Assembly: GCA_951406725.2 (NCBI GenBank)
Contig: OX597819.1
Span: 33,790,001 to 33,854,000, forward strand
DNA from: Octopus vulgaris
Lineage: Eukaryota
Direction of reading: 5' to 3'
Length of the DNA: 64,000 nucleotides
How positions within the stretch are numbered: position 1 is the stretch's first letter; every line of letters begins with the position of its first letter. The notes below the pieces were generated by a model. The model had not been told where the DNA came from and did no database searches. It was given only the letters and a program-made list of their open reading frames with translations. The position numbers were made by a program, and so were the translations under genes. Positions 1 to 64,000 of this stretch are shown piece by piece.

Positions 1-990
1 TATCTGTGGTTTTGCTTGGCTTCATGGGGATTCTTCTCAAGCACAACATAATGCCGAAGATCATGGCCATTGCCTCCATGAGGCTGAACCCTTAAAAGGA
101 GCTCAGCCACTTTGCCTCCATGAAGCCTAACACTCAAAAGTAGGTTTTTACGTGCCACCAAAATGGGTGCCAGGAATGTGACACCAGCATCAGTGACGAC
201 TATGATTTCACTTGGCTTGACGGCACAGCATATCACCAACAGTCTCAGTCACTATTTATTGCCTCTGTGAGGCCCAACGTTTGAAGATCATGCTTCATCA
301 CCTCGTCCCATGTCTTCCTGGGTCTACCTCTATCACCGGTTCCTTTCACAGTTGGATATCGGCACTCCTTTACACAGCTGTCCTCATCCATATACATCAC
401 ATGACCACACCAACACAGTCGTTTCTCTTGCACACAACATCTGATGCCTCTTATTTCCAACTTTTCTCTCAAGATGCTTGCACTCTGACAAACATACACA
501 CTGACACTGCACACCCAGCGAAACATACTGGCTTCATTTCTTACAAGCTTACACATGTCCTTGGCTGTCACAGCCCATGTTTCACTGCCATGTAGCATAG
601 CTGTCAAGGCGGCAAGCTGGCAGAAACGTTAGCATGCCGGGCGAAATGCTTAGTGGTATTTCGTCTGCCGTTACGTTCTGAGTTCAAATTCCGCTGAGGC
701 TGACCTTGCCTTTCATCCTTTCGGGGTCGATAAATTAAGTATCATTTACGCACTGGGGTCGATGTAATCGACTTAATCCCTTTGTCTGTCCTTCTTTGTC
801 CCCTCTATGTTTAGTCCCTTGTGGGCAGTAAAGAAATAATGTAGCATAGCTATTCGCACACGAGCATCATGCAATCTGCCTTTCACTCTGAGAGAGAGGC
901 TCCTTGTTGCCAGTGGAAGCAAGAGCTCTCTGAACTTTGCTCAGCCTAACTTATTCTCACAGCAACACTCACAGTGCATCCACCTCCATA
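1..990 (-). mobile_element. RTE-clade LINE 3' remnant (ORF C-terminus plus part of 3' UTR), interrupted by a SINE
   Basis: ORF 245..607 has MLHGSETW...RGRPRKTW...DLQTLGL, typical of the RTE C-terminus. The frame resumes beyond the SINE (852-990: AKFRELL..LSLRVKGRL). Confidence 0.85.
608..838 (+). mobile_element. SINE family A (tRNA-like head)
   Basis: A/B-box-like head (GAGTTCAAATTCC); >15 homologous copies in the window; 13-bp TSD ATGTAGCATAGCT at 590-602 and 839-851. Confidence 0.9.
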
Positions 991-1029
991 CTACCAGTGG
1001 CTTACCCCACTGGCAGTTGACAGAGTCTA

Positions 1030-1214
1030 TTTTCTGTGCAATATACTGCGTATACTTCTACAATGCACAAAATATCTTAATTGTTTTAGACAATTCCTAA
1101 TAATATTTAGTTTTAAAAATATGCTTTTTTTTTAACATCGAGTGGCTATGAGTGTCCAGCACAGTAAAATAGAAATCAAAGGGTCCATAGGTAAAAGATT
1201 GTTGAGACCCTTTG
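1030..1214 (+). mobile_element. hAT-like MITE fragment (family of 4246-4497)
   Basis: Homologous to the 3' two-thirds of 4246-4497 and ends in a degenerate GTTGAGACCC TIR. Confidence 0.55.
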
Positions 1215-1220
1215 CTCTGT

Positions 1221-1400
1221 ATAGTCATTCAACCTGATAACAAATATTAGCCAAACTTCCCTAATTCTACATCTTATTGTCTTAATAGGAATAAAAAATA
1301 TGGTAAACAATAGTCTTAGATGTATAAAAAGATGGAATGGTCATAGTTCGAATACCTTTGACCATAGTTTTGCATGATCAGAGAACTAAACATCGACAAC
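1221..1400 (+). repeat. Old interspersed repeat (family G, probable SINE 3' part)
   Basis: Similar to 5733-5915(-), 13120-13290, 36850-37025, 40745-40890 and 46300-46435 (motifs TAGCAGCCAAAT, GGATGGTCATGGCTGGAAT). Confidence 0.55.
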
Positions 1401-1442
1401 ACCAATCAGCAGCATTGCAGATCCTGTGTATGATTATTAAAT

Positions 1443-1443
<1 letters not shown>

Positions 1444-1540
<97 letters not shown>

Positions 1541-1546
1541 TCTCTC
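1444..1546. repeat. (CT)n microsatellite
   Basis: Direct observation. Confidence 0.95.
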
Positions 1547-1844
1547 TTCAGACATTGACTTAGAGGCATTCTAGACTCCAGTAAATCCTTACTTTCACAT
1601 CATCTATTTTACTTCCCCTCATTCTCAGCTTCCTAGATCACCTCTGCAACACACACTCACTCACACATATACATACACTGGCTAATGCACACACACACAC
1701 ATACATATGCACACAAACATATTAAAATATTACAAGCAGTCTTTCATTCCAAACACTGTCTCACTGTCAAACACCAACCCCTTCTGTGTGCTCCCTATTC
1801 ACTACACCAAATATCACTTATACACACATGGTATTCTTCTGTCA

Positions 1845-1916
1845 GCGTCGGTGGTGTAATGGTTAGCATGGTTGCCTTCCAAGCAGTTGATCTGGGTTCG
1901 ACTCCCGGCCGACGCA
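1845..1916 (+). tRNA. tRNA-Gly-TCC: tRNA-Gly(TCC), gene or recent retrocopy
   Basis: 72-nt cloverleaf: acceptor GCGTCGG/CCGACGC, D arm GTGT/GCAT, anticodon arm GTTGC-CTTCCAA-GCAGT, T arm CTGGG-TTCGACT-CCCGG, discriminator A, no encoded CCA. T4 follows at 1926-1929. Confidence 0.9.
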
Positions 1917-1931
1917 GGCGATAGCTTTTAT

Positions 1932-2162
1932 GGTGGCGAGCTGGCAGAAACGTTAGCACGCCGGGCGAAATGCCTAGCGGTATTTCATCTGCCGTTACAT
2001 TGTGAGTTCAAATTCCGCCAAGGTTGACTTTGCCTTTCATCCTTTCGGGGTCGATTAAATAAGTACCAGTTACGCACTGGGGTCAATGTAATCGACTTAA
2101 TACCTATGTCTGTCCTTGTTTGTCCCCTCTATGTTTAGCCCCATGTGGGTAATAAAGAAATA
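1932..2162 (+). mobile_element. SINE family A
   Basis: Full monomer homologous to 608-838, lying 15 nt downstream of the tRNA. Confidence 0.9.
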
Positions 2163-2439
2163 GGTATTCTTCTGTTAAGAAATATATACCTCATTCTATA
2201 TTGCTCCACCACATCCAAAACTTCACCATACCAACACCGCTACAAAATTCAACCAAGATTGAACCTATATAACAACACCTTGTCACTAATTATTTTGTTA
2301 ATAACAACTTTCATTATTATTGAATTAAAAATCTCTCCATGGCCACCTAAGATAGTTTGTGACAGTGCATGTGCACATGACTATGTACTCACATGTGGAG
2401 ATGTAATGGCCTAGGAAAACAGTGAAAAATTAAATATAA

Positions 2440-2853
2440 GCGCAGGAGTGGCTGTGTGGTAAGTAGCTTGCTAACCAACCACATGGTTCCGGGTTCAGTT
2501 CCACTGCCTGGCATCTTGGGCAAGTGTCTTCTGCTATAGAACCGGGCCGACCAATGCCTTGTGAGTGGATTTGGTAGACAGAAACTGAAAGAAGCCTGTC
2601 ATATATATGTATATATATATGTATGTGTGTGTATGTGTTTGTGTGTCTGTGTTTGTCCTCCTAGCATTGCTTGACGACCGATGCTGGTGTGTTTACGTCC
2701 CCGTAACTTAGCAGTTCGGCAAAAGAGACCGATAGAATAAGTGCTGGGCTTACAAAGAATAAGTCCCGGGGTCGAGTTGCTCAACTAAAGGTGGGCGGTG
2801 CTCCAGCATGGCTGCAGTCAAATGACTGAAACAAGTAAAAGAGTAAAAGAGAG
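2440..2853 (+). mobile_element. SINE family B (tRNA-like head, internal (TA)/(TG) microsatellite, GTAAAAGA tail)
   Basis: Head GCGCAGGAGTGGCTGTGTGGT...GGTTCAGTYCC; about 15 copies in the window. Confidence 0.9.
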
Positions 2854-3049
2854 TGTACAAGGTTCTACTAAGTTTTCTAACAGCAACTAAAAACAAAGCA
2901 AAAAATTTCTCAGTTCAAAGGTGAAGGTTTCATAATGATTTGTTAAATGGTTTCATTGTACTGATTCTCAATACTCGACCATGACTTTTTATCTCACTTA
3001 GTAAATACGCTATCTCTCTCTTTCTCTTTCTTTCTTTCTCTCTCTCTCT

Positions 3050-3076
3050 CTGTATGTGTGGCACATGTGTGTATAT

Positions 3077-3137
<61 letters not shown>

Positions 3138-3240
3138 TATACTTACACATGCACACACACATATATATATATACATATACACACACACATATATATACAT
3201 AACACAAAGATATATTATGCACACACACGCACACACACTA
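3050..3240. repeat. (TA)/(CA) compound microsatellite
   Basis: Direct observation. Confidence 0.9.
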
Positions 3241-3787
3241 ATTTATATATTATCACTTCTAAAGTTGCAATAAGAGATTTCTAAGTGTGCTGGCCAACAG
3301 AAATATTTTTTTTCTTTCTTGTTTTTTAAAAAAGCCAGATTCTTCAGATTCCTAAGTAACTACACATGCCATACCATAACGACTGCCAAATTTCTAAATT
3401 TATTATGTAACAACAGAAAAAAAAAACTTTCAATAATGAAAGTGAATACCACATTACTATACCCTAAAAACAGGTAAAAAAATTAAACAGGCAATAAAAG
3501 GTTCATCCACCCCCACCCACCCAAATACAATACAAATACTGCTTTTGCAACAAAACTTGCACTCAATCTCATAGAGAAATACCAAATTTAGACTTGCTTA
3601 AAATATAATGCTATCCCTATATTTTTAAAACACCCATCTGTAGTTCCTTCTTCACCTTCCTTTGAAATTTAGCTTTATCTCTCCTCCTCCACTTTCCCCC
3701 TCCTCTTCATCCATCTTTGAACTTTATTTTTATATTTGACATCACTGTTACCACCATCAACATTAAGAGGGAGTTTATGTGATTGCT

Positions 3788-4080
3788 GTGAAGGCACATG
3801 GCTCAGTGGTTAGAGTGTCAGGCTCACAATCATGAGGCAGTGAGTTCAATTCCTGGACTGGGCTGTGTGTTGTGTTCGTGAGAAAATCGCTTTATTTTCA
3901 CATTGCTCCAGTTCACTCAGCTGTAGAAATGAGTTGCAACATCAGACATGCCAAACTATATTGGTCTTTGCCTTTCCCTTAGATAACATTGATGGCATTG
4001 AGAGGGGAGACTGGTATGCATGGGTTACTGCTGATCATCCACAAAACAATCTTGCCCAGACTTGTGCCCCAGTGAGTTGC
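3788..4080 (+). mobile_element. SINE family D variant
   Basis: tRNA-like head TGGCTCAGTGGTTAGAG...GAGTTCAATTCC plus the TTGCTCCAGTYCACTCAGCTG core shared with 15787-16545 and 54136-54455. Confidence 0.75.
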
Positions 4081-4245
4081 TAGCAGGAAGATAGATAATG
4101 TCAGAAAGATGAGAACAATGAATAAGATCTGGAGCCAGAGTAAAATTTAGTAAAGGAAATTGAAGTCGTGTTCTGTTGAGTAGAACATCTAAGAATTGAT
4201 ATCAGCTTTCAACCAAGTATTACCAGAAAACTTATCAGTTAGGTC

Positions 4246-4497
4246 TACTGATTCTCAACCAGAGTTATTATGACTATTAGGGGTCAATAAAAGATTTTTT
4301 TTTTTCGATTTGTTAAAATTTACGTGCAATAAATTGTTTACACTTCCTCGATACACCAAATATCTTAATTTTTTTTAAGCAATTCCAAATAATATTTAAT
4401 TATAAAAATATAAAACATCAAAGGGCTATGAGAGTCTGCCCAAGTAAAATAGGAATGAAAGGGGTTCGTTTGTAAATAAAATGGTTGAGAATCCCTG
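4246..4497 (+). mobile_element. hAT (Charlie-like) MITE
   Basis: TIRs TACTGATTCTCAACC / GGTTGAGAATCCCTG; related copies at 1030, 8641-10131 and 20266. Confidence 0.7.
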
Positions 4498-4806
4498 AAC
4501 TAGATATTATCACCAGCATTTCGTTTTACCAGCTTGGTATTAACATCAAGCTCAATGACTTGCACTTGGCACCAAGCCTAGACAATGTATAGTTAACATC
4601 ATGTTTAACAACAGGAGGTTGGCACTGAGCTTAACAAACTTCAATTCACATCAATCTGGAATGATATGCCTGATTTCAAGCTAAACAGCATGAATTGATT
4701 TACATATTAACAAATAAGTTGAATCTAAAAGTCTTAAATCAGAAGTCACTTTAATTAGCAGCTGTTGTAAGGGAATCTAAAAAGAAATCAGAATATATGG
4801 ATTATA

Positions 4807-5270
4807 GGAACACCCATGACTGTGTGGTAAGAAGTTTGCTTCCCAACCACAAGGTTTTGAGTTCAATCTCAATACATTGCACTTTTGGCAGATGCCTCAG
4901 GCTAACCAAAACCTTGTGTATGGATTTTATATATGGAAACAGATAGAAGCCCATCGTGTATATGTGTGTGTGTGTGTGTGCACGTGCATGTGTGTGTATG
5001 CATGCATATATGTGTGTGTGTGTGCATGTGTGAGAGAGAAAGAAGGACATTGTGTTTGTGTTTGTTCCCCCACCACCATCACTGCTTGACCACTGGTGTT
5101 GCTTTGATTATGTCCCCATAACATAGTGGTTTGGCAAATGAAACCAGTAGAATAACTAGCAGTCTTTAAAAAAGAAACGAGTACAAGGGTCGTTTTTTTT
5201 CACTAACACCCTTCAAGGTGGTGTCCCAGCATCACTGCAGTTCAATGACTGAAGTAAGTAAAAGATAGAA
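4807..5270 (+). mobile_element. SINE family B (diverged)
   Basis: Homology to 2440-2853. Confidence 0.8.
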
Positions 5271-5308
5271 AAACAAAGGACAAAAGATACTGGAAGAGAA
5301 ATAACATG

Positions 5309-5718
5309 GGTGCAGGTGTGGCTGTGTGGTAAAAAGCTTGCTTCCCAGCCACATGGTTCCGGGTTCGGTCCCACTGTGCAGCACCTTGGGTAAGTCTCTT
5401 CTATCATAGCCTTGGATTAACCAAAGCCTTGTGAGTGGATTTGGTAGACAGAAACTGATAGAAGACCATCTTATATATATATATGTATATATACCTATGT
5501 GTGTATCTGTGTCTGTGCTTGTCCCCCATCACCATTTGACAACTGGTGTTGATGTATTTACATCCCTGTAATTTAATAGTTCAGCAAAAGCAACTAATAG
5601 AATAAGTGTCAGGTTTTTAAAAAATAAGTCCTGGGGTCAATTTATTTGAGTAAAACATCAAGACAGTGCCCCAGCAAAGATGCAGTCTAATGACTGAAAC
5701 AGGTAAAAGATAAAAGAT
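5309..5718 (+). mobile_element. SINE family B
   Basis: Homology to 2440-2853. Confidence 0.85.
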
Positions 5719-6030
5719 ATTTGTGGCTATAGTTGTCGTCTAATCCTAAATCAACTCTGATGAAGCAAGCCTATATTTAAAAGTGTTAAACTATGACTGT
5801 CTGATTTTTTTCCCAGGTCAACAAACACCTGTCTCCAACATTTCTAAGACAGCAAGATGTGATTTGAGGTAGATGTGGTTACTATTTCAGCTAGAACAAG
5901 TGATTGCATAGAGGTTCTCTCATGGTCTCAAACTGATTTGTGTTCAACACTCAAGAGATTTCACGAACTATACATGGACTGATCTATTACTCAAAGCTGG
6001 TAGTTTGCTATTGTAAGAAATGTATTTAGC

Positions 6031-6259
6031 GACGGCGAGCTGGAAGAAACGTTAGCACGCCAGGTGAAATGCTTCTCGGTATTTCGTCTGGTGTTATGTT
6101 CAGAGTTCAAATTCCGCCGAGGTCAACTTTGCCTTTCATCCTTTCGGGGTCGATAAATTAAGTACCAGTTACGCACTGGGGTCGATCTAATTGATTTAAT
6201 CCCTTTGTCTGTCCTTGTTTGTCCCCTCTATGTTTAGCCCCTTGTGGGCAATAAAGAAA
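6031..6259 (+). mobile_element. SINE family A
   Basis: 17-bp TSD TAAGAAATRTATTTAGC at 6014-6030 and 6260-6276. Confidence 0.9.
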
Positions 6260-7071
6260 TAAGAAATATATTTAGCTCCTCAAAGAATGGCAGAAAAGCA
6301 ATGAATGTAAAGTTGCATGTGTGCATGAGTGTGTATACATATGTGTGTGTGTATATGTGTTTATATGTATATATACATATGTATGTATATGTGTGTATAT
6401 ATATATATATGTGCATGTATGTATGTGCGAGTGTGCTTGTGTGTGTATGTGTGTCCCCACTGGAATGAGCATTAGAAATGTATTTCCCAAATAATTAATG
6501 CATTTGGGTATTTTGAGTTGTTTCCATAATAGGAAAACAGTGTGACATTTGTCACTTTATGCTGAAATTACATCTAACAATCCTGTTATGATAGTGCCAC
6601 TGTGGTGTGTGCACGTATGTGTGAGTGCGCATGTGTGTTAATGTGTATGTGTATATGTTATAGGGGAGGTGAATGGAGTACACACACACATATGTGTATG
6701 CATGCAAAATACAATACCAGTGTAAGTTCTTCACCTGGTTGTGAGAATAGAATGCGAATAAACTATATTTGGTTGCTATGGAAGAAAGCAGGGTTATATT
6801 GGGAAGGAATTTGTGAGCAATAAATAGCTAAGTCTCTCAATATTGCATGAGAGAAGCAGAAAAGGTAAATAAATAATAAATAAATAAATAAATGAAGAAA
6901 ATGAGCAATGTAGAGGGACTGATGCCTAAGGGCTGCTGGATGTAAGATTCCAGCAGTTTGGGTGAAATACCATCCTTGGTAAGTATGCCAGTAACCATCT
7001 ACAGAATTCCTGCTAATGAAGAACTTGTATTCCAGGATAACATCAGTCTGTTATAATAAGGGTCTTCTCTG

Positions 7072-7135
<64 letters not shown>

Positions 7136-7943
7136 CATGTGTGTGTAAGCATGTGCTTCTATGTGCACATACTCATATATGCACACATACATGTCCATAC
7201 ATACATACATACACATATGATAGGGGTGAAGCATCAGTTGTAGGGTTGAGAAGGAGAATTATTTTGCTTATTTTACAGATATTTAAGGAAGTATTATGGG
7301 AAGTAGATTATTATTATTATTATCATCATTATTATTATTATTAGTTCTCGAAGCGTACACATGTTTGTTTACTTAGCTCTGAAGTTAGACTATATTTATA
7401 GCATAAGTAAATGAATTTTCTTTGGATTACTTGCTAAAAAGGATTATAATACTCTGAGGAAATCCTGTCCTCTATACCTGGAGGGTAGACAATTAAGAAG
7501 AAGGTTTGTTTTTACAGCCTTTTTCTTATTTATTTATTTATGTATACAATATTTTCACTTTCAAAGCAACCCAATACAAAAACAGTACGACAAAATTTTG
7601 CAACAGCCAACAAAGAAAAAGCTAAAACAGCCAAAAAATAACCGAATTAACAAAAAGAAAAAAAATTAAAAATTAAAAGAAAAATTAATATACAAGAATA
7701 TTCCAAACAGTCTAACAGGTGGTTTCAAAGACAGCAATATTTACACTTGAAATTGTTCATATAGTAGCTGTGTTAAACCAAACCTTACCTCAATTATGCA
7801 AAAAACAAAACAAGCATAATTTTTAAACTTCCATGAAAAAAAGGAGTGGGGAGAATTTTGTAAGATCAAAGAGTAGTTTTTGGCCTCAGGAACTAATCTA
7901 AGAGAGCAAAGAGCAAAATTACTTGCTGTGGAAGGGGACTTAA

Positions 7944-8164
7944 CCCTTTAGCATTTAAACCGGCCATATCTGGCCAAAAGTATTCTGCCTGTTTTATGTT
8001 CAAACTGGCCACATCTGGTCTCTCACACCAACCCTACAATATTGTTTAAAAAATTAACAGCTACCTCATCAAAATCTCAAAGCTACAAGATAAGGCATGA
8101 TTAGTTCAAAACAATGTGGATAAAAAAGGATTTATTTTGGGAGAATAATGCGAACACTAAAGGG
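7944..8164 (+). mobile_element. piggyBac-type MITE
   Basis: TTAA|CCCTTTAG...CTAAAGGG|TTAA; further copies at 41957-42613 and 56400-56512. Confidence 0.85.
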
Positions 8165-8640
8165 TTAATTATCCATCAGGATAAGAATTACAAAAGGCAC
8201 TTCAGGACATCTCAGGAAAATTCCTTTCAGTCAATAAAGGGAAAAGTTAAGGTACTATCTGCTGCCCTTTTAAAACTGAAGGCTCAGCCAAAACACAAGC
8301 TGAAATTGTTACAAATAATGTACCAGATATTTGTGAGAAAATGAAGATATCCACCATCCAGGAATATAATAAAGAGAGAATGAAAGAATGTTTACATGAA
8401 AAAGAAAAGGAGAGGGCTACAATTACATCAAACAACTATGTTGCTATAAATGCTGGGATGATAACCATTACAATGACAAATGACATCAGAGAGGAAAACA
8501 CACCCATGTCATCTGCATGTGATTTTTGAAGGGAGATGCTGCTGATGCTGACAACACCAATGCTGTCACCAATGATGATGGCAATGAAACCAAAACAAAA
8601 ATTTAGTCTGCTGTGATAACCAGCAGTGAATGAATTAAAC

Positions 8641-10131
8641 CAGTGGTTCCCAACCAAGGTCCATATGGCTTTTGGGGTCATATTGCTTATACTTCTATAA
8701 TACATAAAATAGTCTTTTATTCTTTTAAATGTTTCAGTTATTTGACTGTGGCCATGCTGGAGCATTGCCTTGATACTGGAGCACTGCTTTGATGCTGGAA
8801 CAATAACATTAATTACCATAAAAACCCATGTAATTTATGCATAAATTACATGAGTAGATCATCTCCAGAATTTTATGTAATTATTCTTTTGTTGAAAGAC
8901 GACGTACAAAATGTAAACACTCATATCAGAAGTTGACTCATTTAATGTCAAAATAGGTTTTTGCAGAAAAATAATGGCTTAAATATAATGAATTTAACTT
9001 TTATTTATGCTGGACAGTATAATGCTTTCTTTTTCTGTTTAAATTTACTAAAACCACTAAATGACTAACTACTTTTTGAAGTCTGACATTCATGCTGGTA
9101 AACACGGCCCAGGCCAGATTTTACATTGCTTGGAGTCTCTACTTATCATAATGGAACACCATTGACGTACATAGTGATATGGATATTCCTGACCAAAAAA
9201 TGTAATGATATGGATAATGTTAATTGTATGTTTTCATTTTTGCCTGATTATTACTAGACACAGTTTTAAGTTTGTCATACTCTTTACGCCAATTTTGAAC
9301 ATTGGCTTCAGTAACATTAAAAGGCAGCTCTATTGCCAGGTTCAAATGCATATTCAACATTTTAAATTTCTCCTTTGCAATGAACGATTCATAAATTCTG
9401 CTCATACTGACAATAATGGTAATGACAAATTTTTAAGTCTGCTTGACATTTTATAAGTGCGAAAGGGATTAAAATTTCGACACTCCATATCAAAGGTTCC
9501 AACGAAAATACGTTGTAAAGAATTCTGTTTACATAATCAGTTTGATCGGTCACCTTCCTCTGTTGGCTGAACAAAGTGTCATCCAAGCTGATGTTTATTG
9601 GTAATTAAACTTAATTTGCAACACCTGTGCATATTTATCAGCTTTGTTTTTGTGGGTAATTCTTATCAAAAACTTTTCCTGTGCTCGTGATTTGAGAAGA
9701 CATACAGCAGTATACTAAATATCAGACTTAATCTCTTGTGGGCAAGAAATGCAAAATAAAATTTATTATAAACTACACAAACACTTTATAATTTAATAGC
9801 TTTCAATGTAATACCTGTTAAACAGAATTTTTTTTTATTTAATGAAAATTGAATACAATCTAATCATAAGTGAAATTATGCTAAATACCACTAAACTGAA
9901 AACCTTTTTCCTCTGGCTATATCAGCAACTCTCAAAATTTTTGGATGTGAATTTTACAAGAGTAGAAGCTTTTTTTAACAAATTTTATCCTGACTATCAC
10001 CCACGTAAATTACACAGGTGTGCAAAATTGCATAATTGGATTTTTTCAAACATTGAATAGCCATAGGGTGCCAGTAGAGTAAAACAGAAATCAAAGTAGT
10101 TCACAGACAAGAAAATGGTTAAGAACCACTG
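8641..10131 (+). mobile_element. hAT MITE split by nested insertions
   Basis: TIRs CAGTGGTTCCCAACC (8641) and GGTTAAGAACCACTG (ending 10131); both flanking parts match 4246-4497. No clear TSD. Confidence 0.6.
8816..10032 (-). mobile_element. Non-autonomous pogo/Tc2-like transposon with Brinker-DBD transposase remnant (~9220-9405)
   Basis: TA|CCATAAAAACCCATGTAATTT end with GTAATTTA repeats at both ends. Frameshift-corrected translation SFIAKEK..VEYAFEPGNRAA..FNVTEANVQNWRK. Confidence 0.7.
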
Positions 10132-10424
10132 GGGTAAGTAGTCATTAGGATGTAAGAAAGAAAAGGCTAAAAATATAAATGAGATATTATATGCCAAGGA
10201 CTGATGAAACTTTCTATTACTAAGGTACAAAGCATCCCCCAAAATCCCATTTTCTATAAGAGTATAACAAGAAAAGGAAGAAAACATCAGTTTCCCACTT
10301 CAATACAAGTGGGAAAATGCCTGTAAGAAGCCTAAGCTAACAAGAGGTAAACAACACGAGACAGTTGTTGCTGTTTGCAACAGAAAGATGGTTGCTTATC
10401 GAATAAGTTTATCATGATCACATT

Positions 10425-10612
10425 ATACCTATTTCTTTACTACCCACAAGGGGCTAAACAAAGAGGAGACAAGCAAGGACAGACATAGGTATTAAGTCGA
10501 TTACATCGACCCCAGTCGATTACATCGACCTGGTACTTAATTTTATCAACCCCGAAAGGATGAAAGGCAAAGTCGACCTTGGCGGAATTTGAACTCAGAA
10601 CGTAGCGGCATA
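10425..10612 (-). mobile_element. SINE family A, 5'-truncated
   Basis: Reverse-complement homology to family A. Confidence 0.85.
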
Positions 10613-11069
10613 CCAACATGCAGCCCCACAGGGACCAAACTAGAGAGATCCTTGTCTTATATTTTATTTTTTGCTTGTTTCAGTCATTAGACTGTGGTCA
10701 TACTGGGGCACTGTTTTGAAAAATTTTTTGGCGAATGTATTGACCACAGGACTTACTGGTACCTTGCAGAAAAGGCATTCAAAAGCAAGTGAGGTTGAAG
10801 AGATAAATCTGCTAGTTTGACCCTCCAAACCAAAAATGACAGCAGCACAAACCACACTCCAGAAGACCTGATTACACAAGTCAAATCACCCAATAAGACC
10901 AATAACAACAATAACAACAACAACACAAACAACAATATCATCAGAAAAAGAAACTACATCAACCCCAGCAATAGCAAAAGACACACCAAGAAAAGGAGCA
11001 ACAAAAACAAAAACAACAGCATCAGCAGCAACAAGAACTGAAAGAAATTACAAATACTGAACCAGCCAG

Positions 11070-11402
11070 GATCCCTGGTCTGGTGGTACGTAAAAAGCAC
11101 TATCCGACACGTGGCCGATGCCAGCACCGCCTCGACTGGCCTCCGTGCCCGTGGCACGTAAAATATATCAATCCGACCGTGGCCGTTGCCAGCCTCGCCT
11201 GGCACCTGTGCAGGTGGCACGTAAAAAGCACCCACTACACTCACAGAGTGGTTGGCGTTAGGAAGGGCATCCAGCTGTAGAAACATTGCCAGATAAGACT
11301 GGAGTCTGGTGCAGCCTACTGGCTTCCCAGATCCCCGGTCGAACCGTCCAACCCATGCTAGCATGGAGAACGGACGTTAAACGATGATGATGATGATGAT
11401 GA
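11070..11402 (+). mobile_element. RTE LINE 3' UTR fragment with ~60-bp internal repeats and (GAT)n tail
   Basis: GGCACGTAAAAAGCAC repeats, TGGTTGGCGTTAGGAAGGGCATCC, and CATGCTAGCATGG...(GAT)n; linked to an RTE ORF end at 39830-40345. Confidence 0.75.
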
Positions 11403-12350
11403 CAACAACAACTCACCAGCAAACTTCTCATTTATGCAGTTCTTCAAAACAAGAATAAGTTCATGGAGTCTGTATATTCTAATAACGATAAAATTTTTAC
11501 TTCAGGGGAGATTTCTGGTGAGAATAACACCAGATATGTATTGTTCTCTCAGGAAACTTTTCCTAAATGACAAAGATTATGTAGAGCCCTTACAAAGGCC
11601 TTGATAGACAAACGCAGGGTAAGGGGCTTTTTCTTCCACTTTTTATTGTTCTGTTTTCCTACTTAAATGTCTTTACTAAAAGTAGGCAATGTAAATATGC
11701 ATGGCCTAGGGATCAGCATGGAATCTGAAAGATGTACTCAATAGGGTTTGAGAAAAGGTATCACTCAACCTCCTTCAGGAAAACTGTAAGGTACAAGCAT
11801 GCACCTAGGTTGACACACCTTCAGAAATATCTGGACTATTCTGACAGAGATGACAATGATACAAAATGAAGAGGATCTAGCTTTGGCATCCATCATGTGA
11901 GACATTCGTTTTTCTGAAGCTTGTGTCTTTGAACTGAAATCTTGGATGAAGCTTAAGCCAAGATTGGGCATTTGATATGTCGAATGTTGCTAGGTGCTCA
12001 CACCACCCTATCAGTTAGAGAACACTGTCAGTAGTAAAACAACTCTTGTATTCTATAGGAGATGAGAAGAGCACAAGCAGTTTCTCTTGAAGAACTTTTA
12101 AGTCAAGGACTACTTCCACATAGAAGTGGTACAGAATTAGTAGTGGTGATGCGGGATCATTCTAAGTCATTGGATCGGTGCTATATAAAGGTGGTCCACC
12201 ACTATTTGCACAGGGACTATATAATGGTGAGCCATTACTATATAGACAGGTGTTCCATTACTTTGTATACAGGAACTGTATAATGCTGGTCCATTACAAT
12301 ATACACAAGGACTCTATACTGGTGGTACATTAATATGTGTACAGGGACCA

Positions 12351-12563
12351 AGGTGGTGAGCTAGCAGAATCAATAGCATGTCAGGCAAAGTGCTTAGCAA
12401 CATTTCCTCCATCTTCATCTTCTGAGTTCAAATTCTGCCGAGGTTGACTTTGCTTTCATCCTTTTGGGGTCAATAAAATAAGTACCAGTTGAGCACTGGG
12501 TTCAATGTAATTGACTTAATCCCAACCCTTGAAATTGCTGGCCTTGAGCCAAAATTTGAAATC
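12351..12563 (+). mobile_element. SINE family A (alternative tail)
   Basis: Homology to family A; imperfect TSD AATATGTRTRCAGGGAC. Confidence 0.8.
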
Positions 12564-13526
12564 AATATGTATGCAGGGACTCTCTAATGGTGGTCCATCC
12601 ATTACTATGGTTAAGGTCATGATCACAACATCATGGTTTCAATTCCCAGATCAGGCAGTGTGTCGTATTCTTGAGGAAAACACTTCGTTTCATGACATTC
12701 CAGTCCATTCCAGTCTATTCAGCTGCAAATGTGTAAGTAACCTTGTGATGATCTGGCATCTTATTCAAGAGGAATGTTGTGATCCTGGACACTTATATGC
12801 CATGTAAACCGAATAACCAGCCTTATGGGTCCTATGATCCAAGACAATAATGACTAGGAGTTTTACTACACTACATACATAGAGGACTATATAATGATGT
12901 TCACTCAAATAACCCCTGAATCAAAATGTGATGATGATGATGATGATGATGATAGTGGGAATGGTTTTATTAAAGATTAAGGATTAGGAATTGGTGCCAA
13001 GATAGCAGTAGTAACCACAACAGATGAGATTGTGTGTGAGTGGGGCAGGGTGTGGAGTGTGGGTGTGAAGAGTATATGTATGGTTAGGGTTTATATAATT
13101 ATCAACTTGTGAGAGAAGCACCTAGATGACCTGCAAGAAATAGCAACCAAATCTCCCTCGTAACACACCTTACTCTGGGGGTTTATATTGGATAATGTAG
13201 TTTTGAAATATTATCAATTGGAAAATAATGACTGGATGGTCATGGTTGGAACTCCTTTGATTATAAGTCACCCTGGGGACTAAACAATAACTTGGAGAAG
13301 GAGTAGAATTACAGAGCAGTAAAAGTTCAGAGAAACTGTGTGCCACACGTGTGTGCACGTGTGAGAGAGAGAGGGGGAGAGAAAGAGAGAGAGGGAGAGA
13401 AAGAGAGAGAGAGGATAATGGTCTAATTGTAAATGAGAGAGGGACAATAAGGCTGTGTATAAGGCAAAGAGAGAAAGAGAGAGTAAAAGAGAACAAAAGA
13501 AGGTTATGTGTGTGAGACAGAGAGAG

Positions 13527-13595
<69 letters not shown>

Positions 13596-14292
13596 AAGAG
13601 ACAAGGCTGTGAAAGTGAAAAAGAGAATAAAGGTGAATGTGAGAGATAAGTTTGTGTGTGAAAGAGAGAGAATAGGAATGTGTGTGTGTGTGTGTGTGTG
13701 TGAAATAATGTAAGTGTGAATGTGTGCATGCATGCTGATTTGTTTGTTGTTATGGTGGAGGTCTTGGAAGAGAGTGAGGATGGTGAAGATGGTGTGCTGG
13801 AGTGATGTTTTGGCCAAGATAGTAGGGGTGCTGGTGGTGGTGGTGGTGGTTGTGAGGAGCAGGGGGTGGGGGCGACTGTGGATGTAGAAGTGTGTAAAGT
13901 TGAAGCATAAAGTTAAAATATTGTTGGAATGTAGAAAGTTAGTGTAGTTGAATGGTTTTGGTGCAGCTTCTAAGGGGGTGATGGTGAGGGCAGCACAAGG
14001 GGTAGGGTGTAGATGATGGTGAGAGGTGTATGGTGGGGATAGTGCAAGGATAACAAGGATAAGGAAGTGGGAGGGGAGAATGTGGGGGAGTTGGGTGGAG
14101 AGAGATAGGGAGAGAGACATGTAAGAGGGAAGTGAATGATTGAACAAGAGGAAAAGGAAGAGAGAGAGACAGGCAGACAGAGAGAGAGAGAGAGAGAGAG
14201 AATGGGGAAAGAATAGAAGTGTAATAGAGTGAGGGTGGGAGGAAGACAAGAAGGCGAGGAGGAAACTAAAGTGAAGGCAAATTTTGAGAGAG

Positions 14293-14340
<48 letters not shown>

Positions 14341-15117
14341 AGTGAGTAATTTAATAAAGTGAGGGGGAGAGAGGAGAAAACTGTGAAAAATGTGGGTGAG
14401 TGGGTGGATGAAAAGGGAATATGTGTAGGATTAATGAATGAAAATATGAGAGGAAGAAAAAAATAAGGGGAAAAATGATATGAAAAAGTAAAGAGGGAGA
14501 TTTAGAGAGAAATATGAGAAAGAGGGAGAGAGGGAAAAAGTGAGAGAGAGAGACAGAGGTGGAAGAGATTATGAAGGTACTGTGTAAGAAAGATAAAGTT
14601 GTGGGGCAATCATTTTTGATCAAACACACTTATCATCAATGTATATTCCAGCCATGACCATTCTGTCAATTTCTATACCTATGGCTATGTTATAACTGAT
14701 ACGTTGAATGGTAGCATCAATTGACCAACTTCATTGGGAACTCTTGTGTCCCAGATCAGCTCAATCAGAAAGAAAGAAATGCTATACCAATCTGACTTTA
14801 CCCCCAAATAAGTCTACAAGTTCACAAATATGCAACTTTAATGGATTGCAGTCTATTTTGAATTATCACCATTATTATTATAACTGTATTATTGTCTACA
14901 GTGTTGGACAACCAAACGAACCTGGGATAGACTGGGAAACCAATATCCAAGCTGTCTCAGAGCATGAGATAGTCAACACTGGTCAATATAGTTGCAACAA
15001 TTTGGACAGCTAACTAAACATAAGATGCCCAAAATTAATATAGCCAATGTTCAAACTGTCTCAGATACAATGTCCACATTGCTGGACAACCAGCTGACCA
15101 TGACTAGAAAGCAGATA

Positions 15118-15329
15118 CTCATTTACTCTTTTACTTGTTTCAGTCATTTGACTGCGGCCATGCTGGAGCACCACCTTTAATTGAGCAACTCGAACCTGGG
15201 ACTTATTCTTTTGTAAGCCCAGTACTGATTTTATCGGTCTCTTTTGCCAAACCACTAAGTGATGGGGACATAAACACACCAGCATCGGTTGTCAAGCAAT
15301 GCTAGGGGGACAAACACAGACACACACAA

Positions 15330-15360
<31 letters not shown>

Positions 15361-15543
15361 TATATATATATACATATAAACGACGGGCTTCTTTCAGTTT
15401 CCGTCTACCAAATCCACTCACAAGGCTTTGGTCGGCCCGAGGCTATAGTAGAAGACACTTGCCCAAGGTGCCACACAGTGAGACTGAACCCGGAACCATG
15501 TGGTTGGTAAACAAGCTACTTACCACACAGCCACTCCTGCGCC
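15118..15543 (-). mobile_element. SINE family B
   Basis: Reverse-complement homology to family B. Confidence 0.9.
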
Positions 15544-15786
15544 TAGATGTTCAAGTTGTCTCAATTCATTGTCCATATTGTTTGATAACCAAATGACTTT
15601 GACTAAATAAGCAATTCACTATGACATGTCCACATTGTTGGACAACTAACAGACTAGGAGACTGGGAAATAGCCAAAGCTACAGAGCTAACGTTTGTCTA
15701 AACTACATTGTCCAAGTTGTTGGATAACCAACTGAACATGTGATAGCCAACACAATCTAGCCAATGTCCATTGACCATGTCATTGT

Positions 15787-16545
15787 AAAAGCACATGGCT
15801 TAGTGGTGAGAGTATTTGGCTTATGATCGTACGGTTGTGAGTTCAGCTCCCAGCAGTGCATTGTATCCTTGAGTGAGACACTTTATTTCACATTGTTCCA
15901 GCCCATTCAGGTGGCAAAAATGAGTTGTACCTGTAATTCAAAGAGCCTTCCTTGTCACATTCTGTGTCATGCTGAACAGCACTGGATTAACCATTAAGCA
16001 AAATAAGCACGTGCTTAGGGCATCAAGGGAAGGAGGGGACACCACAGAAATGGTAAATAGTTTACAGTACAAAAGAAACCACTTTAAACTTACTAAAATA
16101 ATATTCATGATGCCTTTATCTCTACTAAGTACAGATGCAGATGTGTTACCTAAGATTAGTTTGGGGGATCTGGTCAAAGACTTTGCAATTTATAAAAGTA
16201 GGAGGAAACTTTTCAAATATAAATAAAGTGAAAGTATACAAAAATAAACATTATTTTCCCTCTTACTATTTTGTTTTGATTTGAAAAATAGAAATTTATT
16301 TTATGGTTTGTTATTGCTTATATTTTAAATTACATAATCATTTATGAGGGCATCAAAATCTTTTAAGTGTTTAGGGCCTCAATGGGTCTTAATCCAGCTC
16401 TGATGCTGAATCTCCCTGAGATCCACATAAAGGATATGTGTGTCTGTGGAGTGCTCAGCTACTTTCACATTAATTTCGCAAGCAGGCTGTTCTGTTGATC
16501 AAATGAATTGGAACCCTAGTCATCATAACCGACAGAGTGCTAGTT
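15787..16545 (+). mobile_element. SINE family D interrupted by a hAT element
   Basis: The two halves match the intact copy at 54136-54455; TSD ACCATGYCATTG at 15774-15785 and 16547-16558. Confidence 0.8.
15977..16402 (+). mobile_element. Internally deleted hAT (Tip100-like) transposon
   Basis: TIRs CAGCACTGGATTAA / TTAATCCAGCTCTG; perfect 8-bp TSD ATGCTGAA; remnant LSLLSTDADVLPKISLGDLVKDFAIYKSRR resembles the hAT C-terminal dimerisation region. Confidence 0.85.
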
Positions 16546-17104
16546 TACCATGCCATTGAACAACCAGCTAAACATGATATCTCTAAGACTAGATAGCCAA
16601 TGCCCAAATCACCTCAACTACATTGCTCACATTTTTACATAACCAACTGACCAAGCAAGACTAGATAGCCAATGTCCACTATGTTGGACTACCATCCAAC
16701 CATCAGATAACCAAGACTAGAGAGCCAATACAGTAATAGAATGACCAATATATGATAAACAATTCTTCATAAAATGATGAACGTTGGATCGTAGAATGAT
16801 GAACCAGGATGATGTAAACCAGACACCAACCAAACTTGGATTAAGCAACGATGAAAAGTAGAGCAAATAGTAAGCTTCCAGTTAATTATGTATAAATCAT
16901 TTAACGGTCACAGCAATCAGGTCATATTTTTAGTGTCATAGCTGCATGTGCAGATTTTCAAGAGGCACAACTGTAGTTTACTCTAAATCGATATAGACAA
17001 CAACAACAACAACAACATCAACTATTACTACTACTACTATCACTACTACTACAGTGTACATTATATGAGAAAATAGTTTGGATTATAAATATAGGTTGAA
17101 TGAC

Positions 17105-17161
17105 AGACACACATGTATATGTATGTACATATGTATATGTGTGTGCATATTGTTCGATTTG

Positions 17162-17195
<34 letters not shown>

Positions 17196-17209
17196 CATAT
17201 ATATATATG

Positions 17210-17260
<51 letters not shown>

Positions 17261-17292
17261 GTATATATATATATATACATATATATATATAC

Positions 17293-17390
<98 letters not shown>
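17105..17390. repeat. Long interrupted (TA)n microsatellite
   Basis: Direct observation. Confidence 0.95.
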
Positions 17391-17391
<1 letters not shown>

Positions 17392-17593
17392 CATGCATAT
17401 TGATGAGCAGTAAGAGAGAGATTATATTTCGGCATATAAATGTTAGTAACATGAAAAAAAAAACCTGCAGTGTGTTTGCAAACACAGTTTATAGCACTGC
17501 ACTCATCACATACTTACATACATACATAAAGATACATAGACACATATACAAAATACACAGTGTACACAACACACACACGCACACACACACACA

Positions 17594-17638
<45 letters not shown>

Positions 17639-19025
17639 AAGAGATTATTATCTAAAGTATTAACAAACATCAAAAGTGATTTACTAGTATTTATGATTTT
17701 TTTTTCTCTTCTTTCCAGTTTAAAATCCATATTGCCCATTACTTTACACTTCTGTCTTCATTTTCATTTATTTATTTATATATTTTCATGTATTTATTTA
17801 TTTATTTATAATTTCCTTCCATTCTTTCTTTCTTACACTTCTCAATCATATTTTGTTTGTATTTTCACCTTCCCTTGAAGACAATAAATTTCCTTTCTCA
17901 GAACAGAACAACTCGACATGACATTTTGGCTAGAAGTTTCCTTTCCACTATTGTTTTATAGTTCCTTCATAAAATATATTTCTTAATATATATATAGGTA
18001 TATATATCATTGCAGAAACACCACCCTTCAAGCAGTTTTCTGCTAGTATACAAGAAAATGAAAAATTCTAGAAGAAACAAATAATACATGATGTATACTG
18101 TTTTATACACATTTGTGTCTTACTGAACGAAGGTTGAAATATAATATTTCTGTGTAATTTAGATATGATAAATAGATATAGAGTAAAAGTATTTCAAACA
18201 AAAAGTTTGTAATCTTTAATGAAAATGATTGAATTGAAGCAGTTGAGAGAAAGAGGGAGAAAAGGAGAAAGAGAGCATTGCAAGGAAATAAACTGAGGCT
18301 AAGAGTGAGAAGAAGAGTTTTAAGAATAGAGAAAAGAAAAAGTCCAATTGAAAGAGAGGTGGTCAACAAGGAAGAGATGGAAAGAGAGAGAAAGAAGAAA
18401 GAAGTAAAAAAAGGAAAGAAAGGAAATGCTATGACAAGGATAATACAGAGAAAAAGTTATATGGATAGAGAAATTAGAAGACTGGGAGGAATACAGGTGG
18501 TAAACAAAAAGAAAATCTTTGTAACCATGTATTTTTAATGAAAACAATTGAATGGAGGCAGTTGAGAGAGCGGGGAGGCAGAAAGAGCGGAAACATTATG
18601 AGGTTAGTGACAGAGACAGTCTAAGAGAAGTAGAAGTGGTTAATAAAGAAATGGAAGGAGACCAATATTTTACAACAATCTTTGTACATGAAATGGAGAT
18701 TTGATATGCACAAAAACGTATCTGTTGCATGTTTTACATGTAACTGTTATTGCTAGAATTGAATTGCAGTGAGGGTATGGATGGATTGGCAAAATTGGCA
18801 GGAGATCAGGTAAAAAATAGTTTGGGATATTTAGTGATGTCCCTTTATGTTCCTTTATTTTCAAATCCTATTTAGGTCAACCTTGCAGTTCATCCTCCTG
18901 GGGTTCACAAAATAGATACCAGTCAAATATAGGAATCAATATAAACAACTACTGATCCCTTCCATATTTCTGGTTTGTGCACATAGAACAAATTGTCGTA
19001 ATTATTATTAAAAGATAAGAATTAA

Positions 19026-19235
19026 GGTAGAGAGCTGGCAGAATCGTTAACATGTTGGGCAAATGCTTAGCAACCTTTCATCCATCCTTATGTTCTGAGT
19101 TCAAATTCCACTGAGTTCTACTTTATCTTTCATCCTTTTGGGGGTCGATAAATTAAGTACCCGTGAAACACTGTGGTCGATAAAATTGACTTATGCTTCC
19201 TCCCCAAAATTTCAGGCCTTTAGTAGAAAGAATTA
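19026..19235 (+). mobile_element. SINE family A (alternative tail)
   Basis: Homology to family A. Confidence 0.8.
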
Positions 19236-19544
19236 TTAAAATATAAGAAGGACATAGATAAGATTAGCAGTATCATTAGCCGTCATAGAGAATTTTTTGC
19301 AGCATATACTCATGTGACTCTTTATTGTGAGGTAAATCAAGTTTATTTTTTTATTCTGTTGTCAACAAAGTATCAGTTATGTACTGGGGTAAATATAACT
19401 GACAATATTGTCAGCACAGTTTGTAGCCTTTGATCAATATTATCTGCAGTCAGTTGTTGCAACTATGACAGTCCATGGCTTTGGCATGAATCGACAAGCT
19501 TTCTCCATACTTGTCACATTTTCACTTCAGTTTGCCACTTATTA

Positions 19545-19760
19545 TGATCAGTTCCTTTCCACTTCATGTTTCTTTTTTGCAGCATCTTTGAATCTCAGTT
19601 TAGGTCTTCCATGATTTTTTTCCCCCTTGCATAATTGGGAGTAAAGGATTTGTCTGAGGAGTATGTTGTGGTCCAACCAACATAAATTTCTATCAATAAG
19701 GATTTCTATCATAGGAGGCAGGCGAGCACACCATAGCACCTCTTCACTCCTGATCTTGTC
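19545..19760 (-). mobile_element. RTE LINE C-terminal fragment
   Basis: LRQILYSQLCKGEKNHGRPKLRFKD motif of RTE/BovB-type ORF ends. Confidence 0.7.
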
Positions 19761-19902
19761 AAAGAGACTGATATCAATAAACAGGGTGAAGGAAATAGCA
19801 GGAAAGACAAAATGGCAGTCAGAGCATGAGTGGCAATGTGAGTAAGTGGTAGTGAGACAAGATAGTAAAAGGTAAGTAAGTAAAGACCCCTTTTGGTCAT
19901 CA

Positions 19903-20218
19903 ATGACCATGGGATCACATCGAGAAAGTTTTTCTCCGAGGCACGAGTCCAGGCAAGCATGTGTGTGGAAGACCAGCAGTCACCCATGCATACCAGCATA
20001 CCACTCTATGCTACTGATGTTATCCAAGGGAAAGACAAAGGTTGATACAGCTTGGCACCAGTGAGACATCGCAACTCATTTCTACAGTTGAGTGAACTGA
20101 AGCAACATGAAATAAAGTGATTTGCTCAAGAACACAACACACAGCCCAGTCCAGGAATGAAACTCACTACTTTATGATTGTGAGCCCAATGCTCTAACCA
20201 CTGAGTCATGCAACTTAA
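19903..20218 (-). mobile_element. SINE family D variant
   Basis: Reverse-complement homology to 3788-4080. Confidence 0.75.
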
Positions 20219-20265
20219 CAAGACAAGTTAGTAATAGTCTACTAAATGGCAGTGAAAGTCTAAAT

Positions 20266-20386
20266 TAGTGGTTCACCCACCTTTTTTACCTTTCGATACT
20301 TTTGTTCTTATTTTACTCTACTGGACCTCCACAGCCATTCGCTGTATATACAAAAAATTTTACTGTACTCTGGTTGAGAACCAATA
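20266..20386 (-). mobile_element. Short hAT MITE (deletion derivative)
   Basis: Ends TAGTGGTTC... and GGTTGAGAACCAATA; imperfect 8-bp TSD GTCTAAAT/GTCAAACT. Confidence 0.55.
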
Positions 20387-20533
20387 GTCAAACTGGTAGC
20401 AAGAATCTACCATAGCAATGTGAAACTAAATATTACTGGCAGACTAAACAGTAAGGACAGATGAAATAGTAATATTAGTCTAAATGTGGGAACAACACTA
20501 CATTGTAGTTTTGAGGTGTCTGCATGTATATAT

Positions 20534-20766
20534 ATTTCTTTACTACGCACAAGGGGCTAAACATAGAGGGGACAAACAAGGACAGACAAAGGGATTAAGT
20601 CGATTACATCGACCCCAGTGAGTAACTGGTACTTAATTTATCGACCCCGGAAGGATAAAAGGCAAAGTCGACCTCGGCGGAATTTGAACCCAGAACACGT
20701 AACGGCAGACAAAATACGGCTACGCATTTCGCCTGGCGTGCTAACGATTCTGCCAGCTCGCCGCCT
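20534..20766 (-). mobile_element. SINE family A
   Basis: Reverse-complement homology to family A; flanks ATGTATATA. Confidence 0.9.
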
Positions 20767-20977
20767 TATGTATATAGCAACAATATTGTCCTACACGTTG
20801 GACCAGTACTTCACTATAGGTCTGAGATGCTTCTGTGTGTGTAGCAGCAACAGCATGGTTCTGGATGTGGGATCTATGAACCATTGTGAAAGTACTACCC
20901 CATTGTGAGCCTGAGAAGTTTGTATGTATCTAGCAGCAACAGCGCGGGTCTAGATGTGGTAGTAGTAAATATATATA

Positions 20978-21345
20978 TCATCATCATCATCGTTTAACGT
21001 CCGCTTTCCATGCTAGCATGGGTTGGACGGTTCAACTGGGGTCTGGCAAGCCCGAAGGCTGCACCAGGCCAGTCAGATCTGGCAGTGTTTCTACAGCTGG
21101 ATGCCTTTCCTAACGCCAACCACTCCGAGAGTGTAGTGGGTGATTTTATGTGCCACCGACACAGGTGCCAGACGAGGCTGGCAGACGGCCATGCTCGGAT
21201 GGTGTTTTTTATGTGCCACCGACACAGGTGCCAGACGAGGCTGGCAGATGGCCACGCTCGGATGGTGTTTTCTTATGTGCCACTGACACAGGTGCCAGAC
21301 GAGGCTGGCGAACGGCCACGATCGGATGGTGTTTGTTACGTGCCC
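20978..21345 (-). mobile_element. RTE 3' UTR fragment with three ~63-bp tandem repeats
   Basis: Homologous to 11070-11402; repeats at about 21146, 21208 and 21272. Confidence 0.8.
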
Positions 21346-21360
21346 ACATATATATAGGTA

Positions 21361-21433
21361 AATGCAGCTGATGAAGCCTAATCAAATTTACGTAGTCAAA
21401 CGTATTTGAAGAGTCAGAAACCGGTCCTGCATT
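21361..21433 (+). ncRNA. Type I hammerhead-like ribozyme motif (Penelope-type)
   Basis: Stem I AATGCAG/CTGCATT; CTGATGA at 21368-74; long imperfect stem II; GAAA at 21417-20; palindromic ACCGGT; GUC cleavage triplet. Confidence 0.65.
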
Positions 21434-21677
21434 ATCCGATTCTAGGTTGTCCATTTATCAGTTGTTCTTCCTAGAGGTAAGACAAATTTTTTTCATGTTT
21501 GTTGCACACACGCGTCTTTGCTAGTATATACGCAGTGAAGCTATACAATAGCGTCGTATTTATTATGATTGCTATTTTCCAGTAAATATCGGTGCCTTAT
21601 TGTACCATTTATTTACTTTTATATATATATACATATTTACACACACACATGCATATATATATATGTGTGTGTGTGTT

Positions 21678-21712
<35 letters not shown>

Positions 21713-22617
21713 ACATTTATATACACACACACGTGTGTGTGTGCATATATGTTTTGTGTTTGTGCATGTGTGGTGTATGCTTACCTTGAAAATTCATAAC
21801 ACATCCTTCCATATATTGTATTACATCTCTTACCCCTCTCTTTGTATTTGTAAACATGTTTCGTTTTTGATCTTATTTTTTTTTTGTAAACCTTGCAGCA
21901 AGTTTCCTTATTTTTTGGGACCTCTTCAAATCTTTGCAGCTAATAAACAAAAAAGAATGATGACGATGATGATGATGATGATGATGATGACGATGATGTT
22001 TGTGGTGATGTTCATGGTGATGGTGATGGTGATGGTGATGATGATGAGGACAACAATGCCGACAGTATAATGAGAAAGTTGCTATAAATGATAAATATAT
22101 TACAGAATCTAGTTTGGTTTTTCACAATTCCAATTTCCTTTTATCGGTAGTATTGACTTCACCTTTCAGCCCATAAAGTTCAATGAAACAATACTGGGTT
22201 TGATTGATTTAATTGACTAAATCAATTATCCTATATAACTGTGACATGTTTCAAGTCAAATGAATTCCATTTTGCCATCAAAAGAAACCATTATTATTTT
22301 GAGAGATGAAATGCCTAAATCTATGCTTTACTGGGCTCCTACTTGTGGAGTTGAGAAAAATCAATGTCACCAAAGGGATTGCATGTTGGCCCCTCAGGCT
22401 TCGGGCCAATTTTAAGAATCATTAATATGATCTTTTTTGTTTCTTTTATTTTTGTTTGTTTTCTTTTTAATTTTGATTTGGCTTTTTGCAGTTTTGTTAC
22501 TTTGTGCTTCTTTGAAAGCTGATCGAAGCTGGTAATTTAAAGACACGAGGAAAAGAGCTAAGTATTTTTCCTCTTCAATACTCTGCCTGTTCAAAGAATG
22601 AATGAACGAATAAATAA

Positions 22618-22684
<67 letters not shown>

Positions 22685-22734
22685 CAACAACAACAATAAC
22701 AATGATGATGATGGTGGTGGTGGTAGTGGTGGTG

Positions 22735-22945
22735 GTTTCAAATTTTGGCCCAAGGCCAACCATTTCGAGGGTGGGTTAAGTCAATTATATTGATCCAAGT
22801 ACTGAACTGGTACATACATTGTCAGCCCCAAAAGGATGAAAGGCAAAGTCAATCTTGACAGAATTTTTGACTCAGAACATAAAGACACATGAAATGCTGC
22901 TAAGCATTTTATCCATGATGCTAATGGCTCAGCCAGCTTGCCACT
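22735..22945 (-). mobile_element. SINE family A (diverged) between (TAA)n tracts
   Basis: Reverse-complement homology to family A. Confidence 0.7.
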
Positions 22946-22986
22946 TTAATAATAATAATGATGATGATGATGATGATGATAATAAC

Positions 22987-23453
22987 AAAAATATGGGTTA
23001 CAACAAATATTCTGCTCAATACCACAGATTTACTTGTCAGTTGCTTGACCTTAACTAGTTGAGCATGTCTCTTACTGGCTGACAATATGTGCATCTCTGA
23101 TCATGAACAGAAGTAGTGGGGGACCATCATAGCTATGTGTTGAAAGGAATTTTGGGGCAGTTTGGATAATTCACACTTGGAGACATGGGTGTTTCATTCA
23201 GCATCCTTAAACAACCCTTATTCATGGACTTTTTGAGCGGGATAGGCCACTTGACCTGAAGAAAATTCTAACTGGGCCCCACTCGCAAAGTCATGCGCTG
23301 TTTATCTTGATATGAGATCACCATGTTGCACACATATGTTTGTGATGCATGTGCCTGATGTACCCTTATCAAACGGGTAGTCATGATGGGTATACTGGGC
23401 TTCATATATTTTACCTCAGTGTCACTTTGATGGTATATATTGCTTTCTTACTC
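22987..23453 (+). mobile_element. (TAA)n-associated non-autonomous element, 5'-truncated
   Basis: Homologous to the copies at 23729, 52177 and 54797; ends ...TACTC(AAT)n. Confidence 0.8.
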
Positions 23454-23500
<47 letters not shown>

Positions 23501-23507
23501 TAATAAT

Positions 23508-23720
23508 TTTTTCTACTCTAAGCACAAGGCCTGAAATTTTTGGAGAGGGGGTCAGTCAATTACATTGACCTCAGTACGCAGCTGGTATTTAATTTATCAA
23601 CCCCAAAAGGATGAAAAGCAAAGTCAAATATGGTGGAATTTGAATTCAGAATGTAAAGACAGACGAAATACCACTAAGCATTTCGCCAGGGTTGCTAACA
23701 TTACTACCAGCTCGTCACCT
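23508..23720 (-). mobile_element. SINE family A (alternative tail)
   Basis: Reverse-complement homology to family A. Confidence 0.8.
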
Positions 23721-23728
23721 TTATAATA

Positions 23729-24242
23729 ATGCAGTACCAGGTTGTGGCTCTCATGGCTTCTGATCTTAACTGATTGGAATTGTTATCATGTACATTGTTT
23801 CGTCTTGGTATAAAAGATGGGCTACAGTAAATATTCTGCTCAATACCACAGATTTGCTTGTCAGCTGTTTGATCTTAACCAGATGAGCATGTCCCTTACT
23901 GGCTGATGATATGTGTATCTCTAATAGTGAGCAGAAGTAGTGGGGGAGCATCATACCCATGTGTCGAGAAGAATTCTTTGGGGTTTGGATAATTCACCTT
24001 TGGAAACATGGGTGTTTTGTTCAACATCCTTAAGCAACCCTTATTCAGGGACCTTTTGAGCAGAATGGGTTACTCAACCTAAAGAAAATTCTAACTGGGC
24101 CTCACCTGTTTATCTTGATATGAGATCACCATGTCATGCGCATATGGTTGTGATGCATGTGCCTGGTGTACCCTTATCAGACGGGTAGTCATGATGGGTA
24201 TACTGGGCTTCATATCTTTTACCCCAGTGTTATTTTCACATG

Positions 24243-24245
<3 letters not shown>
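23729..24245 (+). mobile_element. (TAA)n-associated non-autonomous element
   Basis: Homology to the family; TAA repeats on both sides. Confidence 0.8.
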
Positions 24246-24300
<55 letters not shown>

Positions 24301-24426
24301 TATAATAATAATCCTCTGTGTGAAATAAATGTATGACGAAAGAGTAGAGAAAGACACTGAAGAGAAAGCATAGTATGGAAGAACATGGTGGAGGAGAGAT
24401 ATCAATGTTACTACAGAAATTTTACA

Positions 24427-24462
<36 letters not shown>

Positions 24463-24474
24463 CATTATTATTAA

Positions 24475-24690
24475 GGCGGTGAGCAGGCAAAATCATTAGC
24501 ATGCCAGATGAAATGCTTAGCGGTATTTTGCCCTTTATTATATTCTGAGTTCAAATTCTGCCATGGTCGACTTTACTTTTCATCCCATCAGGGTTGATAA
24601 AATAAGTGCCAGTTGAACAATGGGGTCAATGTAATCAATTCATTCCCTCCCCAAACAATTGCTGCCCTTGTGGCAAAAATTGAAATCATT
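24475..24690 (+). mobile_element. SINE family A (alternative tail)
   Basis: Homology to family A; lies within (TTA)n. Confidence 0.8.
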
Positions 24691-25264
24691 GTTGTTATTA
24701 TTAAGACTGAGAATCAGAAATAGTTGAATAGTGGACAAATTGTCGAACAATATTTGGCTTCATCCCTCAACCCAGCCTTTGAGGATTAAAAAACTAAATC
24801 TATTGTTGAAAAAAATTGTTTTCACACACACACATTTAAACACAAACATCATTAAAGAGGGTGTTTTGACTTAGTACTATCCATGGGGCAGAGGCAATCT
24901 CTTTACAACAAATAATGGAAATACAACATTTCAAGTGAGTTAGAGTTAGGTTCAGAGTTCCTTCAAATGGCAAAATTTATCTAAAACAAAGAAAAATGGG
25001 GAAGCAATATTTTTCATTATAACAATATGGCTGAGGGAAAATATCTTTGGGGAGCATTCCGCATATTAAATTCAAATGTAGGAGGGTTTCACATATATAG
25101 CATAATGAATTGAAATACTTTGATGGAAATGGCTGTGTAGTTAAGAAGCTTGCTTCCTATCCATGTGGTCTTGGGTTCAGTCCTACTATGCAGCACCTTG
25201 GATAAACACCTTCTAATATGAAGCCCTACAAGTGGATTCAGCAAAGAGAAACTGAAATTCTACC

Positions 25265-25295
<31 letters not shown>

Positions 25296-25307
25296 TAATC
25301 ATTTATA

Positions 25308-26180
25308 CAGTAATCTCTGACTATCCCAGGAGTTACATTCCAAAACCCGGAGACAGGTGAAAATCCATGAAGCAGAAACAGTACTGTACTCTATTTTTTT
25401 AAAATTATTTTTATAATTTGAATATATTTATTTTATTATAAATGCAAGACAACACCACACACTTGTCTCCCTAGTTTCGTTTTCCATACATTATGTGTGA
25501 TTCTTCGTTTACTCATTTATGGTACATTACATATTTTCTTTTAATATACCTTAATTAATGTGTTACACAGAGCAGTACTCTTTTACTCTTTTACTCTTTT
25601 ACTCTTTTACTTGTTTCAGTCATTTGACTGCGGCCATGCTGGAGCACCGCCTTTAGTCGAGCAAATCGACCCCGGGACTTATTCTTTGTAAGCCCAGTAC
25701 TTATTCTATCGGTCTCTTTTGCCGAATCGCTAAGTGATGGGGACGTAAACACACCAGCATCGGTTGTCAAGCAATGCTAGGGGGACAAACACACACACAC
25801 AAACACATACACACATACATATGTATATATATATACATATATACGACAGGCTTCTTTCAGTTTCCGTCTATCAAATCCACTCACAAGGCATTGGTCGGCC
25901 CAGGGCTATAGCAGAAGACACTTGCCCAGGATGCCACGCAGTGGGACTGAACCCGGAACCATGTGGTTGGTTAGCAAGCTACTTACCACACAGCCACTCC
26001 TGTGCATACCTTAATTAATGTGTTACACAGAGCAGTACAGTACTGTATTTTTATTTATTAATTTATTAATTTTTTGATATGAAAATACTTATTTTACCAC
26101 AGAAATAATTAAAAACTTAAAAAATATAAGTACCCATCAGTCACAGAGTCCCACAATATACTGAGCGAAGAGAGATTAAT
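25308..26180. mobile_element. Tigger/pogo-like MITE interrupted by SINE B
   Basis: TA|CAGTAATCTCTGACTATC left end; degenerate right end GAGAGATTAAT. Confidence 0.5.
25579..26005 (-). mobile_element. SINE family B
   Basis: Homology to family B; perfect 33-bp flanking direct repeat. Confidence 0.9.
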
Positions 26181-26441
26181 CTCTGTTCATGGCACAAATG
26201 GGAGCCCAGATGGCCCCTGTGCAAGGACAATCCAAACACAGACAGGTGTTGCGAAAGTCTCCACCTTTCATTTTCTCTCGTTTTGCTTGTATATATCATC
26301 ATCATCATCATCATCATCATTTAGCATCCGCTTTCCATGCTAGCATGGGTTGGACGGTTCAACTGGGGTCTGTGAAGCCAGAAGTGCATTTCATACTCAA
26401 ACTATTATATTTAATATATTTAATATATTTAATGTGTCTAA

Positions 26442-26845
26442 TTCTTTTTACTCTTTTATTCTTTTACATGTTTCAGTCATTTGACTGCAGCCATGCTGGA
26501 GCACCGCCTTAAAAGGTTTTAGCCAAAATTCCAGGACTTATTTTTTGTATGCCTATTACTTATTCTATTGGTCTCATTTGCCAAACTGCTAAATTACGAG
26601 ATGTAAACATGCCAACATCGATTGTCAGGTGATCGTGGGGGGCCAAACACAGACACAAAAACACACATACATAAATATATACATATATATATGATGGGCT
26701 TCTTTCAGTTTCTGTCCCTCTTCTGTTCCACTTACAAGGTTTTGATCAGCTCGAGGCTATAGTAGAAGACAATTGCTCAAGGTGCTATGCAGTGAGACTG
26801 AACCCAGAACCATGCAGTTGGGGAGCAAGCTTCTTACCATACAGA
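26442..26845 (-). mobile_element. SINE family B (diverged)
   Basis: Reverse-complement homology to family B. Confidence 0.8.
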
Positions 26846-28215
26846 CTTGCATTGGTTTTTTTTTTGTTTTTTTTTTGTTTTTTTTTTTGTAAATTTGAAT
26901 CTCGAAGCAGATAAGCTATAAACACTAGCTGACAAATATTAGTTTAAATTAAAAACACCTTTTGGATGAAAAATTTTGGAGGAAGCCTGTGGGACAAAAA
27001 CCTACATCTCTTGTAAACAAGACAAACTTTCTACCATTGGGTGCTATTCTTATAGCTTATCTGCTTCAAGATCCAATGTTCCAAAAAAAAAAAAAGAATT
27101 ATTCCATGTTCTTTTGAAGTTTTATAAATTCTTATGACGTCAACAAAATATATTTTCATTTTTCTAAAAATATCAAATCAGAAAGCAAAGGTTAAGGCTG
27201 TAATTTGCTGAACTCATGACAAGATAAAATAGAATATGATGCTTTTTACTCCATTACATTTACTTGCGTTATCAATTACACACCATTTTTTTGTTTTGAT
27301 TTTTTTGTTGTTGATTTTCGCTTGTTGCTGCTTTTAGCAATCCAAGTCACAGTAAATCTTGTTAAGTAGTTGATATTATTATTATTGGTGGTGGTGGTTG
27401 TGGCAGTAGTAGTAGTTGTTGTTATGAAGGTACATGTTATTACAGTACATGTTGTTACTACACTACATGTTGCTGTTATTACAGTAATGCTGTTACTACT
27501 ATGCCATGTTATTACAGTGCCCACGCACAACACATACTATATTCTCTTGCTGTCCATGTAAAAACATTGCCTATAGGACCATATAGTTCAATCACATGCC
27601 ACATGTGACCCACATTTCAAAAAAGGAAAAAGATAGGTTTTTTTGTTTCTGTTTCGTAATTTTTTATTTTTTTTTTTTGCAGTCAACAGATGTCATAGTT
27701 ATCTAGAAATATCTTTCTCACCCTTGCATACTAGAAAATACTAGGATATAAAACACAACATATATATATTGGAGCCTGGTGCAGCCTTCTGGCTTCCCAG
27801 AACCCCGGTCGAACCGTCCAACCCATGCTAGCATGGAGAACGGACGTTAAACGACGATGATGATGATGATGATATGTAGTGCAAGTTTTACATACACACA
27901 TACATATACACACACACACTCACAACTCACACACAAGTGCAGCCATAGCTGTGTTGTTAAGAAATATATGATTTTGGGTTCAATCCTACTTTATGGTATA
28001 TTATTAGGCAAAAGTTCCCAGGACAACCAAGACTTCAGGAATGAATTTGACAGGCAGAAACTTGAAAAGATGTAATTGATTATTTTCTGTGTAAAAGGGG
28101 TTTTCAGCCTAATGTTTACATGCTACTCTTTATAGCATCTTGTGAGCCTTGAGAGCAACTTATCCAATATATATATATATGTATATAAATTATTATTGGT
28201 GCATTGTTGTACCAC

Positions 28216-28251
<36 letters not shown>

Positions 28252-28531
28252 AAGGTCAACTTTGCCTTTCATCCTTTCAGGGGTTGATTAAATAAGGACC
28301 AGTTACGCACTGGGGTCGATATAATCGACTTAATCCGTTTGTCTGTCCTTGTTTGTCCCCTCTGTGTATAGCCCCTTGTGGGCAGTAAAGAATAAAGAAA
28401 CTATGCCAAAGCAGACATTGGAGCTCAGTGCAGAACTCTGACTCACTGGTACATATTGTACCATCCATCCCATGTCATCATGGAAGAAGGAATGTCAAAT
28501 GATGATGATGATGATGTATATGTATATATGT

Positions 28532-28839
28532 TACCATCACCGTGACCGACCAGGCTATCAGATGTTGTTACACCTCGCTGGTCACAATGCACTTCGCATT
28601 GTTTTAGCCTTCAAATGACGCCACCCCACTGGCTAAGAGAGCAGGCCAACAGAGGAAAGAGTGAGAGAAAGTGGTGGCGAAAGAGTACAGCAGGGATCGC
28701 CACCACCCCCTGCCGGAGCCTCGTGGAGCTTTGGGTGTTTTCACTCAATAAACATTCACAACGCCCGGTCTGGGAATTGAAACCATGATCCTACAACCGT
28801 GAATTTGCTGCCCTAACCACTGGGCCATTGCGCCTCCAC
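28532..28839 (-). mobile_element. SINE family C (tRNA-Arg-like head; resembles octopus OR-type SINEs)
   Basis: Homologous to 59044-59352; TSD GTATATATGT. The family name is from recall only. Confidence 0.85.
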
Positions 28840-29114
28840 GTATATATGTACGTATCTGTAAAAGTTCAAATTTACAAACAAGAGGTAAAAAAAAATGTAC
28901 CCAATACATAGAAGTAGAGTTGGTACATCTACTCAAAGGCAAGGGCTTTTGTCAATAGCTACTTAGGTTTCCTGAAGGTAAAAACAAGAGAAATAGTACT
29001 CAATACAGTAAGGATTGGTTATCTATGATAATCTGATAAACCATACAGTTGCTGCTCGGTTTCTCAATCCATATAATCATTTATACTAAAATAATGTAGA
29101 GTGACCCGCTATTC

Positions 29115-29506
29115 TTGAGGAGACCTGTTGAGTACGTCAAGTACGTCAACATCAAAATAAAAATTTTAATGAAAATTGTAGTTAAGACACCCATGCCGGT
29201 GACATGTAAAAAGCATCATCCGAACGTGGCAGATACTAGCGTCACCTGACTGGTGTCCATATCGGTGACACGTAAAAGCACCAACTGATCATGGCTGTTT
29301 GCCAGCCTGCTCTGGTCCCTGTGCCGGTGGCATGTAAAAAACACCCACTACACTCACGGAGTGGTTGGCGTTAGGAAGGGCATCCAGCTGTAGAAACACC
29401 GCCAAATCAGACTAGAGCCTGGTGCAGCCTCCATGGCTTACCAGACCCTGGTCGAACCGTCCAGCCCATGCTAGCATGGAAAATGGATGTTAAATGATGA
29501 TGATGA
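29115..29506 (+). mobile_element. RTE 3' UTR fragment
   Basis: Homologous to 11070-11402. Confidence 0.8.
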
Positions 29507-29805
29507 ATGTTTCTTCTTCCTTTCATTGCTTTCTGTAGCTCTCTCTCCCTCTCCCCCTCTCCCTCTTCTCTCTCTCTCTCTCATTCACTGAAAGAAGGAT
29601 GAGTTAATCAGTTAACAAAGAAGAACATTCAGCAATTTTATAATGTTGCCACTACTTACAGTATAGAAGAGGAGTTATTCTATTCTCTGTAGTATTTATC
29701 TGTAGTTAATCAAGGTAATCTGAGTTATTATAAAGATTAGTGTCTTGAAAACAGCACAATTCAAACATAATTATAGTATGTGAGCTGGCAGTGGCATTTT
29801 GCCTG

Positions 29806-30180
29806 TACTCTTTTACTCTTTTACTCTTTTACTTGTTTCAGTCATTTGACTGCGGCCATGCTGGAGCACCACCTTTTAGTACTTATTCTATCGGTCTCTT
29901 TTGCCGAACCGCTAAGTGACGGGGACGTAAACACACCAGCATCGGTTGTCAAGCAATGCTAGGGGGGCAAACACAGACACACAAACACACACACATATAC
30001 ATATATATGCATATATACGACAGGCTTCTTTCAGTTTCCGTCTACCAAATCCACTCACAAGGCATTGGTCGGCCCAGGGCTATAGCAGAAGACACTTGCC
30101 CAAGATGCCACGCAGTGGGACTGAACCGGCAACCGTGTGGTTGGTTAGCAAGCTACTTACCACACAGCCACTCCTGCGCC
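29806..30180 (-). mobile_element. SINE family B
   Basis: Reverse-complement homology to family B. Confidence 0.9.
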
Positions 30181-30500
30181 TTCACTTTCTGTCTTCACTT
30201 TCTGAATTCAAATTCTGCCAAGGTTGACTTTGCCTTTCGTTCTTTAAAATTAGTTCTAGTTGAACATTGGGATCTATGTCATTGACTTAGACCCCTCCCC
30301 CGAAATTGCTGGCCTCGTTCCAAATTTTGAAATCATTTGAAACCAATAATAATTCCCTCCATGGATACTCAGAGTTACATTTTATGAGCTGTTCATTCAG
30401 AGTATCTAGTATGTCTGCTCTACCTGGGGTCTCAATATAAAACACAAAAGCATGCATAGACACACATTAACACAACTGTTTATGTAGCTTTGAGTATGCA

Positions 30501-30544
<44 letters not shown>

Positions 30545-31266
30545 CGCGCGCGCATATGTGGTGCATGTAAGTAAACAATTCTTGCTATCAAAATATTTGC
30601 ACAAACTTTTTTCATAGTGATAAGGCCATTTGTTGATAATTTATTGTATTAATGCCTGTTGCCTACCTTGACTATTTAATCACAGCATATCCCAAACTCT
30701 CTCTCTTTCTCTCTCTCTCTTTATCAGTCTAATTACCTGAGTTTGTATGTGTGTGTGTGTGTGTGTGCATGTGTGAGTGTAGGTGCCAGACAGAGAGTAG
30801 ATATGGGTGGGCATACACACTCACAAATGCATACATATTCACACATATCCATGCATGCACCCACACACCCACTCACACACACACACACACACTCACTCAC
30901 AGAGTAATGTTTTGTTTGACATTAGATTTGACAGCAGACTTCTTTATTAGGTGAAAAGTTAAATTATCGATCAGTCTGTTTATATAATTCTAAATTTACG
31001 ATGATAATTGAATTAGTCTATGTTTTTTAGTATATAGTGTGCAGCTGTAGAGTAAGGAGAGAGAGAGAGAGAGAGAGAGAAGAGAAGGAAAGACAAAGAG
31101 AGAGAGAGAGAGTGAGGAGGATGAGGAAGAGAGTTTAAAAAATGAACAACAAAAAACATAGAGTAGAATGTTTCCTTAGCAAACAAGCATACATGCAGTC
31201 AAACATACAAACATAAAAGCGCTGTGATATATTTAGAGAATATATCTATAATTGGATACAAACATA

Positions 31267-31935
31267 CAAGGTGGTATCAAACAGTTCCTGGATATGTTAT
31301 GTTTAATAAGAAATAACTTATTTTCCTAAGTTTTAACATCATCTCCTTTGAAATAGTCACCTTGCACAGCAATACACCTGTCCCAGCATTCCTACCACTT
31401 TTGGAATCCAGCCTGGAAGTTATTTTCTGTAACCAAGTCAAGGACCTTCTGTGATTCGCTCTGTATCTCAACAATGGTGTTAAAACAGCAACCTTTTGAG
31501 CTGCATTTTCATTTAGGGGAAGAGATGGAAGTCTGCAAGTGCTAAATATGGCAAATAGGGCAGGTGCAAAAGCGATACCATGTTGTTTTTGGTGAGAAAC
31601 CCATGAGTGACAAGAGCTCAGTGATGGTGCATTTTCGTTGTGAAGAATCCAATACTTCATGCTCCACAGATTTGGTTGCTTTCACTAGATGCCCCCCCCC
31701 CACACACTCAAATGCTTCAAAACGCAATAGGACTCTTGATTGGTGATCTGGCCCTTGGGGAAGATTTCTCAATGTACAAGACCACATTTCCGGGGGTGAC
31801 GTTTGTGGCAAATCTTCCAGATCCCTCATCATCTTCTAAGGGTATTCTGCCACTACTGAAGTGCCTGTGTTACTCAAAATATTGTCTACGACTCATTGCC
31901 TCATTGCAGTAAGCTGCCAAAGCATGCTCAATGTC
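31267..31935 (-). pseudogene. Mariner transposase relic with internal deletion
   Basis: AYCNEAMSRRQYFE*..GRIPLEDDEGSGR (HTH), LPQG, WILHNENAPS (HHDNAP-like); TA|CAAGGTGGTATCAAACAGTTCC TIR. Confidence 0.8.
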
Positions 31936-31940
31936 CCATA

Positions 31941-32293
31941 TTTCTTTATTGGCCACAAGGGGCTAAACATAGAGGGGACAAACAAGGACAGACAAAAGGA
32001 TTAAGTCGATTACATTGACCCCAGTATGCAACTGGTACTTAATTTATCGACACTGAAAGGATGAAAGGCAATGTCGACCTTGGCGGAATTTGAACTACTA
32101 CTCCTGCGCCTGGTGAGAATATTACATCAATTCTTTTCTACTCTAGGCACAATGCCCGAAATTTTGGGGGAGAGGGCCACTTGATTAAATCAACCCCAGT
32201 ATGCTACTGGTACTTAATTTATCAACCCCAAATGGATGAAAGGCAAAGTTAACCTCGGCGGAATTTGAACTCAGTCAGCGGAATTTCAACTCA
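31941..32293 (-). mobile_element. Two 5'-truncated SINE A copies
   Basis: Copies at 31941-32096 and 32134-32293; the second is flanked by ATATTACATCMATTC. Confidence 0.8.
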
Positions 32294-32625
32294 GCTATAT
32301 TACATCCATTCAAACTGTAACTAGAAAGCTAGAATAACAAAAGAATACTTCACAAGATCTCACAAAATATATTTGCATTCGATAAGTGCCAGTGCTAGTA
32401 ACCAACATTTGGCATGCTAGAATGAATTAACAAGTACAAATGTACTCACTTACTCCCCTACACACATATATATACACACATATATACACACATATACACA
32501 CACACACTAACTCGCTCACATGATCATGAATCTCTTGACTTAAACAAAAAGGGCCTTGTCACTTTGTTAGCGGCCATCTTACATTCTGTGAAGAACTTAA
32601 CTACATCTCAAAAGTAATATATATA

Positions 32626-32660
<35 letters not shown>

Positions 32661-32791
32661 TCTGAGTCGACGTCTAAATTCCAGTGAAAGAGACTTTTTC
32701 TAGGTTAGAAACAGGCTCTTTGTCTGTTGGAGAGAAAGCAAAAGTGTGGGTAGATGAATGGACAAACAGACAGACACAGAACAACTGACAA

Positions 32792-32827
<36 letters not shown>

Positions 32828-33284
32828 GGATACCTAAGTCAAAATAGAGATCTATTCATGTAATGACATCTGTGCTTGTGCACATACACACATGTATGCA
32901 TACACACACATACACACACACTTAAAGCACATACATGCATTCATTAAACACATATATACACACATTTGCATATGCATGTGTTATGAAAATGTATGTGTGT
33001 GTGTGTGTGTATGCAAATATGTATGCATGTGTTATGGTTTGTGCATGTGTACACATATAAGAACAAACAATATAACGCGTTTACATTTCTGGATACATTA
33101 TCCAAAACTGTCAAAGGTCATAGATTCTTTTAAAGGTCAAGCAAAAAGATAAATTATATTTTTGCAAAATATCCTTATTTGTAAATGTGAAAAGCATGTT
33201 TTTTTCAAAATTAATGGCAAGATCAAAGATGCGTTAAAAATAGTTTCATTTCCAACTCGAACCAACCATTATCATACATGCGTA

Positions 33285-33490
33285 CAAGAATGGTTGTTTG
33301 AGCGAGAAGTTTGATTTGTAACTACATGGTCTTTGGTTCAATCTCATTCTGCAACCAGATGGTCTTGGGTTAAGTCCCACAGTGCAGCGCTTCGAGCAAA
33401 GTGTCTTCTATTGTAATCTTAGGCTGACCAATGCCGTGTGGATAAATTTGGTAGAAAGAAATTATGTGGAAGCCCATAGTGTGTGCATGT

Positions 33491-33533
<43 letters not shown>

Positions 33534-33985
33534 CATGTATATGTGTGTGTATGTTTGTGTGTTTATATAGGTATGAATGTGCGTGTGCATGTGTGTGTGT
33601 CTGTTTATGCATGTATGAATGTGTGTGTATGTTTGTGTATTTATATATGTATGAATGTGTGTGTGCGCGTGGGTGTGTGTTTATGCATGTAAGAATGTGT
33701 GTATGTGTGTTTAAGTTTGTACGTGTGTGTTTTTGTGTGTTTATGTATGTGCGAGTGTGTTTATGTGTGTATGTGTGTGTGTGTTTATGTTTGTTCCCAC
33801 CACCACTTGACAACCAATGTTGCTTTGTTTACATCCTCATAACTTAACAGTTTGGCAAAAGAGACAGATAGAATAAGTTCCAGATTTAAAAGCATTAGCT
33901 ACCAGGGTCAATTAATTTGACTAAAACCCTCCTGGGCAATGCTCCAGCATGGCTGCGTCCCAATGACTGAGTCAAATGAAAGTGA
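33285..33985 (+). mobile_element. SINE family B with expanded internal (TG)/(TATG) tract
   Basis: Head and tail homologous to family B; about 310 bp of internal repeat. Confidence 0.75.
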
Positions 33986-34106
33986 AGTATCAACATCTCA
34001 ACAAAAGAACCATTAGTTTATATCCACCCACAATTATTGTTTTGTGGGTAAGACATTAAGAATACTTTGGTTTATTTATTTGACAGTAGAATATGTGTAC
34101 CATATA

Positions 34107-34497
34107 GACGCAGGAGTGGCTGTGTGGTAAGTAGCTTGCTAACCAGCCACATGGTTGCGGGTTCAGTCCCACTGCATGGCATCTTGAGCAAGTGTCTTCT
34201 GCTATAGCCCCGGGCCGACCAATGCCTTGTGAGTGGATTTGGTAGACGGAAACTGAAAGAAGCCTGTCGTATATATGTATATATGTATATGTGTCTGTGT
34301 TTGTCCCCCTAGCATTGCTTGACAACCGATGCTGGTGTGTTTACGTCCCCGTCACTTAGCGGTTCGGCAAAAGAGACCGATAGAATAAGTACTGGGCTTA
34401 CAAAGAATAAGTCCCGGGGTCGATTTGATCGACTAAAGGCGGTGCTCCAGCATGGCCACAGTCAAATGACTGAAACAAGTAAAAGAGTAAAAGAGGG
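34107..34497 (+). mobile_element. SINE family B
   Basis: Near-consensus copy. Confidence 0.9.
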
Positions 34498-34574
34498 AGA
34501 GAGAGTATAGTGAGAATTGATTATAGACTAACAAATTCATTGGACAGGAGAGGAGAGGGACATCACCATAATTT

Positions 34575-35000
34575 TTTTTACATCCACTTTTCCATGGTTG
34601 CATGGGTTGGAAGTATCCAAACCAACAGGTGCCTTGCTATTTGTTATGTTCCTTTGTAAGATTTAACATCCTGAGATCAGCTTTCACCACTTCTGATCAT
34701 GTTTCCTTTGATTTTTTTTCCTCTTCCACAGTTTCACTCAGATTTCCCAAGACTTCTTTTCCAGTCTCTCATCATTACACAGACATCTTGCACATAATAA
34801 CCAATTCCTCTGATAAACAGTTTTTTTTTTTACTCATACATACTAACATTACACATCCAGCAGAGCATACTAGTTTCACTGTTGTCTAGCCTTCACACAT
34901 TCCTTACTCTCATTGCTGACATCACACTTTGTACACAAGCAACATACAATTTGTTCTTCACTCAAAAGAGAAAATCCTCATGCTGCTGTTCTTTTTCCTC
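34575..35000 (-). mobile_element. Highly degraded RTE 3' fragment
   Basis: Tail motif CCATGGTTGCATGGGTTGGA and patchy similarity to 245-900. Confidence 0.5.
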
Positions 35001-35059
35001 TCTATTCATATTTTAGCTTTCAGTACATCCTCTTCCCCAGCTGATAATGTCCCCTAGGT

Positions 35060-35765
35060 CAGTGCTACTCAAAGTGGTGGTCTACAGACCCGGTGACAAT
35101 CCATGAGCCATCAGCTGCTGGTATGCGGTGAGTTTCCAGAAAAGAAAGAAACATTATAAAATGCTTATGTAATATTGTATTATTTGTAAGGTGGTAAGCT
35201 GGCAGAAACGTTAGCACGCTGGATGAAATGCTTAGCAGTATTTCGTCTGTCGTTACGTTGTGAGTTCAAATTCCGCTGAGGTTGACTTTGCCTTTTATCC
35301 TTTCAGGGTCGATAAATTAAGTACCAGTTCCGGACTGGGGTCGATGTAATCGACTTAATACCTATGTCTGTCCTTGTTTGTCCCCTCTATGTTTAGCCCC
35401 TTGTGGGTAATAAAGAAATAGGTATCTCATTGGTCTTTACATTCTGAGTTCAAATTCTGCTGAGGTCAACTTTGCCTCTCATCCTTTCGGGGTAAATAAA
35501 TTAAGTACCAGTTTTGTACTGGGGTCATTCTAATCAACTATTTCTCTCCCCAAAAATTTCGAGCCTTGTGCCTAGAGTAGAAAAGAATATTGTATTATTT
35601 GTTTACAAAATAAATAAAAGATAAAAAAAATTGTCAACTTTTATTATATTTATTATATATCTTGTTACCAGTATAAATTGATATTACTAAGAAATATTAT
35701 CGGTCCATGGCACATTGGAATAAAAAACTGCCAGTATGCCACATCAGACAGTTTGAGAAGCACTG
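35060..35765 (+). mobile_element. hAT-Charlie-type MITE containing a dimeric SINE A
   Basis: TIRs CAGTGCTACTCAAA / TTTGAGAAGCACTG; TSD CCCTAGGT/ACCTAGGT; second copy at 57797-58508. Confidence 0.85.
35188..35585 (+). mobile_element. Dimeric SINE A
   Basis: Monomer plus a partial second monomer, inside one 17-bp TSD AATATTGTATTATTTGT (35171-35187, 35586-35602). Confidence 0.85.
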
Positions 35766-36139
35766 ACCTAGGTAACAGAAGCTATCAACTATTTCTAAAG
35801 GGTCGTTTAGATAAATACTGCTTGGGCTAAGATGGAGAAAATATCACCAACTAACTAGAATCTTTGAAACACAAAGCTTAAAATATATAAAATTATTACT
35901 AAATCATCAAATATATAGTGTAGAAAATTGGTTCATAAGATTCTGTCTTCTTCACTATTTACATTTGTCTGAATGTCTTTATAGTTGACATACTGATAAA
36001 AGTGTAATAATTCTTTTTATGGGTTTACAAAAGCTCAGCATCTTTTTCTTTTTCTTTTTTTTAAGCTCCAAGTATCCCTGGAGTCAGCTCCTGCAGTAAG
36101 ATACTGATGTAGGTACTAGTGTAGAATTTGTTGACTTAC

Positions 36140-36180
36140 AGTGCTGACCATAATAATAATAAATGTCTTCTAGCTGCCAT
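36140..36180 (-). CDS. Candidate first coding exon (MAARRHLLLLWSAL..., signal-peptide-like) of an unidentified gene
   Basis: Acceptor TTATTTTTAG ending at 36189, Kozak-like ACAATGG, donor CT|GTAAGT at 36139. Unique sequence, but no homology evidence. Confidence 0.3.
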
Positions 36181-37128
36181 TGTTAAAACTAAAAATAATT
36201 GTTAAATGATATTAGTGAAACATATTGACAAAAAATTGGATGGGTCAGTGATATACACAATAGAGTTAGCTTCTTCTTTTTCTCTGGTACCGACACCTTA
36301 TTTATCCACAGATATTTTAAGCGATCAATCTGGAATCATTATCATCAATTACTAGCTAATCTACAGATGGAACATTATGATGTAACACCACCATTAAGTT
36401 ATTGGGTCTCTAGACTGCCTCTACCACAAACTGATTTTCTCTTGAAATGATCAATCAGGAAAGAGAAAAAAATGATTTTCATAGATTTACCCATCACAGC
36501 TAGACAACAGGCCATTTATCGTTTCTAGAATCAATTACGTGGTTAACGTTTATTCCAGTACACACAGTGCCATGTCAAACTACCTGTAATTAGCTAGACA
36601 CCTAAAAACTGGGAAAAACAACTATCTTGAAACTTCCTCATCTCTCTTTTTCTCCTTTGCTCTCTCTCTCTCTCTCTCTCTTCCTTACTTAAACCAGACA
36701 AAAAAAAAAGAAAAATACATACACACAAAAACAGCCATAAATCATTGATTTTTAGATTCAAACTGTGAGCAAAGTTGAAAATCCTCACTTGATAAATTGC
36801 AAGGAATTACAAATATTCTGAAATGATTACAACCACTATCTTTAAATGGACACTCAATCTGCTAGAAATAGCAGCCAATTTACACTTGAATTACCCTACT
36901 ACCATAAAAACGGAAGGGACACATGTAGTCCTAGATAATGATAAAAATATGGAATGGCCAAGCTTGGAATATCTTTGATCATAGGTTTACTCAATCAGAG
37001 CTAAGCTGGGATTAAAACAACAAAAAGGCTACCAATTTTAGAGAAAGTTTGCAACTAAAACTTGCATATTTAAAGAATACAAATTCATTGCTATATTGTA
37101 CTAATACACACACACACACACACATATA

Positions 37129-37525
37129 TCTTTATATATAAAAGTCAAGTTGTGATTCTGTCTCCTACGATTTAGATTCCTAACTACTCCCACATTTTGC
37201 GGTGCAGTTTAACCAAAAGCGGGTATCTTATAGTCGTGATTCATATCAAGCCCTTCTGGGTATTGGCGCGCGTCTACGATGAGTCTACGATTTAAAAAAA
37301 AAATTACCATCATTTTTTCCATTTTAATGCATTTTTTCACTATTATATAGGGGAAGTAACTCTCTAAAAATGTCTACGATGAGTCAACGATTTAAAAAAA
37401 AATTTACCATAATTTTTTTCCCATTTTTAATGCATTTTTTTGCTATTTTTTGGCTATAACTCTCTAAAAATGCTTATATAGTTATTTCCCTTACAAACCC
37501 GAGCAACGCCGGACGATACTGCTAG
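37129..37525 (+). mobile_element. Non-autonomous Helitron
   Basis: A|TC 5' end; subterminal hairpin CCCGAGCAACGCCGG; CTAG|T 3' end; no TSD; two ~100-bp internal repeats (37272-37471). Confidence 0.85.
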
Positions 37526-37542
37526 TATATATATATATATAT

Positions 37543-37900
37543 TCTTTTACTTCCTTCAGTTATTTGACTGCAGTTATGCTGGAACACTATGTTAAGGAAT
37601 TTTTTAGTTGAGGAAATCAACCCCCAGTACTTAGTATTTGCAAGCCTAGTACTTATTCTATCAATCTCTTTTGTATGTGTGTGTATGCTTGTGTGTCTGT
37701 GTTTGCGCCCCCCCCCCCTCAACCATCGCTTGACAACCGATGTTGGTGTGTTTACATCCCCGTAACTTAGCGGGTCAGCAAAAGAGACCGATAGGAATAA
37801 GTACTGGGCTTACAAAGTCCTGGGGGGTCGACTTGCTCGACTAAAGGCGGTGCTCCAGCTTGGCCACAGTCAAACGACTGAAACAAATAAAAGAAAAAGG
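37543..37900. mobile_element. Two SINE B 3' parts fused in inverted orientation
   Basis: 37543-37672 (-) abuts 37673-37900 (+). Confidence 0.8.
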
Positions 37901-38314
37901 AATAGAATGTTAATAATTCTTGTGTGGTGTGGTGTGTACTTGGTTTACCTTTTCAAACAGGGAAATTATCTATGACGAGAAAGATGAGAAGAAGTGATTT
38001 CTTTCTTTCATCCCATCTTTCTTTTGCAGACAGATATTTGAAGTCCAGATATCTCAGTCGGTTTAGAATTCTGATAGTTCTGTTATTCTATCTCTTCAAA
38101 ACCATAATGTCACTGCAGCACCCTTCTTTCACTCTTTCGCAAGAACTTCATATTTTTCAGTCTGCCATGCGGATAAGTTATTTTTAGAAATTTGTTTTCC
38201 TTTTTTGTTTTTGAAAGTAGGGGTACTACCCCCACGTCCCTACCACCACACACCGACCCCTCCTTTACTCAACTAACTGCTTAATTTCCTTCTTCCAACT
38301 CCGCTGGTATACAA

Positions 38315-38705
<391 letters not shown>

Positions 38706-39829
38706 ACACCCATATATATCCTTTCACCAGTTGATTTGACAAATATGTTGTCTGAGTGGCCATATTTATGTTGTTTCATATTTTTATTCTTCAATGCTTT
38801 TATTTGTTGCTGTTATTATTCGATGTTTGAATGTTTTCTTGTCTCACTATATTTCTATATTTCCCATCCTGAAGTTATACTCTTCATTTTTCTCTTCATT
38901 TTCAGATTCCAGCTGATAACATTTTTCAGGCAGTAACTGACTGCAGGATCTTTTAGTTGGGTCTGTTGTTGAGTTCTTTACATTTCTCCTTCATTCTTCA
39001 TTCTGTTTTCTCACACACTGCATTCCTCTTATCACAGTTTATTATCCCTGAAGGCAGTGGTTTCTGAAATATAGGTTAGGTAGAAGAGGAGGGGAACCAT
39101 CTTCTCCTCACCCATTTTTATATATAGGATGAAAGACTGGGTAGGAACTGACAGCCTCAACTCTAACAGCTCTGTGTTCAAACTCTACCAGACTCGGTGT
39201 GGCTTTGGACAAATGAATTATTTCTACTTTCTCCATTTTACTAAACTAACAAGTAATCCACTCTGTGGCCACTTGATATGCTAGAAATGATAACCATATC
39301 ATATCTGCCCTTAGCAGAGAAGGAGTGATGGTCAATTGGTTGTGATGCTGATGTGGATAATGGATGGGGAAATGATAGTCATATTGGTTTAATGGTGACG
39401 ATGATGATTGTAGTGGTGGTGAGAGGGAATGATGGTCCTGTTGGTAGTAACAATGTTTTGATGTTGATGATGGTGATGACAACAAATGGGATAATGATGA
39501 TGATGATGATGATGGCTGAGGTAAAAGTGATGGGGATTAAATGAAGCAAGCAAGGGAAGATAACTCCAACGATATTATATTAGATAATCCAAGTTTCAGG
39601 AAATACATACAATGCATGCAAGTGTGGATAATTGCCTCAAAAGCCAACATTAAAGCAACAAACTTATTTCAGTGCAGTTAGGTCTCATATGTGAAGCCAG
39701 TTCTCTTCTGTTGGCGTGACTTAAAGATGATCAAATTTAAATATAGGCAGAATGGACAATGACTGCTGCATAAAGAAGCATCAATCTCTAATTGTGGAGA
39801 GAACCTGCAGAAGGAGTAGACCTCGGAAG

Positions 39830-40394
39830 ATGTGGAACAAAGTGAGGAGAAAGGATCTTCAGACATTGGGCCTCACTGAGGGGAGCTGACAAGGGACCAG
39901 GACTTGTGGCGATTTGTTGTTCTTGAGAAGATATGTCAAGCTAAGTAAAATCGCATCCATCCATCTCTTCAGACATATCCTTTATGGCCATGCCTCCACT
40001 CTCTCTGCCAGTTGAGGGGTCTTTGTCTTGCAAGTCCCAGTGCCAAGTAAAATGTACTTATGTCAGTGCTACATACTATGCACTCGTGCCAGTGTCATGT
40101 AAAATGCACTTGTGCCAGTATCATGTGACATGAATATGTGCTGGTGCCATGTAAAAACACCTATGCAGGTAGCACATAAAAAAAAAAACCCAGCACACTC
40201 TGTAAAAAAGGGTTGGCATTAGGAAGGGCATTCACCTGTAGGAACTATGCTGGAACAGATAATTGGGGCCTGGACATCACTCTGGTTGGCCAGCTCCAGT
40301 CAAACTGCCCGTTCCAGGAAGTATCGAAAATGGACATTAAATGACAATGATGATGATGACGAAGATGATGATGATGATGATGATGACGATGACA

Positions 40395-40440
<46 letters not shown>

Positions 40441-40447
40441 CGATGAT
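39830..40447 (+). mobile_element. RTE 3' end: ORF terminus, repeat-rich 3' UTR and expanded (GAT)n tail
   Basis: LGLTE..TRDQDLWRFVVLEK matches the end of ORF 245..607, followed by ~27-bp GTGCCAGTGYCATGTAAAA repeats and AGGAAGGGCA. Confidence 0.75.
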
Positions 40448-41956
40448 AGGATGGGAGAGTAATTACACTGCTTATGACATGGAAGCCTCAAGACACAAGT
40501 GCTTTTAGACATGAATACCTTGAAGCACTGAAGACTTAAATTAACAAGGGAGTCTCGAGATATAGGAGCCTTAAGACATGAAAGCTTAAATGCATGTAAG
40601 GTTTGAAATACAGAAAACTCAAGACGCGGAATTCTTAAAAAATAGAGCCTTGAGTCTTAAGATATCAAACCTTCGAGACACAGGAGCCATGGATAATGAT
40701 GTGTAAGACAATATCCTGGCTTAAGCCAACATAGAGTCCTTATATGAGTGCTTGACTTGCAAGAAATATCAAGCAAGTCTCACTCAAACAATGCCCTACT
40801 TTTTTTAAAGAAGGAAAGAGATACTGGATAATGTACCCCCAGATACTCAATGTTTAAAAAATGATGGGATGGCCACAGCTGGAATGTTTTTGTTTTTCAA
40901 CACTACAACAACAACATTAATCTGATATCTGTTTATTTAAGTCTATTATGATGTCCTAATCAGCATCAAATGACATAACCAATCTGTCTCCCCATGACCA
41001 TCCCACCTGTATAATGGTATGTACCATTCTAATATATAAAATATAAACTGTGCGATACCTTTTAAATACAATGGGGAATTTGTAAAGAGAGATATATGGT
41101 CACTACTGAGTAGTGCGAGAGTTAAATGACATTCTGTTACTGAGTCATTTCAATTGTTTAAGCATACATCATGACAATCCAGCAGTGAGCATCCCAACTT
41201 TTATCTAGACATCATTTATCTAAGGCTACATTATACAATAGGTCCTAACTTTTTTTAAAGAATACTAAGGCATTATTTAGGTGAGATTTGGCTGCTGTTT
41301 GGAGAAAGCTGTGCAGCTATACAGAGCTGCTGAGATGTGAAGGTTGCATTATTGGTTTGTCTGCTATATTGATGGTATTTGTCTACTTGAGGCTGAGTTA
41401 CTGAGCTTTAGTCACAGAGAGATATAATTGTTGGTGTGAGTTAATTCCAGATCAGCCCTGACTGAAGTCTTTCATCATTGTTTAACATCTGTTTTCCATG
41501 CTGGCATGGGTTGGACAGTTTGACAGGAGCTGGTAAGCTAAAAATTTGCCTGGGCACTATGTCTGTTTCTACAAAGAAAAACAGACATGGAGCCCAAGTA
41601 ACTCTTCAGCTGGTTAGCTCCTGTCAAACCGTCCAACCCATGCCAAAGACACTCCAGACATGAGCAACCATGGTAAGTAAATCAATATGATGAGTTACTG
41701 AGTACAAGGTAAGTCATAACAGGGTAACATTGTGAATAAGGTTTCATTGAACACAAGTCAATCATTGAGTACTAGTTAAGCAAATAAGTGAGTACAAGGC
41801 AAATAATTGAGTACATAGAGTAACTAAGTACATCTTATTGAGTACAATATAAATTATTGCACACAAAGTAAGCAGGTCACTGAGTACAGGGTAAGTCATT
41901 GAGTACTGGTATGTTAGTTAAGTCAGTGACTCAGTTTCACGTTCCAGTTGAAGCTC

Positions 41957-42613
41957 ATTTTAGCATATAAACTGGTCATATCCAGCCCAAATAGCTACCA
42001 GTTTGATGCTTTAAACTGACCTTATCTGGCCCAAATAACTACTGATTTTATGTTTTAAACTGACCATATATGGCCTCTAACACACTACCCTACAATGTTA
42101 TTCTCAGAATAAACAGTCACCTCGTCAAAATCTTGTGGCTGTGAGGTAAGTAGCTTGCTAACCAACCACATGGTTCCGGGTTCAGTTCCACTGTGTGGCA
42201 TCTTGAGCGAAGTGTCTTCTGCTATAGCCCCGGGCCGACCATTGCCTTGTGAGTGGATTTGGTAGACGGAAATTGAAAGAAGCCTGTCGTATTTATGTAT
42301 ATATATGTGTGTGCGTGTATGTTTGTGTGTCTGTGTTTGTTCCCCTAGCATTGCTTGACAACCAATGCTGGTGTGTTTACGTCCCCGTCACTTAGCGGTT
42401 CGGCAAAAGCGACTGATAGAATAAGTACTGGGCTTAGAAAGAATAAGTCCCGGGGTCGAGTTGCTCGATTAAAGGTGGTGATCCAGCATGGCCGCAGTCA
42501 AATGACTGAAACAAGTAAAAGAGTAAAAGATTATGTGAGATAATGCAGGATTAATTCAAAACTGTGAATAAATAAGCATTACATTTGTTAGAGTAATTCT
42601 GAATGCTAAAGGG
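41957..42613 (+). mobile_element. piggyBac MITE interrupted by SINE B (42136-42530)
   Basis: Both halves match 7944-8164; ends CTAAAGGG. Confidence 0.75.
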
Positions 42614-43303
42614 TTGAACTGTCCAACACTTAGTGAGGCAAAGCAGCATGACGGTCACAACATCCCATCTTTGTTATCAAATATGTACATGAGGCAGTGA
42701 GCAAGCAGAAATATTTGTGCTTAGTTAACAAAATATTTCCTAGCATTTAATCTTGCATTTGTAGTTTGTTTTGTCCTCCTTTTGTTTTTCTGAACAAATT
42801 AAACTCAAATCTATTTTCTGTTTGATCTGTCCACAATCAACAAAATGCCTACCCGTCAAATTTTTAATAAGAGGTCAATGTAATTAATTATACCTAACAA
42901 CATTATGCTGGCATATTTGTATCAAATGAAGAAATCCTTATTATTGAATACTTCAAGAATATGGTTTGTTTGAATATTATGAACATATAAATATCAAAAA
43001 TAAAATTTGAAAAATAAATTTAGATTTAAATAAAATGTCACTGGCACCAGAACCAGCAGCAGTAGTAGCAGACTGCAGTTTCATACAGTAATCAGTAAAC
43101 AGATTTTGTTATTGTTTTCTTCATTCGTTAATGAAATAACAACAACAATAACAACAGCAATAAAGTCACTTTGTATTAATTATATTGTTAATGCTATCTT
43201 TATCTTCTTGAGCAGTTACACACAGAGACAAGGTTAAAACGAAATTTGTCTTGCTAGAAAATCAAATCAAATTTGACAGTCTCAAAATTGAAAATTAAGA
43301 CAG

Positions 43304-43361
<58 letters not shown>

Positions 43362-43677
43362 ATGTGTGTGTGTGTATGCATATATGCATGCATGAATATA
43401 TATATGTATGTATATATGCATGTGGGTGTGTATATAAACTGAGAAAAGGCAAAGTAAGAATGCTAATCAAAGAATTGTTAATCCAGAAGAAGGCAGACCT
43501 GGAATTATGATTAATATCGAAAAGAAAATGGTAAATAAAGAAATGTATGAATATATAAAAGATTAACTAAAACATGTAGAACTGAAGGTATGAAGAAGTA
43601 AATTGAATTCTGGTAAAATTTGTAGTATTAAGTTTAAAAGTTGTAATTAACTGATGAAAAATCCATGGAGTAATTTG

Positions 43678-43722
<45 letters not shown>

Positions 43723-43985
43723 AACATAAATACTGAGGCAAATATAGATAGAAAAAGAAGAGGAGTCATTCACATACATATCCACACACACAATCACACA
43801 TACACGCATGCATGTAAGCGTATATGTATATCATTGTAATTATATAAAAGAATATATATGTATATGAATATATGTACAATGTACATGTGTGTGTGTATGT
43901 ATATATATATATATATATCTTTGTATGTACGTAACTGTATATATATGCATAATATGAATATTTAAGTACATATATATATATATAT

Positions 43986-44032
<47 letters not shown>

Positions 44033-44094
44033 TAGATATATAGATATATATATATATGTATATATATCTTTGTGAGTAAATGAATACACGTAAA

Positions 44095-44142
<48 letters not shown>

Positions 44143-44252
44143 TATATATATAAATAAAGTCCTTAATCAGGCCACTAAGAAGATCAGTCACACATTAAAG
44201 AAATCAATACAAATAAATATACAAATATTAGTTTTCTAAACAGAAATATAAA

Positions 44253-44288
<36 letters not shown>

Positions 44289-44844
44289 GAGGTATAATTT
44301 ATTTAGCTGAAGTTATCTTTATATGTTACTCAAACATTTTTGTCTGCATTAATTCCTACTAATATTATTAATTTCTCTTTTCTATGTTTTCGGAATGTTT
44401 GTGATCTAAAAAGTTGGCTACGTATGAAAAGATGGTATAACTATAGATATGGCATAAACTGAATTATACTTTACAACTTGTATTGAGTACTATTCTTCCT
44501 GTTTATTATAATCAATGATGAACTAAGTACCAGTTGAGCACTGAGGCTGATGTAATCAACTAGCTCCTTCCTCACAAAAATTTCAGGCCTTGTGGCTATA
44601 ACTATCAATTATAATCAATTCATATATATAGTGTGTGTGGAGGCACATGTCTTAGTCCTTAGAGTGTTGCACTCATGATTGCAAGAGTGTAATTTCAATT
44701 CTTGCACTTAGCAGTGTGCTGTGTTCTTGAGCAAAACACTTCACATTGCTTCAGTCAACTCAGCTGCCAGAAATGAGTATCCTGTGATGGATTTGCATCC
44801 TGTCCAAGTGGAGAATATATATATATGTCTTATGAGTCTATGTT

Positions 44845-45200
44845 AGGGTATAGTGCCAAGGACTCCAAATTTGCCATCAAGATATAGGACAAGATACTGC
44901 AATAGCCTGGGCTTCAGAGGTCCACAGCTCTTCAATATCCTCCCAAAGGACCTGAGAGACCTTCATGGGGTGGATGTAGGTGTCTTCAAAATAAAGCTGG
45001 ACCTCTTACTATCAAGGGTCCCAGATGAGCCAACTTCGCGGCTGGAGGTACAGATGAGGGCAGTGGCATCAAACTCCCTCATGCACCAAATGTCAATTCC
45101 TAAAAAGCATTTGTGAAGTAAAATTATGTAGCAACACCAAATGGCGGTGCCCCAGCATGGCCACAGCTCGTGAGCTGAAACTAGATATAATATAAATAAA
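44845..45200 (+). mobile_element. CR1-like LINE 3' end (ORF2 C-terminus plus 3' UTR)
   Basis: NSLGFRGPQLFNILPKDLRDL..VFKIKLDLLLSRVPDEP; stop at 45116; short UTR and AT-rich tail. Confidence 0.8.
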
Positions 45201-45857
45201 TATATATATATATATATACATATATAGTGAAAAGGCGACAAAAAATACAACATACAGATGAGATAAAATGTAAACACAGAACCACTATTAGTTCGACACT
45301 CAGGAAATGGAAGGAGGGAGGGAGGATATGTCTTTAATATTTTGAGTATATACTCTTCTTCTGAAAAATAGGATTGAGATAGAGAGAAAAGAATGTAGTA
45401 GGAAAACAGGAGAAATAGAAATGCATGTATATCCAACCATTACAGTTGCAGATATCTGTACATATACAGACACACACTTGCAAATACATATAAAGAGAAT
45501 GGGGAAAATAAATGAAGAGTGATAGAGGTAAAGAGAGACAGAACTTAAAACATATTGTGAAAGGTAAGTAGATGAAATAAACGAAAACATCAGAAACTTG
45601 AAAAAGTGTACACATATATTCAAACACCCTTGCATTCCTATACTGCAGCAACAATAAAAACAACAACAAGGCACACTATATTTTGAAACATAAAGGAAGA
45701 ATCCAGTTTGAACAACAAGAGTCCAAATGAATTAGCATATACTAAATGTTGTTATTATTGATGTTGTAGAACACTGAAAGGATTTTGTTTCGTGTGGTAG
45801 ATTAGGTTTTATCCAAAAGTCTATCCTCACAACTGATTATCAACAGTGGTAGACCAA

Positions 45858-46090
45858 GGTGGCAAGCTGGCAGAAACGTTAGCACACTGGGCGAAATGCA
45901 TAGCCATATATATCATCTGCCGTTACGTTCTGAGTTCAAATTCTGCCAAGGTCGACTTTGCCTTTCATCCTTTCGGGGTCAATAAATTAAGTACCAGTTA
46001 TGCACGGGGGTCAATGTAATTGACTTAAACCATTTGTCTGTCCTTGTTTGTCCCCTCTGTGTTTAGCCCCTTGTGGGTAGTAAAGAAATA
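45858..46090 (+). mobile_element. SINE family A
   Basis: TSD GGTAGACCAA/GGTAAACCAA. Confidence 0.9.
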
Positions 46091-46529
46091 GGTAAACCAA
46101 ATATGATGACCTGAGAAAATAGATATACCATATACCAAAGATATTACTGGTACTACTGAGACAATGTTGCAATCTTATATAAGCAGATTGGGTCAACATT
46201 AAATAATGGGGCAATCCCCCCACAAACATTCATTCAATAGGTTTGCTGTTGAATTATATGTCCTTTGTCACCTATGACAATGAGGCACCACATATTGTCA
46301 ATCTGCCAGCTAAAAATAGCAGTCAAATGTCCTTAAAATTACAAACTACCATTTAACAATAAGACTGGATGGGCATGGCTCAAAGATCTTTGACCTGAGA
46401 TCAGCTCGATATGGACTGATGTGAGGCTAAACAAGAATTTACAAGAATTTTTGTAATAAACAAGAATTCCCTGTTCCATCATCTTACAGTTTATAAACAA
46501 ATTCTAGCTCAGCCCACAACTGTGTGGGT

Positions 46530-46575
<46 letters not shown>

Positions 46576-47429
46576 AAAAGAGAGAGAGAGAATCTAAGAA
46601 TGAGTGCGTACCAAATGACTGACTGATTTCTATTAACTTAGTGGCATTTATTGATAAACCAAAATTCTCCATCACATTTAAAAAAAATATTTAAATAAAA
46701 AAAGACAATTTGGCAAAAATTTAGGACAGTTAACATGTGATACTTTTCTTAAAAGAAAATATTCCAGTTTTGTAATTGGCATAACTGGAATATTACTCAA
46801 CCACATTGATAAATTAGTTATATGGATAAACATAGGTATGTTCCAAAAATTGATAATAACAAAACCTATAAATAGGGTATTCTCACATAGCATTTGTTAA
46901 TGTTGAACATTTCATGTGTATTATCCAAGATGTATTTGATTGTTTATAAAGTAGAGTAATAGGTGGGAGGTGAGGGTTTATGTGTTGGAACATAATTTAT
47001 ATGTTACATTAATAGGAAAAGTGTTCATACAATACAAATAATGGAAACAAGATGAATCAGCGTAATATGAAATGTAAGGAAAGTTTCTGTTAACAACTCA
47101 GCACGGGGTGGGAGGCTACGTTTTTTTTATGTACTAAGAAAATATTCAGGGGCCATGATGTGTCTTCTTTGATTATCCTCAATAGAATATACAGCTGTGA
47201 GAAGACCTACAAGAAGTGTGTGACACAACTCAACTCAAAACACTCTGAATTTTGGCATTCAATTTGGCTGTATTTATAGGCCCTGCCCATGGAAAGTTCT
47301 AGTCAGACCACCAAACTATTATGTGAACAACAGCCATTCATTGGATAAAATCTCAGTTGTACACATGTTCAAACTATGACTGAATTGTGGATTGAGATTC
47401 ATATGTGGAGAGAAACAGGATTGAATCCA

Positions 47430-47615
47430 ATGCTGGTGGTATGTAAAAAAACACTCAACATGCTCTGCTAAGTGGTTGGCATTAGGAAGGGCATCCAGCC
47501 ATAGAAACCACGTCACAACAGAGAGATGGAGTTTGGACAGCATCCAGGTAACCAGCTCCATGTCAAACTGTCCAACCCAAGCCAGCATGGAGAGCAGATG
47601 ATGATGATGATGATG
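47430..47615 (+). mobile_element. RTE 3' UTR fragment
   Basis: Homologous to 11070-11402. Confidence 0.7.
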
Positions 47616-47776
47616 ATAAAAGAAAATATAGGTTCTAGAAAGTCAGCCTGTTGAGGTTGGCAAGTGGAGGTTCAAGGAAAAGGTCTACCAAAATGAAGAA
47701 GTATGATTCTTTTTTTAAATTCATTAAATATGGTATTTAATTATTTGAATTGTAAAAAACGCAAAAAATCTCTACA

Positions 47777-48188
47777 GGCGCAGGAGTGGCTGTGTGGTAA
47801 GTAGCTTGCTTACCAATTACATGGTTCTGGGTTCAGTCCCACTGCATGGCACATTGGGCAAGTGTCTTCTACTATAACTTCAGGCTGACCAAAGCTTTGT
47901 GAGTGGATTTGGTAGACGGAAACTGAAAGAAGCCCATCGTATATATGTATATGTATATATATATGTGTGTGTGTTTGTGAGTTTGTGTTTGTCCCCCCCC
48001 CCAACAATGCTTGACAACCGATGCTGGCGTGTTTGCGTCCCCGTAACTTAGTGGTTCGGCAAAAGAGGCCGATAGAATAAGTACTAGGCTTACAAAGAAT
48101 AAGTCCTAGGGTCGATTTCCTCAACTAAAGGCAGTGCTCCAGCATGGCCACAGTCAAATGACTGAAACAAGTAAAAGAGTAAAAGAGA
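47777..48188 (+). mobile_element. SINE family B
   Basis: Homology to family B. Confidence 0.9.
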
Positions 48189-48454
48189 GTCTAGATGTAT
48201 TTCTCAAACTGTAAGTAAATAATACAAGTTAGTGGAAAAGGTAAAAACTGATCTCAAGATCAGATAGGAAGGAGGGTGAGATATTGAAACTCATAAAAAG
48301 GATGACAAAAGCAGTAAGTGGTAAGACGTTGTGTTGGAAAGGTTGCTGACCAGACCAATGCAAGTATGGAAAAGCAGACGTAACAAACATTACTAACCAT
48401 TATATAAAATGTGGAGGTATGGGATGAGTCTGTATGACTTGGGACAAATTTCAT

Positions 48455-48720
48455 TATCATCACCATCATCATTTAACGTCCTTTTTCCATGCTGACATGG
48501 GTTGGATGGTTTTACAGGAGCTGACCAGCTGAAGAACTGTTCAGAATTCCTGTTTGTTTTGGTATGGGTTCTGCAGTTGGATGCCCTTCCTAACAGCAAC
48601 ACCTTTACAAAGTGTACTGGATGCTGTTACACAGCTCCAGCATGGGTACTTTTTACATGGTACAAGCACATACAAGCCCACTGACACCAGCACCTACAAG
48701 CCTGCTGGCACCAGTATCTA
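48455..48720 (-). mobile_element. RTE 3' UTR fragment
   Basis: Reverse-complement homology to 11070-11402. Confidence 0.7.
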
Positions 48721-48762
48721 CAAGTCATTATATAAAATAAGAAACCATTATTCTTAACTAGA

Positions 48763-48812
<50 letters not shown>

Positions 48813-49089
48813 GCTAGTACATGCTAATTTAATTAGCAGGAATTATATTTAGAGGTCTGATGACAAGTCTCCTCAAATCTCAAGAATCTCTCTTTGCATT
48901 CTGTTCCGATTTCTTTCAGTTTTAGGTACCATTTGGGATGCTGTGCCAAGTGTGCCAATTATTACAGGAATAATTGTCATCTTAGTCTTCCACAGTCTCT
49001 TCAACTCTCTGATCCTGATATTTTTCAATTTTTCAACTTCTATCATATTGACTCTGCTATCATAGAGAATTACAAAATCAATGATCTTT

Positions 49090-49527
<438 letters not shown>

Positions 49528-49906
49528 TCAATGATCTTTTATTTATTTTGTCCTTTATAATCATATCAGGTCTTCTTGTTTCAAACGTATGGTCAGTCTT
49601 TATGGAGGAAGTCCCATAAAATCTTGGAATTCTCACTTCCTATCACAGTGTCTGATTTGTGCTCATAACACCTTTCTGTGGTTAACATCCCAAAGCACTC
49701 TTCTACCAAGACAGTTATGCACACACTTAAGCACAAGGCTTCAAATGTCTGAGATAGATCCTGCTAAATACATTAACTTTCAGTATTTGATTGGTACTTC
49801 ATCTTATCGACACCAAAAAGATGAAAGGCAAAGTTGATTTCAGCAGGACTTGAACTCTGAATGTCAAGGGCCATAACTAAATACTATAAGGCTTTGTGTT
49901 TGATGC

Positions 49907-49955
<49 letters not shown>

Positions 49956-51533
49956 CCAACAACAACACATGTGGTTCACAATTGTAAGCTGCACGAGATT
50001 GAAATCAATAGACACATGATTTTTCTGTGTAAACTCACTTGGAATTGAAATGATAAATATAAAAGTCACATGAGAATTTCAATAAAGAAATAAATATGTA
50101 TCTGATTCTTAATGATATGGAATGTAGAAAAATGGGATATAAAAAAAAATAAACAAGAAGAACATTTAATGAGGAACCAATTTAATAGATTTAAAGCTCC
50201 CAAATAAAGTGTTCCTCACTCAGCGAACAGTAATAAATCATAAATATGGAGCATCAAAAATCTAAATGATGCACCTGTTATTAATATATGTACAGAGCAA
50301 ATATCGAAGTAGTTTGATGAAAAGAACATAGGAATTACAGCAGCAGCAGCAACAACAATAACTACCTACTACTACTATCACTACAAAAATAAGTATGATG
50401 ACAAAGAGAAACGAACAAACAGATAATGAAAATTATTAAAGAAAAGTAAATATTGTTCCGATGGGGATTGCAGGAAATATGGTTAGTCTTTGTATCCAAC
50501 ACTGCCAACCTCAATCATTAACAGAACAGCTAATATGAATTTTTAGTAATAAGTTTATGATAATGATTGTTTGCTTGAAAATATGTGGCTGTGATCTGAA
50601 AGCGAGTGCGTGATGTGTATGCATGTGTGTGCATGTGTATAGATAGATATAAATGCACATACACACACACACACACACACACACGCATATATATGGAGAG
50701 AGAAAGGATGGTGAGAAAAAAATCAGAGCTTGACATAAAACCTTTGGCATCAAAGAGATGGAAAGAGAATGTCAGGATTTTTGTTTTGTTACACATATTT
50801 TTATTCTTTTTGTAGAGGCTTAATTTTTGTTAATTTTAACTGTTTACGATACTACTATAGCCCTTAATTATTGTTGTAGTTGTAGCTGTAGTTGTTGTTG
50901 CTACTTTATAACTGGATTGTTTCTGATTTACAATCAGGATAGATAAAGATTTCAATATAAAAACATGATTATTTCCTCCTATAATTAAAATATAAACTTG
51001 TTATGATACAGTTGATATAAGAGCGGAAAACGGGAAGTAGCTTAGTTTGTTACACTGAAAGTAGTGCAAATTTTATTTATTTTGATAACGATAAAAACGC
51101 CAACGTTAATATTATAATGACTACACAATGATAAGTTTGCATCGAATATACATCAAACTGATTAAATGAGAATAAAGTTAACACAAGAGCATGTTGATAT
51201 ATGCTACTCACATACACACAAAGCAATATCTTTACACACATGCATACACCATTATCACTAGTATCCTCATCATCATAATGTCGAGGTTCACTTTGCCATT
51301 CATCCTTTTTTGAGTTGATAAAATAAGTTGAACACTGGAATTGATGTAAAGACTGGCTTCCTGCCACCCCAAATTTCAGGCCTTGAGTCTATAGTAGAAA
51401 GGGTTGTTATGGCTGAGTGATTAGGGTGCTACACTCACAATTGCAATGTCATGGTTTCAATTCCTAGACAGGGTGGTGTGTTGTGTTATTGAGAGCAAAT
51501 CACTTCATCTCACATTGCTCTGCAATCACTTTG

Positions 51534-51840
51534 TTGTTTTGTTTGTTCCTTCCCGAGTCATGCCTGGCTCATAAGGGCCAGTTTCCCAGTTTCTTGATGT
51601 ATAGGTTCCCCACCTGGATGGGACGCCAATCCTTCACAGGTGAGCTGCAAGATGCAGGAGGAAAGGGTGAGAGAAAGTTGTGGAGAAAGTGTCAGCAGAA
51701 TTTCGCCATTACCTTCTGCCGGAGCCGCGTGGAGCTTAGGTGTTTCACTCATAAACACACACATCGTCCGGTCTGAGATTCGAACCCATGATCCCTCGAC
51801 CGCTAATCCGCTGCTCTAACCACTTGGCCATGTGCCTCCA
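51534..51840 (-). mobile_element. SINE C-related family (same head, different tail) nested in a SINE D-like copy (51405-51900)
   Basis: 16-bp TSD CTCTGCAATCACTTTG at 51518-51533 and 51841-51856. Confidence 0.85.
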
Positions 51841-52176
51841 CTCTGCAATCACTTTGACCCCTGATGTGTGTATCACACATCAGGGATCGACCATGCAACA
51901 TCAGCAATATTGTTGTTGTTGTTATTATTGTCAGCAGCAGCAGCAGCAGTGAGTTGGCAGAATCATTATTGTGCCAGAAAATCTGTTTAGTAGCATTTCT
52001 ACCAACTTCACATTCTGAGTTCAAATGTTTCTGGAGTCAACTTCGCTTTTCACTATTTCAGGTTCGATAAAATAAGTACCAGTTGAACACTGGGGCCAAA
52101 TGTTATAGACTCACCCCATACCCTGAACTTGCTGGCCATGTGCTTTTAGTAGGAAGGATTATCATTTATTATTATT

Positions 52177-52722
52177 GAGTGAGGGAGCAGTGCATGCCAT
52201 CAATGTGATACTGGAGTACAAATATACAAAGCTCAGTATACTCATCATGATTACCCAAATGATAAGGGTGCACCTGGCACATGCATCACAACCATATGTG
52301 CATGACATGATGATCTCATATCAAAGCAAACAGTGCATGACCTTGCAGGTGGAACCCATTTAGAATTTCCTTCAGGCTGAGTAGCCCATCCCACTCAAAA
52401 GTTCCCTGTATAATGGTTGTTTAAGGATGTTGAACAAAACGCCAATGTTTCCAAAGGTGAATTATTCAAACCCCAAAGAATTCTTCTTAACACATGGCTG
52501 TGATGCTCCCCAACTACTTCTGCTCATGATCAGAGATGCACATATCATCAGTCACCAAGGACATGCTCAACTAGTTATGGTCAAGCAACAAATCTGTTGT
52601 ACTGAGCAGAATATTTGCAGTAGCCTATCTTTTACACTGAGATAAAACATGTACGTGGTAACACTTTCAATCAGTCAAGATCATATGCCAAGAGAGCCAG
52701 TGCCTGGCACTGCATCATGGCA
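52177..52722 (-). mobile_element. (TAA)n-associated non-autonomous element, full length
   Basis: (TTA)n on both sides; homology to the family. Confidence 0.85.
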
Positions 52723-53262
52723 TTTATTATTATTATTATTATTATTATTATCATTATTATTATTATCATTATTATTTACAATGGCAAACTGGTAGAATCT
52801 TAACTATGACAGATAAAATGCTTGATGGCATTTCTTGCAGCTTTAATGCTCTAATTCAAATGTGACTAAGGTCAACTTCATCTTTTCATTCTTTCAGAGC
52901 CAATAAAACAAGAACTGGGGTTTATGTAATCAACTGGGGTTTGTGTAAGAAAGAATTATTATTACAATCAATATTATTGTCTATATGAGAAATTTTTAAC
53001 GGGAAAAGATGTTTGGCAACTGAATGTGAAACTTTTATTAAGGTATTACATTAAATTCAGTGGGTAAATGTCATATTTACTCAACAGATTTGTAAACAAG
53101 TAAATTGATTCCATTAGAGAAGTGTTTACTGTAGGTATAGTTTTGACAATGAATCAAAACTGAGAAATATTGACAATAACATTGAGCCAATTATTGAACA
53201 GAATTATATATCAACCTTACTCTCAATGAATGGTGAAACTGTTGCCAAACATGGTCACCCGT

Positions 53263-53795
53263 TATGTATGTATGTATGTATGTATGTATGTATGTATGTA
53301 TGTATGTATGTAGGTAGGTAGGTAGGTAGGTAGGTAGGTAGGTATGTATGTATGTATGTATGTATGTATGTATGTATGTATGTATGTATGTAGATAGGTA
53401 GGTAGGTAGGTATGTATGTATGTATGTACGTACGTAGGTAGGTATGTATGTATGTATGCATGTATGTAGGTAGGTATGTATGTATGTATGTATGCATGTA
53501 TGTATGTATGCATGCATGTATGTATGCATGTATGTATGTATGCATGCATGTATGTATGTATGCATGTATGTATGCATGCATGCATGCATGCATGCATGTA
53601 TGTATGTATGTATGTATGTAGGTAGGTAGGTAGGTAGGTAGGTAGGTATGTATGTATGTATGTATGTATGTATGTATGTATGTATGTATGTATGTATGTA
53701 TGCATGCATGCATGTATGTATGTATGTATGTATGTATGTATGCATGCATGTATGTATGTATGTATGTATGTATGTATGTATGCATGCATGTATTT
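53263..53795. repeat. Compound tetranucleotide array (TATG/TAGG/CATG)
   Basis: Direct observation. Confidence 0.95.
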
Positions 53796-54135
53796 ATGTG
53801 TATGATGGACTCCCCCGTTGAAGACAATGTATGAGTGTTTAGTTCTTGCTGAACAAACTGCACAAATGATTTGTTTATAGTGATCAAATGTATGTGTCAT
53901 ATATTAGCTCATTCTCTCCATCAAATCAACAATGCTGAATAGAGCAATTTGAGATGAAGTGTTTTGCTCAAGAACACAACACACAAAGGAATTAAAATCA
54001 CAATCTTGCAATTGCGAGTATAACACCTTAACCACTAGGCCATATGCCCTCACATGTATGTAGAGGATGGAATACTCGTATGACATATAAAATAATATTA
54101 TTTTTAAGCCCCTACATATTACTGGATATTACTGT

Positions 54136-54455
54136 GAAGGCACTTAGTGGTTAAGGTATTCGGCTCACAATCATAAGGTCCCGAGTTCAATTCCTGGCAA
54201 CATGTTGTGTCCTTGAGCAAGACACTTTATTTCACGTTGCTCCAGTCCACTCAGCTGGCAAAAATGAATAGTACCTGTATTTCAAAAAAGGACCAGCCTT
54301 GTCACAGTCTGTGTCACACTGAATCTCCTTGAGAATTACATTAAGCATACATGTGTCTGTGGAGTGCTCAACCACATACATGTCCATTTCACGAGCAGAT
54401 TGTTCCATTGATCGGACCAACTGGAACCCTCATTGTCATAACTGACAGAGTGCCA
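54136..54455 (+). mobile_element. SINE family D
   Basis: tRNA-like head and CCTTGAGCAAGACACT core. Confidence 0.8.
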
Positions 54456-54796
54456 AGCAGGCAGTGGTGAAGGACATTACTGAATAAAGCATATATTGCT
54501 AAATGTATTAATAGCTTCTATAAGAGCTGGGAACAGTCTACAATATGATGAACTAGGGGTGATCATTTAAAACAATTGCCAATATTCTGAAATAGTGTTA
54601 GAGGTTTCTTAGCTTAATGGTACAGAGAACTCAGTTGGAATTTGAGAGGCACATGGTTTGATTCTCTCTAGAGATTTATCGGCCACTTTTAAACTTGCAG
54701 ATTTGTTAGCATGCTAGGTGAAATGTTCAGAGGCATTTTGATGTAACTGAATAACCCCTTCTCCCAAAATTTGAAACCTTTATTATTATTATTATT

Positions 54797-55474
54797 GAGT
54801 GAGAGAGCAGTTCATGCCATCAAAGTGACACTGGGGTAAAATATACCCATCATGACTACCCGTCTGATAAGGGTACACCAGGCACATGCATCACAACCAT
54901 ATGTGCGCAACATGGTGATTTCATATCAAGATAAACAGCACATGACCTTGCAGGTGGGGCCCAGTTAGAAATTTCTTCAGGTTGAGTAGCCCATCCCACT
55001 CAAAAGGTCCCTGAATAAGGGTTGTTTAAGGATGTTGAAAGAACCACCCATGTTTCCAGAGGTGAATTATTCAAACCCCAAAGAATCCCTCTCAACACAT
55101 GGCTATGATGCTCCCCCACTACTTCTGCTCGTGATCAGAGATGCACAGATCGTCAGCCACTAAGGGATATGCTCAACTGGTTATGGTCAAACAACTGACA
55201 AGCAAATCTGTGGTATTGAGCAGAATATTTGCTGTAGCCCATCTTTTATACCAAGACAAAACAATGTACATGATAACACTTCCAATCAGTTAAGATCAGA
55301 AGCCATGAGAGCCACAACCTGGTACTGCATCAGGGCAAGCAAATCTGTGGTATTGAGCAGAATATTTGCTGTAGCCCATCTTTTATACCAAGACAAAACA
55401 ATGTACATGATAACACTTCCAATCAGTTAAGATCAGAAGCCATGAGAGCCACTGCCTGGTACTGCATCAGGGCA
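54797..55474 (-). mobile_element. (TAA)n-associated element with 137-bp terminal tandem duplication
   Basis: Units at 55201-55337 and 55338-55474. Confidence 0.85.
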
Positions 55475-56044
55475 AATTATTAGTATTATTATTATTATTA
55501 TTATTATGAAGGTGGTGAGCTGGCAGAATTGCTAATGCACTGAGCAAAATGTTTAGTGGCCGACTTTGCTTTCATTCTTTCAAGGTCAATAAATTAAGTA
55601 TCTACGAAATACACTCACAAGGCTTTGGTTGGCATGAGGCTACAGTAGAAGACACTTGACCAAGGTGCCATGCAGTGGGAATGAACCCAGAACCATGTGG
55701 TTGGGAAGCAAGCTACTTACCACACAGCCCCTTCTATATATATATGTGTGTGTGTGTGTATGTGTTACCTATGGAGGATAAAAGGAGAAAGTTGTGTTAG
55801 TCTAGTAAGTTTATATTTCTTGTGATTCTTGCTGCTGCTCAGGTTTTAGAATAATATGCTTGATCAGTATTTTTTCTAATTTGCCATATTTTAATTTTTT
55901 TGGTTCTCTTATAGCAGTAACTTTTTGTGCATTTTCTTCCCCAAAGTACTGACTTATCTCTTCTAATTCCGGCACTCATGCCTCGGCATTTTCTATCTCG
56001 TTAGTAGCTAAAGAGGTCTGTTAATTCATGTTATTTTCTTGAGG

Positions 56045-56380
56045 AATTTCAGTCAAATAAATCAACCCTGGTACTTATTTTCTTTTTTAAGCCTGGTGCT
56101 TATTCTGTTGGTCTCTTTTACTGAACCACTAAGTTACAGGGACATAAACACACCAACACTGGTTGACAAGTGGTGGTGGTGGTAGTGACAAACACAGTCT
56201 CAAAGACACATACACACATATATTTGACAGGCTTCTTTCAGTTTCCATCTACCAAATCTACTCACAAGGCTTTGATTGGCCTGAGGTTATAGTATAAGAC
56301 ACTAGCCCAAGTTGCTACATAGTGAGACTGAACTACCAGAATCATATGGTTTGGAAGCAAACTGCTTATCACACAGCCAT
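56045..56380 (-). mobile_element. SINE family B (diverged)
   Basis: Reverse-complement homology to family B. Confidence 0.75.
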
Positions 56381-56949
56381 GTATGTACCTGTATGTTTGT
56401 ATATTTTTAGAATGACATTGTAGGTTAGGTGTGATAAGATGGATCCAGTCCATTCTAAGATAAAACAGGTAGAATATCTGGGCCAGATATGGCTCAATTA
56501 AATGCTAAAGGGTTAAAATACACGAGTTGCAAAATTGTTCACATTAATCTCTTAAATCTCTTTTTCTTTTATCACTCTATGGATTACCAAAATAATATAT
56601 TTGTTTAATTACTTACATGACACCACTTAACAAAAGAACATTATAATGGATTATACAATATTAAAGTATATAAGTATATCTGTGGGTGGAGCTGTAAACA
56701 TACCTCTCTCAAATTCTTTTAACACTTTACAAATTAAGTGTTTAATGAAAGAAAAAATGTCTTCATCTAATTACTTACTTTATTTCAGGTGTAATTTTTC
56801 AGCACTAATAATAAAAAAAAACAACAATGGACTGATTCCAGAAAGTGAATCAAAGTAGATCTAAATGAGAGATAATTGGAAGAATATGCAAAGAGGAATC
56901 CTTTACCACTTGTACATTAATTCAATAAGCAGGTATACTGGTTGATTTA

Positions 56950-57152
56950 CCCTATCGTTACTGTGTTTCTTTTGAGATGCTCTGTGTTTCTTGCAATTGA
57001 TTTTAAATATAACAAAGAATTTAGTGAAATAACTTAGTTATCATTAAGCTGGTGTTAGGAACATTAATTACTACTAAGGTTTGATGGAAGACTTTAATTC
57101 AGAACTCATGAAAACAAGACATTTGTACTACAGAGCCAGAGTATCAAAAGGA
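56950..57152. mobile_element. Possible second piggyBac-type MITE
   Basis: Degenerate ends TTTA|CCCTATCGTTAC...GTATCAAAAGGA|TTAA. Confidence 0.4.
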
Positions 57153-57796
57153 TTAAACAACAAAAAAATTTATATTTGAAGCCAATTGAGAACCCACCAC
57201 ACACACACACACACTCACTCACATATATACATACACACACAGACACACACACATTCACACACACATGGCTCACTTGAACAATTGTGAAGATTGCATCACA
57301 TGAAACTACTGGTTGCCTTGCTAACCCACAAATAAAGTATATACACACACACACATACACACACATATATACATATAAATTTATATAACGTGCGTGTGTA
57401 TGTATATGTACACAGACACACATGCACACACACACACACACATGCACATATTTGTTTGGGGAATTGGTTCTTGGAACATATGTTATAAATAACAGCATGT
57501 AAATATGGGGTCAAAAATGTTGAAGACTGTCTCCCAGGCTGCCTTCAAATTATTCTATCCAAAAAGAATTATCAACCCAATATTTACATGCTGGTATTTA
57601 TTGCATTTATAAGCTTCAAGAACCATTTTTCTTAAAAAAAAAAAAAAGAAATATTTTGCCTTCAAAAGATTATAAATTCTTATACCATCAACAAATGTAT
57701 GTATAAGTATGCCTGTGTATGTATGCAGATAGATGCAGCAATTAATGACTTGCAGGGACACAATATTTTGTTATGCAACCATAATATACTATAAGG

Positions 57797-58508
57797 CAAT
57801 GCTTCTCAAACAATCTGATGTGACATACCAGCAGTTTTTTTTCCATTGTACCAGGGACCAGTAATATTTCTTAGTAATATTAATTTATACCAGAAACAAT
57901 ATATACTCTTTAATCTTTACTCTTTTACTTGTTTCAGTCATTTGACTGTGGCCATGCTGAAGCACCGCCTTTAGTCAAGCAAATGAAGCCCAGGACTTAT
58001 TCTTTCTAAGCGTAGTACTTATCCTATCGGTCTCTTTTGCCGAACTGCTAAGTTACGGGGACATAAATGCACCAGCATCGGTTGTCGAGCGATGTTGAGG
58101 GGACAAACAGAGACACACAAACATATACACACACATACATATATATATACATATATATACAACAGGCTTCTTTCAGTTTCCATCTACCAAATCCACTCAC
58201 AAGGCATTGGTCGGCCCGAAGCTATTGTGGAAGGCACTTGACCAAGGTGCCACACAGTGGGACTGAACCCAGAACCATGTGGTTGGTAAGCAAGCTTCTT
58301 ACCACACAGCCCCTCCTGCACCTATATATAATGAATATAATAAAAGTTGACAATTTTTTTTATCGTACATTTATTTTATAAACAAATAATACAATATTTT
58401 ATAAGCATTTTATAATGTCTCTTTCTTTTCTGGAAACTCGTCACATACCAGCAGTTGATGGCTCAGTCACTGGCACCAATCTGCAGACCTTCACTTTGAG
58501 TAGCACTG
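57797..58508 (-). mobile_element. hAT-Charlie-type MITE containing SINE B (57906-58322, -)
   Basis: Reverse complement of 35060-35765; TSD CTATAAGG/CTATGAAG. Confidence 0.85.
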
Positions 58509-58605
58509 CTATGAAGTATATTAAACATTTCTTATAAGTTAATACTGCATTCTACTTTGTTAGCAGTGTGCTTTACAACACAGTATTGACTTCTAAAAAC
58601 ATTTA

Positions 58606-59038
58606 CCATATATACTCGAGTATAAAACGCCCTCGCCTATAAGACACCCCACCCACCCAACTTACAAGGTTCAAATCGGGAATTTTATCATTGACCTGGC
58701 TATAAGTCACACTGACTTTTTTGATGTTGGAGAGCAAAGTTTAATTTGGAATTGCACCAACATAGTTGTTGTTCAGTAACCAAGCTTTCAGTGAGCTGAA
58801 GATGACTTACAACAACTGTTATTCTCATTAAGTCCATGCATTTTTAGAAACCGTTGTTTATAATGTAAAATTTTATCCATTTCAGTTATTCCAAATGTCG
58901 GAACTTCAGATGTGGCTTGTACCTAGGAAATATCTGAAGGTATTTTTTTATAGGATGTGCTTATAAGTCGCATCCCCCAACTTTAGGTGAAAAATTTCAG
59001 GGAACTATAGCTGAGTATATATAGCCGAGTATATATGG
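58606..59038. mobile_element. Tc2/pogo-like MITE
   Basis: TA|CCATATATACTCG ... CGAGTATATATGG|TA, with repeated TATAAGWCRC subterminal motifs. Confidence 0.8.
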
Positions 59039-59043
59039 TAATA

Positions 59044-59352
59044 GTGGAAGCACAATGGCCCAGTGGTCAGAGCAGTGGACTCGTGGTTGTAGGGTCGTGG
59101 TTTCGATCCCCAGACCGGGTGTTGTGAGTGTTTATTGAGCGAAAACACCTAAAGCTCCACAAGGCTCGGGCAGGGGACGGTGGCGATCCCTGCTGTACTC
59201 TTTCACCACAACTTTCTCTCACTCTTTCTTCTGTTGGCCTGCTCGTTTAGCCAGCAGGGTGGCGTCACTTGATCACTAAAACAATGCGAAGCGCATTGTG
59301 ACCAGCGATGTGTAGCAACATCTGATAGCCTGGTCGGTCACATGATCACGTG
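59044..59352 (+). mobile_element. SINE family C
   Basis: 13-bp TSD ATATATGGTAATA at 59031-59043 and 59353-59365. Confidence 0.9.
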
Positions 59353-59544
59353 ATATATGGTAATATACTTTATAGTATATATTATGGTTGCATAATGAAA
59401 CACCATGTCCTTACAAGTCATTAATATTTATGTACCAGCTTTCAGGAACATGTTTACTATGTAAAATTGGTATATCCAATAACATTATACTGCTGTGTTT
59501 AGTGGCTATTAAAGCACAGAGTTCATGGATGATTAATGGGTTAG

Positions 59545-59593
59545 GTGGGTGCTGATGAAGGAGCAAAACTCCTGAAATATTATATACGCCCAT
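59545..59593 (+). ncRNA. Type I hammerhead ribozyme motif
   Basis: Stem I GTGGGTG/CGCCCAT; CTGATGA; stem II AGGAG-CAAAA-CTCCT; GAAA; stem III ATA-TTA-TAT; AUA triplet. Confidence 0.7.
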
Positions 59594-60149
59594 TACATAT
59601 TTTTCATCCTCAATCTCATGGTTGTTGTTTACATCAGGCGTCTTGTATATGAAACATTGTAACAAAAATCAGTGCTGATTATAATTTCTACAGAACAAGT
59701 TCAGTAATTAAGATCTCATTTAACTGCAATCTGTTTCAGAACTTACACATTAGTTTACACTGCATCAGAAAAATATGGTGCATAAATGCATGTAGCCTGA
59801 AACGAGTGTTTAAGGCAACTAAGAGTACATGAAACAGACTATTGTCAGATGGTACCTCAACTACGGGATGCCTTGCATGAAACTCTACCAACCCAGTATT
59901 GAGCACTGTCACGTCTCACATATGTTAAACTCATCACCAACTGGCTAACGGACAGACAAATAGGTGGTGATTCAATTAAAAAGAAAATAGAAAGGTAAGC
60001 AGTATACAAATTTAATTATTAATCAACAAATGACCCAGTAAACAACAAAAAAACTGTGAAATATGCATTCATGGGTTTCAGATATCTGCATGCAAATATA
60101 TATCTGAATCTTATATGTCTGTCTGTCTGTCTGTCTGTCTGTCAGTCTG

Positions 60150-60190
<41 letters not shown>

Positions 60191-60240
60191 TTATCTATCT
60201 ATCTATAGTGTATTTCACGTTATTTATATATGTAAAGGTT

Positions 60241-60323
<83 letters not shown>

Positions 60324-60324
<1 letters not shown>

Positions 60325-61533
60325 AACTCTTCAGCTTGTCCTTATATCTGAGCCATGGTTGACCAACATTCCTGTACCCACTATCAAGCTGGTTGTACAC
60401 GAGGACTTTAGGTATTCCTCCATCACTCATTCTGATGACATGGCCAGCTCAGCACAATTGTAATTGCACAAGGAAACTCTCAATTCCACCAATCTTACAT
60501 TTGCTAAACAGGTCGGCATTAGAAACTCTGTCTTTTAGTGAATAATCACATATTGTCCCAAGACAGCGTTTGTGGAAGATGTCTAGTTGGTTAATGTGTC
60601 GTCTATAGGGTATCTATGATTCTGGGCCATACTAGAGAGTAGTAAGAATGGCAGCTTTATAGACCTGTACTTTGGTGTCACGGTTGATGCCCCTTTGATT
60701 CCATCGGTGATGATGGAGTTTGCATTTGCAAGATGATTGACGATTTAATCATCAAGGAAAATGCTTGAATTCACTTTAGTACCAAGATATGTAAATGACT
60801 TCACATAATTTAGGCTTTTCCCATCAACCTGCATAGGAGGGTCAAGAAAATTGTGAACTGGTGGCCTCTGCTTGACACCTCAAATCTGTTTAGGTTTAGG
60901 GCAAGGTTGATGGATAACTTCTGTCTTCTTTATGCTGATGGTCAAACCAAAGGCTTTACATGCAGCAGAAAACTGGTCACGAAGTTCCTGAGCTTCCTCT
61001 AAGGCAGTCACTACTAGTGTAGCAGCATCTGCAAATAGTAGATCAAAAATGATACTGGTGCACAGCAGTGTTCTGGATTTGAAATGCTGATGATTGAATA
61101 GTCCACCACTTGTTCAAACCTGGAATTTGACACCACTTTGTATGTCGCCAAAAGCATACCTCTGCATTACTGAAAAGAAGAGTGCAAACAAAACAGGGGC
61201 CATAACACAACCTTGCTTTGTGCTGTTTGTAGTGTCAAAGGAAGCCAAACATTCCCCACCAGATGTGATAGCGGCCTTCATTCCCACATAAAAGGAGATG
61301 ATAACATTCAACATTTTGTCAGGTATCCCAAGCTTTAACAGAACTTTCCATAGTGCTTGCTAGTTAAGTGCTGAAAGCCTTAGTAAGATCAATGAATACC
61401 ATCAACAACTCTTGATTTTTTTTTCTTTGATTTTTCTCATGTACCTTCTCCATGACCTGTCAAAAGCAAGAGATCATGTCAATAGTGCAATGACCAGAGC
61501 AAAATCCGCACTGTGATCCAGGATAGATATCAT
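60324..61533 (-). pseudogene. RTE (BovB-like) LINE reverse transcriptase relic
   Basis: Ordered motifs SQCGF, VFIDLTKAF, KQGCVMAPVLF, LLFADA, FGLTISIKKTEV, FTYLG, GQPWLRYKDKLK, with stops and frameshifts. Confidence 0.9.
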
Positions 61534-61597
61534 TTATATATACATGTATATATATTGTATATATATGTATGTATATATAATGTGTGTGTATATATAT

Positions 61598-61820
61598 GGC
61601 CAATGCCAGTGCTGCCTGACTGGCTCCCATGACAATGAAATGTAAAAGCACCCACTACACTCTTGGAGTGGTTGGCGTTAAGAAGGGCATTGAACTGTAG
61701 AAACATTGCCAGATCAGACTGGAGCCTGGTGCAGCCTCCTGGCTTGCCAGTCTCCAGTCAAACAGTCCAACTCATGCAGCATGGAAAACAGACGTTCAAT
61801 GATGATGAGGATGATGATGC
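61598..61820 (+). mobile_element. RTE 3' UTR fragment
   Basis: Homologous to 11070-11402. Confidence 0.75.
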
Positions 61821-61932
61821 TTATATATATATATATATATATATATACTAATATATCTGTTTGTTTTGTACACCACCTGTCTTCATCTTTTGTTGTTTTT
61901 TTTCGTAAACTCTCCCTATATATATATATATA

Positions 61933-62755
61933 TATCCGGACTATTGCTATAGTAATGAAGTTAAAACATGGAGAATGATGCTGCTTGGCACAGATTGAAC
62001 TTTAACTCTGCTGTGCATATTCACTAAGTTTTAACATTCTAGCTCACTTCTGCTGTTTACAGCAGTGCTTGGAAGGAAGTTGTGAAACATGTGATCATTG
62101 CATTGACCATGACAGAAAGTTGAACAGAGAATCTGCATCAAATTTTGCCAAAAGCTTGGTGATACCTGCTCAGAGGCCTACACAAAGTTTTCAAAAAGTT
62201 TGCATCATTCTCGATACAATCAAGATCTTGGGAAGGAACCAGTTTTGACACAAACTTGGCAGACATGTGTCTCATACCCAAATTTTCAATGATAATGGAA
62301 TGGACTGAACTGTAACTAATCTGCACATCCTCTGATAACTTACAGATGATGATTTAACAATTTCCCCTCACAGCTGCATGCACATCTGTGATGCCTTTCT
62401 CAGTTCTGCTGGTTGTGAGTCTCCCAGAATGTTCATCGGTATCGATATATTTCAGCCATCTTGGAAGCATCTGAACCACTCATACACTTGTGTGTGGCTC
62501 ATACACTTTCTGCAACTTTGCATAGACCTCTGAGCAGGTATCGCCATAAGCAACTTTCTCTGTGATGCTCAATGTGACAATCACACACTACACACCTTCC
62601 TTCTAAGCACTGCCATAAACAGCGAAAGTGAGTTAGAATGTTAAAACTTAGTGCACATGCACAGCGGAGTCCAAGGTCAATCTGTGCAACTTTACTCTGT
62701 GTGCTTTAGCTTCGTTACTATGGGAGCAGTCCAGATACTTATTGATCAGACCTCA
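61933..62755. mobile_element. Mariner-derived fold-back made of two convergent 5' halves
   Basis: + copy: EQRICIKFCQKLG; - copy: VYEWFRCFQDG..DEHSGR..LGMRHMSAKFVSK. Mutual inverted homology over ~250 bp; TA at 62756. Confidence 0.8.
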
Positions 62756-62779
62756 TATAAATGTGTGTGTGTGTGTGTA

Positions 62780-63550
62780 TGGAGGACTGTAGTCTTCTCT
62801 GGTGAAAGTCGATACTGCATTTTTGTGGCAGATGGCAGAGCTACGGTTTGGAGAAGAAAGGGTGAATGTCATGCCAATGGTTGTATGGTGGAGAGAGACT
62901 CATAGGGGGGATAAAGCAACATGGTATGGAGTGGAGGTGGTCTTCCAAAATATCGCCCAAGGCTGGTGCAATGGAGTAACCACTGCTAGCTACATCAACC
63001 AAGTGTTGAGGCCTCACATTGTGTCATAATTTGCCCGTCATCAGAATCATGTGTTCCAACATGAGAACACCCATGCCCATACTGCCAGGTTGACAACAGA
63101 CTTCCTCCAACAGCACAATATCCAGAGACTGCCATGGCCTTCCCTAAGTTCAGACTTGAACCCCATAGAGCACCTGTGGGGCAAAATCGAAAGAAGGATA
63201 AATGACATCCATCCAAGGCCAACAACTGAGGCACAACTCACTGCAAGTTTTAACAGAGTGTGGGCTGATATCCCCATGGCCTTCATCAGTTGCTTGGTGC
63301 ATTCAATGTACAGAAGATGCCTGTTGGTAATCAATGCTAACAGTGGTCACACATGATATTGAGTTCATCTCTTTGGATCCAGGACACTCTTTCATCACGT
63401 GACACCATGTAACATCAAACATGTTTTAGGAAATGACGTTTTGTCATTAAGAAAGTACGGTTTCTTAATTAGCACTCTTCAATCAATGCTATAGCAATCT
63501 GTTAATAAACTGGTTTCTATTCAGTATGAGTGCAATGCTTCTTTTGTGGT

Positions 63551-63556
<6 letters not shown>
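62780..63556 (+). pseudogene. Tc1-like transposase relic (DDE domain) with right end
   Basis: WRTVVFSGESR, YINQVLRPHIV, FQHENTHAHTA..WPSLSSDLNPIEHLW; catalytic Asp residues mutated and stops present; ends CTTTTGTGGTTCAGTT|TA. Confidence 0.9.
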
Positions 63557-63606
<50 letters not shown>

Positions 63607-64000
63607 CAATATCTATATTGGATATCGTATTGTGTCAGTAATACCCACACACCAGCTCTGTTTCACTTCTTTATTATTCATCAATCAATTAACTATTTAA
63701 TGAATTAACTTATTGATTGTTTGATCCATTGACGAATAATAAAACAAAAGTGAAATAGAACAAGTGTGCATGTGTTTGTTATTGGCATACTGATTCTCCT
63801 GAGATACAACAAATATGTTTCAATACACAAGTTCACATCAAGAACCTTGCAAACCAAATACAGAAGCAACACACACACACACACACACACACATGCATGT
63901 ACTGATTCATACAGATTAAAGCATTTTATGATTTCATAAATCAACAAACACTCAAAATTTATTACATATACAATGAAATGCAATGTGCAAGCTGAAATGA

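What the first reader, a model, noticed from the sequence alone, without database searches (positions are those of the whole stretch)
1830..2177. tRNA-Gly + trailer + SINE bracketed by one target-site duplication: a tRNA-SINE chimera caught in the act
Seen: GGTATTCTTCTGTCA (1830-1844) ends exactly at tRNA nucleotide 1, and GGTATTCTTCTGTTA (2163-2177) follows the SINE A monomer (13 bp identical, 14/15 overall). Between them lie a complete tRNA-Gly without CCA, a 15-nt trailer containing only T4, and a full SINE. Known: T4 is a leaky Pol III terminator, and new SINE families arise by acquiring tRNA heads. Inference: a 5'-matured read-through (or template-switched) tRNA-SINE RNA was retroposed as one unit, so SINE tails may be dispersing intact tRNA genes. 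Caveat: the repeat also resembles the SINE dimer continuation (GGTATTTCGTCTG), which may simply have aided priming.
Basis: partly seen in the sequence, partly recalled or inferred. Interest (0 to 1): 0.75.

Follow-up and report, generated by a model that had tools for sequence, protein, structure and literature searches.

The report
Raw tRNA precursors captured by retroposons
An unprocessed tRNA transcript and a short repeat (SINE) from different places were pasted into this spot as one now-decaying piece, likely because the copying enzyme jumped from one RNA to the other; this genome holds dozens of such hybrids, with the head-plus-tail layout from which new SINE families are thought to arise, but this one never spread.

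Summary
The composite is real and came in as one insertion. A contig from another organism spans the empty site, with one copy of the repeat and no tRNA or SINE. Three details change. The duplication is 13 bp; the two extra bases (CA) match the leader of the source gene, so the RNA was not 5'-matured. It was not read-through: the source gene ends in T11 with no SINE behind it, and 20 independent copies of the same precursor are fused to several different SINE and LINE 3' parts. The junction is single-copy and the tRNA shows CpG decay, so it is neither a new SINE family nor gene dispersal. It is a U6/LINE-type chimeric retrocopy with a precursor tRNA as 5' partner. The class is common here: 68 of 72 tRNA-arm/LINE-tail hits are tRNA-like, none with CCA, some with introns; 22 of 30 U6 copies are fused the same way. 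A reverse-transcriptase template jump is the likely joining step (inferred). The scan noted one similar chimera in another genome (e1-7911741).

The parts
1830..1842 (+). Left copy of the 13-bp target-site duplication; its last 3 bases (TGT) also match the source leader (5' microhomology)
   Evidence: empty site in run X13 aligns to 1842 and goes on as window 2176+
1843..1844 (+). CA, the last two bases of the precursor-tRNA 5' leader
   Evidence: absent from the empty site; source gene L035 has TTGTCA before nucleotide 1
1845..1916 (+). tRNA-Gly(TCC) retrocopy, no CCA; three C-to-T changes at CpG against the source (1860, 1888, 1893)
1917..1929 (+). Source-gene 3' trailer GGCGATAGC plus T4, the copied oligo-U end of the Pol III transcript
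   Evidence: identical to the start of the trailer and T11 terminator of L035, G000:C19
1930..2162 (+).
   Evidence: 88-91% identical to other full-length copies in the window
2163..2175 (+). Right copy of the 13-bp target-site duplication; begins with GGTATT, which matches the SINE's tandem continuation (likely priming microhomology)

Best explanation
This is a single, decaying chimeric retrocopy: an unprocessed tRNA-Gly precursor from a gene on another contig and a full-length SINE were inserted together between 13-bp target duplications, likely joined when a LINE reverse transcriptase finished the SINE RNA and jumped onto the precursor's oligo-U 3' end. Steps: (1) target nicked and the SINE 3' end primed on a site starting GGTATT (duplication shown; priming by microhomology inferred); (2) SINE copied to its first base (shown); (3) jump to the U-tail of a nuclear precursor tRNA (inferred; that the two RNAs come from separate loci is shown); (4) precursor copied into its leader and joined at a 3-base microhomology (shown); (5) neutral CpG decay, no daughter copies (three CpG changes and single copy shown; neutrality inferred). 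The same process acts genome-wide on many tRNA genes and on U6, with several LINE and SINE partners.
For: Empty site with one 13-mer in organism E; both junctions present in organism B. Of 23 places with this tRNA end + trailer, one is the source (T11, no sense repeat behind), one a local rearranged duplicate, one a segmental duplicate. Of the other 20, 18 have a sense LINE/SINE match starting within 12 nt of the T run by BLAST and 2 more by eye; control: 6 of 933 T4+ runs in the window. Replicate: tRNA-Glu trailer, 7 places, 1 source, 5 fused to sense repeats of four kinds, 1 unassigned. Genome-wide pattern: 72 hits, 68 tRNA-like, 0 of 72 with CCA after nucleotide 73, 58 of 68 with T3 or more; intron-like inserts kept in at least 4 (L053, L070, L060, L075). 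11 of 14 hits with this SINE's head are clear precursor chimeras, 7 of 11 inside duplications of 8-16 bp read by eye. 22 of 30 U6 loci are fused to the same partners. RtcB ligation needs a 2',3'-cyclic phosphate and a 5'-OH (PMC6789731, passages); a precursor tRNA (3'-OH) and a SINE starting at +1 (5'-triphosphate) would offer neither (end chemistry from general knowledge). A non-LTR reverse transcriptase jumps end to end, pairs a 1-nt overhang with the acceptor's last base and uses pyrimidines very poorly for untemplated addition (PMC8594491, passages), which would favour U- or C-ended acceptors.
Against: The joining step cannot be read from DNA: RNA ligation before copying leaves the same structure. 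The empty site rests on one contig of one run; two other runs of organism E gave no contig. Exact duplications of 9 bp or more were found for only 8 of 20 Gly copies (swapped-pair control 11%), several in microsatellites. One tRNA-Asp with CCA fused to this SINE exists (L187), so precursors are not the only acceptors. L112 and L129 carry a trailer but no intron. The genome-wide patterns were built around one LINE tail and one SINE head, so they say nothing on partner proportions. Expression of the source gene and of this copy was not tested.
Confidence: 0.75

Rival explanations
1. RNA ligation first: the precursor tRNA and the SINE RNA were ligated in the nucleus (RtcB or another ligase), and the joined RNA was then retroposed, as shown for human U6/L1.
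For: Same final structure. The junction here is clean, T4 straight onto the SINE start. U6 is fused the same way in this genome. 43 of 68 LINE-tail junctions fall at the same two positions, which could mark a cleavage site giving a 5'-OH.
Against: RtcB fails with a 3'-OH donor or a 5'-triphosphate acceptor (PMC6789731); this SINE is full-length from its first base. Several junctions carry extra bases (L083, L086, L093). A solo LINE tail is truncated at the same point (L161), so the hot spot does not need ligation.
Confidence: 0.17
2. Pol III read-through at a source locus where the SINE lies behind a tRNA gene with a leaky T4 terminator.
For: Only T4 separates tRNA and SINE in the window. An unassembled source locus cannot be excluded.
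Against: The only candidate source has T11 and no SINE. 20 copies of the same precursor have several different partners and T runs of 4-19. Same result for tRNA-Glu.
Confidence: 0.04
3. Two separate events or a DNA-level event: a tRNA gene or pseudogene was there first and the SINE inserted behind it (target preference for tRNA terminators), the repeat being chance or a degraded SINE continuation.
For: The right repeat resembles the SINE continuation; GGTA follows 15 of 37 SINE ends.
Against: The empty site lacks both parts and has one repeat copy. The SINE has no duplication of its own. Copies share no upstream flank with the source beyond a few leader bases. Clustered tRNA-Gly genes on C7, C3 and C19 are not followed by such repeats.
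Confidence: 0.03
4. Member of a young, amplifying tRNA-Gly-headed dimeric SINE family.
For: The A and B boxes and the cloverleaf are still recognisable.
Against: One copy of the junction in 2.8 Gb. The internal T4 would likely stop Pol III. The only repeated chimera (5 copies, L125-127, L133, L134) shares its truncation point and flanks, which points to DNA duplication.
Confidence: 0.01

Closest known systems
U6/LINE and U6/SINE chimeric retropseudogenes (PMC4476161: passages and section 10 read)
   Same: Pol III RNA ending in a T run, fused in sense to a LINE or SINE 3' part inside one target duplication; reported with L1, L2 and RTE LINEs and with the SINEs Mon-1 and AnolisSINE2; 5'-truncated small-RNA parts and short duplications with stringent LINEs.
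   Different: The 5' partner here is a precursor tRNA with leader, trailer and sometimes intron, from many genes, in an invertebrate; that paper covers vertebrates and snRNAs.
Human tRNA/LINE-1 chimeras (PMC13174262: passages read; supplements not read)
   Same: tRNA sequence and retroposon inserted in one event with a target duplication.
   Different: There n = 21, mostly tRNA halves and mostly antisense (twin priming). Here whole or 5'-truncated precursors with intact 3' trailer, in sense.
Pre-tRNA retropseudogenes of Schmitz et al. 2004 (paper not held; known only from a passage in PMC4476161)
   Same: Unprocessed nuclear tRNA precursors serve as templates for LINE reverse transcriptase.
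   Different: As cited, these are L1-made retrocopies; fusion to a SINE or LINE tail is not mentioned in the passage seen.
Template-switch model of SINE birth and head addition (PMC5786205, PMC4494074, PMC4758252: passages read)
   Same: A small-RNA head is added to a LINE tail or an existing SINE; the tRNA + about 50-nt LINE tail chimeras here have that layout.
   Different: Those are amplified families; these are independent one-off copies, most keeping the terminator between head and tail.

Membership tests
Small-RNA / non-LTR chimeric retropseudogene (U6/L1 type) | Both parts inside one target-site duplication, absent together from the empty site | tested here: met
Small-RNA / non-LTR chimeric retropseudogene (U6/L1 type) | Small RNA 5', retroposon 3' with intact 3' end, same orientation | tested here: met
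Small-RNA / non-LTR chimeric retropseudogene (U6/L1 type) | The two parts are not neighbours at the source locus | tested here: met
   source L035 has T11 and no sense repeat; replicate source L182
Small-RNA / non-LTR chimeric retropseudogene (U6/L1 type) | Junction at the oligo-U 3' end of the Pol III RNA | tested here: met
   T4 here; T4-T19 in the 20 copies (the search pattern itself asked for the T run); 58 of 68 with T3+ in the search that did not
RtcB-ligated U6/L1 chimeras (PMC6789731) | 2',3'-cyclic phosphate on the 5' partner and 5'-OH on the 3' partner; RtcB dependence | not testable with these tools
   End chemistry is not visible in DNA; a precursor 3'-OH and a full-length SINE 5' end argue against (inference)
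Human-type tRNA/L1 chimeras (PMC13174262) | tRNA half, antisense to the LINE | tested here: not met
   full tRNA with leader and trailer, sense
SINE family (composite, tRNA-headed) | Many dispersed copies of the same unit from a master | tested here: not met
   single junction copy
SINE family (composite, tRNA-headed) | Pol III transcription of the whole unit | not tested
   no RNA run was laid; both read-laying runs went to the empty-site test
3' transduction / read-through retrocopy | A source locus carrying the same tRNA-SINE junction | tested here: not met
   none among 23 places
Functional tRNA gene | Conserved position, native flanks, no decay | tested here: not met
   absent in organism E; three CpG transitions; structure still scores 62.4 bits; transcription untested

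The most novel reading that the evidence does not exclude
In this octopus-like genome several LINE machineries routinely capture nascent, U-tailed precursor tRNAs (leader, intron and trailer still on) by an RtcB-independent template jump, and have left a hundred or more independent 'tRNA head + LINE tail' proto-SINEs. That is the step long proposed for SINE birth, seen as a population, with the retained terminator as the filter that keeps nearly all of them from spreading.
Probability: 0.45. Interest if true: 0.65.

Novelty: new variant of a known kind. Interest (0 to 1): 0.45.

Why it matters
The single locus is one dead retrocopy. The class behind it is more useful. (1) It gives a countable set of the intermediates that the template-switch model of SINE origin predicts, so one can ask why almost none amplify; 22 of 68 LINE-tail chimeras have fewer than four T in a row between head and tail and are the ones to test for read-through. 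(2) Precursor tRNA and full-length SINE ends should not suit RtcB, so these chimeras bear on the open question of ligation versus template jump. (3) Leaders, introns and trailers place the capture in the nucleus and record start and end points of tRNA transcripts. (4) Such copies inflate tRNA gene counts: 20 retrocopies came from one tRNA-Gly gene, and ARAGORN calls many of the chimeras as tRNA genes (14 of 30).

Tried and rejected
Automatic exact-match search for target duplications on the 20 Gly copies was noisy because of microsatellites; duplications for the SINE-A set were read by eye. Runs X11 and X14 (organism E) gave no contig on the left flank, and X7 and X10 gave no bridging contig: no information either way. 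Minimum-energy folding of the precursor was uninformative (z -1.07). No credible protein-coding frame near the locus: the 11 ORFs of 150 aa or more are mostly simple repeats. Four identical and one near-identical chimera on C27/C29 first looked like an amplified family; shared truncation point and flanks point to DNA duplication. L098 and L105 share a junction but differ in tail variant and flanks, so they are read as independent. L084 is a SINE inside another SINE with its own duplication, not a chimera; L085 and L096 are unclear; all three were dropped from the 14 before counting 11. Four of 72 hits (L097, L117, L119, L122) are not tRNAs and were dropped before counting 68. L166 was first read on the wrong strand and corrected. 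Schmitz 2004 and Kramerov and Vassetzky 2011 were not held. The family name of the SINE and the clades of the LINE partners were not tested; 'CR1/L2-like' and 'RTE-like' are recalled labels, as is 'octopus-like'.

Full report
Observation. The window lies at G000:C6:33790001-33854000 in a 2.8-Gb assembly; its repeats look octopus-like (recalled, and so labelled in earlier scan notes). ARAGORN and Rfam find one tRNA, Gly(TCC) at 1845-1916, without CCA. It is followed by GGCGATAGC, T4 (1926-1929) and a full-length SINE that is 88-91% identical to other full-length copies in the window. The 13-mer GGTATTCTTCTGT stands at 1830-1842 and 2163-2175. GGTA does follow 15 of 37 SINE ends held, which supports priming on targets that resemble the SINE's continuation.

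Empty site. Laying public contigs on 1600-2430 gave one 829-nt contig of organism E (run X13) whose pieces match 1717-1829 and 2163-2352 without a gap in the record. On 1716-1862 the same contig matches to 1842 and then continues with the sequence of window 2176 onward. So tRNA and SINE are absent together and one 13-mer remains; the flanks differ by about 5% (15 differences in 303 bases). Organism B has both junctions. Another sample of organism A has the insertion with the ancestral C at 1860 (X3). Two further runs of organism E gave no contig, so the empty site rests on one record. The insert is therefore 1843-2162, and CA at 1843-1844 is not target DNA.

Source gene. A 28-letter pattern over the tRNA end and trailer, up to 3 mismatches, gave 23 places (reversed control 0). 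One, L035 on C19, has the unmutated tRNA, leader ending TTGTCA, a T11 terminator and no sense repeat behind it. L045 is a local rearranged duplicate and L041 a segmental duplicate of L040; I dropped these three. The other 20 have unrelated upstream flanks. In 18 a sense LINE or SINE match starts within 12 nt of the T run, and in 2 (L036, L044) a short or degraded tail is seen by eye. Four of the five library entries were taken from these loci themselves; each also matches other loci. In the window only 6 of 933 T4+ runs are followed by the start of such a match. Partners include this SINE, two other SINEs, a LINE with the end of its ORF, bare LINE tails of about 50 nt and an RTE-like tail (clade labels recalled). 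T runs vary from 4 to 19. All 8 full-length copies keep the source's A at -1 and 5 of 8 keep CA; 12 of 20 are 5'-truncated. The window copy differs from the source by three C-to-T changes, all at CpG; over 18 copies without indels, CpG transitions were 24 in 291 CpG sites against 27 other changes in 883 sites. A replicate with a tRNA-Glu trailer gave 7 places: one source with a T6 terminator, five sense fusions to four kinds of partner (the SINE-A fusion keeps 6 leader bases), and one unassigned. Read-through and 5' maturation are both contradicted.

The wider class. A pattern of tRNA T-arm, a 10-40 nt gap and the LINE tail, with no T run required, gave 72 exact hits (reversed control 0). 68 are tRNA-like, from Glu, Asp, Leu, Gly, His, Lys, Ser, Asn, Arg and others; 0 of 72 have CCA after nucleotide 73; 46 of 68 have T4+ and 58 of 68 T3+; 43 of 68 join at the same two tail positions. 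Leu and Lys copies L053, L070, L060 and L075 keep intron-like inserts in the anticodon loop, while L112 and L129 have a trailer and no intron. For this SINE's head the pattern gave 14 hits: 11 clear precursor chimeras of six amino-acid types (Gly, Glu, His, Asp, Ser, Arg), 7 of them inside duplications of 8-16 bp read by eye, 2 unclear, 1 not a chimera. A search for the mature form found one tRNA-Asp with CCA fused to the SINE (L187); precursors dominate but are not the only acceptors. Of the 30 best U6 loci fetched (48 scored), 22 are fused in sense to the same partners and 8 are not. Exact patterns miss mutated copies, so all counts are lower bounds. No amplified chimera was found; the one five-copy case shares flanks and truncation point.

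Mechanism. Shown: one insertion; two RNAs from separate loci; precursor not processed at either end; SINE copied to its first base; no daughters. Inferred: how they were joined. I favour a template jump by the LINE reverse transcriptase onto the oligo-U end. RtcB ligation, shown for human U6/L1, needs a cyclic phosphate and a 5'-OH and failed with 3'-OH or 5'-triphosphate substrates (PMC6789731, passages); a precursor tRNA and a full-length Pol III SINE RNA would carry the wrong ends (general knowledge). A non-LTR reverse transcriptase jumps end to end through a one-base overhang and uses pyrimidines poorly for untemplated addition (PMC8594491, passages), which fits U-ended acceptors. DNA alone cannot settle this: about 0.93 for the one-event, two-locus, precursor reading and 0.75 with the jump included.

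Comparison. It meets every testable feature of U6/LINE-type chimeric retrocopies, which are known with L1, L2, RTE and two SINEs in vertebrates (PMC4476161, passages and section 10). Human tRNA/L1 chimeras are few, mostly halves and antisense (PMC13174262, passages). Pre-tRNA retrocopies are cited for humans (Schmitz 2004; not held; seen only as cited). Adding a small-RNA head by template switch is the standing model for SINE birth (passages of PMC5786205, PMC4494074, PMC4758252). PMC2912911 (passages) and PMC6962438 (passages) added background only; the latter reports about 17,000 tRNA-derived loci in giant squid and ascribes many to SINEs. Nine full-text searches (listings and abstract starts seen) returned no paper describing a genome-wide class of sense precursor-tRNA/LINE or SINE chimeras. 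Subscription papers, Repbase reports and all supplements (such as Table S3 of PMC13174262) were not seen and may hold such cases. The scan's own notes have one similar single chimera in another genome (e1-7911741), which I did not test.

Verdict. The locus alone is a dead retrocopy; the frequent capture of raw tRNA precursors by several retroposon families is a new variant of a known kind and gives testable material for SINE origin and for the ligation-versus-jump question. Interest 0.45.

Noticed in passing
L034 (G000:C14:46702845, minus strand): tRNA-Gly precursor + LINE tail + a second SINE with a doubled tail in one row: possible three-part chimera or later insertion; a 13-bp match to the left flank lies about 40 nt past the SINE end.
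   Followed up: partly
L043 (G000:C2:1634095): 5'-truncated tRNA-Gly chimera preceded by an inverted copy of part of the same tRNA, like a twin-priming inversion.
   Followed up: no
L007, L091, L081, L159: Short abortive repeats of the insert's 5' end (false starts) between the left duplication and the tRNA, or at the SINE head, suggesting repeated jumps by the reverse transcriptase.
   Followed up: no
L036 (G000:C28:25795901): tRNA precursor fused to only the last 12 nt of the SINE tail, inside a 14-bp duplication: a near-minimal retroposed unit.
   Followed up: partly
L187 (G000:C2:27806544): tRNA-Asp ending in CCA fused to the SINE head: the one candidate mature-tRNA chimera.
   Followed up: partly
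L060, L075: tRNA-Lys(TTT) copies with about 22-nt inserts in the anticodon loop, so some Lys genes of this genome appear to carry introns.
   Followed up: no
L169-L171 (G000:C7:17.73-17.75 Mb), L175-L176 (C3:61.07-61.09 Mb), L147-L151 (C1:139.42 Mb): Clusters of near-identical tRNA-Gly(TCC) genes with gene-specific trailers, and a tandem array of five variant U6 genes.
   Followed up: partly
L125-L127, L133, L134 (C27, C29): One 5'-truncated chimera with a T-arm-like remnant copied five times with its microsatellite flanks; the small RNA of origin was not identified.
   Followed up: partly
window 608-837, 20534-20765, 35190-35539, 45858-46089: Other full-length copies of the same SINE with their own 9-13 bp duplications; 35190-35539 is a head-to-tail dimer. 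A second SINE lies at about 2440-2835 and a LINE 3' end near 44963-45439 (minus).
   Followed up: partly
L089, L091, L088: Chimeras inserted into or beside oppositely oriented SINE copies at GGTA sites, consistent with SINE-tail microhomology steering insertion into other SINEs.
   Followed up: no

What the first reader, a model, noticed from the sequence alone, without database searches (positions are those of the whole stretch)
59545..59593. Apparently intact stand-alone hammerhead ribozyme
All core nucleotides are present with three closable stems: I GTGGGTG/CGCCCAT (two G-U), II a perfect 5 bp with CAAAA loop (A-U rather than G-C at the base), III 3 A-U pairs with a TTA loop, and an AUA cleavage triplet. 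Its sequence is unrelated to the other two motifs, so three independent hammerhead families occur in 64 kb, hinting at very high genomic density.
Basis: partly seen in the sequence, partly recalled or inferred. Interest (0 to 1): 0.7.

Follow-up and report, generated by a model that had tools for sequence, protein, structure and literature searches.

The report
Fossil copy of ribozyme jumping repeat
The self-cutting RNA motif is really there, but it is not stand-alone: it is one worn copy of an old 409-base repeat with thousands of copies, likely pasted around the genome by Penelope-type jumping-gene enzymes, which is a known kind of genomic parasite; cutting is untested.

Summary
The type I hammerhead motif is present as described (only strict hit in the window; 0 of 150 shuffles). 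It is not stand-alone. It sits in a ~409-bp non-coding repeat unit (1,441-3,380 search candidates; 211 copies keep core plus stem II, control 0). The family forms short head-to-tail arrays, and its consensus folds as a rod-like circle (z -5.6). Its 3' ends cluster at two fixed points, and back-to-back arms usually end one at each point (15 of 18; 13 of 17 with laxer alignment). This is the footprint of a Penelope-like element (PLE). No autonomous partner was found. The window copy is old: ~90% identical to its subfamily, split by later mobile insertions and shared with a related species. It has lost 2 nt of stem III, 1 nt of loop II and part of distal stem I, so 'intact' holds for the core only. 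This scan already reported the same architecture for younger families in this genome and in others. Verdict: new, apparently extinct family of a known kind; low interest.

The parts
59535..59601 (+). Extended type I hammerhead: distal stem I 59535-41/59595-601 (one mismatch and one wobble against the family), 2-nt bulge 59542-43, proximal stem I 59544-51/59587-94, core 59552-58 and 59574-77, stem II 59559-63/59569-73, stem III 59577-79/59583-85, predicted cut 3' of A59586, U1.7 at 59593
59361..59695 (+). Main piece of the plus arm of the repeat: unit position 347 through the unit junction to position 266 of the next unit, 86% identical to the pooled consensus and ~90% to subfamily B. A degenerate alignment continues to ~59725, i.e. 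to fixed end A
58578..58605 (+). 5' start of the plus arm (unit 321-346), separated from the main piece by two later insertions
58509..58568 (-). 5' part of the inverted (minus) arm (unit 303-363); head-to-head junction with the plus arm at 58569-58577
57741..57796 (-). 3' part of the minus arm (unit 356-409), ending exactly at fixed end B (ATTAAT)
57797..58508 (.). Later insertion splitting the minus arm: 14-bp terminal inverted repeats and an 8-bp target duplication (6 of 8 match); hAT-like by recalled criteria. It contains a further common repeat at ~57916-58330
58606..59038 (.). Later insertion splitting the plus arm: 19-bp terminal inverted repeats, TA duplication, dispersed (40 matches scored of 74 candidates); Tc1/mariner-like miniature element by recalled criteria
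59044..59352 (+). Still later insertion with a tRNA-like head and a perfect 13-bp target duplication (59031-43 and 59353-65); SINE by recalled criteria

Best explanation
The motif is the hammerhead of one old, decayed copy of a ~409-bp protein-free repeat family, likely a non-LTR retrozyme that was mobilised by Penelope-like (PLE) enzymes and appears inactive now. Shown: the family, its tandem units, three subfamilies, two fixed 3' ends about 124 and 246 nt downstream of the predicted cut, 5' truncation, head-to-head arms, the age of this copy, and abundant GIY-YIG PLEs in the genome. Inferred: transcripts of dimeric or longer copies self-cleaved at AUA into unit-length RNA that folded as a rod-like circle. 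A PLE reverse transcriptase/endonuclease then cut AT-rich DNA and primed both strands on that RNA at two internal start sites, which would give one arm ending at site A and the other at site B. This copy has a single hammerhead and a shortened stem III, so it could not release a unit-length RNA. I expect weak in vitro cutting at best (about even odds at high Mg2+) and no biological role.
For: Repeat family: 43 matches, 40 scored of 1,441 candidates; 1,576 candidates for the other part of the unit; 3,380 with a whole-unit query. Unit of 409 bp, 36% GC, with arms up to 2.4 units long. No coding: no long frame in the consensus; among 128 of 158 flanking ORFs scanned, no GIY-YIG hit and one RT hit that lies on the opposite strand. 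Fixed ends: 113 of 159 3' ends fall in two windows covering 66 of 409 nt, against 27 of 159 5' ends; in an independent set of 28 loci, 34 of 49. Head-to-head pairs: 28 found, 18 with both ends classed, 15 of them A+B (p~0.003). With 89 loci and laxer alignment, 32 found, 17 classed, 13 A+B (p~0.02). Tail-to-tail pairs: 0 in every set. Circular consensus folding: z -5.6 (0 of 60 shuffles); subfamily C z -6.6 (0 of 50). Selection on the ribozyme in source lineages: all 6 substitutions between subfamily C and A/B in the 70-nt hammerhead leave core and pairing intact (p~0.004, or ~0.017 counting the A/B change at 11.1); the 2 indels fall in loop III or make a stem I bulge. Age: no copy above 93% identity to its consensus; nested insertions; an orthologous contig in coded organism E spans element and unique flank with 22 differences in 303 nt and no gap. 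Neutral survival of this core is unremarkable: 23% expected, 3 of 18 seen in copies found without using the hammerhead. PLEs are abundant: 150 GIY-YIG matches scored of 6,136 candidates, some in 781-codon frames. Literature match: PMC8557442, PMC11167929, PMC7229834, bioRxiv 10.64898/2026.07.22.740005.
Against: No autonomous PLE carrying this sequence as its pseudo-LTR was found. There was no blastn hit in 20 GIY-YIG loci, and tblastn of one PLE protein and seven GIY-YIG pieces gave nothing convincing in about 120 family loci (one 21-aa hit at E 6e-4). The partner is therefore inferred. The two ends are ~120 nt apart, not the 30-40 nt of the canonical PLE tail. Target-site duplications were not evident on visual inspection of the flanks. 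Covariation among copies is weak: 10 pairs with double changes, 11 of 500 shuffles as high, on 39 of 59 copies. No circular or linear RNA was shown. Core conservation among copies is mixed: higher than background in subfamily C loci (93.6% vs 87.6%, p~1e-4), marginal in the window-query set (92.3 vs 89.7), lower in the set found by a query outside the hammerhead (83.6 vs 88.9, where the background is inflated by the query). Loci were the best-scoring hits, not a random sample.
Confidence: 0.85

Rival explanations
1. The copies are 5'-truncated ends (solo pseudo-LTRs) of an old autonomous PLE rather than an independent non-autonomous retrozyme.
For: 5' truncation, inverted 5' copy, partial tandems and hammerheads are all described for PLE ends (PMC8557442 passages). 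An A follows CUGAUGA, as in PLE hammerheads that carry a nucleotide between 9 and 10.1 (PMC4209133 passages).
Against: Where arms are long they continue into another unit, not into an ORF (arms of 540-994 nt in 8 loci). No PLE protein match in about 120 loci. The hammerhead has a full extended stem I with U1.7 and the whole unit folds as a rod, which fits retrozymes better.
Confidence: 0.1
2. This particular copy has been kept as a working ribozyme by the host (domestication).
For: Core, stem II and 8 bp of stem I are perfect. It has 5 substitutions in 67 hammerhead positions against 38 in 289 elsewhere. The two visible hammerhead differences in the organism E ortholog are structure-neutral (59572 C>T gives G-U; 59581 T>C lies in loop III).
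Against: The copy was picked because it looks intact, and about a quarter of copies keep the core by chance. Of 29 copies already selected for core and stem II, 10 also keep stems I and III. Stem III, loop II and distal stem I are damaged. The predicted share of the active fold is 5-fold lower than for the consensus, and the stem III dimer duplex falls from -8.4 to -0.2 kcal/mol. Four ortholog differences could not be placed. No host exon was detected among 112 window ORFs scanned.
Confidence: 0.04
3. A chance motif with no ribozyme ancestry.
For: Rfam did not call it, and stem III is not in the minimum-energy fold.
Against: 0 of 150 shuffles; 211 genomic matches against 0 for the reversed pattern; core and pairing kept across three subfamilies.
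Confidence: 0.01

Closest known systems
Metazoan non-LTR retrozymes (Cervera and de la Pena 2020, PMC7229834: passages and section 14 read; Li, Clavereau and Pollet 2026, bioRxiv 10.64898/2026.07.22.740005: parts 1-3 of 5 read)
   Same: Type I hammerhead in a non-coding unit of a few hundred bases (150-450 bp; mussel 350-390 bp), GC below 45%, dimers and partial multimers plus many monomers, strongly self-paired unit RNA, thousands of copies, co-occurrence with PLEs.
   Different: This family looks extinct (no copy above 93% identity), arrays are short (at most 2.4 units seen), expression and circles are not shown, and the parts of those papers that I read do not describe two fixed 3' ends paired in head-to-head arms.
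Pseudo-LTRs and insertions of endonuclease-bearing Penelope-like elements (PMC8557442 passages; PMC4209133 passages; PMC11167929 parts 1-2 of 4 read)
   Same: 5' truncation, partial tandem, inverted 5'-truncated copy, two alternative 3' ends downstream of the hammerhead, AT-rich ends, self-complementary stem III/loop III. PMC11167929 shows a PLE protein cutting and extending both strands and starting reverse transcription at two internal RNA sites.
   Different: No ORF and no identified autonomous partner. The distance between the two ends is ~120 nt rather than 30-40. The hammerhead has a 3-4 bp stem III and an extended stem I rather than the minimal form, and A-U or A.C rather than G10.1-C11.1 at the base of stem II.
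Extended type I hammerheads (Schistosoma type; PMC6155905 and PMC11875169 passages)
   Same: Bulged, extended stem I, U at position 1.7 (65 of 69 copies) and a 6-nt loop II ending in A, as needed for the loop II-U1.7 contact; AUA triplet as in some natural hammerheads (PMC1636495 passages).
   Different: In the window copy loop II has 5 nt and distal stem I is broken. In this family U1.7 is drawn Watson-Crick paired, so the contact is only possible, not shown.

Membership tests
Type I hammerhead ribozyme | Core CUGANGA...GAAA...UH with stem I open-ended | tested here: met
Type I hammerhead ribozyme | Stems I, II and III closable | tested here: met
   8, 5 and 3 bp; stem III is marginal and absent from the minimum-energy fold
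Type I hammerhead ribozyme | G10.1-C11.1 at the base of stem II | tested here: not met
   A-U in subfamilies B and C, A.C in about half of subfamily A copies. This pair is typical rather than obligatory: axolotl HHR_Amex2 has U.U there (PMC7229834)
Type I hammerhead ribozyme | Match to an Rfam hammerhead model | tested here: not met
   none among 6 matches at E<=10
Type I hammerhead ribozyme | Site-specific self-cleavage | not testable with these tools
   needs an in vitro assay
Non-LTR retrozyme | Type I hammerhead in each unit of a 150-450 bp tandem repeat, GC below 45-50% | tested here: met
   family: 409 bp, 36% GC; two hammerheads in tandem in L007, L046, L048, L163, L171, L172, L176. The window copy itself holds one hammerhead
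Non-LTR retrozyme | No protein coding, no LTR/PBS/PPT | tested here: met
   no long frame in the consensus (longest ATG-started frame 66 codons) and no PLE protein match; PBS and PPT were not searched for specifically
Non-LTR retrozyme | Highly self-paired unit RNA | tested here: met
   consensus circles, z -5.6 and -6.6; prediction only
Non-LTR retrozyme | Expressed linear and circular RNA | not testable with these tools
   no run on record as RNA was listed and only contigs were available
Non-LTR retrozyme | Target-site duplications (when present) | tested here: inconclusive
   none evident by eye in 28 flank pairs of old copies
Autonomous Penelope-like element | RT plus GIY-YIG ORF between pseudo-LTRs | tested here: not met
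PLE-type insertion | 5' truncation, partial tandem, inverted 5'-truncated copy | tested here: met
PLE-type insertion | 30-40 bp tail at one end (two start sites of reverse transcription) | tested here: inconclusive
   two fixed ends exist but are ~120 nt apart

The most novel reading that the evidence does not exclude
The family is a fossil record of two-ended priming on a small ribozyme circle. A dimeric PLE enzyme would extend the two strands of one DNA cut from two different start sites ~120 nt apart, each just 3' of a conserved hairpin, always using one site per strand. That would stretch the 30-40 nt PLE tail three- to fourfold. The three subfamilies would also show a hammerhead under selection moving between a perfectly palindromic (dimer-type) and a 4-bp (monomer-capable) stem III, with an unusual A-U or A.C pair at the base of stem II.
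Probability: 0.45. Interest if true: 0.5.

Novelty: new member of a known kind. Interest (0 to 1): 0.22.

Why it matters
For this locus, little: it is a fossil copy and shows that a lone, intact-looking hammerhead in such a genome is expected from neutral decay of a large repeat family. At family level it adds an old, apparently extinct retrozyme lineage with three subfamilies, and more genomic support that animal retrozymes are inserted by PLE enzymes from two fixed internal start sites, which can be tested with the existing in vitro PLE assay (PMC11167929). Hammerhead counts here (at least 7,460 exact motifs from three patterns) are of the order published for coral (>6,000), mussel (~5,000) and axolotl (126,247) (PMC7229834). 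Searches 'hammerhead ribozyme + octopus' and 'cephalopod + ribozyme + Penelope' listed no paper describing this family; the giant squid genome paper reports 235 Rfam hammerheads (PMC6962438 passage). Repeat databases and supplements were not consulted, so it may already be catalogued there.

Tried and rejected
Rfam: no hammerhead call; the window hits are mostly microsatellite-driven miRNA matches. Search for an autonomous partner: a recalled Pfam accession was not in the library; the GIY-YIG search found PLEs, but none of the 20 fetched loci (of 150 scored) matched the unit; the first tblastn was swamped by flanking repeats translated into the queries and was redone with clean PLE pieces. A 66-codon frame over the hammerhead was judged chance and not pursued. 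A consensus fold of subfamilies A, B and C gave no clean compensatory signal outside the hammerhead: of 54 variable columns, 36 unpaired, 7 kept and 11 broken. Pair counting on 39 of the 59 hammerhead copies (rows with large indels and near-duplicates left out) was weak. Expression: no RNA holder listed; two short contigs of a run only guessed to be RNA (X8) were laid and are no evidence either way. The ortholog's core 59552-58 could not be read because 4 differences were hidden under paralog depth. One search misassigned end A through a script slip; the counts used are from the corrected. One of 30 loci (L143) was dropped by a script slip. Six duplicate loci were dropped, three before and two.

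Full report
Observation. The motif is in the sequence exactly as described. A three-stem descriptor finds it as the only hit on both strands of the window, and block-wise dinucleotide shuffles give a hit in 0, 1, 1 and 3 of 150 runs at four stringencies. Rfam does not call it, and the minimum-energy fold forms stems I and II but not stem III. The genome is 2.8 Gb in 227 contigs. That it is a cephalopod is my inference from composition and from earlier scan notes, not a tool result.

Host repeat. A search with 59430-59700 returned 43 matches at 75-84% identity besides itself, from 40 scored of 1,441 candidates. Queries with other parts of the unit gave 1,576 and 3,380 candidates. Alignment of 63 non-redundant loci defines a 409-bp unit of 36% GC that recurs head-to-tail, with arms up to 994 nt. 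The consensus has no long frame. A Pfam scan of 128 of 158 flanking ORFs found no GIY-YIG domain and one RT fragment on the opposite strand. An exact pattern for core plus stem II occurs 211 times, against 0 for the reversed pattern. From per-base decay rates this implies roughly 2,300 hammerhead-spanning copies (a rough estimate).

The family hammerhead. The consensus is an extended type I motif: 7 bp, a 2-nt bulge and 8 bp in stem I; a 5-bp stem II with a 6-nt loop ending in A; U at 1.7 in 65 of 69 copies; a 4-bp stem III with a 3-nt loop; triplet AUA. AUA occurs in natural hammerheads but is the slowest of the tested triplets after purification (PMC1636495 passages). Three subfamilies are resolved. 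A and B differ at 17 sites; A has C and B has U opposite the A at the base of stem II. C differs from A/B by 41 substitutions and 5 gap columns in 411 and has a perfectly palindromic 10-nt stem III/loop III. All 6 substitutions between C and A/B inside the 70-nt hammerhead fall at N7, in the bulge or loop II, or swap between Watson-Crick and G-U pairs. The chance of that is ~0.004, or ~0.017 if the A/B change at 11.1 is counted as a miss. The two indels lie in loop III or make a stem I bulge. This points to selection for the ribozyme in the source lineages. Evidence among individual copies is weaker and mixed: pair covariation on 39 of 59 copies is marginal, and core conservation is above background in subfamily C loci (353 of 377, 87.6% expected), marginal in the window-query set (346 of 375, 89.7% expected) and below background in the set found with a query outside the hammerhead (189 of 226, 88.9% expected, background inflated by that query). 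The consensus unit folded as a circle is far more stable than shuffles (z -5.6, 0 of 60; subfamily C z -6.6, 0 of 50).

Insertion footprint. 5' ends are scattered, whereas 3' ends cluster near unit positions 279-298 (A) and 402-418 (B): 113 of 159 3' ends against 27 of 159 5' ends lie in these windows, and 34 of 49 in 28 independent loci. Head-to-head pairs are common and tail-to-tail pairs absent. Of 28 pairs, 18 had both ends classed and 15 were A+B; with more loci and laxer alignment, 13 of 17 among 32; 3 of 3 among 7 in the subfamily C set. The loci are top-scoring hits, and one query lay next to end B, so proportions are biased, but the pairing excess is not explained by end frequencies (p 0.003-0.02). 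PMC8557442 (passages) describes 5' truncation, partial tandems, an inverted 5'-truncated copy and a 30-40 bp tail at one end as PLE features. PMC11167929 (parts 1-2 of 4) shows a PLE protein cutting and extending both strands at ATT and starting reverse transcription at two internal sites downstream of the hammerhead; it also found hammerhead cleavage dispensable for insertion in vitro and dependent on protein. The genome holds many GIY-YIG PLEs, which I read as Neptune-like from a recalled CxxC linker motif, but none tested shares this unit. The enzyme is therefore inferred.

The window copy. It is a complete two-armed insertion spanning 57741 to about 59725. The minus arm runs from 58568 to 57741 and ends exactly at B. 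The plus arm starts at 58578, is traceable to 59695 and decays towards A. The arms are split by an element with 14-bp inverted ends and an 8-bp duplication (57797-58508), by an element with 19-bp inverted ends and a TA duplication (58606-59038), and by a tRNA-headed element with a perfect 13-bp duplication (59044-59352); the class names hAT-like, Tc1/mariner-like and SINE are recalled. The copy is ~90% identical to subfamily B, and no copy examined exceeds 93%. Contigs from coded organism E span element and unique flank with 22 differences in 303 nt and no gap, so the insertion and the stem III deletion predate that split. The two differences visible inside the hammerhead are neutral for the structure; four differences could not be placed. 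Against its subfamily the hammerhead has lost 2 nt at stem III/loop III and 1 nt of loop II, and carries a mismatch and a wobble in distal stem I. The predicted share of the active secondary structure drops about 5-fold and the stem III dimer duplex from -8.4 to -0.2 kcal/mol. An intact core is expected in about 23% of copies by decay alone, and was seen in 3 of 18 copies found without using the hammerhead and in 23 of 59 overall. With one hammerhead, this locus cannot yield a unit-length RNA by double cleavage. No host coding exon was detected among 112 window ORFs of at least 75 codons; short exons would be missed.

Density claim. The other two motifs belong to separate repeats. One has 7,114 exact core-plus-stem-II matches and shows the PLE-type extra A before G10.1 and a palindromic stem III (PMC4209133 passages). 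The other pattern has 135 matches that include sister families. Both controls are 0. The total of 7,460 is one per ~375 kb, a lower bound, and of the order of published counts for coral, mussel and axolotl (PMC7229834 passages and section 14).

Comparison and verdict. It works like, and at family level meets the testable features of, a metazoan non-LTR retrozyme (PMC7229834; bioRxiv 10.64898/2026.07.22.740005, parts 1-3 of 5). Expression, circularity and cleavage are untested. It fails the test for an autonomous PLE. Earlier notes of this scan report the same two-ended architecture for younger families in this genome and in others; none matched this sequence. I had reached this reading before consulting them and do not count them as support. 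Supplements of the cited papers were not read and could list related families. The finding is a new, old member of a known kind, and the locus itself is a fossil.

Noticed in passing
window 49135-49200 (-): Copy of a very abundant second hammerhead family (7,114 exact core-plus-stem-II matches, often in opposite-strand pairs). Extra A before G10.1 and palindromic ACGU stem III; the window copy has a G>C change in stem II that 2 of the 10 other copies displayed share.
   Followed up: partly
window 21358-21434 (+): Copy of a third, younger family (93-98% identity; unit about 415 bp with a 78-bp terminal repeat). Hammerhead with a long stem II, A.A at its base, palindromic ACCGGU stem III and GUC triplet.
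   Followed up: partly
window 63289 (-): CTGATGA followed by a family-2-like hairpin but no GAAA, overlapping a DDE_3 transposase fragment at 63030-63353 (+).
   Followed up: no
window 1845-1916 (+): tRNA gene, Rfam 62.4 bits; anticodon reads TCC (Gly).
   Followed up: no
window 60883-61359 (-): Decayed reverse transcriptase fragment with one stop; no match to the PLE protein tested, probably a LINE.
   Followed up: partly
window 57916-58330: Very common dispersed repeat nested in the hAT-like element and found beside many family loci.
   Followed up: no
L076, L078, L081, L084, L089 (about 1,000 nt downstream of the GIY-YIG domain): A young PLE family with 781-codon frames has no canonical CUGANGA...GAAA on its sense strand; a TTGATAAGG...CCGAAACATG stretch may be a variant hammerhead.
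   Followed up: no
L073:2377 as oriented: PLE 3' region with a minimal hammerhead (palindromic GUAC stem III), followed by AT-rich sequence loosely like the end of the 409-bp unit; not significant by blastn.
   Followed up: no
L014/L019: A whole head-to-head insertion, both arms ending at site A, is duplicated in tandem with its neighbour repeat, so local duplication also multiplies these hammerheads.
   Followed up: no
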